Below are positions 1 through 64,000 of a stretch of 64,000 nt of DNA, piece after piece. The position numbers and the translations under genes are program-made. This DNA comes from Natronospirales bacterium. GTDB taxonomy: Bacteria; Pseudomonadota; Gammaproteobacteria; Natronospirales; JAIVGZ01. The notes below the pieces were generated by a model. It was given only the letters and a program-made list of their open reading frames with translations, had not been told where the DNA came from and did no database searches. The stretch lies in assembly GCA_020201335.1 (NCBI GenBank), contig JAIVGZ010000005.1:45099-109098 (forward strand), written 5' to 3'. Position 1 is the stretch's first letter, and each line of letters begins with the position of its first letter.

Positions 1-202
1 GCCACTGTTCGGCTGCCGTCGACGACGGTTCCGCGACTGCCCAGTAGGCATCATCGGTGACGCGAACGACGACGGATGCGGTTGCCTCCGCAGCCGACCG
101 AAACCACGATTCCGCATGCTCCTTGCCGATGCCGGCGGCGAGGCGCGTCTTGACCGGCGAGAACCCCGGCGTCTTGACGAAGATGGCGATGGCGCCGGTC
201 AT
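1..202 (-). CDS. TIGR04282/DUF2064-family glycosyltransferase-like protein (partial, runs off left edge)
   Basis: Hand translation from ATG 202, which overlaps the upstream stop: MTGAIAIFVKTPGFSPVKTRLAAGIG. The VKTRLA motif fits the family. Not in the ORF track. Confidence 0.8.
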   Translation of the reverse strand, partial: MTGAIAIFVKTPGFSPVKTRLAAGIGKEHAESWFRSAAEATASVVVRVTDDAYWAVAEPSSTAAEQW

Positions 203-852
203 GCGTGACGCGCCGAGAACAGGCGCGCCTGCAGGATAGTGGCAGTCGCATGCCGCGCGGTGACGCGGAACCAGCCTTCGTCCGCGTAGCGGCGGCCGCT
301 CGTGTACAACGGCGCCCGCAAGCGCGTCACGGGGATGCGCGCGTGGCGGGCAGCCCAGACCAGCGCATGATCCTCGGCTGCCGCCAGGGTCTCGTCGAAA
401 CCGCCGAGCTGGTTGTATACCGCGCGGGGCATCAGCAAGCCCTGGTCACCGAACGGGAGTCCAAACCAGCGGCTGCGCAGGTTGCCGAAGAATGCGTTGA
501 CGGCCATCCACGGCGGGCCGTCGTAGAAGCGCAGGTCGCAATACCCGAGCATGTCGCGGTCCGGCGCTGTGGCGACCGCATCGAGGGTCGCCGGCACGAC
601 TCGGCTGTCCGCATGGATGAACCATAACCACGGCCGCGCTGTGGCGGCGGCGCCCGCGTTCAGCTGGCGCGCCCGCCCGGGCTCGCCTTCGACGACCCGC
701 ACGCCGGTCGTTTCGGGCAGCGGCGGCACGTCGCCGTGGACGCATGACAGCACCCGTTCGCCGACCTCATGCAATTGTGGCAGCAGCGGGACCCATTCTC
801 GCTCGCCGGGCCCCGCTGGGATGATGACCGCGATGTCGCTCAGGCGGGGCAT
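199..852 (-). CDS. GT2 glycosyltransferase, TIGR04283-like
   Basis: VIIP start, GRARQLNAGA, FIHADS, PFGDQGL, GGFD..AED and TSGRRY motifs; start trimmed to MPRLSD. Confidence 0.85.
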   Translation of the reverse strand: MPRLSDIAVIIPAGPGEREWVPLLPQLHEVGERVLSCVHGDVPPLPETTGVRVVEGEPGRARQLNAGAAATARPWLWFIHADSRVVPATLDAVATAPDRDMLGYCDLRFYDGPPWMAVNAFFGNLRSRWFGLPFGDQGLLMPRAVYNQLGGFDETLAAAEDHALVWAARHARIPVTRLRAPLYTSGRRYADEGWFRVTARHATATILQARLFSARHA

Positions 853-853
853 G

Positions 854-1903
854 TCAGCAGCACGGGGCTGCGGGCGCTCCGGCGCGCTCGGCGGGCGCAC
901 AGTCGAACAGGCCGAAGTGCGTCCGTTTGTCGCCGGCGATGCGGAAATGGCGCGCATAACGCGACCGGGACAGCATATCCGCGGTGTTGCCGCACACCGC
1001 GAGCGGCCGCCCCGTCTCGAACAGATGATGGTCGTCAAGTACGAACCGGTGCGGGTGGCCGGCTATCGTTCCCAGATAAGTCGCGACCTGCCCGAAGTTC
1101 TCGCAGCGGTCCTCGAGCGGCAGCTTGAAGCCGCGTATCGTCAACGAGCGGAACGTGACGAAACCGATTTTCCGCTCGATATCGGCATCGAGCAACGGCA
1201 CGGGTGACGAACTCACGACCCTCGCGTCGGCGCAACCGGCGGCCGCCAACACGCGGCGGAAGTCCTCGACGTACAGTGCGCCGCCGAGGCATTCGCCGCG
1301 CAGCACCGGGTCGTCGCGCAACGCTGCGGGAATGCGACGGTCTGCGAACACGTCCGAAAAATAGAACTCGCCGCCGGGCTTAAGCACCCTCAGCATCTCT
1401 GCGAACACGCGGTCCTTCTCCGGCGACAGGTTCAGCACGCAGTTCGAGACCACGACGTCGACCGTGTCGTCGGCGATGCCCGCATCGGCCAGGTCCTCGA
1501 TGTAACCGTGGCGGAACGCCACGTTCGGCGTCCGGTATCCATAGCGCTCCATGTGCCAATCCACGTGGCGTCGTGCGACCGCGAGCTGTTCTTCGGTCAT
1601 ATCCACGCCGATGACCCGCCCTTGCTGCCCGACGAGGCGAGAGAGTACGTAGCAGTCCCGGCCCGTGCCGCACCCGAGGTCGAGGACGGTGCAGCCATCG
1701 AGCGCCGGCGGCAACGGCGCGCCGCATCCGTAGAAGCGCTCGCGCACTTCCGGGTGTACGTCGGCGACGAGGCGTCGCAGCGGTTCCGGCAGCGACTCCG
1801 TCGCGCAACACGCGCCGGTCTTGAGGTCTGCGCTCGATTGCAACACCTCGCCGTAATATCGGCGGACGTCGTCTAGCGTGGAGGGTTCAGGAATTGCGTT
1901 CAT
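854..1903 (-). CDS. arsM: arsenite methyltransferase (ArsM/AS3MT)-like SAM methyltransferase
   Basis: KTGACC, FYGCG, VLDLGCGTGRD, VSNCVLNLS and GECLGGA carry the ArsM-type Cys set; C-terminal CC. Confidence 0.75.
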   Translation of the reverse strand: MNAIPEPSTLDDVRRYYGEVLQSSADLKTGACCATESLPEPLRRLVADVHPEVRERFYGCGAPLPPALDGCTVLDLGCGTGRDCYVLSRLVGQQGRVIGVDMTEEQLAVARRHVDWHMERYGYRTPNVAFRHGYIEDLADAGIADDTVDVVVSNCVLNLSPEKDRVFAEMLRVLKPGGEFYFSDVFADRRIPAALRDDPVLRGECLGGALYVEDFRRVLAAAGCADARVVSSSPVPLLDADIERKIGFVTFRSLTIRGFKLPLEDRCENFGQVATYLGTIAGHPHRFVLDDHHLFETGRPLAVCGNTADMLSRSRYARHFRIAGDKRTHFGLFDCAPAERAGAPAAPCC

Positions 1904-3887
1904 CGGCGCTGCCTCGGGCGTTGAGGTTCGTGACGGGGTGTGCGCGGCCGCGGCGCCACGCGAAGAACTTTTCGGCCAATCGCAGCTTGACGAAACCGTG
2001 GTCGGCGCCGTCGGCGATCGCACGGTCGAGGTCGTCGATGCCGTAGCGCGTCACTTCGACCTCGACACCGCGCTCGCGGGCTTCGTCCTCCGACAGCCCG
2101 ACCCGCGCGACCTCAGGATCGGTGAAGGTCGCCCAAGGGATCACACTATAGTCGGCGCGGAAACTCCAGAACGGCGCGAGCAGCCCGTTCAGCGATGCAT
2201 ACCAGGCCTGGTGCGCGGCGACGTGGGTGAACTGGAATGGGCCGGTGACGTCGCCCGCGACCAGGATGTTCGGGAAGTTGGTGCGCAGGAACCCGTCCGC
2301 CTCGACCGTGCCCCGGGAGGTGAGGCACACGCCGAGTTCCTGGAGGCCGAAGCCGTCGACGTTCGCTTTCCGTCCGAGCGCGACCAACACGCGGTCGAAC
2401 GGCAACGCGACTTCCCGACCGTCGTGTTCGCAGACGAGTTCGTCTCTCGACGGCCCACGGGCCACGCGCAGTGCACGGTGCGCCGAGGCGACTGTGATCC
2501 CCTCGGCGTTGAAACGCGCTTCGAGTTCAGCGGCCGCGTCGGCATCCTCGCGAGGCAACAGGCGCGGCGCCATCTCGACCACCGTCACCTCGCTGCCGAG
2601 ACGTCGGAAGCACTGCGCGAGTTCGCTGCCGATCGGCCCGCCGCCGAGCACGATCAGTTGGCGCGGCAGTTCGCGTAGGTCCCAGATGGAGTCGCTCGTG
2701 AGGTAGTCGACCTGATCGAGGCCGGGAATCGGCGGCACGAGGGCGCGCGCGCCGGTCGCGACGATAATCGCGCGGGCGCTGATGCGACGGTCGCCCACCG
2801 CGACCTCCCAGGGTGAAACGAGCTGCGCGTCGCCCTGTATTACGTCGACGCCGAGTGAACGGTAACGCTCCGGCGAGTCGTGCGGCTCGACCTTGCGTAT
2901 CACGGTCTTGACGCGGTCCATGACTTCCGCGAAGTCGAACTCCGCGCGCATGCTGCGGATGCCGAATCGGTCTGAATCGCGGGCGTCCGCGAGCAGGCGT
3001 GCCGACCGGATCAGCGCCTTCGACGGCACGCAGCCGGTGTTCAGGCAGTCACCGCCCATCCGGTGCTTCTCGACCAGCGCGACCTTCGCGTTCACCGCGG
3101 CGCCGATGTACGCCGACACCAGGCCGGCGGAACCGGCGCCGATGACGATCAGGTTGTAATCGAACGCGCGTGGTTTGGTATGGCCGCGGTAAACGCGGTG
3201 TGCCGCGACCGCGCGTGCGAACCACCGTGTGATCAGCGGCAGGAGGCCGATGATCACGAACGCGCCGATGAGTCCCGGCGACAACACGTCGCCGGCGCTC
3301 TCGATGCGTGCGAGCTGCGTACCCGCGTACACATAGGCGAGCGTGCCGGGGACCATGCCCAGCTGGCTGACCCAGTAGAATGTCCAGGTTTTGAGCGCGG
3401 TGAGGCCAGCCAGCAGGTTGATCACGAAGAACGGGAACACCGGCACCAGTCGCAATGTGAACAGGTAATACCCGCCGTCCTTGCGGACGCCGTCATCAAT
3501 CCTGGCGAGCCGGTCGGAATACCGCGCCCGCAGCCAGTCGCGCAACACGAAGCGCGCGACCAGGAACGCCAAGGTCGCGCCGATGGTGCTCGCGAACGAG
3601 ACTAGGACGAAACCTTGCGCCAGGCCGAACAGCGCACCCGCCGCGAGCGTCATCACCGCGGCGCCGGGAATCGACAGTGCGGCGACCGCGACGTAGAGGC
3701 CGAAGAAGCCCGCGAACGCGCGCACCGGGTGCGCGTCGATCCATGCAGCGAGGTCCGCCTGGTGTGCTTTAAGCGCCTCGAGGTCGAGCTGTCCGGCGAT
3801 GCCGCTTTGATACAGCACGAGCGCGACGACGACGAGCACGGCGATGACGGCGACGCGGAGCAGGGTACGGCGGCGATTTGGGCTCAT
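1887..3887 (-). CDS. VTT/DedA membrane domain fused to flavoprotein disulfide reductase (MerA/Lpd-like); dimerisation domain appears internally deleted
   Basis: LRLVPVFPF (VTT), GAGSAG, GGDCLNTGCVPSK, GGGPIG; GFVK runs directly into LRLAEKFF with no H..PT..E segment. Confidence 0.85.
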   Translation of the reverse strand: MSPNRRRTLLRVAVIAVLVVVALVLYQSGIAGQLDLEALKAHQADLAAWIDAHPVRAFAGFFGLYVAVAALSIPGAAVMTLAAGALFGLAQGFVLVSFASTIGATLAFLVARFVLRDWLRARYSDRLARIDDGVRKDGGYYLFTLRLVPVFPFFVINLLAGLTALKTWTFYWVSQLGMVPGTLAYVYAGTQLARIESAGDVLSPGLIGAFVIIGLLPLITRWFARAVAAHRVYRGHTKPRAFDYNLIVIGAGSAGLVSAYIGAAVNAKVALVEKHRMGGDCLNTGCVPSKALIRSARLLADARDSDRFGIRSMRAEFDFAEVMDRVKTVIRKVEPHDSPERYRSLGVDVIQGDAQLVSPWEVAVGDRRISARAIIVATGARALVPPIPGLDQVDYLTSDSIWDLRELPRQLIVLGGGPIGSELAQCFRRLGSEVTVVEMAPRLLPREDADAAAELEARFNAEGITVASAHRALRVARGPSRDELVCEHDGREVALPFDRVLVALGRKANVDGFGLQELGVCLTSRGTVEADGFLRTNFPNILVAGDVTGPFQFTHVAAHQAWYASLNGLLAPFWSFRADYSVIPWATFTDPEVARVGLSEDEARERGVEVEVTRYGIDDLDRAIADGADHGFVKLRLAEKFFAWRRGRAHPVTNLNARGSADERNS

Positions 3888-3895
3888 GAATAACG

Positions 3896-3923
3896 GGACC
3901 GGTAGTGGGGCGCGGAAATTTCA
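3896..3923 (-). promoter_or_regulatory. ECF-type promoter TGAAAT-N16-CGGTCC for the reductase/arsM operon
   Basis: Same motif and spacing as the copies at 3960 and 5140; 8 nt upstream of ATG 3887. Confidence 0.7.
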
Positions 3924-3959
3924 GTATGGGCACGCGCCGACACTGCGCAACAAAGAATT

Positions 3960-3987
3960 TGAAATAGAAGCGTGGCAGCCCCGGTCT
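3960..3987 (+). promoter_or_regulatory. ECF-type promoter TGAAAT-N16-CGGTCT for trx-ccdA
   Basis: Motif read directly; upstream of AAGGAG RBS and the thioredoxin gene. Confidence 0.7.
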
Positions 3988-4009
3988 GCTGTATGACGAA
4001 CCAAAGGAG

Positions 4010-4402
4010 ATGAACATGCTGAGAACACTGGTGCTGACTCTGGTCGTGATGCTCGCATCGCCTGTTGCCGAAGGGGCTGAAGCACGACCGTACAGCGACG
4101 AGGCGTTCGCGGCGCTTCAGGCCGAGGGGTCGCCAATCCTCGTCGATGTGTACGCGACTTGGTGCCCAACGTGCCGGCGGCAGGGTCAGATCCTCGAACC
4201 GCTGCTCGCGGAGCCGGAATTCGCCGGCCTGATCGTGCTGAAGCTCGACTGGGATGCGCAGCGGGACGCCGCGCGCGCGCTCGGTGCGCCGAGGCAAAGT
4301 ACGCTGATTGTGTTCCGCGGCGATGAGGAGCGCGGCCGCTCGATTGCCGATACCAGCGAGGCGGGCATCCGCGGGCTGCTCGAACGCGCGGTCGCCGATT
4401 GA
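4010..4402 (+). CDS. exported thioredoxin-family protein
   Basis: Signal peptide, WCPTC active site, RQSTL cis-Pro-region variant. Confidence 0.85.
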   Translation: MNMLRTLVLTLVVMLASPVAEGAEARPYSDEAFAALQAEGSPILVDVYATWCPTCRRQGQILEPLLAEPEFAGLIVLKLDWDAQRDAARALGAPRQSTLIVFRGDEERGRSIADTSEAGIRGLLERAVAD

Positions 4403-5131
4403 ATGGAATGGGGTCTGGCGACGCTCGGGTTGGCCGCGCTGGCCGGCCTGCTGACCATGCTGAATCCGTGCGTGCTGCCCCTCCTGCCGGTCGTAGCGAG
4501 CGCGGCGATGGCGCGCTCCGCTGCTGGGCTGCTCGCGCTGGCCGGCGGCATGAGCGTGACCTTCGCGGTCGCCGGGACCGCGCTGGCCGCTACCGGGCAG
4601 GTGGTGGGGCTGGAAGGCGACACGTTACGTTTAACGGCCGCCGTACTGATGGTGCTGGTCGGACTATTGCTGGTCAGCGCACCGCTCCAGCGGGCGTTCG
4701 CGCGTGCGACTGCGGGTATCGCCGACTTCGGTCACGCAGCCCTCGCAAGGTTCCAGCCGGAGGGTGCCGGTGGGCAGTTCGCCGCGGGCGCGCTCTTGGG
4801 GCTCGTGTGGACGCCGTGCATCGGACCGACGCTTGGGGCGGCAATCGCGCTCGCGGCGCAGGGAGAAGCCCTGCCGCAGGTGGCCGCGGTCATGGTGGTG
4901 TTCAGCCTGTTCGCCGTGCTGCCGCTGGCGGCGATCGGGTTTGCGTCCCGGGTAGGGTTCCAACGCCATCGCGCCACCGCGGCGGGCTTCGGCAGGACCG
5001 GCCGGACGCTGATGGGTTATGGCCTGCTGGCCATCGGGCTGCTGGTGCTGACCGGCGGCGACAAGGTGCTCGAGACCCTGGTACTCGACCATGCGCCGGA
5101 CTGGCTGATCGACCTCACGACCCGGTACTGA
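4403..5131 (+). CDS. ccdA: CcdA/DsbD-beta transmembrane thiol-disulfide transporter
   Basis: NPCVLPLLP and WTPCIGPTLG motifs, about 6 TM segments. Confidence 0.88.
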   Translation: MEWGLATLGLAALAGLLTMLNPCVLPLLPVVASAAMARSAAGLLALAGGMSVTFAVAGTALAATGQVVGLEGDTLRLTAAVLMVLVGLLLVSAPLQRAFARATAGIADFGHAALARFQPEGAGGQFAAGALLGLVWTPCIGPTLGAAIALAAQGEALPQVAAVMVVFSLFAVLPLAAIGFASRVGFQRHRATAAGFGRTGRTLMGYGLLAIGLLVLTGGDKVLETLVLDHAPDWLIDLTTRY

Positions 5132-5139
5132 CGCACGCG

Positions 5140-5167
5140 TGAAATCACAAGTGCCACAATCCGGTCT
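5140..5167 (+). promoter_or_regulatory. ECF autoregulatory promoter TGAAAT-N16-CGGTCT
   Basis: 7 nt upstream of ATG 5175 of the sigma gene. Confidence 0.72.
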
Positions 5168-5174
5168 TATGGGT

Positions 5175-5696
5175 ATGACCAGCGACCATCAACGGTTCGA
5201 AACGCTCGTCGGCGCGTTGCTGCCGCAGCTGTACCGGTATGCGTACTGGTTGAGCCGCAACCGCAGTCTCGCGGAGGACGTCGTCCAGGAAGCGTTGATA
5301 CGGGCGTGGAAATCGCTCGATTCATTACGGGATGACAGCAAGGCCAAGAGCTGGCTGTTCACGATCATCCGGCGCGAGCACGCGCGGCATTATGAAAAGC
5401 GCCGCCTCGAATGCGTGGACATCGACACGGTCGAGGTCGCCGAGACCGAGCATTCACCGGTCGAGGCCGATGCGGAGCTCGACGACCTGCGGCGGATGGT
5501 CTCGCGCCTGGACGTCGCGTACCGCGAGCCGTTGGTCCTGCAGGTCGTCGTGGGCTGCTCGTGCGACGAGATCGCCGAACTGATGGACCTGACCCGCGCG
5601 GCCGTGCTCACGCGCCTGTTTCGCGCAAGGCAGCAGTTGATGAAGATGGCGGACGCCCCCGCCGAAGCGAAGAGGTCCCAAAATGGAATGCCTTGA
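5175..5696 (+). CDS. ECF sigma-70 factor
   Basis: AEDVVQEALIRAW, SWLFTIIRRE and region 4 EIAELM..AVLTRLFRAR; start placed after the promoter motif. Confidence 0.92.
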   Translation: MTSDHQRFETLVGALLPQLYRYAYWLSRNRSLAEDVVQEALIRAWKSLDSLRDDSKAKSWLFTIIRREHARHYEKRRLECVDIDTVEVAETEHSPVEADAELDDLRRMVSRLDVAYREPLVLQVVVGCSCDEIAELMDLTRAAVLTRLFRARQQLMKMADAPAEAKRSQNGMP

Positions 5697-6375
5697 ATTC
5701 CGCCGACGGCTGCTGGAAAACCCGCGCGACCAGACCGCGGCGCTGTCCGCGCACCGGCTCGGATGCCGTGCATGCAGCGAATGGGCGGCGCAGGCACAGG
5801 CGTTCGATGTACGGCTGCGGCGCGCGCTGGACGTCCCCGTCCCCGACGGCCTGGCAGAAAAGGTGATGATGGAGGCCACTTGGAAGCCGGTCAGGCGGCG
5901 GCGCTGGTACGCGTTCGCGGCGTCCGCGGCTGCGGTGACACTGGCCGCGACCCTGATCGCGGTGCAGTTGTGGCAAGGGGCGCCGCTCGCCGACACGGTG
6001 GTCCAGCACCTGTACCACGAGCCGGAATTGCTGATGATTGAGGACGGGGCTGTCACCGATACGCAATTGCGTGCTGTGCTGCAGCGCGTCGGTAGTCGGC
6101 TCGACGGCGACATCGGCCGTGTCATCCATGCTGGGCTGTGCCCGATCGCGGGGCGGCTCGCCGCGCACCTCGTCGTACAGGGCACCCACGGCCCCGTCGC
6201 AGTAATCGTGATGCCACGTAACGGTATCGACACAGTCACGCCGGTCCGCGACGGTGCGCTGCACGGCTCCGTGGTGCCAATCGCACGCGGGAGTGTTGCA
6301 ATCGTCGGCTTTGACGGCGAAGACCTCGACGCGCTGGTCGAGCGCGTGCGCGCCGGCCTCGTGCAGGAAGCTTGA
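5683..6375 (+). CDS. DUF3379-like membrane anti-sigma factor with ZAS motif
   Basis: MECLEFRR, HxxxCxxC (HRLGCRAC), single TM, periplasmic domain; overlaps the sigma gene. Confidence 0.8.
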   Translation: MECLEFRRRLLENPRDQTAALSAHRLGCRACSEWAAQAQAFDVRLRRALDVPVPDGLAEKVMMEATWKPVRRRRWYAFAASAAAVTLAATLIAVQLWQGAPLADTVVQHLYHEPELLMIEDGAVTDTQLRAVLQRVGSRLDGDIGRVIHAGLCPIAGRLAAHLVVQGTHGPVAVIVMPRNGIDTVTPVRDGALHGSVVPIARGSVAIVGFDGEDLDALVERVRAGLVQEA

Positions 6376-6376
6376 A

Positions 6377-6405
6377 TTGACAGCATCCCAAGCGCCCCGT
6401 ACAGT
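6377..6405 (+). promoter_or_regulatory. sigma70 promoter of the trp operon
   Basis: TTGACA-17 bp-TACAGT. Confidence 0.8.
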
Positions 6406-6413
6406 TCGCCCCA

Positions 6414-6491
6414 ATGTCACGCATCGAGAACAAGATGATTGCCCGTCGCTGGTGGTGGTGGACCCACTCCCCGGCGGGCGTTCGCGCGTGA
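6414..6491 (+). CDS. trpL: trp attenuator leader peptide MSRIENKMIARRWWWWTHSPAGVRA
   Basis: Four tandem TGG codons (6450-6461) upstream of a terminator and the trp genes. Confidence 0.88.
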   Translation: MSRIENKMIARRWWWWTHSPAGVRA

Positions 6492-6526
6492 CCCGGCAGC
6501 ACTGAAGCGCTGACCGGATAACCCTG

Positions 6527-6557
6527 AAGCCCGCCATATCGGCGGGCTTTGTCATTT
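6527..6557 (+). terminator. trp attenuator terminator hairpin
   Basis: AAGCCCGCC-ATATC-GGCGGGCTT plus T-rich tail; competing GGCGGGC at 6473-6479. Confidence 0.85.
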
Positions 6558-6593
6558 CTGCACGACAGGTTCGCTCGATGAAGGAGTCGAACC

Positions 6594-7609
6594 ATGATCA
6601 TCGTGCTCAAACCCGAAGCGACCCACGACGACGCGCAAGCGATGCTGCGCGTCATCGAGGCGCAGGGCCTGCAACCTCTCTACCTGCCCGGGGTCGAGCG
6701 CATCGTGCTCGGCGCGCTCGGCGACGAGCGCGTGCTCCGGACGCTGCGGCTCGATGGCCATCCGCTCGTCGAGAGCGTCAAACCTATACTCACGCCGTAC
6801 AAGCGGGTGAGCCGCGAGATGCAACGCCACGACACCCAGATCGACATCAGCTCGGTCACGGTCGGCGGCCGTGGCTTCGTCGTGATGGCCGGGCCCTGCG
6901 CGGTCGAGAACCACGGCCAGGTTAATGCGACCGCCGCAGCGGTGCGGGAATCAGGTGCGCGCGTGCTGCGCGGCGGTGCGTTCAAGCCGCGCACCAGCCC
7001 GTACGCGTTCCAGGGGCACGGCGAAGACGCGCTCAAGTTGCTCGCCGATGCGGGGCGTGCGCATGACATGCCGATCGTCACCGAGGTGGTCGACCCGGCC
7101 GACGTCGAACTGGTCGCCGAACACGCCGACGCGCTGCAGGTCGGCGCGCGCAACATGCAGAATTACCGGCTGCTGCAGGCCGTCGGCCGCGCCAGCAGGC
7201 CGGTGCTATTGAAGCGGGGGATGTCGGCGACCATCGAGGAGCTGCTGCTCGCTGCAGAGTACATCATGGATGCCGGCAACCCGAACGTCATCCTTTGTGA
7301 ACGCGGTATCCGCACGTTCGAAACCGCCACCCGCAACACGCTCGACCTGAACGCGGTCGCGGTGCTGAAGCTGCGCTCGCACCTGCCGGTCGTCGTCGAC
7401 CCGTCGCACGGCACGGGCGTGCGCGAGCTCGTGGCACCGATGGCGAAGGCGGCGATCGGCGCAGGCGCAGACGGTCTCATCATCGAAGTGCATTGCGACC
7501 CCGCGAGTGCATTGTCGGACGGCGCGCAGTCGCTGGACCCGGACGGGTTTGCACGGCTGATGCGCGAGATCGCGCCGTTCGTCGAGGCGGCCGGGCGGAC
7601 GTTCGCCGC

Positions 7610-7613
<4 letters not shown>
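6594..7613 (+). CDS. aroF: 3-deoxy-7-phosphoheptulonate (DAHP) synthase, type I-beta
   Basis: [39 protein letters not shown]; N-terminal regulatory domain. Confidence 0.93.
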
Positions 7614-9096
<1,483 letters not shown>

Positions 9097-9100
<4 letters not shown>

Positions 9101-9681
9101 ACCAGCACGTGTTGCTCGTCGACAACCACGATTCGTTCACGTTCAACCTCGTGTATGACCTGGAAGCGCTCGGCTGCACGACGGAGGTGTACCGCAACGA
9201 TGTGCGCTGCGACTTCCTGCTTGACCGTGCGCGTGCGACCGCCGCGGCGTTCATGTTGTCGCCGGGTCCCGGCGGGCCAGCCGATGCCGGCGTCTGCACC
9301 GAGCTCGTGCGCGCGGCAGCGGGCGAGTTCGGCGTCCTCGGCATCTGCCTCGGCCACCAGGTCATCGTCGACGCGTTCGGTGGCCGGGTGGGTGCGTCGC
9401 CGAGCATCGTGCATGGGCGCGCGAGCGTCATACATCGTGCGGATCACGCGCTGTTCAGCGGGCTGCCGGCGGAGCTCAGCGTCGGCCGCTACCACTCGCT
9501 CGCCGCACAGGTCATCCCCGACGACCTGGAGGGCATCGCGACGACCCCCGACGGCGTCGTGATGGCCGTTGCCCACCGCACCGCGCGGGTCGCCGGCTTC
9601 CAATTCCATCCCGAATCCATTCTGACCACCCGCGGGCGTCCGCTGCTCGCCGGCGCGCTCGCCTGGGTCACGCAACGATGA
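9097..9681 (+). CDS. trpG: anthranilate synthase component II (glutamine amidotransferase)
   Basis: DNHDSFTFNL, SPGPG, GICLGHQ, RYHSL, QFHPES. Confidence 0.95.
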
Positions 9682-10682
9682 ACGCACTCCTTGAACGGCT
9701 GTACGCCGGTGTGTCGCTGAGCCGTGACGACAGCACGGCGCTGTTCGAACGGGTGCTGGAAGGTCACGCGACACCGGTTGAGATGACGGCGCTCCTCGTC
9801 GCGCTGAAGGCGAAGGGCGAATGCCCCGACGAGATCGCCGGCGCGGCGGTTGCGATGCGGGCGAGGGCGGTACCGTTCCCGCGGCCCGACTACGCGTTCG
9901 CGGATACCTGCGGTACCGGTGGCAGTGGGACCGGCACGCTGAACGTCTCGACCGCGGTGGCGTTCGCGCTCGCCGAGTGCGGGCTGCCCGTCGCGAAACA
10001 CGGCAACCGCGCGGTCAGTTCGAGGTCGGGCTCGGCCGACGTGCTCGAGGCCTTGGGTATGCGGCTCGACCCGTCGCCGGCCGTCTCGCGCAGCATGCTC
10101 GACGAGACGGGCTTCTGCTTTCTGTTCGCGCCGGCGTACCACCAGGGTGTCGCGCACGCGATGCCGGTGCGCAAAGCGCTCGGTACCCGGACCATCTTCA
10201 ATCTGCTCGGGCCGTTGGCGCACCCGGCAGCACCCCCGGTGCAACTGCTCGGTGTGTACGATGCGTCACTGTGCCGCCCGCTGGCTGAGACGCTGCGGCA
10301 GCTCGGCTGCACCACCGCGCTGGTCGTACATGGCGAGGTCGACGAGATCGCGTTGCACGGCCCGACGCGCGTCGCCCGGCTGAGCGACGGCCGCATCGAC
10401 GAGCTTGAACTGCACCCGGAGGACGCCGGTATCGCACCGCGGCCGCTGGCTGCGATCGAGGGGCGCGATGCCGCTCACAACGCCGCGGCGTTGCGTCGGT
10501 TGCTGGCGGGTGACGGCGACGCCGCCTACGCGGATGCGGTCGCACTGAACGGCGGTGCGCTGCTGTGGGTGACCGGGCGCGCGGAATCGTTCGCGGCCGG
10601 GTGTGCGGCCGTGCACGAGGCGCTTGCGTCGGGGCGGGCCGCAATACGCCTCAAGCGCGCAGTGGAGCTCAGCCATGGTTGA
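9678..10682 (+). CDS. trpD: anthranilate phosphoribosyltransferase
   Basis: DTCGTGG, NVST, KHGNRAVSSRSGSADVLE, RTIFNLLGPL. Confidence 0.95.
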   Translation: MNALLERLYAGVSLSRDDSTALFERVLEGHATPVEMTALLVALKAKGECPDEIAGAAVAMRARAVPFPRPDYAFADTCGTGGSGTGTLNVSTAVAFALAECGLPVAKHGNRAVSSRSGSADVLEALGMRLDPSPAVSRSMLDETGFCFLFAPAYHQGVAHAMPVRKALGTRTIFNLLGPLAHPAAPPVQLLGVYDASLCRPLAETLRQLGCTTALVVHGEVDEIALHGPTRVARLSDGRIDELELHPEDAGIAPRPLAAIEGRDAAHNAAALRRLLAGDGDAAYADAVALNGGALLWVTGRAESFAAGCAAVHEALASGRAAIRLKRAVELSHG

Positions 10683-12009
10683 GCGCGTGCTGGATACGAT
10701 CATCGCGCACAAGCGCGTGGAGCTCGCTGCGACCGCACCGACGCGCAGGCGGCGCACACGGGCGCAGTACAGCTTGCACGCCGCGCTGGCGCAACGCGGT
10801 ACCCGTTTCATCTACGAGTTCAAGCGGGCGTCGCCGAGCGCGGGGGTGTTGCGCGTGATCGATTCACTCGACGACGTTGCGCAAGCGTATGCCGGCATCG
10901 CCGACGCGGTTTCGGTGCTAACCGACGAACGCTTTTTCGGTGGGTCGCTCGCGGATCTCTCGTTTGTCGGTGACCGGCTCAAGGTGCCGGTGCTGCGCAA
11001 GGACTTCATCATCGACCCGGTGCAGGTGTACGACGCATGGGCGTACGGTGCCGACGCCGTGCTGCTGATGCTGTCGGTGCTCGACGACGCGGTGTACCGC
11101 GATTGCGCGGCTGAAGCGGCGCGCCACGGGCTTGAGGTCCTTACCGAGGTCCACGACGAAGGGGAGCTCGAGCGGGCGCTCGCGCTCGACGCGATGATCA
11201 TCGGCGTCAACAACCGCTCGTTCGCCGACCTGTCGATCGACCTCACCACGACGACACGACTCGCGCCGTTGATACCCGATGGCCGGCTGTGCGTCGCCGA
11301 GTCTGGCATCACCGACCGCGCAACCGTGCAGCGCTTAGCACCGGATGTCGACGCGTTCCTGGTCGGCAGCGCGCTGATGCGGTCGCCGCGTATCGACCTT
11401 GCCGCGCGCCAGCTCGCGTTCGGCGAAGTGAAGGTCTGCGGGCTCACGCGGCCCGCCGACGCCGCGGACGCGTGGCACGCGGGCGCGAGTTGGGGCGGCG
11501 TCGTGTTCGCAGAGTCGCCGCGCCAGGTCGATGTTCACCAGGCGCGCGCGATCGCGTCCGCATCGCCGCTGCCGCTGGTCGGCGTGTTCGTGGATGCGAC
11601 GCCAGAACAGGTCGGCGCGCTCGCGCGCGCGGTGCCGCTCGCAGCGGTCCAGCTGCACGGCAACGAGGATGACCGCATCGTCGCCGCGACGCGCGCAGCG
11701 CTGCCTGACGATTGTGCGCTCTGGCGTGCGTACCGCGTCGGTGACGCGCTGCCGCCGACACAGCGTGGCGTCGACCGCGTGCTGTACGACTGCACGGCCC
11801 CCGGCAGCGGCACGCGATTCGACTGGTCGTTGCTCGATGCCGCGCCGCCAGGATTCGGTCTCGCCGGCGGCATCACCGCCGACACCGTCGCCGCGGCACT
11901 CGCGACCGGAGCCGTCCTGCTCGACGTCAGTTCGGGGGTCGAGACCGCGCCCGGCTTGAAGAGCGCAACGCGCCTGCATGAATTCTTCACGGAGATCCGC
12001 AACGCATGA
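10675..12009 (+). CDS. trpCF: bifunctional indole-3-glycerol-phosphate synthase / PRA isomerase
   Basis: [23 protein letters not shown], then KVCGLT, QLHG, LAGG, DVSSGVE. Confidence 0.94.
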
Positions 12010-13178
12010 ACGCATTATCTGATCGTTTCGGCGACTTCGGCGGCATGTTCGTGCCGGAGATCCTCGTGCCGGCGCTCGAACAGCTCGAGGCCGAGTTCGT
12101 CGCCGCGCAGGCCGACCCAATGTTCGTGGCGGAGCTTGGCCGCCTGCTCGCGGAATACGCGGGGCGGCCGACGCCGCTCACCGAATGCCGGAACTTGTTT
12201 GCCGGCACACCGCTACGGGTCTTCCTAAAGCGCGAAGACCTCTTGCACGGCGGCGCGCACAAGACGAACCAAGTACTAGCGCAGGCGTTGCTGACGAAGC
12301 GCATGGGCAAACGGCGGGTGATTGCCGAGACGGGTGCCGGCCAACACGGCGTTGCGACCGCGCTCGCGTGCGCGCTGTTGGGTCTCGAGTGCCGCATCTA
12401 TATGGGTGAGAAAGATTGCGCGCGTCAGCAGCAGAACGTGTTCCGGATGGAATTGCTCGGTGCCGAGGTGGTGCCGGTGGCCGCGGGTAGCGGCACGCTT
12501 AAGGACGCGGTGAACGAGGCGCTGCGCGACTGGACCGCGAGCTACGCCGACACGCATTACCTGCTCGGGACCGCCGCCGGTCCCCACCCGTTCCCGACGC
12601 TCGTGCGCGAGTTCCAGCGCGTGATCGGCCGCGAGGCGCGCGCGCAGGTCATCGCACAGGCCGGTGGTCTGCCGGATGTCGTCGTCGCGTGCGTCGGCGG
12701 CGGCTCGAACGCAATCGGCATTTTCGCTGACTTCATCGATGACGCGGGCGTGCGACTGGTCGGCGTCGAAGCGGCAGGCGAAGGCGTAGCGTCGGGGCGG
12801 ACCGGCGCGACGCTCGCGACCGGCCGCCCCGGCGTGCTGCATGGCGCGTACACGTACCTGATGCAGGATGCGGACGGGCAGGTCACCGAGTCGCACAGCA
12901 TCTCGGCCGGGCTCGATTATCCGGCGGTCGGGCCCGAGCATGCGTACCTGCAGGCCTGCGGCCGTGCGTCTTACGTGTCGGTGACTGACGCCGACGCGCT
13001 CGCCGCGTTCCAGGCGCTCGCGCGTGCCGAAGGCATCCTGCCTGCGCTCGAATCCGCACACGCGCTCGCGTACGTGCAACGGCTCGCTAAAGAAGCCAAC
13101 GCGCCGCTCACCGTCGTCGTGAACCTGTCCGGCCGCGGTGACAAGGACCTCGCGACCGTAATGGCGGCGCTCGCATGA
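12006..13178 (+). CDS. trpB: tryptophan synthase beta subunit
   Basis: [46 protein letters not shown]. Confidence 0.97.
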
Positions 13179-13966
13179 GCGCGCGCTATGAGCGGATGTT
13201 CGCCGCGTGTGCGGAACGGGATGAGGGTGCGGTAATCCCGTTCTTGATGCTCGGCGACCCGGATTCGGAAACCTCGATCGCGCGCATCAACAAACTCGTC
13301 GCCGCCGGCGCCCACGCGCTCGAACTCGGCATCCCGTTCAGCGACCCGGTCGCCGATGGCCCGGTGATCGTCGCGGCGGCGAACCGCGCGCTCACCGCCG
13401 GCGTGACGCCGGCGCGTTGCTTCGAACTGGTCGCGCAGGTGCGCGCGCGCCACCCGGATATCCCCATCGGCCTGCTCGTGTACGCGAACCTCGTGTTCGC
13501 GCGCGGCATCGATGCGTTCTACCGCGACGCGGCGGTCGCAGGCGTCGACTCGGTACTGGTCGCCGACGTGCCGCTGCGCGAATCCGTGCCGTTCCGCGCT
13601 GCAGCGGTGAAGCATGGCGTTGCACACGTACTGATCCTGCCGCCGGACGCGAACGATAAGACCATCGTTGCAGTGGCGAAGGCGGGCGCCGCGTATACCT
13701 ATGTGCTGGGCAGAGCAGGGGTCACCGGTGCGGACCGTGCCGCGGCGATGCCGGCCCGCGAACGGCTCGAACTGCTCGCGCAAGCCGGCGGCCCGCCGCC
13801 GGTGATCGGCTTCGGCATCTCGAAACCCGAGCACGCGCACGCCGCGCGCGCCGCCGGCGCGGCCGGCGTCATCGTCGGTTCAGCGTTGATCGGCTGGCTA
13901 CATGACGGGAACGACGCGGCAGCCCGGTTCGTGAAGCTGGTGGAGGCGGCACGCGGAACGCAGTAG
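13175..13966 (+). CDS. trpA: tryptophan synthase alpha subunit
   Basis: [27 protein letters not shown]. Confidence 0.96.
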
Positions 13967-13978
13967 AATCGCCGTCGT

Positions 13979-14052
13979 GCGGGTGTAGTTCAATGGTAGA
14001 ACTGCAGCTTCCCAAGCTGCTAACGTGGGTTCGATTCCCATCACCCGCTCCA
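13979..14052 (+). tRNA. tRNA-Gly (CCC)
   Basis: GCGGGTG acceptor stem, GCAGC-TTCCCAA-GCTGC anticodon arm, GTTCGATT, CCA end. Confidence 0.95.
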
Positions 14053-14112
14053 TTCCCGAATCTCAGGTAAATACCTGAAGCGCGCGCCGGTGGATTTGGC
14101 ATACTGGAACCT

Positions 14113-16311
14113 ATGAAACGCCCACTGAAAATCATCGGAATCATCTTCGGAACCCTGCTGCTGGTCGTCATCGCGCTCGCGATTGCGCTGCCGCTGCTGT
14201 TCGACATTAACGACTACAAGGACCGCATCGCCGCCGAGGTCGAGTCGGAGACCGGTCGCGCGCTCACGATTGACGGCGACCTGCATTTGACCGTGTTCCC
14301 GTGGCTCGGCGTCCGCACGGGTGCGATGTCGCTCGCGCAGCGCGAAGGTTTCGACGATGCGATGCCGTTCGCGTCGTTCAGCGAGGCGGACGTGCGCGTA
14401 CGCCTGCTGCCGCTGCTGCTGCGGCGCGAGATCGAGCTCGGTCGGGTGTCGCTCGCGGGTTTGCAACTGCAACTCGAGCGTGACGCAGACGGCCGCGACA
14501 ACTGGTCGGACCTGCTTGAACGAGATGCGCGCACGACCGACGCGCCGCCTCCGGCCGAAGACGGAAAGCCATTCGAATTCGACCGTCTCGACATCGCGGG
14601 TTTCACGCTTGCGGGCGCCCGCGTTGCGTTCCGCGACGTCCAAGCCGGCACGAGCTACATCGTCGAGGATCTCAACCTCACTACCGGACGCATCCGTGTC
14701 GGCGAGCGCACCGATGTGGAAATGGACGCGCGCATCACCAGCGGCGTCCCGCAATGGCGAGGCGAAGTCGCGTTCAATGGAGCTGCTAGTTTCGACCCTG
14801 AATCGAGCGCTGTGTCGCTCATCGCCGAGCGGGCCTCGGCCGACCTACAGGGCGGCGCGTTGCCGGTCGAACGCCTGCGCGTCGTATTCTCGGCGCAGGT
14901 TGACGGCAACCTTGAGTCAGAGGCGTGGCAGTTCCGCGAGCTGCAACTCGACGCGACGGCGCGCGGCGGCCGCCTGCCGGACCGCGACATCACGGCGTCA
15001 TTTGGCGGTGCGGCAACAGCAAATCTGTCGGAGCAGACGCTGGCGCTTAGAAATTTCACTTTTGAAGGCGTGGGCGTGCGTGCGGAACTCACCGCGGACG
15101 GCACGGGCATCATCGATGAGCCTGCGCTTACCGGCCGTGTGACGGTTGAGCCGTTCTCGCCGCGCGCGGTGCTCGAGACACTCGGGCGCCCGGTGCCCGA
15201 AACTGAAGACCCCACCGCACTGACACACCTTCAGTTCGCCGCAGATTTCAGCGCGACCGAGAACTCCGTTGAGCTACGCGACATGCAGGCGCGGCTCGAT
15301 GCGAGCCGCCTGACCGGGCGATTCGCAGTGGCGGACTTGGAAGCACAGGCAATGCGTTTTACGCTCGCCGTCGACCAGCTCGACCTCGACCGCTATCTCG
15401 CACCCGATACCCCGCAAGCCGAAGCGGTACCTTCCGGCGCGCTGGACAGTATCCGGATCCCGGTCGAGCTCGTGCGCGGGCTCGACGTTGAAGGCACGCT
15501 GAGTATCGGTCGCATGCGGGTGACCGGCCTCGCAAGCGAGCAGATTGAGGTCGGCATCAACGCACGCGGCGGCGTGCTCCGCGTGCACCCGTCGTCTGCA
15601 ACGATGTACGGTGGGAGATACACCGGAGACATCACGCTGGACGCGAGCGGTGCGGCGCCCCGGCTCTCGATGAACGAGCGCGTTGTCGGCGTGCAGGCGG
15701 GTCCGCTGTTCACCGACTTGTTCGGCGAGGCACGCATCACCGGTACCGCGGACCTGTCTGCACGCCTGACTGGGACCGGGGAGACGATTGGCCAATTGCG
15801 CCCGACGCTCGCCGGCGAGGTGGCGTTCCGTTTCGATGACGGCGCGGTACAGGGCTTCGACCTGTGGCACATGGTTGCTGATGCACGCGCAGTCATGCGC
15901 AACGAAACCCGGCCCGCGCGCAGCGGCGCGGAAGAAACCGAGTTCGGACGCCTGTCCGGCACCGGGACCGTGCGCGACGGCGTGATGACCACCAATGACC
16001 TGCGTGCCCAACTGCCGTTCATGCTCGTGACGGGCACCGGCACGATGGACCTCGCGCAGGAGGAAGTGGACTTCCGGCTGCAGGTCGCGGTGCAACGGGT
16101 ACCCGGCGTCGACGGTAGCGAAGGCGTCGGCGAGTTGGGTGGCCGGACCGTGCCGTTCCGCATCGCAGGTCCGCTCGATGACCTGAGCTACCGCGTCGAT
16201 ATCGCCGCGGCACTCCGGGAAGAAGTCCGCGAGCGTGTAGAGGAGCGAATCGACGAGGAACGCGAGCGGTTGCAAGAGCGCTTGCGGAACCGGCTGCTCA
16301 ACCGTCCGTGA
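14113..16311 (+). CDS. asmA: AsmA family protein
   Basis: N-terminal TM, DINDYKDRI..TGRALTIDG..FPWLG; upstream of mutY. Confidence 0.9.
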   Translation: MKRPLKIIGIIFGTLLLVVIALAIALPLLFDINDYKDRIAAEVESETGRALTIDGDLHLTVFPWLGVRTGAMSLAQREGFDDAMPFASFSEADVRVRLLPLLLRREIELGRVSLAGLQLQLERDADGRDNWSDLLERDARTTDAPPPAEDGKPFEFDRLDIAGFTLAGARVAFRDVQAGTSYIVEDLNLTTGRIRVGERTDVEMDARITSGVPQWRGEVAFNGAASFDPESSAVSLIAERASADLQGGALPVERLRVVFSAQVDGNLESEAWQFRELQLDATARGGRLPDRDITASFGGAATANLSEQTLALRNFTFEGVGVRAELTADGTGIIDEPALTGRVTVEPFSPRAVLETLGRPVPETEDPTALTHLQFAADFSATENSVELRDMQARLDASRLTGRFAVADLEAQAMRFTLAVDQLDLDRYLAPDTPQAEAVPSGALDSIRIPVELVRGLDVEGTLSIGRMRVTGLASEQIEVGINARGGVLRVHPSSATMYGGRYTGDITLDASGAAPRLSMNERVVGVQAGPLFTDLFGEARITGTADLSARLTGTGETIGQLRPTLAGEVAFRFDDGAVQGFDLWHMVADARAVMRNETRPARSGAEETEFGRLSGTGTVRDGVMTTNDLRAQLPFMLVTGTGTMDLAQEEVDFRLQVAVQRVPGVDGSEGVGELGGRTVPFRIAGPLDDLSYRVDIAAALREEVRERVEERIDEERERLQERLRNRLLNRP

Positions 16312-16853
16312 GCAGGTGGATGGCGGTACTGCTTCTGTCGGTGACGCCCGTCGCATTCGGCGCGGAAGTTCAGAGAGTTGATATCACATACGAACGCGGT
16401 GAATACCACGTCCAGGTTGATGCGGTGCTTAGCGCGCACCCAGCTGCTGTCTATGCCGTGCTCACCGACTACGCGCTCTGGCCCGAACTCAGCGACTTGA
16501 TTAAGGAAAGCGAGGTCATCGAAGTTGCCAGCGCATCGACGAAGCTTGTGCGCATGGTCTCCGAAGGTTGCGTGCTCTGGTTCTGCAAGCGCATCGAGCA
16601 GGTGCAGTGGATGCACGCCGAACCCCAATGGCGTATCGGTGCCGAAGTCCTGCCGGAACGCAGTGACCTGCGCTCGGGTTGGGCACGCACGCGGCTCGTC
16701 GAGCATAGCGGCCGCACGCTGTTCCACTACGAGATGTCACTGGTTCCGGATTTCTGGGTGCCGCCGGTAATCGGGCCGATGATGATACGCCGCAAGCTTC
16801 GGCAGCAGGCGATCGAAACCGCCGAGACCGTCGAGGCTGCTGCGGCCCGGTGA
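16308..16853 (+). CDS. exported SRPBCC/START-like protein
   Basis: Signal peptide, VYAVLTDY, PDFWVPPVIGP. Confidence 0.7.
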   Translation: MSRWMAVLLLSVTPVAFGAEVQRVDITYERGEYHVQVDAVLSAHPAAVYAVLTDYALWPELSDLIKESEVIEVASASTKLVRMVSEGCVLWFCKRIEQVQWMHAEPQWRIGAEVLPERSDLRSGWARTRLVEHSGRTLFHYEMSLVPDFWVPPVIGPMMIRRKLRQQAIETAETVEAAAAR

Positions 16854-17860
16854 ACGGGCAAGCGGATTTCGCAGCCCGGCTGCTGCACTGGTATGCGAAA
16901 CACGGTCGGCACGGTTTACCGTGGCAGCAGGACCGAAGCCTTTACCGTGTCTGGGTATCGGAGATCATGCTGCAGCAGACGCAGGTCGCGACGGTCATCC
17001 CGTACTACCAGCGCTTCATCGCTCGTTTCCCGGATGTTGGCGCACTCGCCGATGCGCACGATGACGAGGTGATGCGGTTATGGGCCGGTCTCGGCTATTA
17101 CGCGCGGGCGCGCAACATGCTGCGCGCAGCACGCAGCGTCCGTGACGACCATGGTGGCAGCTTTCCTGAAACATTAGACGCGGTTTCCGCGTTGCCCGGC
17201 GTCGGGCCGTCGACGGCGGCCGCCATCCTCGCGCTGGCTTGCGACCAGCGTCACCCGATCCTCGACGGGAATTGCCGGCGCGTGTACGCAAGGCACGCGG
17301 GGATCGACGGCTGGCCCGGCGCGCGCGAAACCGCCCAGCGACTCTGGGCATGCGCCGAGAGGTACACACCACACGGGGACGCCGCTGCATACACACAGGC
17401 GATCATGGACCTCGGTGCGACGGTGTGTACCCGCAGCAGGCCGGCATGCGGGCAATGTCCGGTTGCGGCCGACTGCCAGGCACGCGAACACGGGCTGACC
17501 GCGGTATTACCGGCGCCACGCCCGCGTGTCGTCCGTCCACACCGCGAGGCAACCGTGCTGGTCGTCCGCTCCTCCGACGGCGCGTTCCTTCTCGAGCGCA
17601 GGCCTCCGACCGGCATTTGGGGCGGGCTATGGTCGCTACCGGAAGTGTTGCCGCAACACGCACCCGAAGACGCTGTCGCACTGCCGACGCTGCGCCACGC
17701 GTTCACGCATTTCACGCTCGACATCCGGCCGCTGCTTGTCGATGCAACATCGGAAAGCGTGCGCGATGCCCAGGCGCAGGCGTGGGTTGCGCCGGATACC
17801 CTCGACGGCTACGGTCTGCCGAGTCCGATACGGAAGATTCTTGCGAGGATTGCCGGATGA
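16850..17860 (+). CDS. mutY: A/G-specific adenine glycosylase
   Basis: [29 protein letters not shown], 4Fe-4S Cys motif. Confidence 0.96.
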
Positions 17861-18126
17861 CGCGAACAGTGCAGTGCATCAAATTAGGACGCGAGGCGGA
17901 CGGACTTGAGCGACCGCCGTATCCGGGCGAACTCGGCCAGCGCATTTTCGAATCGGTGTCGCGCGAGGCGTGGCAGGGTTGGGTGCAGCATCAGACGATG
18001 CTGATCAATGAGTACCGGCTCAGCACCATCGACCCGAAGGCACGCAAATTCATCGAGGGCGAGATGGAGAAGTATTTCTTCGGCACCGGCGCATCCGCGC
18101 CCGACGGCTACACCCCACCTCAATAA
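17857..18126 (+). CDS. yggX: Fe(II)-trafficking / oxidative damage protection protein
   Basis: [32 protein letters not shown]; follows mutY. Confidence 0.93.
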
Positions 18127-18145
18127 TTGGTGCGCAATATTCCCT

Positions 18146-18170
18146 GTGGGAGCGAATCTGTGATTCGCGA
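18146..18170 (+). repeat. GTRG-family REP-like element
   Basis: GTGGGA-GCGAATC-TGT-GATTCGC-GA between convergent genes. Confidence 0.65.
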
Positions 18171-18174
18171 CTGA

Positions 18175-19146
18175 TTAACTCCGCTCCAACAGCTGCACCG
18201 AGAACAGCCGTTCCTCATCCATCCACACTTTCACCACGCGCAGCCCGGCTTCGCTTGCGAGCGCGGCAAACGCGTCGGGCGTGTACTTGTAGCTTGATTC
18301 GGTATGGATGTGCTCGCCTTCCCGCAATGCAACGCTTTCCTTTCCAATCTGCACCTTCTGCGCACGCTTGCTGACGAGGTGCATCTCCATGCGGCTGTCG
18401 GCATCGTTCCAAACCGCGCGGTGCTCAAATGCATCGAGGTCGAAATCTGCGCCGAGTTCACGGTTCAGGCGCAGCAGCAGGTTGAGGTTGAACTCGGCGG
18501 TGACGCCGGCCGCGTCGTCGTACGCGCGCTCCAGCACGGCAGGGTCCTTGCGCAGGTCGACGCCGACCAGCAGCACACCACCGTCGCCTGCGACCCCGCC
18601 GAAGTTTGCGAGCAGCATTACTGCGGTACGCGGCCGAAAATTGCCGATTGTCGAGCCGGGGAAAAACACAGCGGCCCGCGCTGCGGGTCGGGACGGTTCC
18701 GGGAGCTCGAACGGCTGTGAGAAATCGGCGCAGACGGGCAGTACTTCAAGGTCCGGGAACGCCTCGTTGATTGCGTTCGCGGATTGCCAAAGATGTTCGC
18801 GTGAAATCTCAACCGGGATGAACGCGACGGGTTCGTGCAGCGAGCGCAGCAGCAGCGTGGCTTTCTCGCCGTTGCCACTGCCCGGTTCGACGAGCATCAG
18901 GTCCGTGCCGAGCGCGGCGGAGATTTCCGCGGCATTGTCGCGCAGGATTGCGCGCTCGGTGCGGGTTGGGTAGTACTCTGGGAGCTCGCAGATTCGGTCG
19001 AATAGGTGAGAGCCGCTCTCGTCGTACAGGTACATCGGCGAAATCCATTTCTGCGGTGCGCCGAGACCGCGCAGAACGTCATCGCGCATCTGTGCGACGG
19101 ATGGGCTGAGGTCGTGGAGGTCTACTTCCCCGTTGTCGGCAGTCAT
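18175..19146 (-). CDS. egtD: L-histidine N-alpha-methyltransferase
   Basis: [46 protein letters not shown]. Confidence 0.93.
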
Positions 19147-20351
19147 GCGTCGCGCGCCAGCCGCAACCCGGTGCACTGCCATCGCGCGGACGGCGGGAAG
19201 AAGTTCCGGTAAGTCGCCCGCGTGTGGCCCGGTGCGGTCAGGCACGAACCGCCACGCAACACCATCTGCCCACTCATGAACTTGCCGTTGTACTCGCCGA
19301 GGCTGTCTCGCGACGGGCGGAAGCCCGGGTAGCCGAGGTACGCGCTCCCAGTCCACTGCCACGCAGCGTCGTACAACTGATCCAGGCCACCTGCGGTTGC
19401 CGCGGTTTCCCACTCGGCCTCTGTTGGCAGTCGCGCGCCGGCCCAGCGCGCGTAAGCATCGGCCTCGTAGAAGCTGAGGTGGGTGACCGGTGCGTCGCCA
19501 CGGAGCGGTTGCTCGCCGGACAGCGTGAACTCGGCGTCCAGCGCCGCGCGCCAGTACAACGGCCACCGCCAGCGATGTTCGGCGACCAGCGCCCAGGCAT
19601 CCGACAGCCAGTACGAATGCCGCTCGTAACCGCCGTCGTCGATGAACGCGCGGTATTCCGCGTTCGTGACGAGCCGCGTGGAAATCTCGAACGGTTCGAG
19701 CCAAACGCGGTGGCGCGGCCGCTCATTGTCGAACGCAAATCCTTCTGCATCGGCACCGATGAGTGCGAGCCCCCCAGGGTGACCCACGAAGCCGGGCTTC
19801 GTATCCGTGGGGTCTGCTACCGGTGCGTCGGCGCTGTAGGCCGGCTGCAAAAGGTTCGACCAGAACGCATGCTTGATGTCGGTGAGGATTAGTTCCTGAT
19901 GCTGCTGCTCGTGGTTGATGCCCAGCTCCACGAGTGCGAGTAAGTTGCCGTCGGCGCCTCCCGCGAGCAGCGCCGCCATCCGCTCATCTATATGTGCACG
20001 GTAGTCGAGCACGCGTTCGAGCAACGGCCGCGTCGTCAGTCCGCGATCTGCGCGCACCGGCTGGTCACCGACACCGTTGTAATAGGAATTGAACAGGTAC
20101 TCGAAGCCCTCGTCGAACGGACGGTGCCCCGGTTGCGCGGCGAGCACGAAGGTCTCGAAGAACCAGGTCGTATGGGCGAGATGCCATTTGACCGGGCTCG
20201 CATCCGGCATCGACTGCACCTGGCAGTCTTCCGGCGACAGCCCCTCAGCCAGGGCGACGGTCGCTGCCCGGACCTGGTTGAACCGGTTGGCCACCGCGGC
20301 GGCGGGAGGCACATCAATTGCTGCGGGATTCAGCATCAAACGCTCGAACAT
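19143..20351 (-). CDS. egtB: ergothioneine sulfoxide synthase
   Basis: [25 protein letters not shown]-like domain, EYNGKFM. Confidence 0.93.
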
Positions 20352-20481
20352 GAAGGGACAAGAGCAGATTAGCCAGTCGACGGCGAGGGTGTCAAAGCGG
20401 ACATTACCCTAGCGGGTTATCCTTGACCCTACAGGCAACTGCTTGTTTAATACGCGCTCCGCGCTGTCAGCCTTTTCAGAC

Positions 20482-20557
20482 GCCCAGGTAGCTCAGTTGG
20501 TAGAGCAGGGGATTGAAAATCCCCGTGTCGGCGGTTCGATTCCGTCCCTGGGCACCA
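20482..20557 (+). tRNA. tRNA-Phe (GAA)
   Basis: GCCCAGG stem, GGGGA-TTGAAAA-TCCCC, GTTCGATT, CCA end. Confidence 0.96.
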
Positions 20558-20651
20558 TCTTCCGTTCAGTCTGCAGAAATCTCCGTAGGCTGACGGCGCG
20601 CGTCTGATTTTGACTGCAGTAGCGAGCACCGCACACATGGGCGGTAAGGCG

Positions 20652-21623
20652 ATGATGAAAGCAGCAGCCATCCACCAGTACGGGCCACCCGAGGTCGTCC
20701 GGGTTGATGAGTTCGAAAGACCTACGCCAACAGCGGAAGAAATCCGAATACGCGTGCATGCCACTACAGTATCCGCCGCCGACTCGCGGTTACGCGCGAT
20801 GCGGATGCCACTTGGTTTCGCATTGCTTGCACGGTTGGCATTCGGGGTCTTCCGCCCGCGAAAGCCCATACTGGGCCTCGAGTTCGCGGGTGTAGTTGAT
20901 GCGATAGGGCCGAACGTCGACAAATTCGAAGTCGGCGACCGAGTTTTCGGGCTGTGCAGCACAATGGGCTGTCATGCCGAGTTTGTGTGTGTCACGCAGC
21001 ACGCGGCGGTCGCGTTGATTCCAGCGAATCTGACGTTCGAAGAGGCCGTCGCCCTTCCATTCGGGGGCAGCACCGCGCTGCATTTTTTTCGGAAGGCGGA
21101 GCTTCGCGCCGGTGAAAGCGTGCTGGTCAATGGAGCCTCCGGCGCGGTAGGGGTAGCGATGGTCCAGATCGCCCGCCACGCTGGCGCCGTTGTTACTGCC
21201 GTGTGTAGCGACGCGAATGCTTCAACGATGCGTTCTCTTGGGGCAGCTGAGGTCATTGATTACAATCGCGACGACTTCGCGGCCCAGCCTTGCCGCTACG
21301 ACGTGATTGTCGACACGGTCGGCAACGCCCCCTACTCTCGTTGCCGCAAGGTGCTGAAGGAGCGTGGTCGCTTGCTCGCTGTATCAGCGAATCTTCCCCA
21401 AATTCTGTTCTCTCCACTCTGGGCTATGCTCAGCGGCCGCCGAGTGTTTGGTGGTCCGGCGGGTGAGCATGCCGAGGACATGAGAGTTTTGGCGGCACGA
21501 GCGGCGGCGGGAGATCTGAAGGCGGTGGTGGACAGCCGCTTTCCGTTTCAAGGAATCGTCAACGCACATCGGCGCGTCGACTCAGGTCGGAAAGTTGGCA
21601 GCGTCGTTCTGATATTGCGGTGA
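20652..21623 (+). CDS. NAD(P)-dependent MDR-family oxidoreductase
   Basis: YGPPEV, LGLEFAGVV, NGASGAVG, GRKVGSVV. Confidence 0.88.
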   Translation: MMKAAAIHQYGPPEVVRVDEFERPTPTAEEIRIRVHATTVSAADSRLRAMRMPLGFALLARLAFGVFRPRKPILGLEFAGVVDAIGPNVDKFEVGDRVFGLCSTMGCHAEFVCVTQHAAVALIPANLTFEEAVALPFGGSTALHFFRKAELRAGESVLVNGASGAVGVAMVQIARHAGAVVTAVCSDANASTMRSLGAAEVIDYNRDDFAAQPCRYDVIVDTVGNAPYSRCRKVLKERGRLLAVSANLPQILFSPLWAMLSGRRVFGGPAGEHAEDMRVLAARAAAGDLKAVVDSRFPFQGIVNAHRRVDSGRKVGSVVLILR

Positions 21624-21639
21624 TCGCTCAACACGGAGC

Positions 21640-21972
21640 CACGGGGCGGCCGTCGTGTTTCCATGTGACTTCGGTTGCAGGCCGACTGAGCCGAGCGTGT
21701 CGCAGATGCTGCACAATCTATTTGGGTTGATTGGGTACGCGCTCGCGCCCGTGACGCTCTTCCTGCTCGGGCTCGGCGCGCGGCATTGGCCCGGAGGACT
21801 TGCGCTGTCATGGCTCGGCCGTATCGCGGCGGTGTCCGCGTTGTTCGGCTTGCTTCTGCTTGAGTCCGCGTACTCGGGCATCGCGCAGCGTGTGCTGGAA
21901 GCATCGGTGCTTACGTGGGTGGTTGCGTGCGCGTTGTTCCTATGGCGAGTGGACCCACGCTCGTCGAACTGA
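21640..21972 (+). pseudogene. 3' fragment of a DUF998-like membrane protein
   Basis: FPCDFGC..HNLFG..GIAQR motifs; no room for the N-terminal half after the upstream stop. Confidence 0.55.
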
Positions 21973-22016
21973 CCCGTAGATCGCGTTCGCAAGGAGGGCA
22001 TGCCGTTTCCATGCCT

Positions 22017-23828
22017 TCAGACATCGCGGCGGACCTTTACGAGCGTGCCGCCGGCCGCAGCCAGCATTACCAGCAGCGCAAGCAACATCGCCCAGTCCAA
22101 CGAACCGCTGCCGCCGTTCGCTTCCGCTGTAGCCTCACGAACGATGATCCGCCCGTTCATGTACGGGTGTGGGGTGCAGATGTATTCGTAAGTACCCGGC
22201 GTGGTGAATTCGACGACATCGCTCTCGGCGTGCGCGAGCATTCTGGTCGCGAACATGTTCGGGCCGTCTATACCCACGGCATTGTGGATGCCTGAGAATT
22301 CGCCGCTCATGAACGTAAACACTTCCTCGTTCACCCACCGCACGCGGGTACCCGGCTCGATTTCGATCACCTTCGGGTAATACGAGTTGCCGATGATCCG
22401 GACGGTGACTTCCTTCACATCCGGGCCGTACACGACCGGAACATCCGGCAGCGCAAGGCTGCCGCCTTCGGACGCGGTGCCCGGCTTGAACGGAGACACG
22501 GTGCGTACCGCTTGCGCCGCCATCTCGGCGAGTTGCTCTGCAGTGTAAGCGGGGCCCTCGGCCAGTAGCGTGAGCGGGGTTTCTGCGTTGCGGTCGGCCT
22601 GGAGGATGCCGATTGCGCCGCGGCTCGTGTTGCCGACCGAGTGGTCGAGCATCAGATAGCTGCCTTCATCCGGCGGCACGCGGAACTCAATCACCCAACT
22701 GTCAGACGGACCGGAAGTCACTGTCTGGCCTCCGGGCAGGCGTGCGTTTGGATGGCCTTGCCAGTACACGTGGTCCCAAATGATGCCGACGATGTGGAAA
22801 GTCGACATCTGGGTCGGACCGACGTTCAGGTAGTGGATGCGGACATAGTCGCCCGGCTTCGCACGAATCGGCTCTTCGACGTAGCGAAACACCTTGCCGT
22901 TGAACGCGGTGTACATCGGGCTGCCTTCAATTGCGTCGCGACCGCTCGCAAAGATTTCATGCTGCAACAGGTAGAGGTTCACATCCGGCGCTCGGCCGAG
23001 TTCCTCCTCCATGCGGTACTTGGTGTCGCGCGGCTCTACTACAATCATTCCGTACTGCCCGAACAGAACGTGCATCGGTATCGCGTGGCCGCCCGGCGCG
23101 CAGTGGTACATATACACACCCGGGATCATGGCGCGGAAGGTCACGCTCTTGGTCTCCCCCGGGGCGATGTTGCCCACGTACTTCGAGGTCTGCGTGTATG
23201 CGGCGTGGATCGACGCGCCGTGCGGTATGTCACCCTCGTTCACAATGTTCAGGCGCACAATGTCGCCTTCGGTGACGATGATGGTCGGGCCCGGAATCGA
23301 GCCATTCGTGGTGAAGCCGTCGTACATCACGCCTTGGCCGATGTAGGCCTGGCCCTCTTCGAGCGTGATCGTGAACTCCTTGTCGGGTGTCGCGTCCTGC
23401 GGCACGAAGCTGGTCGGGGCGGTCGCAAGGCCCTCGTCGCGGCGGATGATCTCGATGAAGTCCGCATCACCGAACACCTCTTCGAAGCGTTGCCCGGTTA
23501 GGCGACCGGGGCGTGCGCGTGCCGGGGCGGTCGATTGCGCGGCGCGCGGCGTGGACTGCTGCGCCGCCAGAAGCTGCGTCGTGTCTATGCGGGCGGCCGC
23601 GAGTACCGCAGCGGCGGCGCCAGGCTCGGCTTCGCCGGCGGCGAACGCTGCCTGTGTGCGCATCGCGCGCAGTACATCCTGACCGGCGAGCGAGTTGCCG
23701 CGCTCCTCGAGTAGTTCTGCCGCGAATGCGGTGTTGCAGCTCGGACAGGCTTCCGCTGGCGCCGCGGCGGCGAGCATCGCCACGGTCATCGCAGCGGCTG
23801 CAAGGAAGTTGAACGCCCTGATTTTCAT
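22017..23828 (-). CDS. nirK: three-domain copper nitrite reductase with C-terminal cupredoxin and membrane anchor
   Basis: PGPTI, HGASIH, YHCAPGGHAIPMHVLFGQYG, STFHIVG, LDHS, then HN..YICTPHPYM. Confidence 0.8.
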   Translation of the reverse strand: MKIRAFNFLAAAAMTVAMLAAAAPAEACPSCNTAFAAELLEERGNSLAGQDVLRAMRTQAAFAAGEAEPGAAAAVLAAARIDTTQLLAAQQSTPRAAQSTAPARARPGRLTGQRFEEVFGDADFIEIIRRDEGLATAPTSFVPQDATPDKEFTITLEEGQAYIGQGVMYDGFTTNGSIPGPTIIVTEGDIVRLNIVNEGDIPHGASIHAAYTQTSKYVGNIAPGETKSVTFRAMIPGVYMYHCAPGGHAIPMHVLFGQYGMIVVEPRDTKYRMEEELGRAPDVNLYLLQHEIFASGRDAIEGSPMYTAFNGKVFRYVEEPIRAKPGDYVRIHYLNVGPTQMSTFHIVGIIWDHVYWQGHPNARLPGGQTVTSGPSDSWVIEFRVPPDEGSYLMLDHSVGNTSRGAIGILQADRNAETPLTLLAEGPAYTAEQLAEMAAQAVRTVSPFKPGTASEGGSLALPDVPVVYGPDVKEVTVRIIGNSYYPKVIEIEPGTRVRWVNEEVFTFMSGEFSGIHNAVGIDGPNMFATRMLAHAESDVVEFTTPGTYEYICTPHPYMNGRIIVREATAEANGGSGSLDWAMLLALLVMLAAAGGTLVKVRRDV

Positions 23829-23881
23829 GGTCAGTCTCCTATGTGTGCGCCTATCGTACGCCGTCAAACTGACCCAGAACC

Positions 23882-23895
23882 TTGCGCGAGCGCAA
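23882..23895. promoter_or_regulatory. NnrR/Crp-Fnr-type box
   Basis: TTGCGC-GA-GCGCAA palindrome (TTGCG-N4-CGCAA) upstream of nirK. Confidence 0.72.
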
Positions 23896-23930
23896 CTTAT
23901 GGGCAGTGAGACATTGCGGCTTATACCTAT

Positions 23931-23944
23931 TTGCGCCTGCGCAA
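23931..23944. promoter_or_regulatory. second NnrR/Crp-Fnr-type box
   Basis: TTGCGC-CT-GCGCAA upstream of the divergent porin gene. Confidence 0.72.
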
Positions 23945-23979
23945 TGCGGTAGCGCTAGTTGCGCGCGATGATGGGCTCC

Positions 23980-25026
23980 ATGAAACGCACTTTGATTGCG
24001 CTCGCGGCGGCGCTGGTTGCCGCGCCGGCCACCGCCGATTGGACCTGGGACCTGCGCTATCGCTACGAGCAGGTCGATGACGCGGCGCTCGCTGAGCGCA
24101 TAGACGCGCAATCCGTGCGGCTACGGCTCGGTTGGCTGTGGATGCCGGTCGAGCGCTGGTCGCTATACCTCGAAGGCGAGCATTCCGAAGTACTCGCGGA
24201 TCGCCTGCCTGCCGACCCGCCGCTTACAGAGCTCAATCAACGCTGGCTGCGCTGGTCTGGTGAACGCGTCGAGGCGACACTCGGCCGGCAACGGCTGCAA
24301 TTTGGCAACCAGCGCTTCGTCGGGAACGTCGGCTGGCGGCAGGCCGAGCAGACTTTCGATGCGCTCCACCTGCGCGGCGGGATGGGAGTTGAGTGGCGCT
24401 ACGCGTACGTCGACGCGGTGCAGCGCGTTAACGGTCAACGCCGCGACCACGATTCGCACCTTGCGGCCGCTACATGGGGCCGTGTTCAGGGGTACGCATT
24501 CCTGTTCGATGATCGGACCGCGCCGGCCGACTCGTCGATGACTGTCGGATTGCGCTGGAGCGGCGAAACGGGGCCGCTTCGCTGGACGATCGAGGGTGCT
24601 CGCCAGCGCGACAGCGGCGGCCAGCCGGTCGCGTACCGCGCCGACTATTTTCTGGTCGAGCCATCGGTTAGGTTCGCCGGTGTACGGTGGGCGTTTGGGC
24701 GTGAATACCTGGGAGGTGACGGCGTGAAGGGCTTCGCAACCCCTTTCGCCACGCTGCACGCGTTCAATGGGTGGGCGGACCGCTTCCTCGCGACGCCGCC
24801 GGATGGGCTTGATGATCGCTATGCGTCAGCCACGGGTACGCTTGCGCGCGGCACTTGGACCGTCGTGTATCACGATTACGGCGCGTTCGGTGACGAATGG
24901 AATGCCTCGTATGCGCGCCCAATCGGCGAGTCGGCGCGCTGGCTGGTTAAAGCCGCGGATTTCTCCGGTGGCACGCTGCCGTCGGTGCGTAAATTGTGGC
25001 TGCAGTTGGAGTGGCCGGCGCGATGA
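23980..25026 (+). CDS. alginate-export-family outer membrane beta-barrel
   Basis: LRYRYEQV, GRQRL..NQRFVGNVGWRQ.EQTFD, FATPFATLHAFNGWADRF. Confidence 0.85.
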   Translation: MKRTLIALAAALVAAPATADWTWDLRYRYEQVDDAALAERIDAQSVRLRLGWLWMPVERWSLYLEGEHSEVLADRLPADPPLTELNQRWLRWSGERVEATLGRQRLQFGNQRFVGNVGWRQAEQTFDALHLRGGMGVEWRYAYVDAVQRVNGQRRDHDSHLAAATWGRVQGYAFLFDDRTAPADSSMTVGLRWSGETGPLRWTIEGARQRDSGGQPVAYRADYFLVEPSVRFAGVRWAFGREYLGGDGVKGFATPFATLHAFNGWADRFLATPPDGLDDRYASATGTLARGTWTVVYHDYGAFGDEWNASYARPIGESARWLVKAADFSGGTLPSVRKLWLQLEWPAR

Positions 25027-25048
25027 GGGTACTTGCTACAATCGCGCG

Positions 25049-25356
25049 ATGGATTCGTCGCTGCAAGCCTTGTCCGACGCCACGCTGTTCGCTGGGCTTC
25101 CAGACGTGGACCGCGATGCGATGCTCGCCGTTGCGGCGGTGCGTTCGCATGATCCCGGTCAGATGCTGTTCGCACAGGGTGACGCAGCCGACACCTTTTA
25201 CCTGGTCTCAGACGGCAGCGTTAAGCTCGTACAGGCAACGCCGGATGGTCGCGAGATGATTGGCTGTCCGAGTGGCAGGACGCGGGGCTCGTGAGTACGC
25301 GCAAGCGCCACATCGTGATCCACGACCGCGACGCGCTCGCGCGCCTCGCCGGGTAG
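25049..25356 (+). pseudogene. Crp/Fnr (NnrR/DNR-like) regulator with large internal deletion and frameshift
   Basis: N-terminal LFAGL..LFAQGDAA..GSVKL..DGREMI joins near 25262, out of frame, to C-terminal LSEWQDAGLV..IVIHDRDAL. Confidence 0.78.
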
Positions 25357-25363
25357 GTTTACG

Positions 25364-26464
25364 GTGGCGCTGTTCAGTGATGGTTTCCGCCCTTTCTTCC
25401 TCGGCGCCGCCGCGGCCGCGTCTCTGCACATCGCCATGTGGCTCTCTTTTCTGTTCGGTGATGGCGTGGCGCCAGCCGGCCAGTCTCCGATCGTCTGGCA
25501 CGGCGGCGAGTTGCTGTTCGGCTTCGCGTCGGCGCTCGTCGCCGGTTTCCTGCTCACGGCAGTCGGCAACTGGACCGGCCGCCGCGTCGCGGGCCCTGCG
25601 CTGCTCGCAGCGCTGTTCACACTTTGGGTGGCGGGCCGCATCGCGCCGTGGGCTGGCGCGTCATCACTGCTGTCGGCAATATTGGTCGCGGCATTTGGTG
25701 TAGCGCTGACGCTGGTCATCGCGCGGCCCATCGTCGCGGCGCGAAATGCGCGCAACTACCCGGTGGTCGGCATAATCGCTGCATTCGCAGCGGCAGCCGC
25801 TTGGCTGGCGTTCCGGCCGTCGGTGCCGCCTTTGCACGCGGCTGCCGACGCGCTGCTGGTGTTGATGGTGTTCATCGGCGCACGCGTAATCCCGTTCTTT
25901 ACCAGGCGGCGTTTCCCGGAAACGAGCGTCGTTCCCGGCGGTTTGTTTACTTGGATTGCGGTCGCGCTGACGGTTGCGGCGGTTGTCGCACGCTGGACAC
26001 CATTGCCGTCGCTCGTCACATCCGTTGTGGAGGGTGCCGCTGCGGTATCGTTGGTCGCTTTGTTATTCCGCTGGAGATGGTGGGCGACCCTGCGCGAGCC
26101 GATGCTGTGGATCCTGCACCTCGGTTACGCGTGGCTCGCGCTCACGCTCGTGCTGCGCGCGGTCGAGGCGCCTGCGTCCGCGGCGCTGCATGCGCTGACG
26201 GTCGGCGCGCTCGGCGCACTCGCGATTGGGATGATGACGAGGGTCGCGCTCGGCCACACCGGCCGGCCGATTCAGGCGGACGCGTGGATGACCGCGGCGT
26301 TCGTACTGGTCGCGCTTTCGCCGCTCGCGCGGCTTGGGTACGGGGTGCTGCCGTTCGACGCTGCCCGAATCGCGTTGATCCTAGGCGGCGTGCTGTGGAG
26401 TGCAGGCTTCGCGCTCTATACGGTGCGCTTCGTGCCGGTGATGTTCAGTCGCCGCCTGCCTTGA
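25364..26464 (+). CDS. nnrS: NnrS family NO-response membrane protein
   Basis: GFRPFFL, GFLLTAVGNWTG, RVIPFFT, LHLGY, MMTRVALGHTGR. Confidence 0.92.
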   Translation: MALFSDGFRPFFLGAAAAASLHIAMWLSFLFGDGVAPAGQSPIVWHGGELLFGFASALVAGFLLTAVGNWTGRRVAGPALLAALFTLWVAGRIAPWAGASSLLSAILVAAFGVALTLVIARPIVAARNARNYPVVGIIAAFAAAAAWLAFRPSVPPLHAAADALLVLMVFIGARVIPFFTRRRFPETSVVPGGLFTWIAVALTVAAVVARWTPLPSLVTSVVEGAAAVSLVALLFRWRWWATLREPMLWILHLGYAWLALTLVLRAVEAPASAALHALTVGALGALAIGMMTRVALGHTGRPIQADAWMTAAFVLVALSPLARLGYGVLPFDAARIALILGGVLWSAGFALYTVRFVPVMFSRRLP

Positions 26465-26918
26465 GCTGCATCACATACGCGACGACATCGTGAATCTGCT
26501 GGTCGTCGAGCGAGCGACCAAACGCTGCCATGGTTGGCGCGAGGTTCGCAGCCATGCCGCCGTCGCGTACAACGAGATAGGCGCGTTCCGCTGTCATTGC
26601 TTCCGCTGCCGTGAAATCCGTAGCAGGCGGGCGTAGCGCGCGTCCCACAGGACCGTCACCTCGGCCTTCCCGACCGTGGCACGACGAACAGTTGGCCATG
26701 TAAATCGCCTGACCACGCGCCGCATCGCCGTTCAGTTCGAACGGACCGGTGGATGAGGGCGGTGTGCTCGCGGTAGCCGGAGTTTGCGCCGGCTGCTGTG
26801 CGGGCGTCGTCGCGGGTCGCTCCGGCTGCGCCTGCTGGGCTTGTGGCTGCTCTGCGGGTTGCTGGCCGCACGCGGCGAGGGCAACAGCGAAGGCGGCAAT
26901 GGTAAGAGGTTTGTTCAT
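26445..26918 (-). CDS. lipoprotein monoheme cytochrome c
   Basis: Lipobox LAAC, Q/P-rich linker, CSSCH, distal Met. Confidence 0.88.
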   Translation of the reverse strand: MNKPLTIAAFAVALAACGQQPAEQPQAQQAQPERPATTPAQQPAQTPATASTPPSSTGPFELNGDAARGQAIYMANCSSCHGREGRGDGPVGRALRPPATDFTAAEAMTAERAYLVVRDGGMAANLAPTMAAFGRSLDDQQIHDVVAYVMQLKAGGD

Positions 26919-26986
26919 GTGTTTCTCCAGGGGCTGTCTTCCCCAACATAGGACTATGCGCCTCCGCGGTCAATCCACGCACGCGC

Positions 26987-28112
26987 TCAGGAGTAGCCGA
27001 ACAGCGGCGGGAACGCTACGACGACGAATGCCGCCCACGCTGCGTATACAGGCAGATAGGCCGTCTGCCACCGTTCGAGAGCGGTAAATAGCGTGTCGCC
27101 GCGCAGGAAGCGGATGTACAGCACCGCAGACCACGCGAGGTTCACCAGCAGCACGAGGTTCATGCCCAGCGCGGCGACGCGGTTCGGGCTGAAACCGAAT
27201 TCAGTGATTCGCGCGGCGATTGCCCACAGCGCGACTGCATCGGCGAGCAGTGCGCTGACCACCAACACGACCTGCGCATAATCGGACAGGGCCGGCAGTG
27301 CCCACGGGTCACGCGCCGAAACCGAATAGAGCAGCAGGCCGACGACCACTACGAGCAGCAGGTCGAACGCGATCAGCACTTCGCGTTCGACATCAATTCC
27401 GCGGCCGGTAATGAGCAGCGTCGCAAGAAAGGTGACCAGCATTACCGCGAACAGTGGCGTGAACAGACGTGTCAGCACCGGCGCCATGTTCTCGATTACG
27501 CTCTGCTTGGATTCCACTAGCCAGGCGCCGATCACGACCGCGCCCATCGCGCCGGTCGGCAGCACCCACGACTCGAAAAACGGCTCGGCGTCGATCCCGA
27601 TAGCGCCGAAGATCATCGACATGAACCCGACGAACACGCCACCGCCGAGGGCGATTAGCACGTAATAAATGAACAGCTCGCCTGAGAAGCGCACGAAATC
27701 CATGCGCCCGCCGACCTCGCGCCAGCGGGCGCCGGCGTACGCGATACCGACGACGAGCCACAGCGCAATCGGCAAATGAAGCGCGGCAAGCGCTTCTGTG
27801 TTCTGCAGACCGGGCGCAAACGGATACCCGTTTGCAAAGACCGCAGCCACGACGAACGCCGCGCCGAGCCAACCGACGGTGCGCGCGCCGAGCTGCCGCT
27901 TCCACGCGAAGTAGCCGGTCAGGATGGGCAGCACGAAGAAGCTGATGTTGCTGAGGTAGAACGCGTCGTTCTCGTTACCGAACGGAATGCCAAACAGCGC
28001 CGGCAGCTTTATTGCCAGCGCTGCCGCGGCTGCGAACGCAAACGCGACCAACGCGTCGGTTCGGTCAGCCGTTTCGCGTTCTCCGGTATCCGACGGCGCG
28101 ACGACCAACTGC
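26987..28112 (-). pseudogene. polytopic membrane protein (permease-prefix-domain family), 5' end lost
   Basis: Multi-TM body (RMDFVRFSGE, ENMAPVL, GFSPNRVAALG) starts abruptly at QLVVAP, fused to a truncated padR. Confidence 0.6.
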
Positions 28113-28344
28113 TGTACTTACGGCGGCGGCCGCTTTCCGCAACTTCCCACCGGGCCTTGATGTGGTCGAGCCGTTCGAGCCGGTGCAACACCGGGTACAG
28201 CATTCCGTCGGTCCATTCGATACGACCGCCGGACAACTCCCGCACCCGCTGGAGGATTGCGTAGCCGTAGCTGTCCCCGTCGGCCAGGATGGCGAGCACA
28301 ATCGGCGTCGACGACGCGGCCATCAGGTCTTTGTTTACATGCAT
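28113..28344 (-). pseudogene. PadR family regulator, 3' end lost
   Basis: SYGYAI, GMLYPVLHRLE, GRRRKY, then unrelated sequence in place of the final helix. Confidence 0.72.
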
Positions 28345-28414
28345 AGCGCTGTTATACATCGCAGCGCAAGGTATAGCAAGTACAAGGGTGCGCCGGCAGG
28401 CGCCGCCGGGAAAA

Positions 28415-28552
28415 CTACAGGTTAAAGAGTCCGACGATGCCGACGATGATCAGGTACACCGCGACGATGTAATTGAGCAGCCTCGGGAATATCAGAATCA
28501 GGATGCCGGCGATCAGTGAAATCAATGGGGTGAGGCCGAAGGTCATGGTCAT
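28415..28552 (-). CDS. DUF3096-like small membrane protein (45 aa)
   Basis: Hand translation MTMTFGLTPLISLIAGILILIFPRLLNYIVAVYLIIVGIVGLFNL. Confidence 0.85.
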   Translation of the reverse strand: MTMTFGLTPLISLIAGILILIFPRLLNYIVAVYLIIVGIVGLFNL

Positions 28553-29580
28553 GTTGCGGTTTTCCCGTTTGGTGGTGAGTGGTAAGTTCCTTGCTGCGCG
28601 GCGCCGTTCAGGCGCGCGCGCTTCAATAATGCCTGTTGTGCGGCCGCGACGTTAGCTACTTCGCCGCGCCATGCCTTCAGGACAGGCGCCTGAAGGGCGC
28701 GGCCATAGGAGAAGCTGAGCGCCCACGGCTTAGCGCCATCGGCGGCGTTAATCGCGTTGAGGTTCTCCGTCGCCGTCTCGTCGGTCTGACCGCCGGACAG
28801 AAACATGATGCCGGGGACCGCGGCGGGTACGGTGCGGCGCAGGCAGGTCAGCGTCGCCGCGGCGACTTCGGCCGCAGGTGCCTGTTGGGGGCACTCGGTG
28901 CCCGACACCACCATGTTGGGTTTCAGCAGCATGCGCTCCAGCACGACGCCATGCGCGTGCAAGGCATCGAAGACTGCTTGCAGCACAGCCTCCGTCACCT
29001 GCGCGCAGCGCGTGAGCGTGTGCGCGCCGTCCATCAGCACCTCGGGTTCGACAATTGGAACGAGGCCCTGCGCCTGGCAGATGGCGGCGTAACGGGCGAG
29101 CGCGTGCGCGTTCACCTCGATCGCGTGCGCGCTCGGCAGGTCGTCGCTGATTGACAGCACCGCGCGCCATTTGGCGAAGCGGGCACCGAGTTCGCGGTAC
29201 TCATCAAAGCGCGCCGCGAGCCCGTCCAGCCCTTGTGTGACTTTCTCGCCGGGGTGGCCGGGTAAGTCGACTGTGCCCTTATCGACCTTGATACCGGGGA
29301 TGATTCCGTTCGCGGCCAGGCCTTCCGCAAACGGGGTGCCGCCTGCGTCCTTTTGGCGCAGGGTCTCGTCGAACAGGATGACGCCACTGATGAACTCGCT
29401 GAGCCCCTTGGTCGAGAACAGCAGGTCGCGGTATGCGCGACGATTCTCCTCGGTGCACTGCACACCGATGGATTTCAGGCGCTTCTCGATTGTGCCGGTA
29501 CTTTCATCGGCCGCGAGGATGCCCTTGCCACGCGTCGTCAGCGCGAGGGCGGTCCGGTGCAGCTCGTCGAATGCAGTCAC
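28549..29580 (-). CDS. class I fructose-bisphosphate aldolase
   Basis: GILAADES, GIKVDKG, FAKWR, PIVEPEV, LLKPNMV, FLSGGQ, FSYGRALQ. Confidence 0.95.
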   Translation of the reverse strand: MTAFDELHRTALALTTRGKGILAADESTGTIEKRLKSIGVQCTEENRRAYRDLLFSTKGLSEFISGVILFDETLRQKDAGGTPFAEGLAANGIIPGIKVDKGTVDLPGHPGEKVTQGLDGLAARFDEYRELGARFAKWRAVLSISDDLPSAHAIEVNAHALARYAAICQAQGLVPIVEPEVLMDGAHTLTRCAQVTEAVLQAVFDALHAHGVVLERMLLKPNMVVSGTECPQQAPAAEVAAATLTCLRRTVPAAVPGIMFLSGGQTDETATENLNAINAADGAKPWALSFSYGRALQAPVLKAWRGEVANVAAAQQALLKRARLNGAAQQGTYHSPPNGKTAT

Positions 29581-29646
29581 CGGACCAGCTTGCGACGATG
29601 GATGCCTGCGGTCAAACAGGGTATCCCCTGAATTTCGTGGGTCCTG

Positions 29647-32600
29647 TCAATGCAACACGGCGTCCAGCTTGCGTGCGTGCCACAGGAAGTACAGGGCGGG
29701 CAGCACGAAGAGTGCGACGAGCCACACAGTGAACACGCCGCCAACCATCGGTGCCGCAATCCGTTGCATAACCTCCGAGCCGGTGCCGCCGCCGAGCATC
29801 ACCGGCAACAACCCAAGGAATACGGTGGCCTGCGTCATCGTGATTGGCCGGACGCGCAGCGCAGCGCCGTCGGCAAGCGCCGTGCTCAACGCCGCTCGTG
29901 TGTGGTCGGCACCCGCGCGCCAGCGCTCGAGCGCCTGGTTGAGGTAAACGACCATGATTACGCCGGTCTCGGCGGCGAGCCCGCCGAGCGCGACGAAGCC
30001 GACCGCGACCCCGATCGACATGTTGAAGTCGAGCAACCACATCAGCCACAGCCCGCCGGCCAGCGACAGCGGCACCGCGGATAGCACCAAAGCCGAGTCC
30101 GAGGCCCGCCGAAAGGTCATCATCAGCAGCACGACAATGATAACGAGCGTAAGGGGTACCAACGTGCCGAGGCGCGCCCGCGCCCGCTCCATGTACTCAT
30201 ACTTGCCCGAGAAGCCGACCGTGTAGCCGGGTGGGAGGTCGACCTCGTCGGCAATCACGCGGCGGGCCTCAGCGACCCAGCCGCCGAGGTCCCGCCCCTC
30301 GATGTCGACGAACACAAAGCTGGCAGGGCGCGTGTTCTCGGTGCGAATCATCGCCGGACCGTCGGCAATACTGACGGTCGCGAGTTCACCTAGGGGAACA
30401 TGCGTGCCGGCCGGCGTGACGATGGGGATTTCGCGCAGCCGCTCCGGCGAATCGCGCCAGTCTGCGTGGAGCCGCACGTTGACCGGGTAGCGCTCAAGGC
30501 CCTCGACCGTCTCGGTTACGTCGGCCCCGCCGATGCCGTACCGAACGGTCTCGTGCACGTCGGCAATGTTCATCCCGTGCCGCGCGGCAGCCGTGCGGTC
30601 GACGTCAATCACCACATAGCGGCCACCCGCAGGGCGGTCGGCGAACGCGGTGAGGGTCCCATCGATGTCGGCGACAACGGCCTCAATCTGCGTTGCGACA
30701 TTCTGGATCACGTTGAGGTCGGCGCCGGTCACTTGGATGCCGACATCGGTGCGTATCCCGGTCTGGAGCATGTCGATGCGCGTCTGGATCGGGAACACCC
30801 ACGCGTTGCTGACGCCTGGAATCTGCACCAGTGCATCGAGTTCGCTTATCAATCGCGCAGTAGTCATCCCGTCGCGCCACTCGTTGCGTGGCTTGAGCGT
30901 GATGAAGGTCTCGATCATCGTCAACGGCGCAGGGTCGGTCGCGGTTTCCGCGCGCCCGGCCTTGCCGAGTACGCGCGCAACCTCAGGCACCTGGCGAATC
31001 AGCGCGTCGGTCTGCTGGAGGAGCTCCGCTGCCTTGCCCGGCGATAGCCCGGGCAGCGTCGTCGGCATGTACATCAGATCGCCCTCGTCGAGCTCCGGCA
31101 TGAACTCGGTTCCGAGCCGCGACAGTGGGTACAGCGTGGACGCGATGAGCAGCAGCGCACCGACCGCCACCCACCATGGGCGGCGCAGCGCGCCACCGAC
31201 GAGCGGGCGGTAGTGCCGATGCAGGAAGTTCGCGACCGGATTCTCCCGTTCCGGCCGGATACGGCCGCGAATGAACCAGCCCATCAGCACAGGCACCAGC
31301 GTGATTGCGAGCCCGGCCGCGGCCGCCATTGTGTAGGTTTTCGTGAACGCGAGCGGCGCAAACATCCGCCCCTCTTGCGCCTCCAGCGCGAATACCGGCA
31401 GGAACGACAGCGCGACGATCATCAGTGAGAAGAAAATAGGGCGACCTACTTCGAGCGTCGCGCGCTCAATCGTCTGCCAGTGCGCGTCGCGTCCGGGTAC
31501 CTCTCGCTCGAAGTGCCGGTGCACGTTCTCAATCAATACAATCGCAGCGTCGACCATTACGCCAATCGAGATAGCGATGCCACCGAGCGACATGATGTTC
31601 GCGTTGATACCCTGCTGGTACATCACGATGAACGCCGCAAGCACGCCCAGCGGCAGGCTCAGCACAATCACCAGCGACGAACGCAGGTGCCACAGGAACA
31701 GCCCGCAGATGATGATTACCACGAGGAACTCGAGTGCGAGTTTCTCCCACAGCGTCGCGACCGCGCGCCCAATCAGCGCCGAGCGGTCGTACGCTTCGAC
31801 AATCTCGACGCCAGGAGGAAGGCCCGCACGCAGTTCGTCGAGCTTCGTACGTACTGCGTTGATGGTTGCGCGGGCGTTCTCCCCGTGTCGCATCACGATG
31901 ATGCCGCCGACCACCTCACCTTTGCCGTCCAGTTCCGCGATGCCGCGCCGTTGGGCGGGGCCGCGCCGGATATCGGCAACGTCCTGTAACAAAATGGGCG
32001 TCCCAGAGGCGTTGCGCCCGAGCGGGATTTGCCGCAGGTCGTCGAGCGACTGGATATACCCGGTCGCCCGCACCATGTACTCGGCCTCTGCAAGTTCGAG
32101 CAGTGAGCCGCCGGCCTCCGCGTTGCCGCGCTCGACGGCCATCCGCACCTGTTCGAGCCCAATCCCGTACGCACGCAAGCGGTTCGGGTCTATTGCGACC
32201 TGGTATTGGCGCACCATCCCGCCGACGGTTGCGACCTCAGCTACGCCCGGCACTCCCTGCAACTCGAATTTCAGGAACCAGTCTTGGAGCGCCCGTAACT
32301 GCGACAAGTCGTGCGCACCGGTCCGGTCGACAAGCGCGTACTTGTAGACCCAGCCGACTCCGGTTGCGTCAGGGCCAAGGGCAGGACGAATGCCGGCCGG
32401 CATCTGCCCTTCGACCTGGCTGAGGTATTCCTGCACTCGCGAGCGTGCCCAGTACGGGTCGGTGCCGTCATCGAATAGCACGTAAATGAACGAGTCGCCG
32501 AACATTGAAAAGCCGCGGACGGTGTGCGCGCCGGGCACTGCCATCAGCGCGGTGGTCAGCGGGTAGGTAACTTGCCGCTCGACGACCTCCGGGGCCTGGC

Positions 32601-32763
32601 CCGGAACCATCGTGCGGACAATCACCTGCGTGTCGGACAGGTCGGGTATTGCGTCGATCGGTGTGTTACGGACCGCATGAATACCGGCGGCGGCGCAAGC
32701 GAGCGCGAGCACGAGTACCAGTACCCGGTTCGCAATCGACCAACGAATGATTGCATCGATCAT
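29647..32763 (-). CDS. cusA: CusA/SilA heavy-metal RND permease
   Basis: DAIPDLSDTQVI, ANIMSLGGIAI, DPAPLTMIET, RIDML, MQRIAAPMVGG. Confidence 0.95.
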   Translation of the reverse strand: MIDAIIRWSIANRVLVLVLALACAAAGIHAVRNTPIDAIPDLSDTQVIVRTMVPGQAPEVVERQVTYPLTTALMAVPGAHTVRGFSMFGDSFIYVLFDDGTDPYWARSRVQEYLSQVEGQMPAGIRPALGPDATGVGWVYKYALVDRTGAHDLSQLRALQDWFLKFELQGVPGVAEVATVGGMVRQYQVAIDPNRLRAYGIGLEQVRMAVERGNAEAGGSLLELAEAEYMVRATGYIQSLDDLRQIPLGRNASGTPILLQDVADIRRGPAQRRGIAELDGKGEVVGGIIVMRHGENARATINAVRTKLDELRAGLPPGVEIVEAYDRSALIGRAVATLWEKLALEFLVVIIICGLFLWHLRSSLVIVLSLPLGVLAAFIVMYQQGINANIMSLGGIAISIGVMVDAAIVLIENVHRHFEREVPGRDAHWQTIERATLEVGRPIFFSLMIVALSFLPVFALEAQEGRMFAPLAFTKTYTMAAAAGLAITLVPVLMGWFIRGRIRPERENPVANFLHRHYRPLVGGALRRPWWVAVGALLLIASTLYPLSRLGTEFMPELDEGDLMYMPTTLPGLSPGKAAELLQQTDALIRQVPEVARVLGKAGRAETATDPAPLTMIETFITLKPRNEWRDGMTTARLISELDALVQIPGVSNAWVFPIQTRIDMLQTGIRTDVGIQVTGADLNVIQNVATQIEAVVADIDGTLTAFADRPAGGRYVVIDVDRTAAARHGMNIADVHETVRYGIGGADVTETVEGLERYPVNVRLHADWRDSPERLREIPIVTPAGTHVPLGELATVSIADGPAMIRTENTRPASFVFVDIEGRDLGGWVAEARRVIADEVDLPPGYTVGFSGKYEYMERARARLGTLVPLTLVIIVVLLMMTFRRASDSALVLSAVPLSLAGGLWLMWLLDFNMSIGVAVGFVALGGLAAETGVIMVVYLNQALERWRAGADHTRAALSTALADGAALRVRPITMTQATVFLGLLPVMLGGGTGSEVMQRIAAPMVGGVFTVWLVALFVLPALYFLWHARKLDAVLH

Positions 32764-32772
32764 GCGGCGCTC

Positions 32773-33987
32773 CTAGTGCTGGTGCCCGGCGCCTTCGAGC
32801 CGGCCGTGGCCGGCGCGGAGCGCCGCTTCTGAGTCCAGCAGGAACTGGCCGGACACGACGACTTCGTCTCCCTCGGCCAAGCCTTGGCGAATCTCGACCC
32901 AGTCCCCGCTCTCGGCGCCAGCGGTGATCTCACGCACAACGAAGTTCTCGGCGTCGTCGCGCAGCACGACGCGCACCGATGTGCCGGTGCGTATCAGCGC
33001 CTCACGCGGGACCATCAGCACGTTGTTCGCGGCGCCACCGAAGATGCGTACCGAAGCCCACATCCCCGGGCGCAGCGTGCCGGACGGGTTGGCGAGCGGT
33101 AGCCGCACGCGCAATGTCCGCGTCGTGTCGTCGAGTGTCGGGTAAATATACGCAACCTCGGTTTCGAGCTTCTCTTCGCGCGCGTATGACAGCGTCGCCT
33201 CGGCGGGCTGACCGACCCGCAGCCACGTGGCATGCCGGTCGAACACCTCGGCAGTGAGCCAGACGGTCGACAGGTCGGCAAGTTCGAGCAGTAGGTCGCC
33301 GGGCCCCACTGCCATCCCGCGCCGGATGCCCAGTTCGCGCACGACGCCGTCGGAATCGGCGTGCCACGGCAGCGCGCGCTGCACGCGCCGAGTGCGTTCA
33401 ACTTCCGCAATTACCGTGTCCTGCACGCCGAGCGCACGAAGGTTGTCGCGCGCTGCACGCGCCGCACCGGCGTCGTCGCGCCGCAGCGCGAGCAGCAGCT
33501 CATCCTGTGCAGTCACGAGTCGTGGCGAATACAGCGTGAATAGCACTTGGCCTTCGGTGACCGCCTCACCGACCGCGTTGACTCCGACTTCTTCAATCCA
33601 GCCGTCGACCCGCGGGTGCAAACGCACCAATTTCGATTCGTCATAGCCGACAACTGCCGGCGCGTCGATTGGCCGCCACATCCGTCGGCGCTCAGCCGCT
33701 GCGCTCCGGATGTTCATCGTTTGCTGCACCACCGGTGCCACGCGGAGCCGCCCTTCGTTCACCTCGTCTGCGTAGCGCGGCACGAGTTGCATGTCCATGA
33801 AAGGCGATGGCCCGGGCTTGTCGAAGCGTTGCTGCGGGTGCATCGGGTCGTACCAGTACAGCACCTCGCGCTCGCCCTCGTATTCGGGCACCTGTGTTGG
33901 TTGATCGTGTCCCGCGTGTTCGTCGGGTGCGCCACACGCTGCCAGCGCCGCGACAAAAAAGGCGATTGAAAGTGATTTGAGTTTCAT
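32773..33987 (-). CDS. cusB: CusB-type RND membrane fusion protein
   Basis: [36 protein letters not shown]. Confidence 0.92.
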   Translation of the reverse strand: MKLKSLSIAFFVAALAACGAPDEHAGHDQPTQVPEYEGEREVLYWYDPMHPQQRFDKPGPSPFMDMQLVPRYADEVNEGRLRVAPVVQQTMNIRSAAAERRRMWRPIDAPAVVGYDESKLVRLHPRVDGWIEEVGVNAVGEAVTEGQVLFTLYSPRLVTAQDELLLALRRDDAGAARAARDNLRALGVQDTVIAEVERTRRVQRALPWHADSDGVVRELGIRRGMAVGPGDLLLELADLSTVWLTAEVFDRHATWLRVGQPAEATLSYAREEKLETEVAYIYPTLDDTTRTLRVRLPLANPSGTLRPGMWASVRIFGGAANNVLMVPREALIRTGTSVRVVLRDDAENFVVREITAGAESGDWVEIRQGLAEGDEVVVSGQFLLDSEAALRAGHGRLEGAGHQH

Positions 33988-35219
33988 GGGTTCTCTCCGG
34001 CGAGGTAGCCGAGCTCGGCGCGTACGCGCAGCAACTGGAGGATGACTTCGTGGTACTGCAGGCGCACGTCATATTCGGCGACCTGCGCGCGCACGAGTAC
34101 GAGCAAGTCCTCGCTGCCGGCACGGTAAGCGTTCAGCGCCGTTTGCGTGAACTCGGCGGCAGCGGGCAACAGCCGCTGCTCGTACAGCTCCCGCTGTGCC
34201 TTGAGCTCAGCATGGTCGGACAGCGCGCGCTCAAGTTGATATTCGAGCTCGTACAACTCGGATTGCCGTTCCGCATCCGTCGCCCATGTACGCGCCTGGG
34301 CTGCGGCAAGTCGGCGGTCCTGTCGGTTCGCGGTGAACAGCGGGACCGATACCGTCACGCGTGCGGATACCGCATCCGGCATCTCCATGCCCGCGCGCAG
34401 GCCGGTGCGCCGCATGTAGCCGACGGACATGCCAAATTGTGGGCGGTAGCGCGCTCGCTCGGCTGCTTCCCCGAGCCGGCCGGCTTCGGTGCGCGCCGCG
34501 AACGCGCGTGCACGAGGGTGCTCCGCCAGTCGAGAGCGCAGAGAGATAGGGTCTCCCGGTTCCGCGAAGTCTGGGTGGCCACTCTCAAGCGCCCGTGCTG
34601 CAAGTTCCGGCCCGATGCGCAGCGCGAGCGCCGCGCGCGCCGAGCCGACCTGCCGGCGCAGGCGGCTCTCCTGCTCGTCGACGCGCATCAGCTCGATGCC
34701 TACCTGGATCACGTCGTCGCGTCGCCCGACCCCCTGAGCGTAGCGGGACTCGACTGTGTCTGTAATTTCCTCGAACCGTGCGCGAGTTTCACGGACGACT
34801 TCGAGTGCCGCGTCCAAGTAGAGTAAATCCAGCCAGTCGCGTGCGACCGCGTGCACCAGCTCGAGCCTACGAGCCTCGGCGAGCAGCAGTTCCGCGTCAG
34901 CCAGACGCTCACCGCGCCGGCTTGCGCTCCTGCGAATGCCGCGCGGCGGAAAGCGCTGCATGATGCCGACCTCGTACATCCGCATCTCGTCCGAGACGAC
35001 ATCGAACCCGTCGACTGGCAATTCGCCGATGCCAACCATCAGTTCGGGGTCAGGCAGCGCTCCTTCGGCAATCGCATCGTCGGCCAGCGCCGCGGCACGG
35101 GCCTCCAAACGCTGCAGCATCGGATCGCGCTCGAGCGCAGCACGCGTCGCTTCGGCGAACGTCAGCGGCGACGCCTGCGCGGCGCCGGCGAACAACATCA
35201 GAACAAGTAATCGGACCAT
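33984..35219 (-). CDS. TolC/CusC-family outer membrane factor
   Basis: LPDPEL, VPLFTANRQDR; upstream of cusBA. Confidence 0.85.
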   Translation of the reverse strand: MVRLLVLMLFAGAAQASPLTFAEATRAALERDPMLQRLEARAAALADDAIAEGALPDPELMVGIGELPVDGFDVVSDEMRMYEVGIMQRFPPRGIRRSASRRGERLADAELLLAEARRLELVHAVARDWLDLLYLDAALEVVRETRARFEEITDTVESRYAQGVGRRDDVIQVGIELMRVDEQESRLRRQVGSARAALALRIGPELAARALESGHPDFAEPGDPISLRSRLAEHPRARAFAARTEAGRLGEAAERARYRPQFGMSVGYMRRTGLRAGMEMPDAVSARVTVSVPLFTANRQDRRLAAAQARTWATDAERQSELYELEYQLERALSDHAELKAQRELYEQRLLPAAAEFTQTALNAYRAGSEDLLVLVRAQVAEYDVRLQYHEVILQLLRVRAELGYLAGENP

Positions 35220-35286
35220 TGCACCTCTCCTTCACTTATGCGCCACACACGGCGGCGCGCCCACGGTCAAACGCAGGGAAGGGAGG

Positions 35287-35670
35287 CTATTCGAGGTGGC
35301 AGCAGAACCGTTCGGTGAAAGGCGGGCCGGTCGACTGAGGTCGCTCGTGGTGGAATGCGGTACGGATGCGTTCCGGTGACTGCTGCGGCGCAGCGAACAC
35401 GGTGAGCGCTACAGCGATCGGCGGTTTCGGCTTGGCGTGCTCGCCTCCGGCAGCGGAATCCGGTGCGGAGCAGTCCAGCGTGCCGTCAGCACACGGTGGC
35501 ACAACATCCACCGGGCAGTGCGGACAGTCGTGGTGGCCGGCGTGTGACGCCGTCACCTGATCCAGCGCCGCCAGACAAGGCTGCATCACGAGCAGCATCC
35601 AGCCGGCCGCGAACACGGCGAATGCCGTGGCCGTCATCGACCTGCGTGGCTGTGCGTGACCGCTGAACAT
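35287..35670 (-). CDS. His/Cys-rich putative metal-binding leader protein
   Basis: Signal/TM segment, HAGHHDCPHC, C-terminal RFCC; first gene of the cus operon. Confidence 0.6.
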   Translation of the reverse strand: MFSGHAQPRRSMTATAFAVFAAGWMLLVMQPCLAALDQVTASHAGHHDCPHCPVDVVPPCADGTLDCSAPDSAAGGEHAKPKPPIAVALTVFAAPQQSPERIRTAFHHERPQSTGPPFTERFCCHLE

Positions 35671-35722
35671 CGCCGAACTATAGTCCCGTCAAGCACTTCC
35701 GGGCAACTGCGGACCCCATCGC

Positions 35723-36028
35723 TTACCGGAATAGCCCGATGAGGCGGACACCACCCACGATTGCGAGCGCGTAATAGACGCCCGTGATGAGCTTCCCGTA
35801 CGGCCAGCCGTCCAGCCATGCGAGCGCCGCGATCGCTAGCAGCAACTGCGTGGCAAGCAGGTAGAGCACCAGCGCACCGGGGCGCAGGTCTAAGCCCGCA
35901 CGCGCGTGCCGCGGCCACAGCAGCGCGCCGCCCGATGCCAGCGCCAGAAGTACCATCGGCGACATCAACGCGAGCACACCAAGCACGCGCAAGAGGTCGT
36001 CGGGCCCATACAGGATTAATGCGGACAT
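35723..36028 (-). CDS. small hypothetical membrane protein
   Basis: Hydrophobic 101 aa ORF from MSALILYG with a -10-like hexamer upstream. Confidence 0.5.
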   Translation of the reverse strand: MSALILYGPDDLLRVLGVLALMSPMVLLALASGGALLWPRHARAGLDLRPGALVLYLLATQLLLAIAALAWLDGWPYGKLITGVYYALAIVGGVRLIGLFR

Positions 36029-36050
36029 CTGCGTAATGTACAGTGCGTGG

Positions 36051-37241
36051 ATGCCGGTATCAGCCCCATCCCTCGCACGCCGCGGCGCGGCGTTCGGCCT
36101 GTTGGCCGCCGCCGCATCGGGCCCGGGACAGACATTCTTTATCGGCCTGTTCGGCGCCTCTTTCCGCGCCGACTTCGGGCTGTCGTCCGCGGCGCTCGGC
36201 GTGCTGTACGGTGCCGCGACGCTCGGCGCCGGCCTCCTGATGTTCTGGCTAGGCGCGCTCGCCGACAGACTCGCGCCGGGGCGCGCGATGGCGCTCGCGC
36301 TAGCGGTGCTCGGCGCGGGCGCATTACTGGTGGCAGGCGCGGACACAGCGCTGCCGCTCGTGGCCGGGCTGTTCCTCCTGCGGCTCGGTGGCCAGGGGCT
36401 TGCTGGGCACTTTGCGATTGTTGTCGCAGCGCGCTTCGGCGGGGCCGCGCGTGGACGGACCATCGCGGTTGCCGCGATGGGCTTCATGCTCGCCGAGGCG
36501 ACTTTTCCGCTGCTCGTAACCGCCGCGCTTGGGTCGTTCGGCTGGCGGGCAGTTTGGGTCGCAGTCCCAATCGCGTTGATTGCACTCGCATTGCCTGCGC
36601 TGTTGCACATCGGTCGACCGTTCCCGGCGCCGACGCTTCCGGGTGCGCAGCAGGCAGATGATGTTTCCGCCGTCTGGACCCGTCGTCGCCTGCTGCGCGC
36701 GCCGCAATTTGTCGGCGCGCTGGGCACCGTTCTCGTGCCGGCGTTCGTCGTGACCGCTCTGTTCTTCCACCAGACCGCGCTTGCCGAGCAGTTCGGCTGG
36801 ACGCCCTCGGCAGTCGCGCGCGCGTTCATCGTTTACGCGGGCTGCCAGGCGGCGGCAATCTTCATCGCCGGCCAGCTGGTCGACCGGTTCAGCGCGCGCG
36901 CTCTGGTGCCGGTTTACCTGCTGCCGCTTGCGGGTGGCGTGCTGGCGACAGTGGTCGCGCCACCCGCAGCGGCGCTGTGGCTGCTGTTCGCAGGGCTCGG
37001 TGTGACTGCGGGCGCCAATAGCGTTCTCGCGGGCGCGTTGTGGGTTGAGCTGTTCGGGAGCCGCAGCATAGGGTTGGTGCGCGGCATGTACGCAGGATGC
37101 ATGGTGCTGTCGTCCGCGGTCTCGCCGGCGTTGCTCGGCGCGCTGCTTTCGGCCGACGTCGCGGCACCACTGATATTTATTCCGGTTGCCGCGTACGCAG
37201 CGTTGATGCCGCTGCTGTTGCGGCCGTTGCTCCGTGGCTGA
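36051..37241 (+). CDS. MFS transporter
   Basis: SGPGQTF, GALADR, LRLGGQG, about 12 TM. Confidence 0.88.
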   Translation: MPVSAPSLARRGAAFGLLAAAASGPGQTFFIGLFGASFRADFGLSSAALGVLYGAATLGAGLLMFWLGALADRLAPGRAMALALAVLGAGALLVAGADTALPLVAGLFLLRLGGQGLAGHFAIVVAARFGGAARGRTIAVAAMGFMLAEATFPLLVTAALGSFGWRAVWVAVPIALIALALPALLHIGRPFPAPTLPGAQQADDVSAVWTRRRLLRAPQFVGALGTVLVPAFVVTALFFHQTALAEQFGWTPSAVARAFIVYAGCQAAAIFIAGQLVDRFSARALVPVYLLPLAGGVLATVVAPPAAALWLLFAGLGVTAGANSVLAGALWVELFGSRSIGLVRGMYAGCMVLSSAVSPALLGALLSADVAAPLIFIPVAAYAALMPLLLRPLLRG

Positions 37242-37884
37242 GTCCGTGCGTTGCCCGCTGTGTGCGGCGCGGGACGCACAGAAGCAGGTTGCGGCGTCGA
37301 GCGGCCATTACTTGCACTGCGCGCTGTGCGACCTGGTGTACCAGGTACCTGCTCAGCGGCTCGCGTCTGATGCGGAGCGCGCGCATTACCTGACGCATGA
37401 GAACGAAGTCGATGACCCGCGCTACCGCGCATTTCTTGCGCAACTCGCGGCCCCGCTGCTCGAGCGGCTGCCCGCAGGCGCGGAGGGGCTCGACTATGGC
37501 GCAGGTCCGGGGCCGGCACTCGCCGCGATGCTGGCCGAAGCCGGCCATCCCACCGCCATATACGACCCTTATTTCGCACCAGCGCGCGCCGCGTTGGATC
37601 GGGATTACGACTTCATCACCTGCACAGAAGTGGTCGAGCACCTGCATGACCCGCGCAGCGACTTTGATTTGCTGGCGCGATTGTTACGACCTAATGGGTG
37701 GCTTGGATTGATGACCGAATTGCGGCCAGAGCTCGCCGCGTTCCCCGACTGGTACTACCACCGCGACCCGACGCACGTTTGCTTCTACTCGGAACAGACA
37801 ATCCACTGGATTGCCGCGCGCTACCTGTGGAGTGTGGAATTCGTCAGCCGGCGCGTGATTCTGCTGCGCGCACCAATGCCCTGA
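37234..37884 (+). CDS. class I SAM methyltransferase with N-terminal Zn ribbon
   Basis: CPLC/CALC, LDYGAGPG, TEVVEH, WYYHRDPTH. Confidence 0.85.
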   Translation: MAESVRCPLCAARDAQKQVAASSGHYLHCALCDLVYQVPAQRLASDAERAHYLTHENEVDDPRYRAFLAQLAAPLLERLPAGAEGLDYGAGPGPALAAMLAEAGHPTAIYDPYFAPARAALDRDYDFITCTEVVEHLHDPRSDFDLLARLLRPNGWLGLMTELRPELAAFPDWYYHRDPTHVCFYSEQTIHWIAARYLWSVEFVSRRVILLRAPMP

Positions 37885-38521
37885 ACAAGTGCAATTGCCG
37901 CCGGATAAAGATTAAGAACTCGGGGTGCCATTGCACACCCATCAGGAAGCCGTATTCGCGGTCTTCCACCGCTTGCACGATGCTGTCGAGGTCGCGCGCG
38001 ACGACGCGCAAACCGCTCCCCACCCTGTCGATTGCCTGGTTGTGCAGGCTGTTGATCCGTGCGTTGCCGGCGCCCATCACCTCCGCGAGCAGGCTGTCGG
38101 CTTCGTTGATGCACAGCGTCTTCAAAGGCAGCACGGTGCGCCGGTGGGAGGTCCTGCGACGTTGAGGGCGCAGGTCCTGGAACAGGCTGCCGCCGCGGCA
38201 CACGTTCAATAGCTGCGCGCCGCGGCAGATGCCGAGCAGCGGAAGGCCGCGCTCGAGCGCATTGTTAATTACGCGGGTTTCGAATGCATCGCGCGCCTTG
38301 TCGTGGCGTGGTTCAACTTCTGGCTCCGCCGCGTAGAGCACCGGGTCGATATCGTGGCCACCCGTGACGACCACACCGTCATACCTGTGTCTGGTGAGGT
38401 CTGTGCCGGGCCCCAGTTGCAGCGGGTGCGCGCCGTACAGCCGTACCGCTACGCTCACGCACGTGCGCGGCCCCAGCGCACCGCGCGAAGGCCCGGTGAC
38501 CGCGATTACTGGCTGAGCCAT
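37844..38521 (-). CDS. peptidase C26 / gamma-glutamyl hydrolase-type glutamine amidotransferase
   Basis: GGHDIDP, LGICRGAQ, NSLHNQ, VQWHPE. Confidence 0.9.
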   Translation of the reverse strand: MAQPVIAVTGPSRGALGPRTCVSVAVRLYGAHPLQLGPGTDLTRHRYDGVVVTGGHDIDPVLYAAEPEVEPRHDKARDAFETRVINNALERGLPLLGICRGAQLLNVCRGGSLFQDLRPQRRRTSHRRTVLPLKTLCINEADSLLAEVMGAGNARINSLHNQAIDRVGSGLRVVARDLDSIVQAVEDREYGFLMGVQWHPEFLIFIRRQLHLFRALVRAAESRAG

Positions 38522-39501
38522 CGCCGTCTCACGCGGCCGGCCCAGTTTCCAAGCCAGCGTTGCAACGGTTGGTCGAGGAAGGCCGTGTAAGCGCGGCAGC
38601 AGGCGTCGAGTCGGTCGCGATCCGCAGCAAGGCGCTCGACCTCGAGCCAGTCGTTCCATGCGAGTTCCATACCCCAGCCGGGCCGGCCGATATCGCTGTT
38701 CGGTAACCGGTAGTGGAATGTCGGGCGCGCCTTGATCAGCGGGTCGTCCGTTGCGGCGCGTACGCGCTGCTCATCCAAATGCAGGAACAGCGGCATGAGG
38801 TCGAGCGCGCGGTTGCGTGTCGGGTTCGCGGTGAGATAGTCGTCGATCATCCGGTCGCGGTCTGGCCAGTAGTCAACGGCAACGACCGCGCGCACGTACT
38901 CGGATGGAAACGGGTCGACATAACTGGTGGCGCGCCGCGCGACATCAATGTCTGCACGCTTGAACAGCCAGTCCTGCAGGCATAGGAACGCCTTCAGGTA
39001 GGCAAGCAGCGTGTCCGAGTCAGCGGCGGGTATTTCGGGGTTGAACTGCATGCCGAACGCATTGGTCAGGTTCTCGGAGGTCCCTTTGGCACCCGCGTCG
39101 CGCAGCAGTGGAATCAGCCGCCGTATGTCGGACAGCCGCTCCATCGGAAGCGGCGGCGACACAAGTTCGAGTGGAACCAGCGGCTCCGCCAACCGTTTCA
39201 ATGCCTCTTCGGCGGTACTACGCAGGTCGTCAGCGAACGTGTCCTCGTCGCGCACTTCACGGCCGAGCTCCTTCAGCAACTGAAAATCCACCTCGACCTG
39301 CCAGTCACCGGCGCTGTCACCGTGCAGCGCGCGTTCGTAACGGCCGGTCTCCTCGACGGTAAGGTCGAGTGCGTTAGCGACGAGTTCGGCGAGCGCGTCC
39401 AGCGGCAGACCGTTCATCTCGATTTCGACGCCGATGCGTCGCGGCGCACCGTCTGCACCATTCATGACCGGTGGCATAGCCAATTTTCTGTCATCGCTCA
39501 T
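38506..39501 (-). CDS. amidoligase (COOH-NH2 ligase) family protein
   Basis: RRIGVEIE, ELVSPP, NPTRNRALD, RPTFHYRLPN. Confidence 0.8.
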   Translation of the reverse strand: MSDDRKLAMPPVMNGADGAPRRIGVEIEMNGLPLDALAELVANALDLTVEETGRYERALHGDSAGDWQVEVDFQLLKELGREVRDEDTFADDLRSTAEEALKRLAEPLVPLELVSPPLPMERLSDIRRLIPLLRDAGAKGTSENLTNAFGMQFNPEIPAADSDTLLAYLKAFLCLQDWLFKRADIDVARRATSYVDPFPSEYVRAVVAVDYWPDRDRMIDDYLTANPTRNRALDLMPLFLHLDEQRVRAATDDPLIKARPTFHYRLPNSDIGRPGWGMELAWNDWLEVERLAADRDRLDACCRAYTAFLDQPLQRWLGNWAGRVRRRWLSQ

Positions 39502-39916
39502 CGTTCACCAGCCTTCGATATGCCCATGCTTGTTCCCCATCCGCGAGCGTTACGCGGACGCGGTCATAACGGATACCAAGTCTCTCGTACCGGTCCAGCC
39601 GACGCAGCGCATCCGCATCCACCTCAACCACGAAACCGCGCACTTCCGAGTCCGCCTGCGGTTCGATGTCGAGGCCGTCACGCCGGTAACCGGGCAGTAC
39701 GGCAGGTGTCGTGTCCGCGGTGCTGCGGATGACGAGCCACCGAATCGAAGCGAAGCGTAAGGTGCCGTACACGAACACGGCATGCGTGCCGGGTCCGATC
39801 TCGGGAGGCGTCGTAGGCGCGGCATAGCCAAACGGGCTGAGCAGCGCATACCAGAAATAGCCCGCGACGAGCGTTGTTGCGCCGACCGCCGCGAGTGCCG
39901 GCACGCGCCACCGCAC
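39491..39916 (-). CDS. gamma-glutamylcyclotransferase family protein with N-terminal TM
   Basis: FVYGTL, LDRYE, YDRVRV, AWAY. Confidence 0.82.
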   Translation of the reverse strand: MRWRVPALAAVGATTLVAGYFWYALLSPFGYAAPTTPPEIGPGTHAVFVYGTLRFASIRWLVIRSTADTTPAVLPGYRRDGLDIEPQADSEVRGFVVEVDADALRRLDRYERLGIRYDRVRVTLADGEQAWAYRRLVNDER

Positions 39917-40003
39917 TTATATCACCGGGCGTTGATGCATCCGTCGATACTATACGATGAGCGCGCCTTGCCTGGCGCAATCGCGCCAGTTACTGTCCGG
40001 TAG

Positions 40004-42928
40004 ATGAGCGCAACACAGCATCCGCTCGAAGTCGAAGCGGTCATCTTCGACCTCGACGGCGTCCTGACGCGCACTGCCGACTTGCATGCCTCTGCATGGA
40101 AGGAGTCGTTCGATGCGTTCCTGCTCGAATGGTCTGAATCCCACTCGGTGCCGTTCCGCCCGTTCGACGCCGTCAGAGATTACCTCTCTTATGTAGACGG
40201 GCTGCCGCGCGCCGAAGGCGTGCGCCGCTTTCTGGAATCGCGCGGCATAGCGAGCGACGCTGATGAAGCCGCGGTCGCGCGCATCAGCGAGCACAAGACA
40301 CGAAGATTCAGGGAGCGCCTGCAGCGCGACGGTGTTGAGGTATTTCCCGATACGGTCGCGCTCGTCGAAGGTCTGCGGGCGCTCGGTGTCCGGATCGGGC
40401 TGGTCACTTCGAGCCGACACGGTCGCGAAATCCTCGAGACGACGGGGACAGAGCCGCTGTTCGACGCCGTGATTGACGGTAGCGACATTCAGACCGCCGG
40501 CCTGCGAGGGAAGCCGGCGCCCGACGCGTTCACTCGGTGTGCAGAGCTGCTCGATGTCGCGCCGGTGCACGCAGCGGTGTTCGAGGACGCTGTCGCGGGG
40601 GTCGCCGCAGCGAGGAACGGGAACTTTGGTTTGGTTGTCGGAGTGGACCGGGGCGGCAACCGAAAGGCACTACTTGAGGCTGGCGCCGACACTATCGTTG
40701 CCGGCGCCGGCGAACTCGACGCGCGTGCGCTCGACCAGGCATTCCGCGATTGCCGGGAGGGTGCCGCATGGCGCGTTGAACAGGAAGGCCTCGACCCGCT
40801 ACGCGAGCCTGCGATGGAGAGCCTGTTTGCGGTGGGAAACGGCTACATGGGCGTGCGCGGCGCACCTGACATTCTGCTGCCGGGTTCGCAGGGCGACCTG
40901 ATGGTCGCCGGTATCTACGACCGCAAGCATGCCGAGCGGCCATATTCGGAGCACGAGTTCCTGAACATCGGCGGCGACAGCCTGCACGCGGAACTGGTGT
41001 CCGCGCCGTTTCCCTTCCGGCTGAACCTGACTGCAGACGACAAGGAAATCGACGCGGCCAACCCGCTGTCATTTCGACGGACGCTGGAGCTGCGGACCGC
41101 GACGCTGCATACGGATGCTCGGTTCGGGCTTGGAGAGCGCAATGTCCTGGCGTTGCGTTCAATGCGTTGTGCGTCGGCCGACGACCATCACCTTTTAATG
41201 CAGGAGGTGGAACTCCGGTTTGAACACGAAGTCGCGGAATTGCATGTCGATGCATCGCTGGATGACCCCTATCTCACGAAAGACCATCCGCACCTCGTGG
41301 CGCTGCCGGTCGCGGCGGTGCCCGGGATTCAGCTGCAACGGTACGCGACGCAGGATTCCGGGTATGAAATCTGCATCGCGAGCCGCACTACGCTCGTCGG
41401 CAGTGGCGAGGACCGGTGCGATTGGGTGCTGCCCGCGGTCGCGCGCGAACCACTCTTGTTTCGCCGGTATGTCGTCGTTTACACGAGCCGTGATGGCATC
41501 CATGACCCGGGTGCAGCTGCGCTCACCCACCTTGCCCGGCTGCAATGGGTTGGGTTCGACGCCGCGCTGGAGCGTCACCACGAGCGGTGGGACCGCCTGT
41601 GGAAGAGCGCCGACGTGCGCATCGAGGGCGGCTACGCGGCCGAGCAGGCGCTGCGCTTCAATAGCTACCACCTGCACAGCACGGCTGCGCGCGATCCGCA
41701 TGTCTCGATCGGCGCGCGGGCGCTGAGCGGGCGCGCATACGAGGGGCACATCTTCTGGGATGTGGAAGTATTCATGCTGCCGTTCTACATCCATACCGAC
41801 CCACCCGCAGCGCGCAACGCGCTGCAATACCGCCTCCACACGCTGGACGGCGCGCGCGCTCGGGCGCTCGCGGGCGGACATCGCGGCGCGTCGTTTGCAT
41901 GGGAGTCCACGGTCACCGGCGAGGACGTGACGCCGCGCGTCATCCGCCTGAAATCGAGCGGCCGCGAGATTCCCATATTCACCGGTGCGCAGCAGATCCA
42001 CGTTACCGCCGATGTTGCATACGGCGTGTGCCGCTACTGGGAAGGGACCGGTGACGACGCCTTCATGCGCGACGCCGGCGTCGAGATCCTGTGCGAGACC
42101 GCGCGGTATTGGGTGACCCGATGCGTCGACGGACCATTGCAGCGGCACATCCGTGGCGTCGTCGGCCCCGACGAGTATCACCACTCGGTGGACGACAATG
42201 CGTACACGAACTGGATGGTCCGCTACAACCTCGAGCAGGCGCGGCGCGCAGCCGCGTGGCTCGAGCGCGAGTACCCCGACGCTTGGCATGCGTTGGTCGA
42301 ACGCATCGCGCTGCACCCCGGCGAGCCGGCCGATTGGACGCACGTCGCGGAAACGCTGTATTGCCCAACGCCCGGAGCCAACGGCGTCATCGAGCAGTTC
42401 GCAGGTTTCTTCGACCTGGAAGACTACCCGCTCCCTGCCGAGGAACGGCTGCAGGCACCGGTGCACCGGTTATTCGACTGGGACCGGATCAACCGACTGA
42501 AGCTGATCAAGCAGGCGGATGTCCTGATGCTGCCATTCCTGTTCCCGGAACGGTTCAGCGACGAAGTGCTCGCCGCAAACTACAACTATTACGAGCCGCT
42601 GACCGACCATGGAAGCAGCCTGTCGCCGGCCGTTCACGCAGCGCTGGCCGCGCGGCTCGGCCTCAGCACTGCGGCGCGACGCTACTGGCGGCAGAGCCTG
42701 TGGCTCGACCTTTCGAACGTGATGACGAACAGTGCGTTGGGCGTGCATCCGGCGTGCATGGGTGGAACCTGGCAGGCGTTGGTATATGGTTTTCTGGGGG
42801 TAACCGTCGGTGACGGCGGGCCAGTGGTTTCGGCAGATGCTCCGAACCGACTGCCCGCCGGCTGGCGCTCGGTCCGCACCAATGTAAGGTGGCGCGGCCG
42901 TGACTACCTGTTGGAGGTGGAGCGTTGA
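40004..42928 (+). CDS. beta-phosphoglucomutase (HAD) fused to GH65 phosphorylase
   Basis: FDLDGV, KPAPD, FEDA; GNGYMGVRG, YEGHIFWD, GPDEYH, KQADV, HGSSLS. Confidence 0.9.
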   Translation: MSATQHPLEVEAVIFDLDGVLTRTADLHASAWKESFDAFLLEWSESHSVPFRPFDAVRDYLSYVDGLPRAEGVRRFLESRGIASDADEAAVARISEHKTRRFRERLQRDGVEVFPDTVALVEGLRALGVRIGLVTSSRHGREILETTGTEPLFDAVIDGSDIQTAGLRGKPAPDAFTRCAELLDVAPVHAAVFEDAVAGVAAARNGNFGLVVGVDRGGNRKALLEAGADTIVAGAGELDARALDQAFRDCREGAAWRVEQEGLDPLREPAMESLFAVGNGYMGVRGAPDILLPGSQGDLMVAGIYDRKHAERPYSEHEFLNIGGDSLHAELVSAPFPFRLNLTADDKEIDAANPLSFRRTLELRTATLHTDARFGLGERNVLALRSMRCASADDHHLLMQEVELRFEHEVAELHVDASLDDPYLTKDHPHLVALPVAAVPGIQLQRYATQDSGYEICIASRTTLVGSGEDRCDWVLPAVAREPLLFRRYVVVYTSRDGIHDPGAAALTHLARLQWVGFDAALERHHERWDRLWKSADVRIEGGYAAEQALRFNSYHLHSTAARDPHVSIGARALSGRAYEGHIFWDVEVFMLPFYIHTDPPAARNALQYRLHTLDGARARALAGGHRGASFAWESTVTGEDVTPRVIRLKSSGREIPIFTGAQQIHVTADVAYGVCRYWEGTGDDAFMRDAGVEILCETARYWVTRCVDGPLQRHIRGVVGPDEYHHSVDDNAYTNWMVRYNLEQARRAAAWLEREYPDAWHALVERIALHPGEPADWTHVAETLYCPTPGANGVIEQFAGFFDLEDYPLPAEERLQAPVHRLFDWDRINRLKLIKQADVLMLPFLFPERFSDEVLAANYNYYEPLTDHGSSLSPAVHAALAARLGLSTAARRYWRQSLWLDLSNVMTNSALGVHPACMGGTWQALVYGFLGVTVGDGGPVVSADAPNRLPAGWRSVRTNVRWRGRDYLLEVER

Positions 42929-43845
42929 AAGGATCATCAATCGGGCTAGCAGCTGACCTCGGCGGAACGCACGCAAGATTTTTGCTTAACGCGGGCGGAC
43001 TGCGACGCGTGAAGCTTGAGGCACGCGCGCACGATTCTATCGAGTCGGTGCTCGCCGCCGCGCTTGCCGAGCTGAAAGTTGACCCGCGCGGCCTCGACGT
43101 CGCGCTGGCGGTAGCTGGCCCGGTACGCGACGACCATGCGCAGTTCACCAATCTCAATTGGCAGGCGGATGCTGAGGCACTCGTTGGACGCTTCGGGTTC
43201 CGGCGCGTGCTGTTGCTGAACGACGTCGAAGCGGCAGCGCGTGCCGCTGCTGTCGGTTTGCCGGACGGTGCAGCCGTGGTCCACGCGGCACCAGACGATG
43301 CTGCGTCGCGGCACGCGCTGGTCAGCATTGGCACAGGCCTTGGCGTCGCGTACTGGCACGGGACGCGCGTGCAGCCGAGTGAGGCTGGGCATGCGGGGTT
43401 CGCGCCGGCGCCGGGTTGGCCGACGCAACTTGCCGTCGCGCTCGGCGCAGAAACGCAACGCATAACCTGGGAACGGGTACTGTCGGGCTCCGGGTTGTGC
43501 GCTGTGTTCGCGCAATTGCAGGGGGCAAAGGGCGTGGACGCCGCATCGGTAACGCGAGCTGCCGCCGCTGGAGAGCCGGACGCCCTCGTGGCGGTATCCC
43601 GCTTCGCGTACCTGCTGGGGCTATTTGTGGGTGACACGGTGCTCGCGGCCCCGGCCCCGGGCGGCGTGCTGTTGGCAGGCGGGGTTATCGCCGGGCTGTC
43701 GGCGGTGTTTGACGGCACTGCATTTGCCGACGGCTACCTGAAAGGTCGGCAACTGGCCGAAATCGTCGCCCAAGCGCCGGTTTGGCGCACCGATTTAGAC
43801 GAATTGGCCTTGCACGGGGCCCTGGCAGCCCTGGCGAGGACCTAG
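42925..43845 (+). CDS. glk: glucokinase
   Basis: ADLGGTHARF, AGPV, TNLNW, LLNDVEA, GTGLG, SEAGH, ERVLSGSG. Confidence 0.82.
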   Translation: MKGSSIGLAADLGGTHARFLLNAGGLRRVKLEARAHDSIESVLAAALAELKVDPRGLDVALAVAGPVRDDHAQFTNLNWQADAEALVGRFGFRRVLLLNDVEAAARAAAVGLPDGAAVVHAAPDDAASRHALVSIGTGLGVAYWHGTRVQPSEAGHAGFAPAPGWPTQLAVALGAETQRITWERVLSGSGLCAVFAQLQGAKGVDAASVTRAAAAGEPDALVAVSRFAYLLGLFVGDTVLAAPAPGGVLLAGGVIAGLSAVFDGTAFADGYLKGRQLAEIVAQAPVWRTDLDELALHGALAALART

Positions 43846-43917
43846 AGTGCGCAACCGAACCGACGCCCAGCCCCGCAGCCTCTAGCCTGTATTTAAACCG
43901 GCACAGGAGTAAAAGTC

Positions 43918-44187
43918 ATGGGATTCATCGCATACCTGATCGTGGGCGGCATCGTTGGCTGGCTCGCGAGCATCATTATGGGCCGCAACAATCAGATGGG
44001 TATCATCCTGAATGTCGTGGTCGGCATCGTGGGCGCATTTCTGGGTGGCCTGCTGATTTCCCCGCTAGTAGGGGTCGGGACCATCGACGACGGTCTGACC
44101 GTCGGCAGTTTCCTCGTCTCGCTGATCGGCGCGATCATCCTGCTCGCAATTGTGGGTCTGTTCACCGGTCGGAAGTCGACCGTCTAG
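43918..44187 (+). CDS. GlsB/YeaQ/YmgE stress-response membrane protein
   Basis: GGIVGWLAS..NVVVGIVGAFLGG..GAIILL. Confidence 0.9.
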   Translation: MGFIAYLIVGGIVGWLASIIMGRNNQMGIILNVVVGIVGAFLGGLLISPLVGVGTIDDGLTVGSFLVSLIGAIILLAIVGLFTGRKSTV

Positions 44188-44201
44188 CCTGCCCGAAAGC
44201 G

Positions 44202-44235
44202 GCCCGGCATCGCAGACGCGATGCCGGGCTTTTTT
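44202..44235 (+). terminator. intrinsic terminator
   Basis: 12-bp stem GCCCGGCATCGC/GCGATGCCGGGC followed by T6. Confidence 0.88.
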
Positions 44236-44532
44236 GTGTCAATTTTTAATAAAAACAATAAGTTAGAAAAATTACCGCTCACCCATTTAGCCATCAAACG
44301 ACCCGTTGTTTTTATGCAACACCAGTGATTGAGGGACGTTGCGAAAGAGCCAAAAGCCATATTTTCCGGGCCTCTTTCGCCGCCTTTATCGCCACAATAG
44401 GCGTTGCGAAATACCAACTATTTTCCGAAAAAGCCTTTTCTTCCGGGAAATCCGGTGCTAGTCTCGGTTCGTCCAAACGCGTGTCGGTGGTTTTCGCCGA
44501 CACTACTGAAACACTATTGGGAGAGAGTCCTA

Positions 44533-47446
44533 ATGAAGCACAAGCGAAATCCTATTGCTGCGGCAGTGAACTACGCCCTGGGGGCGGGTGCACTGGCCGG
44601 CATGGTGATGACGAGTGCACCGGCATTTGCACAGGAAGAAGACACCGCGCTTGAACAGCGGGTCCAGGTCACCGGCTCGCGCATTAAGCGCGTAGACGTT
44701 GAAACCACTTCCCCGGTCACGATTGTCACCAGCGAGCAGATCCTCGCCAGCGGTCTCCAGAACGTTGGTGACGTGCTGCGTAACCTTAACCAGGCCGACT
44801 CGCTCGGTCTTTCGAACCTGACCAACTCGACGAACGGCAACGACGGCACGCAGACGATTTCACTGCGCGGCCTCGGTTCCACCCGTACGCTGGTCCTCGT
44901 CAACGGGCGCCGGTGGATTGGTCTCGGTGGCGGCCAGGTCGACATCACCCAGATTCCGGTAGCCCTTGTTGAGCGCATCGAAGTGCTCGCAGACGGTGCA
45001 TCGGCGATTTACGGTTCCGACGCAATCGCGGGCGTGATCAACATCATCACGCGTGACGATTACGACGGCCTCGAAGTCGAGATGAGCCTGGGTGCGAGCT
45101 TCGAAGGCGACGGCGAAGTCACGACCGTCGGTGCGACGCTCGGCGTGTCCGGTTCGCGTTCCAGCACGTACTTCAACGTGTCGAAGACCGAGCAGCAGTC
45201 GATTGGCGCTGGCGACCGTGCGATCTCCGAGTTCCCGGTGCAGTTCGTACCGCTCGCGTTCGGCAGCTCGTTCAGCGAGTACGGCCGTTTCGCGGCACCC
45301 GGCTTTTCGACCGTAACGCTGCGTCAGGACCGTGAGATTGAAGGCCTGCAGCCGCAGGACCGCACGCCGCAGGACTTCATCCCGCTGACGTCGGACAACG
45401 CCTTCAACTTCGCGCCAGAGAACTACCTGCTGACGCCGTCGGACCGTCTGACGGCATTCGCCGGTGGTCACTTCGACGTAACGGACAACGTGCGGGCGTA
45501 CGCGCAGTTCACGTACAACCAGCGGAAGTCGGAGACGCGCATCGCATCGGTGCCGCTGACGATTGGCGTGTCCGGTCCGCAGTGGGCGTTCCCGTACTCG
45601 GCTCAGAACATCTACAACCCGTTCGGCATCGACCTGACCCAGATTGGTTTCCGTACGACGCCGCTGGGTCCGCGTACGAACATCCAGGACTTCGACACCT
45701 ACTTCGGCACGGGTGGCCTCGAAGGCTTCTTTACCTTCGCCGACCGTACGATCGACTGGGACGTGTTCTACTCGCGCGGCGAGGCGAGCCGCTTCTCGCG
45801 TGGCATCAATTTCGTCAACCTGCTGAACCTGAGCCGCGCGATGGGCCCGTCGTTCATCGATGCCGGCGGCAACCGCCTGTGCGGTACGCCGGGTAACGTG
45901 ATTGCAGGTTGTGTGCCGATCAACTTCTTCAACGGCATCTCCGGCGTCACGGTCGCAATGGCGGAGTACATCCGCGGCGACCTCAACCAGCAGGAGAAGT
46001 CGGGCATCGTAAACTACGGCGTCAACTTCACCGGCGACATCATCGACATGCCGGCGGGCGCGCTCCTCTCCGGACTCGCTGATCGTCGCGGGTCTGAACT
46101 CCACGAACTTCCGCGAGCCCACGAGTGGCGAGCAGCAGGTCGACGAGTTCTACGCTGAGTTCGCAATCCCGTTGCTGCGCGACATGCCGGGAGCCCAGAT
46201 GCTGGAGTTCACGGCTGCTGTCCGCACGTCGGATTACACCAACAACGGCCTGATCGGCCTCAACCCGCTCGAGCGCGAGTTCGACAACACCAGCACGAAG
46301 TTCGGCATTCTGTGGCAGCCGTTCGAAGACCTGCTGGTGCGTGCGAACATCGCGGAGACGTTCCGTGCGCCGCCGGTCTCGACGATGTTCGGCGGTGGTA
46401 GCGAGAGCTTCAACACCGTCACGGACCCGTGCACGAACGCGGCGTTCCTGAACAACCCCTATGGGCAGCTAACGGCGGCAGAGCAGGCAAGCTGTCATGC
46501 CAACGGCGTGCCGGTGGGCGGTGCTCCGCAGTTGACCGCGCAGATCAGAAACCTGGTCGGCGGCAACCCGAACGTGCTGCCAGAGAGTGGCGACACGACG
46601 ACGGTAGGCTTCGTCTACAACCCAGGCTACCTGCCCAACTTCGACGTCAGCGTCGACTACTGGCGCATCGAGATGGAAGACGTGCTGTCTTCGCGGTCGC
46701 CGAACTCGATCCTCAACGGCTGCTTGGGCTTCGGTGGCGTAACCGCTAACCCGGCCGACTGCTTGTTCATCGAGCGTGCCGGTGACGGCCAGATTCGGAC
46801 GCTGCGTCGTGGCTCCGGTAACCTGGCGTTCATCGACCTCTCGGGCGTCGACATGAACACCAACTACCGCTTCGATACGGCGGACATGGGTTCATTCTCG
46901 ATGCGGCTGAACCTGTCGTGGACCCGCGAAGCGCTTCTGACCACCGGTAACCTGGCGGCGGCGCAGAACGTCGTCAGCCGGGCGGAAGGTGCGTTCGGTG
47001 GGCCGACCTGGCGTCTGCGCGGCAACCTGACCACCAACTGGATGTTCGGTGACTTCGGTGTCGCATGGACGATCCGTTACCTGTCGGGCCTGAGCGAAAA
47101 CTGCCAGGGTGCTGATGGTCTCGGACCGGACGGCGCAGGCCTCGCGACCCGCGAGCTGTGCTCGGACGTGAACGCGCGGGCGAGCGACCGCCGTGCGGCA
47201 CGTGACGCGGATGGCAACGTCATCCCGAACTCCGGTCCGCGGGCGATCAACGACGTCGGCTCGGTCTTCTACCACGACCTGTCGGCGTCCTGGCGTGCAC
47301 CGTGGAATGCCACGGTCCGTCTCGGTCTGCGTAACGCGTTCCGGAAGGATCCGCCGTTCATGATCAGCCCGTTCGCGAACTCGTTCGACCAGGCATACGA
47401 CATTCCAGGTGGTTTCTGGTTCCTGTCGTACCGTCAGTCGCTGTAA
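44533..47446 (+). pseudogene. TonB-dependent receptor, frameshifted near 46067
   Basis: VTGSRIKR, ISLRGLG..RTLVLVNGRR, GASAIYGSDAIAGVINIIT; barrel continues in another frame (SPDSLIVAG..EFYAEFAIPL). Confidence 0.85.
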
Positions 47447-47454
47447 GCAACGAT

Positions 47455-47478
47455 GTAGGAGCGGCCCTCCGGCCGCGA
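47455..47478 (+). repeat. GTAG-family REP-like element
   Basis: GTAGGA-GCGGCC-CTCC-GGCCGC-GA. Confidence 0.7.
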
Positions 47479-47493
47479 ATACAAGATGTAACG

Positions 47494-47524
47494 CCACGGC
47501 CCCGCAAGGGGCCGTGGTTTTTTT
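47494..47524 (+). terminator. intrinsic terminator after the TonB receptor
   Basis: CCACGGCCCC-GCAA-GGGGCCGTGG followed by T7. Confidence 0.9.
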
Positions 47525-47553
47525 ATGGATGTGCTCTGCTAAAGTTTCGACCC

Positions 47554-48261
47554 ATGGATATCGAACGACTCGAGCTTTTCAGCATCCCGGTGTGGCGCTC
47601 CCGAATCCCGGAGATGGAGCCGCACGACGCGGAACTGGACGAATGGATCGAGTATGAGTGGCAGCAAGGCTCGTTCCAGCGCGGCGCGTACGGGTACGGT
47701 TACCAGAGCCCCGACAACCTCTATGTGCCTGCGGTGCTCGACGGCAGCCCAGCATTGCAGACCCTGAAGCGGGCTTTCCAGGAAAGGGTGATGGCCGTGC
47801 TGAAGCAGCGTGTGAACCAGAGCGTAAAGCTGCCACCCGAGGCTTACGCGTTCACCGCGTGGGCGCTGGTGCAGACGAACGAGGAATGGACCAATGGCCC
47901 TTGGCACGACCATTTCCCTGCGGTGGTCAGCGGCTGCTATTACCTGCGCGTGCCGGAAACGGAAACCGAAGGTGAAGGCGCGCTCGCGTTCATGCGCCCG
48001 GGTACGCCCGATGCGTTCTCGAACCTTATCGATTACGTGAAGCCGCGGCAGGGCGACTTCATCATGTTCCCGTCGAACCTGCTGCACCGCCCGGTGCCTT
48101 GTCCGTCGGCGACCGGGCTACGGGTGTCGATCAATATGGACTGTTACATCCATTGGGCACACTGGAACGAGGACGGAAAGCCGCAACCGGATTCTGAAGA
48201 ATGGATGGCGCGGGTGCGTGACTCGGTGAATCCTATTTCGCCACGTGGAACCAGGCGTTGA
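47554..48261 (+). CDS. putative 2OG-Fe(II) oxygenase (TIGR02466-like)
   Basis: LFSIPVW, HDH..VSGCYY, FPSNLLH.P..RVSI. Confidence 0.8.
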   Translation: MDIERLELFSIPVWRSRIPEMEPHDAELDEWIEYEWQQGSFQRGAYGYGYQSPDNLYVPAVLDGSPALQTLKRAFQERVMAVLKQRVNQSVKLPPEAYAFTAWALVQTNEEWTNGPWHDHFPAVVSGCYYLRVPETETEGEGALAFMRPGTPDAFSNLIDYVKPRQGDFIMFPSNLLHRPVPCPSATGLRVSINMDCYIHWAHWNEDGKPQPDSEEWMARVRDSVNPISPRGTRR

Positions 48262-48898
48262 ACGCGACCGTGATGCGCTCGCCCTCGCCGAGGAACGGCT
48301 TCACCTCGTGCAGCAGCCATGACGGGAACATCACCAACTGCCCTGCCTCGAGCCGGTAGCTGCGGCTGTTCATCGAATAGGGCTCCTGTAGGTGGGCATT
48401 GCCGGCATCGACGAACATGGTGTTCATCACGAACGGGTTGATGAAATTGAGCAGCCCGCTGTCGGCGCTGCTGGCATCGTGCGTGCCACCGCTGACGCAA
48501 TAGACGCCCGACCATGACGCCATCGGGTGGTTGTGGATGCCGAAGTAGCCACCGCGGCGCGTGACGTGGAACCAGGCGTCGGCGCCGATGCGCAGTTTTT
48601 TGATGAATGCCTCGTCGTAAGCATTCATGCCGGCGACCGTCCGGGTCAGGCTATCCCAGCAGAAGTCCCGCAGCCGCGTGATGCACGGCTCGGTCCACTT
48701 GAACAGGTCGAAGTTGCTCTCGAACAGCTGCGTATTGCGTTGCGTGTACGGGTTTGGGTTCGCGTGGCGCGGCCCTTCCGCCTCCCGCGCGATGAACAGG
48801 TCGCGTAATTCGGCGTTCAGCCCGTCGTCGGCGCGGTTTCCGAAAACGACCGGCACCGAAAACCCCGGGCGGATGTGTAGCGGCGAAGGCTCGTTCAC
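48233..48898 (-). CDS. putative 2OG-Fe(II) oxygenase (TIGR02466-like)
   Basis: HNHPMASWSGVY, FPSWLLHEV, RITVAFN; GTG start overlaps upstream stop. Confidence 0.82.
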   Translation of the reverse strand: MNEPSPLHIRPGFSVPVVFGNRADDGLNAELRDLFIAREAEGPRHANPNPYTQRNTQLFESNFDLFKWTEPCITRLRDFCWDSLTRTVAGMNAYDEAFIKKLRIGADAWFHVTRRGGYFGIHNHPMASWSGVYCVSGGTHDASSADSGLLNFINPFVMNTMFVDAGNAHLQEPYSMNSRSYRLEAGQLVMFPSWLLHEVKPFLGEGERITVAFNAWFHVAK

Positions 48899-49995
48899 CG
48901 GACTATCGCCTTGCTTCTGAACCATAATGAGGCCACCCATTTTTCGCCGGTTTCCACCGGCAGGCTTGCATGGAGACTGTCGTGCCGCGGCTGCTCGTCG
49001 GCGTCCGTGTTTTCGAAGCATACCGCGCGGCCGCGCACTGCAGCGATCGTGATGCCGAGCTCGGGAAACGTCAGCGCGCCGCCGTGCTCCGGCGTGTTGA
49101 GGTACAGCAGCACGGTGTGGGTGCGCTGGCCGAAACGCTGCAGGTGGCTGGCGTCGGCTTGGGTCGCAGCCGGCAGCCAGTCGCCGTGCGGCCGGTATTC
49201 CTGACCCGGCAGGTAATGGAGGATAGCGAGTGGCTCAATGTGGCTGACGGGAAGACCGGCGAGCCCGGACAACTGAAACAGCAAAGCCTCGGCGACCGGG
49301 TCGTCGGCACCACGTGGCAGTTGTGCGCTGAAACTTGTGCGGTGCGGATGCGGACGCCGTTCGCCGGTGACCGGGTCCAGTACGAGCGCCGCATTTAGCC
49401 CGTGCTCGCGTGCTGCCTCGCGGAGGTAGCCGCACGCGATCGGCCCAGCTGCGTCATCGCGGGTGCCGACTGGTACTTCTGCGCGTTCGAGGCGCGGTTC
49501 GGCCCGTGCGAGCCCGGCGAGCGCCTGTCCGATGAGGTCGCGTAGCGTCGGTATCGGCGTGCGTTCACCAGCGCCCAGCGCAGCCGCAACTGGATCGCCA
49601 CGCTGCGCCGCTTCGCCCAGCACTGCTTGCGCGGCCGCGGCGCCGGCGTGCTCGAGCACAACCGCCAGCCAAGTCCAGCCACGTGCTTCGTCCGCTGCGA
49701 TGCGGCGCAGCGCCGCGCGCAATGCCGAAGCCCATGCGTCGCCGGCGCCGAGCGGTTCGATCGCGGAGAACAGCGCCGCCAGCTCGCGGGGCTCATCACA
49801 TCGAAGCGACAGTACGCGATTTTGGGCTGCTTCCGTCACGGTGAGCATTGCGCCTGCGCGCGCGAGCACCGCGCCTGCCGGGACGAACGCAGGGTCATCT
49901 GGGTCAAGGCCCCGGTGTACGCGCGCTGCACGCGCGACCCGGCCTTCCGCCAGCAGGCGCTCGATTCCGGCAGTCGTCACGAGGGCATCGCTCAT
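48895..49995 (-). CDS. prolyl-4-hydroxylase-like 2OG-Fe(II) oxygenase with helical N-terminus
   Basis: Y.PGQEYRPHGD, GQRTHT.LLYLN, GG..FP, HASLPV..GEKW. Confidence 0.82.
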   Translation of the reverse strand: MSDALVTTAGIERLLAEGRVARAARVHRGLDPDDPAFVPAGAVLARAGAMLTVTEAAQNRVLSLRCDEPRELAALFSAIEPLGAGDAWASALRAALRRIAADEARGWTWLAVVLEHAGAAAAQAVLGEAAQRGDPVAAALGAGERTPIPTLRDLIGQALAGLARAEPRLERAEVPVGTRDDAAGPIACGYLREAAREHGLNAALVLDPVTGERRPHPHRTSFSAQLPRGADDPVAEALLFQLSGLAGLPVSHIEPLAILHYLPGQEYRPHGDWLPAATQADASHLQRFGQRTHTVLLYLNTPEHGGALTFPELGITIAAVRGRAVCFENTDADEQPRHDSLHASLPVETGEKWVASLWFRSKAIVR

Positions 49996-50059
49996 CGTCC
50001 GGTAGTTTACCGTAGCGGGCGGCTGGCCCCACGGCGGTGCGGTTTGTTAGCGTGCACTT

Positions 50060-50758
50060 ATGACACAGGTCACGCCCCGAACTGGTTGGCCGCTGGCGCC
50101 CCTGACGCTCGCGGTCGGCGCCATCCCGTTCATCGTCGTGCACATCGCGTGGCTGATGTCACTGCGGTCCGGTTATATCGATGCCTGCAACCCTTATCTC
50201 GCCGGCTGCACTTCAATCAGCGCAGCGGCCCGGCACGGCGCCCCGAATGTGCTGTTCAAGGCGGTCATGTTGCCGTACACAACGCTCCTGCTCGCGTATT
50301 GGCTAGCGGCGGCTCACTGGCTTAGCCTGGTTGGTGGGCGCAGCCGCATGGTCGCGTGGATTGTGCCGCTCGCCGTCGCTGCATCGGCCTTCCTGGCCCT
50401 CTACGCGGTGTTCCTCGGCAGCGACGGACATTTCTACCAGTTGATGCGACGGTACGGCGTGATGGTGTATTTCGCCGGCAGCTTTTTCGCGCAGCTGCTG
50501 TTCGCGCTACGGCTCTCGACGCTAGCGCGCGCCGGACGATTTCCGTCGCGATGGATCCCGCGGACAAAGCTGGCACTCTCGTTGGTCGTGCTCGCGCTCG
50601 GGCTGACGAACTACACTGGCGCGTTGCTGCTGGACGACAAAAACGCCCTTGAAAACGCGATCGAATGGCAGGCCGCACTGCTGATGTCGGCCTGGTACCT
50701 GGTCACCTGGGCGGCGTGGCGTGGCGACGGCTACCGCGTCGACGCCGGTCGGGGCTAA
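50060..50758 (+). CDS. conserved membrane protein (Frag1/DRAM-like)
   Basis: CNPYLAGCTSISAAAR, about 6 TM, ENAIEW. Confidence 0.6.
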   Translation: MTQVTPRTGWPLAPLTLAVGAIPFIVVHIAWLMSLRSGYIDACNPYLAGCTSISAAARHGAPNVLFKAVMLPYTTLLLAYWLAAAHWLSLVGGRSRMVAWIVPLAVAASAFLALYAVFLGSDGHFYQLMRRYGVMVYFAGSFFAQLLFALRLSTLARAGRFPSRWIPRTKLALSLVVLALGLTNYTGALLLDDKNALENAIEWQAALLMSAWYLVTWAAWRGDGYRVDAGRG

Positions 50759-51630
50759 CCGCGCACCAGCAGGTATTTCGCGAGCCCGCCGTGCAGGCGG
50801 CCAATCGCGCGGCACAGGTGCATCATCAGCACGATGCCCGCTAAGCCGATCGCGGACGCGAACCAGGCGAGCAGGGTGCCGGGCACGAAGACGCCGTCAA
50901 ACCAGTACATCTCCGCGCCCAGGTGCAACGCAAGCGGCGCGAGCAACAGACCCAGCGACACCGTGAACCCTGCGACGACCACGACGAAGTACAGTACGCC
51001 GAGCGGCAGCTGCACCACCATGTAGAGCAGCGTCGTCCAGGTACGGGCATCGGTGAACATCCGTCCGATGCGCGCCCATATACCATTGTCCCGGTTCCTG
51101 TAGGGCGGCCTGCGCGGCATGCGCACGCCGAGCATCACCTCGACGAGGCGGCCCTCAACCAGCGACAACACGCGTACGAACGCGAGGAACAGCAGGAAGA
51201 ACGGGATGCCGATAAGCGTGATCGCGAGCCCGAGAGACATAGAAAGCCCGGTGACGGCCACGGTGAAGTAGAACGTTCCGGTCACCAATGCGAACAGCAT
51301 GTACAGCGCAGCGGTGTACGCACGTGGGTCAGCAAACACGCCGAACACGGCGCCCAACACCGACGATGACGGCTGCCGGACCGGCGTGTGCAGCGCCATG
51401 GCAACGGTGTGCTCCGTTTGACGATATGCAGCGGCAACTTCGTCCGGCGCGCCGTAGCTCAGCACGATTTCCGCCAGCACCTGCTCGACCGGACGGTCCG
51501 GATGCTGTGCAAGCTCCGAGCGAAGATATTCCTCCGCGTCGTACGCGGCGTCCTGCACCAACGCAGGATCATCGTGGCGCATTGTGTCGCGCAATTGCGC
51601 GAGGTATTCGTCAACCGTACGGGGCGTCAT
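50755..51630 (-). CDS. HAAS + sensor-domain membrane protein
   Basis: EYLAQLR..DAEEYLR..YGAPDEVA, 4 TM; downstream of padR. Confidence 0.75.
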   Translation of the reverse strand: MTPRTVDEYLAQLRDTMRHDDPALVQDAAYDAEEYLRSELAQHPDRPVEQVLAEIVLSYGAPDEVAAAYRQTEHTVAMALHTPVRQPSSSVLGAVFGVFADPRAYTAALYMLFALVTGTFYFTVAVTGLSMSLGLAITLIGIPFFLLFLAFVRVLSLVEGRLVEVMLGVRMPRRPPYRNRDNGIWARIGRMFTDARTWTTLLYMVVQLPLGVLYFVVVVAGFTVSLGLLLAPLALHLGAEMYWFDGVFVPGTLLAWFASAIGLAGIVLMMHLCRAIGRLHGGLAKYLLVRG

Positions 51631-51640
51631 CACCAACTCC

Positions 51641-51994
51641 TCATGTCAGTAGCGCATCGACGAGGTCGCGGGTGGTGTCCCACGCCCGCCGCCAAGCGGC
51701 CAGTACTTCACGGCCGCGCGGGGTAATCCGGTAGTAGCGGCGTGGCGGTCCGGTGATTGACGGCTCCACTTCGCTCTCCAGCAGGCCGGCCGCCGCCATG
51801 TTGCGCAACACCGGATACAAGGTCCCCTGCTTGAACATGCCGCTGCCGTCTTCGACCGCCTCCAGCTGCTTGGCAATCTGGTAGCCGTACATCGGCTCTG
51901 CCGCGTGCCCCAGGATTGCGAGCAGGACGAGCGACACCGTGCCGGCGTTCAACTCCCGCTGGAATTTGCGAACTAGCTGTGGGTCATCGCTCAT
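51641..51994 (-). CDS. PadR family regulator
   Basis: MYGYQI, QGTLYPVLR, GPPRRYYRIT. Confidence 0.92.
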   Translation of the reverse strand: MSDDPQLVRKFQRELNAGTVSLVLLAILGHAAEPMYGYQIAKQLEAVEDGSGMFKQGTLYPVLRNMAAAGLLESEVEPSITGPPRRYYRITPRGREVLAAWRRAWDTTRDLVDALLT

Positions 51995-52117
51995 TGGCCA
52001 GTAGTTAATACTATTAAGTAAACACTAGCAAGCCCCAAGGCTTAAACCCTTGAAAGATCTCGAACATCTACAGGGTGAGAAATATTTTCTCACCAGGGCT
52101 TGCAATTATTAGTTTCG

Positions 52118-52139
52118 GTGTTATAGTCAACTACAACAC
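52118..52139. promoter_or_regulatory. imperfect palindrome over a -10 element, candidate PadR operator
   Basis: GTGTTATAGT-CA-ACTACAACAC (9/10 match), overlapping TATAGT; TTGCAA 16 bp upstream. Confidence 0.5.
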
Positions 52140-52180
52140 TAACCGAGCACGACAGTTCGGACCGGCGAAGGAGAAAGACC

Positions 52181-52591
52181 ATGAACACGAAGACTCAGAC
52201 CAACCAGACCTTGAAGCAGATTATGTGGGCCTCCGCCCTCGTACTGTTGGCGGGCTTTGCCGCCGGCACCGCGACCGCCTCCGAGCCCACCCCGGCGATA
52301 CAGGCGCAGGGACAGACGGCAATCGCAGCAATCCAGGCCGAACTGCGTGCGAGCCTGCCTAGAGCCGGACGCAGCGTCGAGACCAGCGACGATGTGGCCG
52401 ATGCCAGAGCCGCAGTGCGGTCGGCGATTGTCCGGCAGCGTGACCACGCGCTGCGCACGATTGCCTGGGAAAACGAAGCACAGCTGCACATCCACAGCCG
52501 CGTTGCCGCAGACGCGCGCCCAAGCCGCGGCGAACTGGTCACAGTCAGCGCACCGATGTACTTCGGGGCAATCGACGCCGACGGTACCTGA
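52181..52591 (+). CDS. hypothetical exported protein
   Basis: AAGGAG RBS, signal peptide, two similar Ala-rich helices, own terminator. Confidence 0.7.
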   Translation: MNTKTQTNQTLKQIMWASALVLLAGFAAGTATASEPTPAIQAQGQTAIAAIQAELRASLPRAGRSVETSDDVADARAAVRSAIVRQRDHALRTIAWENEAQLHIHSRVAADARPSRGELVTVSAPMYFGAIDADGT

Positions 52592-52619
52592 CCGAACACA
52601 CATCGCCGGTCTCTCCCTG

Positions 52620-52646
52620 GACGCCGCCCTGCGGCGTCTTTTTTTT
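52620..52646 (+). terminator. intrinsic terminator
   Basis: GACGCCGC-CCT-GCGGCGTC followed by T8. Confidence 0.88.
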
Positions 52647-52652
52647 GCCAGC

Positions 52653-53978
52653 CTATTTCGCGGCGGCTTCCTCGCGCCGCATCCGGCGCGACGCGTTGAG
52701 GAAGCCGAAGCACGCCGCGATATTCAACGCGAGCGGAACGACCATCATCCACGGACCATTGCCGGGTGATGCCATTTCGACCAGCTGGTATAGCGCCACG
52801 CCGGCGAGTGGCATGAATAATCCGCGCATACCGGTGAGCGTCATGTGCACGCTCATGTACTGTGCCGCGCGTTCCGGCGGCGCGAAATCATGGTGGCCGA
52901 TGTTCCAGCCGAGCATCCCGCCGGCCTGCGAGACGCCGTACAGCACCGCCGCCACCCAGAGCATCGCGTGCCACTGCGTCGTCACTGCGATCAGGACCGC
53001 GATGATCATCACGGTCGCCGCCCATGACTGTTTCGCGCGGTAGTGAATTACATGGCGCGTGTCGAGCATGCGCGCCCATATAGGGATAGCGAACGGCATG
53101 ACCAGCAGCGGTATCGAACTCGTGATTATGATCTGCTGCAGCTGCGACAGGTCCATGTGCTCGTTCAGGATGACGATAAGCGGCGCCATCAGCATCAGGT
53201 TGCCGCCGCCAAGCAGGAACATCAGCGACATGTAGCGGCGAAAGGTATCGTCGCGCCGCAGCAGCTTGAATAGTCGGAACGGGTTGCTCATTGACCCCTC
53301 GCGCCGCAGGTTACCGGCCTCGGCCGCGAGCAGGCGTTTCTGGTGTCGCATGCGCATCCGCCTATAACTGTAGGCACCGGTGAGCCCGACGAGCGCGAGC
53401 ACCGGGTAAACGTAGCGGAACGCCTCTCCATGCCAATCCATGGCGATGCCGACGCCGATGCCGACGCCGCCCATCAGCAAGGCGCCCATCGTGATCAGCC
53501 GACCCGACATGCTGGCGAGCATCTCGCGCGGGTAATTCGCACGCCACACCGAGCTGCGGATTGTCGTGACGCCCGACCAGAAGAAGCGGGCGAGGATTGC
53601 GCCGCCGACCATCAGCGCGAGCCCCGGCGAGTTGATTGGAGCGGCTGCAATCAGCAACAGGCTCAGGCAGCACAGCGACTGGACGATAATCAGGAAGCGG
53701 ATCTTGTCGCATCCCTGGGAGACCCCGGCCCATACCCAACTCAGCACGTGTGACAGCGCAGGCGCGCCGGCGACAAGTGCGACCGCAAAGTTCAGCAGCA
53801 CCGGGTCGACCGCGCCGGCGAACGCGTTCTTCACAATCACGCCCGTGATGCCGCCTTCTACGCCTCCGAGCGCGACGGCGAGCAGAGTCCACGAGCGGAG
53901 TTCGCGCGGGTAGGTGCCGCGGACCATGTAGGGCATCGTCGACCGTGCCGGTCGGAGGGTTCTGAACCACGAAGGCAT
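52653..53978 (-). CDS. MFS-like transporter
   Basis: About 12 TM in two halves, WARMLD, LTGMRG. Confidence 0.75.
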   Translation of the reverse strand: MPSWFRTLRPARSTMPYMVRGTYPRELRSWTLLAVALGGVEGGITGVIVKNAFAGAVDPVLLNFAVALVAGAPALSHVLSWVWAGVSQGCDKIRFLIIVQSLCCLSLLLIAAAPINSPGLALMVGGAILARFFWSGVTTIRSSVWRANYPREMLASMSGRLITMGALLMGGVGIGVGIAMDWHGEAFRYVYPVLALVGLTGAYSYRRMRMRHQKRLLAAEAGNLRREGSMSNPFRLFKLLRRDDTFRRYMSLMFLLGGGNLMLMAPLIVILNEHMDLSQLQQIIITSSIPLLVMPFAIPIWARMLDTRHVIHYRAKQSWAATVMIIAVLIAVTTQWHAMLWVAAVLYGVSQAGGMLGWNIGHHDFAPPERAAQYMSVHMTLTGMRGLFMPLAGVALYQLVEMASPGNGPWMMVVPLALNIAACFGFLNASRRMRREEAAAK

Positions 53979-54051
53979 TGCGCCATTCTAGCCGCGTGCG
54001 CCGCGCACCGCCTGAGGCGAATCCACGGGCTTACGCGCTACAATCCCGCAC

Positions 54052-54618
54052 ATGAACCCTGAGAAACTACACTTCGTCAACAGCAACTCGATGCTGCCGC
54101 CGTTTCCCGCCGGAATGCAGCAGGCGCTGTTCGGGCTCGGCTGCTTCTGGGGGGTCGAACGCAAGTTCTGGCAGCTACCGGGCGTGTGGACAACCGCCGC
54201 GGGCTATGCCGGTGGGCACAAATCGAACCCAAGCTACGAGGAAGTTTGCACCGGCCGCACCGGTCACGCCGAGGTCGTGCTCGTCGTGTTCGACCCGAAG
54301 GTCATCGATTATCGCGGTCTCCTCAAAGTGTTCTGGGAGGCGCACGACCCGACGCAGGGCATGCGGCAGGGCGGCGACATCGGCACTCAGTACCGCTCGG
54401 CAATCTACTGGCAAACGCCGGAACAGCAGCAGGCCGCCGAGGCGTCACGCGCGACATACGATGCGGCGCTGCGGGCGGCCGGTCACGGGCCGGTCACGAC
54501 CGAGGTTCGCGAGGCGCCGGCTTTTTACTACGCCGAGGATTTTCACCAGCAGTACCTCGCGAAGAACCCCGCCGGCTACTGCGGTATCGGCGGCACCGGC
54601 GTGACCTGCGCCATCTGA
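54052..54618 (+). CDS. msrA: peptide methionine sulfoxide reductase A
   Basis: [35 protein letters not shown]. Confidence 0.96.
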
Positions 54619-54628
54619 GGCGTTCGCC

Positions 54629-54931
54629 ATGAGCGCGATTCGAGTCGTCTTGGTAGAGAATCCGTCGTTGGAGCGCGGCACGCTGGCGGCGTTGCTAGAG
54701 CGGGAGCCGGGCCTCGAGGTCGTCGCGCATGTGACCGACGGGCGCGCAGCGCTCGCGGCGCTGGTCGCGCACGCTCCGGATGTGCTGCTCACGGACGCAG
54801 AGCTGCCCAACATGACCGGGTTTGAACTCGCGGCCGTCGTGCAGCTCAACCACCCGGACATCAAGGTCGTGATGCTGAAGGACACGCTGGTGGCCGATCT
54901 CGCTGACGCGATTCGTACGATTGCACGGTGA
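54629..54931 (+). pseudogene. degenerate DesR/NarL-like receiver domain without HTH
   Basis: IRVVLVE..PDVLLTD.ELP.MTG; VVML joins directly to KD..LADAIR; no output domain. Confidence 0.55.
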
Positions 54932-56978
54932 GGTCGATGACCCGGTCGGCGCACGACAGCGTTTGCGGTCGGTGCGAGACAAGCACGCGGGTGATGCGCA
55001 TGCGCGCAAGCGCGGCGTGGATGCGCCGTTCAGTGTCGGCATCGAGGTGGCTGGTCGCTTCGTCGAGAAGCAGGATGCGCGGGCGCGCGTACAGCGCGCG
55101 CGCCAGCAGCACGCGCTGGCGCTGTCCGCCGGACAGCGCGCTGCCCATGTCACCGACGAGTGTGCGATAGCCCATCGTCATTGCGGCGATGTCGGCGTGT
55201 ATAGCCGCCAGCTTTGCACAGGCCTGCATACGCACCTCATCGGGCTCAGGATCGAACAATGCGATGTTGTCGGCGACCGAGCCGGCGAGCAGCACGTCAT
55301 CCTGCATCACCGCGGCGGATTGCTTGCGAATAGCTGCAGGAGTGCGCCGCAGGTCCACGCCATCCACGCACACCGAGCCGGCGGTTGGCTGCAGCAAGCC
55401 CATCATCAGCTTGATCAGCGTTGTCTTCCCGAACCCCGACGGCGCGACGAGCGCAACGCATTCGCCGGCGCGTATGTTGAGGGACAGGCCCGAAATGACC
55501 AGTGGCTCCGTGTCGGCATAGCGGAACCGCAGGTCCTCGACCGACACGGCACCGGCCACGCGCCGCACGGGGGCACCACCATCTGCGCAGCCCGGGTCGC
55601 GCGGCGACAACGCGATGTCGGCGATACGATCAAGGTGGACGCGCACGAGCCGGTACGACACTGCATGGTCGATGAGCGCGCCAGCGCGGACTGTGAACTG
55701 GCTTTTGTACGCGAGGAACGCGACCAGCATTCCAACTGTGAGCGAGCCGTCAATGACGGCCACCGCGCCGACCCACAGCACGATGACGTTCTCCGACGCG
55801 AATATCGCGGTATTTGCGAGCGACTGACCAAGTTCGATACGGCGGACACCGACTTCGGCGTCAATCGCCGCGGCCTTGCGGTTTTGCCACGCGGCGTCGC
55901 GCAATGCCTCACGCGCGAAAGACTTCAGCGGCAGGATTGCCCTTAGAGATTCCATGAACATCGAGTTCTCGCGCGCCCCCAGCAGCAACGCGGCCCGGGT
56001 GGCATCGCGAAGCGCGTGGTAAGCGAACAGGCGCACGGTCGCATACGCGAGCAGCGCGGCGACGACCACAGCTGTCAGTTCCCAGCCGTAGAGCAGCATC
56101 ACCGCGAGCACGGCCACTGCCATCATCCCGTCGACCAGCGCCTCAACCGCTGTGTGCGCGACCAGCGCCTCGACGGCCTTAATCGAGTTGAAGCGGGAAA
56201 CGACGTCGCCGACATGACGGCGCTCGAACCAGGCGAGCGGCAGCCGTAGCAGGTGGTGGAACAAGCGCGCCGCCCAGCCGAACTGCAGCGCCGCGCCAAA
56301 TTCGATGATCAGGCGACCGCGGATGCCAGCGATGCAGACCTGTATCCCGGTGAGCAACAGGAACGCGATGCCGAGCACCGTCAGCAGGTCGCGGTCGCCG
56401 GTCACGACCACTTCGTCGATGACTACCTGGCCGAACAGAGGTGCTGCGAGTACGAACACCTGCAGCGCAATCGACAGCGCGAACAACCGTGACAACGCAC
56501 TGCCGATGCCATCGGCGCGGCGGAAAAACGCGCCTAGGGGTAGCGGCGCGGCGTCGCGCCGCCGTTCGAACGCCTCAGTTGGCGTCAGTTCAAGCGCTAC
56601 GCCGGTGAAGCGCGCTGAGACCTCGTCGGGCGAGAGTTCTGAGCGTCCGACAGCCGGGTCCACAATGCGCACGCCGCGCCGGCCGACGCGTTCGAGTACG
56701 ACGAAATGGTCAAGGTTCCAATGCAGGATCGCCGGGAGGCGAAGTTTCCCGAGCTCTTCCAGGTCAGCGCGCAGCGCCCTGGCACCCAGTCCGAGCGCAC
56801 TCGCCATCGCAATCAACTGCCCGAGCGTCGCGCCTTTGAGAGACAGCGCCCAGCGCCGCCGCAGGCTGCCTAGGTCCGTTTCGTAGCCGTGGTGCGCGGC
56901 GACCATCGCGACGCAGGCGAGGCCGCACTCCGCGGCCTCCGATTGCAGAAGGACCGGAACCCGTATGGATTTTTTCAC
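54861..56978 (-). CDS. C39 peptidase-containing ABC exporter (CvaB-like)
   Basis: QSEAAECGLAC, HW..HFVV, APSGFGKTT, LSGGQRQR, LLDEATSHLD. Confidence 0.93.
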   Translation of the reverse strand: MKKSIRVPVLLQSEAAECGLACVAMVAAHHGYETDLGSLRRRWALSLKGATLGQLIAMASALGLGARALRADLEELGKLRLPAILHWNLDHFVVLERVGRRGVRIVDPAVGRSELSPDEVSARFTGVALELTPTEAFERRRDAAPLPLGAFFRRADGIGSALSRLFALSIALQVFVLAAPLFGQVVIDEVVVTGDRDLLTVLGIAFLLLTGIQVCIAGIRGRLIIEFGAALQFGWAARLFHHLLRLPLAWFERRHVGDVVSRFNSIKAVEALVAHTAVEALVDGMMAVAVLAVMLLYGWELTAVVVAALLAYATVRLFAYHALRDATRAALLLGARENSMFMESLRAILPLKSFAREALRDAAWQNRKAAAIDAEVGVRRIELGQSLANTAIFASENVIVLWVGAVAVIDGSLTVGMLVAFLAYKSQFTVRAGALIDHAVSYRLVRVHLDRIADIALSPRDPGCADGGAPVRRVAGAVSVEDLRFRYADTEPLVISGLSLNIRAGECVALVAPSGFGKTTLIKLMMGLLQPTAGSVCVDGVDLRRTPAAIRKQSAAVMQDDVLLAGSVADNIALFDPEPDEVRMQACAKLAAIHADIAAMTMGYRTLVGDMGSALSGGQRQRVLLARALYARPRILLLDEATSHLDADTERRIHAALARMRITRVLVSHRPQTLSCADRVIDLTVQSYESRQRDRPPACPSASRP

Positions 56979-58216
56979 CGCGCAGCTGCTGCGAGCACGG
57001 GGTCCAGCAGCCACTCGATGATGCGCCTGCGGTCGCGTATGACATCCGCCTGTAGCGTCAGGCCCGGGCGCAGGGGTAGCTCACCATCGCGCATCGGAAC
57101 GACCTGGCGGTCAAGGGCGACGACCACTCGGTACGCAGGCTCGGGTAGCCGAACCGCGCCACGCTGTTCGTCAGGGTTCAGCGCGACGCGCGCAACCGCG
57201 CGTACGACCGCCGGCTGCAAACCGAACCGCTGGTACGGATACGCGTCGTAGCGGACCTGCACCTGTTGTCCGGGCGTAACGAAGCCGGCCGCGCGTGCCG
57301 GCAGCATCAATTCCGCGTGCAATGGGCTGCCGTCGGGGACCAGCGCGAGCGCCGCGCTCCCAGCGGCCACGGCCGCACCAATGTGAAGGCGCAAGGCTGC
57401 AACCTGTCCGTCGGTGGGTGCGCGGATGGTGCGTGACCACTCCGCGTCGGCGGTTGCGATTGCGCGGTCGAGCGTCAGCAGCCTCGCTCCGAGTTCCGCG
57501 ATACGCACGTCGGCACGGGCCGGCAACATCGTTAACTGCTCCGCCGATTCAGCTGCTTCATGCCCGTAACGCGTACGCTCGCGCCGGGTGGACAGCAGCG
57601 CGGCTCGAGCATCCAGCAAGTCGGCCAGCTTCAAATCGAGAAGGTTCGCCGCCACATGGCCGCGTGCTGCAAGCGATTCGAGCCGTTCCAGTTCAGCGAC
57701 GAGAAGGTCGGTGCGCCGCGCCGCGATCTGCTCCTGCGTTGCGAGCGAAACCGCTTGGTCGTTGGCGAGCGCCATCCTCCGTTCGAGTTCCGCGCGTTCC
57801 GCATCACGCAGGCGCGCCTCTGCATCCGCCTGAGCGACTAAGGTCGCCCGCTCCGCGAGCAGAAGGTCGAGTTGCGCTGCACGCGCATCAATGCCGGAGC
57901 CCGAATCTGCTGGCGCTACGATGGTAAACAGCGGTGCGCCGCGCAGCACCGTATCGCCGTCTGCGACCGCCATATGGGAAATGACGCCTGAAGTGGGCGC
58001 AACGACGGCGACGAGCCCTGCATCCGGCACCAGCGCGCCGTGCAGCCGCTCTTTGCGGGCGTAGCTGCCGGCGCACGCGATGGCGATTACCCCAAGCGCC
58101 AGAAGCAGCGCGGTGACGGACAGAAGCGTGCTGCGCGCACCGCCGCGTATGACCACGCCGTCGAACAGCGCGGACGCGCGCTGCGCCACTACCTCCTTTC
58201 GGAACAGGTCAGCCAT
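56975..58216 (-). CDS. HlyD/CvaA-like secretion adaptor
   Basis: LFRKEV start, TM, coiled coil, IRAP.DG, YDAYPYQRFG, IEWLLDP. Confidence 0.9.
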   Translation of the reverse strand: MADLFRKEVVAQRASALFDGVVIRGGARSTLLSVTALLLALGVIAIACAGSYARKERLHGALVPDAGLVAVVAPTSGVISHMAVADGDTVLRGAPLFTIVAPADSGSGIDARAAQLDLLLAERATLVAQADAEARLRDAERAELERRMALANDQAVSLATQEQIAARRTDLLVAELERLESLAARGHVAANLLDLKLADLLDARAALLSTRRERTRYGHEAAESAEQLTMLPARADVRIAELGARLLTLDRAIATADAEWSRTIRAPTDGQVAALRLHIGAAVAAGSAALALVPDGSPLHAELMLPARAAGFVTPGQQVQVRYDAYPYQRFGLQPAVVRAVARVALNPDEQRGAVRLPEPAYRVVVALDRQVVPMRDGELPLRPGLTLQADVIRDRRRIIEWLLDPVLAAAAR

Positions 58217-58232
58217 CCTTGGCGACTCGTGG

Positions 58233-58466
58233 CTATTTACGGCGACGAAATGAAGCGCCTTTCCAGTGGCCGTCTTCTGTGATGTTTTCGTGCACCCAGT
58301 AGCGTAGAAGTACGCCGACCGTCGCGACGACCACCGAATAAATGGATATGGAAAACGCATTCAACTGCCGAGCACCCGACGGTAGGTCGAGCAGTGCTAG
58401 CCCGGCGACTGTGACTGCAAATACTACGACCGCTGCCACCCATGCGGCTTCCTGAGAACGGGTCAT
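58233..58466 (-). CDS. putative bacteriocin immunity protein (77 aa, 2 TM)
   Basis: GGAGG RBS, two hydrophobic helices, basic tail; between precursor and exporter. Confidence 0.6.
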   Translation of the reverse strand: MTRSQEAAWVAAVVVFAVTVAGLALLDLPSGARQLNAFSISIYSVVVATVGVLLRYWVHENITEDGHWKGASFRRRK

Positions 58467-58484
58467 TTGCACCTCCAATCATTC

Positions 58485-58517
58485 GCCGGGCACGGCAATT
58501 TCGATGCCGTGCCCGGC
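58485..58517. other. 13-bp perfect hairpin between precursor and immunity genes
   Basis: GCCGGGCACGGCA-N7-TGCCGTGCCCGGC with no U tract. Confidence 0.75.
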
Positions 58518-58523
58518 ATTCCA

Positions 58524-58751
58524 TCAACTGAGGAACGTGTTGTAGATCCAGTTTCCTGTGACCGTGCCAACGCCCCATGCGAAACCCAAGGCCGCGCCGG
58601 CAGCGCCGCCGCGGCTGGCACCCGCCATCGTGTTGGTCATCAGCGTGCCATAGGCAGAACCAGCGCCGGTCCCGATGGCTATGCTGCTTACGAAGCTTTC
58701 GGTTGAGCCGCCACCGACCAGGCTCAACTCGATACTCGAGAGTTCTCTCAT
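58524..58751 (-). CDS. double-glycine-leader bacteriocin/microcin precursor (75 aa)
   Basis: Leader MRELSSIELSLVGGG resembles the colicin V leader; Gly/Ala-rich core; GGAGG RBS. Confidence 0.85.
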   Translation of the reverse strand: MRELSSIELSLVGGGSTESFVSSIAIGTGAGSAYGTLMTNTMAGASRGGAAGAALGFAWGVGTVTGNWIYNTFLS

Positions 58752-58842
58752 AACGGTTCCCTCCGTTGTCTCATCCATGAGTGATTGACTACACCTACAA
58801 GGTAGGTGCGACGGCAGGTCCCATCAAGACATGTGTGTCCCT

Positions 58843-59385
58843 TTAGCGGGCTTCTGATTCAGCGAGGGCTTTCAGATTTACGAGTCCGCGCTCGTAGTCC
58901 GGTCCGACCATCGAGTCGAAGAACAGGCCGACCCAGCGGTGGACCGGGTGGTAGCCGAAGTCGGTGACGAGTGTCCAGGTCACGACCGTGCGGCCGGCGC
59001 CGTCGGGTACGAGCGTGAACTCGGCTCGCGCCGGCGGGAATTCCTCGAAGGTGAATTCGACCAGCACGCGGCGGTCGGGATCGTTCGCGATGATCTGCTG
59101 GCGGCCCGTGCCGACGGACGGGTCGGTACTCGCCCAGGTCATTTCCGCACCGACGCCCTCAGTCGGTCCGCTGAGACGGATCCGCTGTTCGGGGTCGAGG
59201 TGCTGCCAAGGCGACCACTGGGAGAAACGCTCGAACGAATTAACGAGCACGTAAACATCAGAGGCGGTTGCTTCGATTGTGGTTACGCGCGCGACGGTGA
59301 CGGTGCGCGGCAGCAGCAGGCCGACAATCACGAACAGGATGATGAGTGTGGCGACGCCACCGACGGCGAACTTCACGAGACGCAT
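58843..59385 (-). CDS. SRPBCC family protein
   Basis: N-terminal TM, WSPW..DP, GVGA..W, VGPDYERGL.NLK. Confidence 0.85.
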   Translation of the reverse strand: MRLVKFAVGGVATLIILFVIVGLLLPRTVTVARVTTIEATASDVYVLVNSFERFSQWSPWQHLDPEQRIRLSGPTEGVGAEMTWASTDPSVGTGRQQIIANDPDRRVLVEFTFEEFPPARAEFTLVPDGAGRTVVTWTLVTDFGYHPVHRWVGLFFDSMVGPDYERGLVNLKALAESEAR

Positions 59386-59518
59386 GCAATGACCTTAATG
59401 AGTTTGCAGCGTGGGAACCATCCATTCTATAGGCAAAATTGGAGAAATACAGCGGCTTGTCGCCGGACCCCACACGGTCTAGTTTGGAACCGTAAGCACG
59501 GGGGAAGGAGGCAGGATC

Positions 59519-60148
59519 ATGGACGCAGACCGGCGCGTGCAGTCGGTACAAAGTTTGAACGAGTGGTTTCGGGAATCAATCACCACCTCGGCGCGGAAGC
59601 AGGGCGTTGCGATGGAGCCCGCGACCGAACACTACATGGTCACCTTGCTTACGGCCTACGCCCGGGCCGAGAACTTTTATGAACCCATCGGTGATGGCGA
59701 TGCTCGCGGGCTGAAACCGCTTGCGCTGATGCTCGTGGACGCGGTCGATACGCCGAGCCGGGTGATGCGACACATCGCGTTGCAGCGGATCGGCGATGTT
59801 TCGTTGTTCGTATCAGGCTTCTTTCAGGACAGCCTCGCGCGCAAATCGGTCGATGTCGACTACTACGCGCGCATGGGCGGCAGCGCGTACGACACGCTGT
59901 CCGGTATGCTGCCGCGCAGCACGCGCGACCATGCGTTGCACCTGGTGTTCCGCGAGCTCTCCGAGAAGTTTCTGCAATGCGTCGAGCTGATTGCCGACAT
60001 CGCGCAACAGACGCGCGTGTTCGACGAGAGCGACACGCTTCGGTTGTACGACCTGTACCTGAAGACGGGCAGCAAACGCGCGCGGCGCGCGCTGCAGTCT
60101 ATGGGCATCGCGGCGAGCTTCAATGCAAGCAGCCGGACCGCGCACTGA
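59519..60148 (+). CDS. conserved hypothetical protein
   Basis: AGGAGG RBS, 209 aa, IGDVSLFVSGFF..VDVDYYARMGGSAY. Confidence 0.72.
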   Translation: MDADRRVQSVQSLNEWFRESITTSARKQGVAMEPATEHYMVTLLTAYARAENFYEPIGDGDARGLKPLALMLVDAVDTPSRVMRHIALQRIGDVSLFVSGFFQDSLARKSVDVDYYARMGGSAYDTLSGMLPRSTRDHALHLVFRELSEKFLQCVELIADIAQQTRVFDESDTLRLYDLYLKTGSKRARRALQSMGIAASFNASSRTAH

Positions 60149-60797
60149 CGCCGGACCGCTGCTGCAGCGCACGCAGCGGCTGATCGAGCGGCTGTACGGC
60201 ATCGAGGCGCCGCACGCGGCCGAGGCATTCCTGCTCGGAGACCCCGCGATTGCGCGCATCCTGCATGGCGATAACTGGCCCGGAACGGATGAGATGCTGC
60301 TGGTCAGCGAGGACCAGGATGGCCTCGAACTCTCGCTGTTCCTCGATGACGCGCTGCTCGCCCGGCTCCGAACGGCGTGCCCGCACCAAGCGCTCGGCAC
60401 CCACAACATCGCCGACTTCTGGGCGCTGGTCGAAGGCATCAGCCACTTCATCTACCTGACCTGGAACGCCGCGCGTGCCCACAGCGTCACGCCGCTCGAG
60501 ATGGAACTACAGGGGGAAGTCGACAAGTACGCTGTCACCGCATTGACGCTGCAACGGCAGCAGGGCGGGAGCCCACGCGGGCTGCACCACATGCTGTTCG
60601 AATGCGCGCAGGTTGACGAGAAGCTGGCCCCGGACCTGCAGCAGCGGTACCGCGACGCGAACCGTTACGCGGGGCGCTACTGTCTCGAGATAGAGCGGCG
60701 ATACCTGCGCCACCGCGAACGCGGGATGCTGTGCGAGCTCCGTTCGTTCTACCGCGAGGGCCGAGCCGGCAAGCTCGCGCGCATCGGCGCGCCCTAG
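60123..60797 (+). CDS. conserved hypothetical protein
   Basis: Overlaps upstream gene; EGISHF..LEMELQGEVDKY, RYRDAN. Confidence 0.7.
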   Translation: MQAAGPRTDAGPLLQRTQRLIERLYGIEAPHAAEAFLLGDPAIARILHGDNWPGTDEMLLVSEDQDGLELSLFLDDALLARLRTACPHQALGTHNIADFWALVEGISHFIYLTWNAARAHSVTPLEMELQGEVDKYAVTALTLQRQQGGSPRGLHHMLFECAQVDEKLAPDLQQRYRDANRYAGRYCLEIERRYLRHRERGMLCELRSFYREGRAGKLARIGAP

Positions 60798-61693
60798 TCG
60801 ACGACCGGCGTTCCCTCGGCCGCGGTCAGTTCCGCGAACAGCCCCGATATCCTCGAAGTGACCGGCCCCGCGCTTTTGCCGACGCGTCGGTCGTCTATCT
60901 CGGTGACCGCGACCAACTCCCCCATTGTGCCGGTGCAGAACACCTCGTCCGCGTCCTTGAATTCCTCGACGTGGATGTCGCGCACACGGCACGGGATACC
61001 GTGTCTTTCGCAGAGCTCGATCACGGTCGCGCGGGTGATGCCCTCGGGGCAAGCGATTGTATCGGGCGTGCCGACCTCGCCGTCGTTGACGAGGAAGAGG
61101 TGCGTCGCATTGGTCTCCGCGACGAAACCGCGCGTGTCGAGCATCAATGCGTCGTCCGCGCCTGCTCGCGTCGCCTCAAGTTTCGCGAGGATGGAGTTCA
61201 GCAGGTTATTCGAATGGATTTTTTGGTCGACGACCTCGGGCGGGGGTCTGCGCACAGACACCGTCGCCAGCTTCACGCCGGCCTTGTCGTAGACCGGCGG
61301 CTTGAACTCGGCAACGACGATCAGCGTCGGTCCGCCGGTGTTCAGGCGGGGGTCCATCCCGGAGGTGTACTTGACGCCGCGCGTCAGGGTTAGCCGTATG
61401 TGTACGCCGTCGCGCATGCCGTTCGCCGCAAGCGTCTTGCGGATGTCACCGATGATGCGTTTGCGGGATGGAATATCGTCGAACGCGATCGCCTTCGCCG
61501 AGCGCTCAAGCCGGTCGAGGTGCGCGTCGAGCCGGAAGATGCGCCCGTCGTACACCCGAAGGCCCTCCCAGACAGCGTCTCCACCCTGGACCACCGAGTC
61601 GAACACGCTGACCGCGGGTTCGTCCCTGTGGCGCAGCACACCGTTTACACAGACCTGAATGTCGCGGTTGCGCTCGTCGAACGCCTGCTTCAC
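60794..61693 (-). CDS. class IV PLP aminotransferase (BCAT/DAAT-like)
   Basis: SVFDS..GGDAVWEG, HLDRL, KIHSNNL, EGITR, GTMGE. Confidence 0.9.
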   Translation of the reverse strand: MKQAFDERNRDIQVCVNGVLRHRDEPAVSVFDSVVQGGDAVWEGLRVYDGRIFRLDAHLDRLERSAKAIAFDDIPSRKRIIGDIRKTLAANGMRDGVHIRLTLTRGVKYTSGMDPRLNTGGPTLIVVAEFKPPVYDKAGVKLATVSVRRPPPEVVDQKIHSNNLLNSILAKLEATRAGADDALMLDTRGFVAETNATHLFLVNDGEVGTPDTIACPEGITRATVIELCERHGIPCRVRDIHVEEFKDADEVFCTGTMGELVAVTEIDDRRVGKSAGPVTSRISGLFAELTAAEGTPVVD

Positions 61694-62424
61694 GCGTCGA
61701 CCCGAAGCCGGCTCGCGTGCAGGCGCCGGTAAATGTCGAGGCATTCGTCGTACAGGCCCTGCAGCGCGGTGGGCACGTCGACGACCTCGTCGCGCGGTGG
61801 TCCAAAGCCGGTGGTGTTCGCGACCTTCCCGTACCACTCTGGCGCCCACGCGCCGTCGGTGTCGCGCAGCCCTTGTTTCCACGCAAGCATCGCGGGCTCG
61901 AACGGCTGCCCGAGTGCCGCGCATAGCAAGGTAAGCGCGGCGCGCGGGTCGCGCAGGATGTCGTTGCCGTCGATGACCGGCGGGTCGATGCCGAGGTCGG
62001 CTCGCACGCGTTCGAACACCGCGAGTTGTTGCGGCAGGCCGGTGTCCTCGAGCGTCGGCTTCGGCAGAAACTCGGTCAGCGAAACGAGCATCGCCGATGG
62101 TTCTCGGATCAGGAATGCGTGCGTGACATCGTCGAGCCAATCGAGGCCGACGTCGTCTACCAAGTGGTGCGCCATGTGCTTCTGGTACCACACGGGTTTA
62201 TTGCCGGGGATGGGGCCTATCAACCACTCGGTGACCTTTTGCCAGTCAGTCTCGTGCACCGCCAGCGTTGCCTCACGGCCGGGATGCTGCAGCCCGGTGT
62301 ACTTGAGGTAATGGGCGTACAGCGGCTCATCGGTGACAAAAGTGTCGGAACGGCTGCCCCACGAGCGCATCAGCGCAGTGGAAATGTTCCGAGGCCCGGA
62401 CCACATTGCTATTCGAGTCGTCAT
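61690..62424 (-). CDS. sulfotransferase-like P-loop protein
   Basis: MWSGPRNISTALMRSW, DEPLYA, KHMAHH, FLIREP. Confidence 0.8.
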   Translation of the reverse strand: MTTRIAMWSGPRNISTALMRSWGSRSDTFVTDEPLYAHYLKYTGLQHPGREATLAVHETDWQKVTEWLIGPIPGNKPVWYQKHMAHHLVDDVGLDWLDDVTHAFLIREPSAMLVSLTEFLPKPTLEDTGLPQQLAVFERVRADLGIDPPVIDGNDILRDPRAALTLLCAALGQPFEPAMLAWKQGLRDTDGAWAPEWYGKVANTTGFGPPRDEVVDVPTALQGLYDECLDIYRRLHASRLRVDA

Positions 62425-62433
62425 AATCCACGG

Positions 62434-63582
62434 ATGTTAATACATATGGACATGGACGCGTTCTATGCGTCGGTGGAGGTACGCGAACGACCCGATCTCG
62501 CGGGCCTGCCGGTCGTCGTGGGAGGCACGCCGGGCCAACGGGGGGTCGTCGCCGCGGCGAGCTATGAAGCGCGCCGCCACGGCGTGCACTCGGCGATGCC
62601 GATGTCGACGGCATTGAAGCGCTGCCCCGACCTCGTGGTGCTACCTGTGCGGATGGGCCTGTACGCGGAGGAGTCCCAGCGCATCCACCGGATTATCGAG
62701 CGCTACACGCCTTTGATCGAGCCATTGTCGCTCGACGAAGCGTTCCTCGACGTGCGCGCGAGCGTGAAGTTGTTCGGGCCAGTGCCGGAGATCGCGCAGC
62801 GCATCAAGCGCGAGATACGCGCCGAGTTGGGGCTCACCGCGTCGATCGGCATTGCGCCGGTGAAGTTCGCCGCGAAAATTGCATCCGACCTCGGCAAGCC
62901 CGACGGCTTCCTCGTGGTCGAGCCGGATGGCTTACGCGCCTTCCTCGATCCGCTACCCGTTGCACGGCTGTGGGGCGTCGGCAGAGTCGGGGAGCAGACG
63001 ATGCATCGGCTCGGCCTGCGCACCATAGCCGACGTCGCTGCGCGCGATGCCGCATTCATGGAGCAGCACTTCGGCAAACACGGGCTGCACCTGTTGAACC
63101 TCGCGCTCGGTATCGACCCGCGCGGCGTCGTGCCGGAGCGTGAGGTCAAATCGGTGTCGAACGAGACGACCTTCGCCGCCGACATCGCCGACCGCGACAC
63201 GCTGCGCGGAATCCTGCTGCAGCTCACCGAGCAGGTGGCCTGGAGGCTCCGCAACCACGGGCTCGCCGGCAGGACCGTGCAGCTGAAGGCGCGCTACGCC
63301 GATTTCTCCACCTATACGCGCGCGCAAACGCTGGACGCGCCAACCGACTCGACCGATGTGTTGTGGCAGGCGGTCGCGCCGCTGCTCGACCGGCTACCAC
63401 GGCCCGGTGCTGCACTGCGGCTCATCGGCATGGGGGTCAGTGGCTTCGATGCGCAGGAGTCGGCACAACCGGACCTGTTCGCGGAACCACCTGCGCCGCG
63501 CAAGGTCGACGGCATCGCGGACGCAATCAAGGAAAAGTTCGGGAAGGGCGCGGTCCGTCGCGCCACGACGCTGAAGAAATAA
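62434..63582 (+). CDS. dinB: DNA polymerase IV
   Basis: HMDMDAFYASVE, AASYEAR, SLDEAFLD, KIASD..KPDG. Confidence 0.95.
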   Translation: MLIHMDMDAFYASVEVRERPDLAGLPVVVGGTPGQRGVVAAASYEARRHGVHSAMPMSTALKRCPDLVVLPVRMGLYAEESQRIHRIIERYTPLIEPLSLDEAFLDVRASVKLFGPVPEIAQRIKREIRAELGLTASIGIAPVKFAAKIASDLGKPDGFLVVEPDGLRAFLDPLPVARLWGVGRVGEQTMHRLGLRTIADVAARDAAFMEQHFGKHGLHLLNLALGIDPRGVVPEREVKSVSNETTFAADIADRDTLRGILLQLTEQVAWRLRNHGLAGRTVQLKARYADFSTYTRAQTLDAPTDSTDVLWQAVAPLLDRLPRPGAALRLIGMGVSGFDAQESAQPDLFAEPPAPRKVDGIADAIKEKFGKGAVRRATTLKK

Positions 63583-63583
63583 T

Positions 63584-63607
63584 GTAGGAGCGACCCTCTG
63601 GTCGCGA
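63584..63607 (+). repeat. GTAG-family REP-like element
   Basis: GTAGGA-GCGACC-CTCT-GGTCGC-GA between convergent genes. Confidence 0.7.
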
Positions 63608-63608
63608 T

Positions 63609-64000
63609 TTATCGAGTCAAGTGATCTGCCAGCACCTGCGCGACGCAGCAGGTGAGCTTCTTCCCCGTCGGGATGTGCAGGAACTCGTTCGGACCATGCG
63701 CGTTCGAGTGCGGGCCGAGCACACCGGTGATCAAGAACTGCGCGGCAGGGAACTTCTCGCCGAGCATGCCCATGAACGGGATGCTGCCACCTTCACCCAT
63801 GTACATCGCGGATTCGCCGAAGTACGCCTGTGAGGCGGCGTCCATCGACTTTCCAAGCCAGGGTGCGAGCGCTGGCGCGTTCCAGCCACTGCCGGCCTGC
63901 TCGGGCTCGAACGACACGCGCGCGTTATACGGCGGGCTGCTCTCGAACAGTTCTTTCAGCGCCGCGTTCGCGCGCTCAGCGTTCACGGTCGGCGGCAGCC
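63609..64000 (-). CDS. M20 family metallopeptidase (C-terminal part)
   Basis: GEGGSIPF, GVLGPHSNAHGPNE. Confidence 0.88.
   Translation of the reverse strand, partial: LPPTVNAERANAALKELFESSPPYNARVSFEPEQAGSGWNAPALAPWLGKSMDAASQAYFGESAMYMGEGGSIPFMGMLGEKFPAAQFLITGVLGPHSNAHGPNEFLHIPTGKKLTCCVAQVLADHLTR

Follow-up and report, generated by a model that had tools for sequence, protein, structure and literature searches.

Gene content of the locus

The left end of the window (the whole 64-kb stretch of DNA that was analysed) was found to carry the following genes, given with the basis for each assignment.

1..202, minus strand: TIGR04282-like (DUF2064) glycosyltransferase, 5' part (TIGR04282 120.5 bits, cut-off 134)
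199..852, minus strand: TIGR04283-like "arsenosugar" glycosyltransferase (151.8 bits, below the cut-off of 182)
854..1900, minus strand: ArsM/AS3MT-like arsenite methyltransferase (E 9e-106 to the solved structure 5evj)
1887..3887, minus strand: flavin disulfide reductase with a fused VTT/DedA membrane domain (profile match and orthologue comparison)
4016..4402, plus strand: thioredoxin (WCPTC) with an N-terminus that is signal-like by eye (profile match)
4403..5131, plus strand: CcdA/DsbD-TM membrane electron carrier (profile match)
5175..5696, plus strand: ECF28-type sigma factor (PRK12517 211 bits, cut-off 197)
5683..6375, plus strand: DUF3379 anti-sigma factor (PF11859 E 1e-43)

These identities (VTT/flavin reductase, ArsM-like protein, glycosyltransferases, Trx, CcdA, ECF sigma and DUF3379 protein) agree with those of an initial annotation made from the sequence alone. 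The minus-strand operon extends beyond the left end of the window into the TIGR04282-like glycosyltransferase gene, arsS, an AhpD-like gene and two genes which we take to be flavodoxin-like and DUF3047-like. The ArsS protein scores 443 bits against TIGR04167 (cut-off 300), and TIGR01926 (AhpD-like peroxidase) is also over its cut-off in this part of the operon. Both glycosyltransferases match TIGR04282 and TIGR04283 best, yet remain under the cut-offs, as does the ArsM-like protein with the curated NCBIfam ArsM models; its match to the arsenite methyltransferase 5evj covers residues 11-346 and is thus a full-length similarity. The operon therefore unites arsS, arsM and both types of glycosyltransferase and, going by this gene set, is an arsS "arsenosugar" cluster. 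The initial designation as an ArsM cluster was right as to the ArsM-like gene but not as to the type of cluster. Such arsS clusters were found in 189 of 400 genomes of the class.

The reductase lacks approximately 68 C-terminal residues, including HIYPT, near position 1985 when compared with the orthologues shown (7 of 7). This gap is probably an assembly error; true pseudogenisation is disfavoured because similar gaps of 43-132 residues recur in 13 clusters among the ~251 loci matched. Several of the gapped genes look essential.

The sigma factor is 49% identical to a Vibrio sigma found in an ECF28 context (thiolase/FadL locus). Its own neighbours are trx-ccdA, the arsS cluster and a trp operon, and the thiolase/FadL/hydroxyacyl-CoA dehydrogenase neighbourhood of ECF28 s1/s2 is absent here, being seen only at the Vibrio locus, which suggests that the sigma belongs to another ECF28 subgroup. 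The anti-sigma gene lies at +1 from the sigma gene and encodes a membrane protein of 230 aa with an N-terminal C3...H24xxxC28xxC31 layout (HxxxCxxC at residues 24-31). A structure model predicts a hydrophobic helix at residues 74-97, which is likely transmembrane, and a C-terminal alpha/beta domain with a conserved Cys153. A DUF3379 anti-sigma with one membrane helix, encoded at +1, is the arrangement that defines ECF28. The spacing between the first Cys and the His is 20 (C3-H24), shorter than the 23-26 of the ZAS motif, described as C/H-X23-26-H-X3-C-X2-C (PMC7907618). A PDB profile search with the anti-sigma returned weak matches only, among them an RsiW-like N-terminus (E 0.19), and an atlas search returned only DUF3379 by structure and only unnamed clusters by features.

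A repeated element and its predicted reader

The sequence TGAAAT-N16-CGGTC occurs three times in the window, with equal spacing and unrelated spacers, as had been noted initially; shuffled versions of the window held a mean of 0.03 sites and 0 of 100 shuffles reached three.

3897..3923, minus strand: predicted ECF28 promoter, 9 nt before the reductase ATG (3887), predicted leaderless; 12.8 bits
3960..3986, plus strand: predicted ECF28 promoter for trx-ccdA; genome rank 2
5140..5166, plus strand: predicted promoter of the sigma gene itself (autoregulation), whose ATG (5175) follows after 8 nt; genome rank 1

Ranks come from a matrix built from 33 sites of orthologues, none of them from the present genome. 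By this matrix the reductase site is the lowest of the three and falls outside the top 19 of the genome. The closeness of two sites to an ATG was correctly described, the CGGTC ending 9 nt (reductase) and 8 nt (sigma) before it. Unlike these ATG-adjacent sites, that of trx is followed by AAGGAG (4004-4009) ahead of the ATG at 4016. No sigma-70-like promoter was found between 3800 and 6370. The 1.83-Mb assembly holds one more exact site (C15), which has no plausible gene start behind it, and a matrix match (C44) which lies inside coding sequence with no plausible gene start after it; both were set aside as chance.

Conservation of the element in orthologous loci had been named as a test in the initial annotation, and it held. 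A first scan of relatives yielded 12 true orthologues among 80 loci, with 67 of the remainder serving as control ECFs. In 35 of 37 orthologous sigma genes, a fixed rule for G.AA-N17/18-GGTC, set after these sites had been seen, located the element directly upstream of the start. The same rule identified it at 15 of 18 further orthologous sigmas across the class and at 5 of 67 unrelated ECFs. It appears as nG(A/T)AAT-N17-GGTC(T), mostly 6-13 nt ahead of the sigma start; most orthologous sigma mRNAs would accordingly be leaderless, as would the sigma and reductase mRNAs here. In a congener, TGAAAT-N15-CGGTCT precedes an MNIO-peptide operon which ends in an orthologous sigma. At the Vibrio orthologue the reading frame is annotated too long and covers the element, a possible reason for the promoter having been missed earlier. 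For the published ECF28_1088 and ECF28_1040, values of 7.7-fold and 3.4-fold were reported on a fragment which, by our reading, has CGGTC 9 nt before an ATG; the Rhodius promoter library contains no Pecf28. Genome-wide counts of loose patterns were discarded as a discriminator, as they are higher than those of the reversed control also where DUF3379 is missing from the genome (17 versus 11).

It is very likely, on this conservation, that the element is the autoregulatory promoter of the ECF28-type sigma, and we hold with high confidence that the repeated motif is a promoter read by the adjacent sigma. That another sigma or transcription factor reads the sites, or that the reductase-side site is a chance match, seems very improbable: the assembly does encode two more ECF-like sigmas and the reductase site scores lowest, but neither of these sigmas has such a site upstream, throughout the class the element goes with orthologues of the ECF28-type sigma, not with other ECFs, and independent arsS operons carry it.

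Targets in relatives and the predicted signal

In the sister family (f7), all six arsS operons carry the element, in three layouts and with two divergent arsS types, while none of the six arsS operons of family f2, where DUF3379 was not found, does so. Not counted as f7 targets were two matches within the coding region of an egtB-like gene and nine of unclear status. Across the class, the element was found at 4 of 12 DUF3379-positive arsS loci (one of the four being weak and two sharing a genus) versus 0 of 67 negative ones, with 3 of 79 in a reversed-sequence control. A universal link between ECF28 and arsS is rejected, eight of the 12 DUF3379-positive loci having no nearby site. Four congeners yielded no arsS cluster, and the association is accordingly patchy. 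In other gammaproteobacteria, arsS is preceded by a TGTAAG-N16-CGAC-type site, presumably of the ECF293 type.

The element is also placed by relatives before msrA, BufB/bufferin, thioredoxin-like and DsbB-like genes, which suggests that the regulon is a broader one for oxidant/thiol stress and not specific to arsenic, with arsenic methylation as one module. In the present assembly the msrA, DUF692 cluster, msrC-like and dsbB-like genes do not have the motif, and the redox reading thus rests on the relatives. The initial view of a self-contained regulon consequently applies to this assembly only, the sites being dispersed in relatives; its sigma-driven module for arsenic methylation and thiol repair survives in that arsS operons do carry the element, but as part of a wider redox regulon.

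An arsenic-specific system, in which As(III) would bind the anti-sigma cysteines and the sigma would take the place of ArsR, is considered improbable. Such a system would fit the ArsM- and ArsS-type genes under the motif, the three available cysteines and the finding, in line with the initial annotation, of no arsenic-type ArsR in the 85%-complete assembly, where the only HTH_5/HTH_20 match over cut-off is an ArsR-methyltransferase fusion. However, arsC-acr3 lies elsewhere behind phoU with no site listed there in the genome matrix scan, most sigma-bearing relatives do not have arsS, and non-arsenic repair genes dominate the targets.

A redox-stress response is the probable function of the sigma system. 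In the proposed mechanism, the DUF3379 anti-sigma would hold the sigma at the membrane, and oxidant, thiol-reactive or soft-metal stress would act on HxxxCxxC and/or a periplasmic Cys, freeing the ECF28-type sigma from its zinc-motif anti-sigma. In addition to its own operon, the freed sigma would drive trx-ccdA and the "arsenosugar" operon with arsS and arsM. It had been proposed that Trx-CcdA could reset the signal. This was not upheld, because the thioredoxin is likely periplasmic (signal-like N-terminus, CcdA partner) and could not directly re-reduce a cytoplasmic HxxxCxxC; it could act instead on the conserved periplasmic Cys of the modelled anti-sigma. Trx-CcdA would rather be an output supplying periplasmic electrons.

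With the same promoter and sigma, the cue may instead come from the envelope or periplasm, be read by the outer domain of the DUF3379 protein and be relayed by proteolysis, the zinc motif being only structural, as it presumably is in RsiW. This is thought unlikely, although the modelled anti-sigma is single-pass with a folded outer domain, its N-terminus is weakly RsiW-like, several targets are extracytoplasmic and the Vibrio orthologue keeps the promoter element without HxxxCxxC. On the other side, 34 of 38 anti-sigma homologues retain the zinc motif, and the targets are those of thiol, methionine and metal repair, as described for the redox-sensing ECF13/293 and ECF16 systems (PMC7907618; PMC3420878).

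Comparison with known systems

ECF28 has been described as a gammaproteobacterial group with a single-pass DUF3379 anti-sigma at +1, for which the predicted promoters were called not conserved and a role in aromatic degradation was suggested (Casas-Pastor et al., 2021; PMC7826278). The present system shares the anti-sigma type, the gammaproteobacterial host and the identity to the Vibrio sigma, and differs in its conserved promoter, zinc-motif anti-sigma subgroup and predicted redox-repair targets. ECF28 occurs in Vibrio and Shewanella, and ECF28_1088 has served as a part in synthetic biology (PMC3817407; PMC6101570). In the literature searched, no native ECF28 promoter, regulon or signal was found, nor papers treating DUF3379, ECF and sigma together, nor one on ECF control of the arsenosugar cluster; the searched supplements of Todor (2020) name ECF28 only as column labels, and per-protein predictions may stand there under other identifiers. 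The initial impression of an undescribed link is borne out to this extent, but Trx-CcdA as a peroxide-induced ECF target has been published for ECF16 EcfF (PMC3420878). A concrete promoter makes ECF28 directly testable, possibly offers a better-matched part and challenges the role in aromatic degradation.

Compared with the NCBIfam "arsenosugar biosynthesis" set (TIGR04167 ArsS, TIGR04282, TIGR04283, TIGR04169) plus ArsM, the operon has in common both glycosyltransferase types, an ArsM-like enzyme and an ArsS over cut-off, and differs in that its glycosyltransferases and ArsM score under the curated cut-offs. ECF28 would be a second sigma group in the evidence that the widespread arsS cluster is frequently controlled by redox-stress sigmas in place of ArsR.

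The ECF16 system EcfF-OsrA of Bradyrhizobium japonicum is peroxide-induced and autoregulated, with ccdA-like, periplasmic thioredoxin and Msr targets and transcription starts near the annotated ATG (PMC3420878). Autoregulation and Trx/CcdA-type targets, both predicted in the present system, are shared, whereas EcfF-OsrA has another anti-sigma, a GTAAC-N14-15-CG promoter and no arsenosugar genes among its listed targets. The present element ends in GGTC(T) and does not match GTAAC-N14-16-CG(A/T). ECF13/ECF293 (H. influenzae RpoE2-HrsE, Neisseria SigE) likewise have a zinc-motif anti-sigma, with msrAB and DoxX-like targets, but theirs is small and soluble, unlike the membrane DUF3379 protein here, and the -10 element and sigma group are different (PMC7907618).

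We would give an even chance to the wider proposal that ECF28 represents a third sigma system for oxidative repair that has gone unrecognised, its promoter having been missed inside over-long starts (Vibrio, Shewanella). Its zinc-motif subgroup would have taken over the ECF293/ECF16 target set (Msr, bufferin, Trx-CcdA, DsbB) and, in several independent events, acquired the arsenosugar cluster. If true, such recurrent acquisition by stress sigmas that are not related to one another would imply that the "arsenosugar" pathway is mainly an oxidant/thiol-stress response.

Predicted promoter sites and gene content

The motif TGAAAT-N16-CGGTC was found as three exact copies at the positions claimed in the initial annotation, compared with 0.03 expected in shuffles:

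3897-3923, minus strand, exact match before the reductase gene
3960-3986, plus strand, exact match before trx
5140-5166, plus strand, exact match before the sigma gene

One further exact site exists in the whole assembly (1.83 Mb, 85% complete), without a plausible gene downstream. The ATG begins only 9 nt after CGGTC at the reductase gene and 8 nt after it at the sigma gene, so that a ribosome-binding site is not possible at either; the trx start does have one. A simple scan for sigma-70-like promoters came up empty from 3800 to 6370. The nearest one following begins at 6377, where it shares a plus-strand region (6377-6551) ahead of DAHP synthase and trp genes with a terminator hairpin and a leader peptide whose coding sequence (6435-6491) includes four Trp codons. 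This region is a tryptophan attenuator, with the DAHP synthase gene also under it.

The rightward genes encode a thioredoxin (WCPTC active site, with an N-terminus judged by eye to be signal-like), CcdA, the ECF sigma factor (above the PRK12517 cut-off) and a DUF3379 protein, in that order. The leftward genes encode a VTT-domain flavin reductase, an ArsM-like enzyme (E 9e-106 against a solved arsenite methyltransferase) and TIGR04283-like and TIGR04282-like glycosyltransferases, followed past the window edge by arsS (over cut-off), an AhpD-like peroxidase and two more genes. By gene content this operon is the NCBIfam 'arsenosugar' cluster, with a putative product. The reported lack of an ArsR was borne out, the sole over-cut-off ArsR-family match in the assembly being an ArsR-methyltransferase fusion. 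The arsC-like and acr3 genes are located elsewhere, directly after phoU (contig C47, 45293-47316, minus strand), with no arsR in between or beside them in the stretch read.

The reductase is short by about 68 residues, HIYPT among them. Among about 251 loci hit, 13 clusters contain comparable gaps, several of which affect apparently essential genes; this makes an assembly error likelier than gene decay. Many genes of this assembly, some apparently essential, are interrupted by clean internal gaps of about 130-400 nt (e.g., contigs C45 ~38337, C29 ~4160 and C60 ~3025), with further gaps in locus L001 at ~8350-8500 (hisB) and ~12700 (flavodoxin-like); broken genes in the assembly should be regarded as potential assembly errors.

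Proposed assignment to an ECF28 promoter

The sigma factor appears to be of ECF28 type, as judged by its DUF3379 partner and 49% identity to a Vibrio sigma in the thiolase/FadL context described for the group. The PMC7826278 supplement gives a single-pass DUF3379 anti-sigma at +1 as the hallmark of ECF28, calls its predicted promoters non-conserved and suggests a role in aromatic degradation.

The motif is conserved at orthologous sigma loci, where the consensus is nG(A/T)AAT-N17-GGTC(T), mostly 6-13 nt ahead of the start. A fixed rule (G.AA-N17/18-GGTC near the start), chosen with these sites already known, was positive in 35/37 orthologous sigmas from the order and top hits, and in 15/18 additional class-wide orthologues (20 of 40 DUF3379 matches fetched, two without a sigma), compared with 5/67 unrelated ECFs. 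When a matrix was built from 33 orthologue sites, all belonging to other genomes, the sigma site ranked first and the trx site second in this genome; the reductase site scored lower (12.8). We infer that the three-copy motif is an ECF28 promoter.

The 2021 classification looked for promoters in the 200 bp that precede each operon as annotated and would thus miss an element inside an over-extended frame. At the Vibrio locus, GGAAAG-N16-CGGTC lies inside a reading frame extended upstream. The published ECF28 proteins of V. cholerae and S. frigidimarina have N-terminal extensions, and these residues, considered as amino acids only, would be compatible with the same element spacing. Pecf28 is absent from the Rhodius promoter library. 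Pecf19_up1315 is activated 7.7-fold by ECF28_1088 (the top among the 77 values shown) and 3.4-fold by ECF28_1040; the fragment has CGGTC 9 nt upstream of an ATG, which by our own assignment would be an ECF28-type element. PMC6101570 describes ECF28 employed on a modified group-19 promoter. No published ECF28 promoter or regulon was found in the literature searched, including Todor 2020 (main text and supplements); one may still exist in subscription papers, in the remainder of the supplement from 2021 or in per-protein tables that use different identifiers.

The element in relatives

The arsS gene was found in 16/66 genomes of the order and in 0/4 congeners. In sister family f7 the element heads all six arsS operons, which fall into three layouts and include two divergent types of arsS; DUF3379 occurs in 15/16 f7 genomes sampled and, among the six with arsS, in all three that were searched. 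In family f2 (six genomes) neither DUF3379 nor such a site before arsS was found. In family f3, where DUF3379 was not found, TGTAAC-N16-CGTC takes its place in 2/3 genomes, between divergent arsS and reductase genes (L118/L216, L119/L169), which likely points to yet another, third kind of ECF at this cluster.

A class-wide survey covered 79 arsS loci, from a total of 189 genomes with arsS. In 4/12 DUF3379-positive vs. 0/67 negative genomes, the element was located ≤300 nt from arsS or the reductase gene (Fisher p 3e-4, with kinship exaggerating the significance; reversed-sequence control 3/79), and another element, TGTAA(G/C/T)-N16-CG(A/T)C, lay ≤300 nt from arsS in 7/79 vs. 0 reversed. In other gammaproteobacteria (L166, L180, L181, L233, L172, L186, L191), arsS or the operon containing it is preceded by sites of the TGTAAG-N16-CGAC type.

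Thirty of 32 pattern hits in five f7 genomes were cut out for inspection. Targets were the own sigma (4), thioredoxin-like (4) and bufferin-precursor-like genes (3), both names assigned by eye, msrA (2), arsenosugar operons (2), a second ECF (2), bufB (1) and HAD (1), with two hits in coding sequence and nine unclear; MsrA and BufB exceed NCBIfam cut-offs. The second, different ECF sigma (L334, L351, from two genomes) suggests a sigma cascade. Single matches also precede a dsbB-like gene and the gene for a GAF protein, presumably MsrC. One congener has sigma-anti-trx-ccdA as a single unit; another has TGAAAT-N15-CGGTCT before an MNIO-peptide operon with the sigma as its last gene.

In this assembly the motif is absent at msrA, the DUF692 cluster and the msrC-like and dsbB-like genes, while it precedes such genes in relatives. 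The regulon is thus local here and dispersed there, and its description as self-contained applies to this assembly and fails in relatives. On contig C33 (~4680-5800, minus strand), a DUF692 gene is preceded by the gene for an HvfA-like precursor in which the motif CGEG(K/R)C recurs; this locus lacks an ECF28-type promoter, in contrast to congener G003.

Proposed mechanism and known systems

HxxxCxxC was found in 34/38 anti-sigmas and is missing in Vibrio, while an outer-domain cysteine (C153) is conserved in 33/38. The predicted anti-sigma model (pLDDT 91) shows three helices at the N-terminus, a further helix of membrane length and an outer domain of alpha/beta type. The DUF3379 protein would tether the sigma, which oxidant, thiol-reactive or soft-metal stress probably sets free; envelope sensing and arsenic-specific sensing remain rival accounts of the signal. 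Positive feedback through the auto-promoter would then amplify the repair genes. Trx-CcdA had been proposed to reset the signal. It is more likely an output supplying periplasmic electrons than a means of resetting a cytoplasmic zinc site, by analogy with the EcfF targets bll1026/bll1027, for which periplasmic electron supply is proposed in PMC3420878.

The three-copy motif is a real feature, and very likely an ECF28-type promoter. The proposed oxidative-repair mode of working is like that of ECF16 (PMC3420878) and ECF13/293 (PMC7907618), although the present system lies outside both groups.
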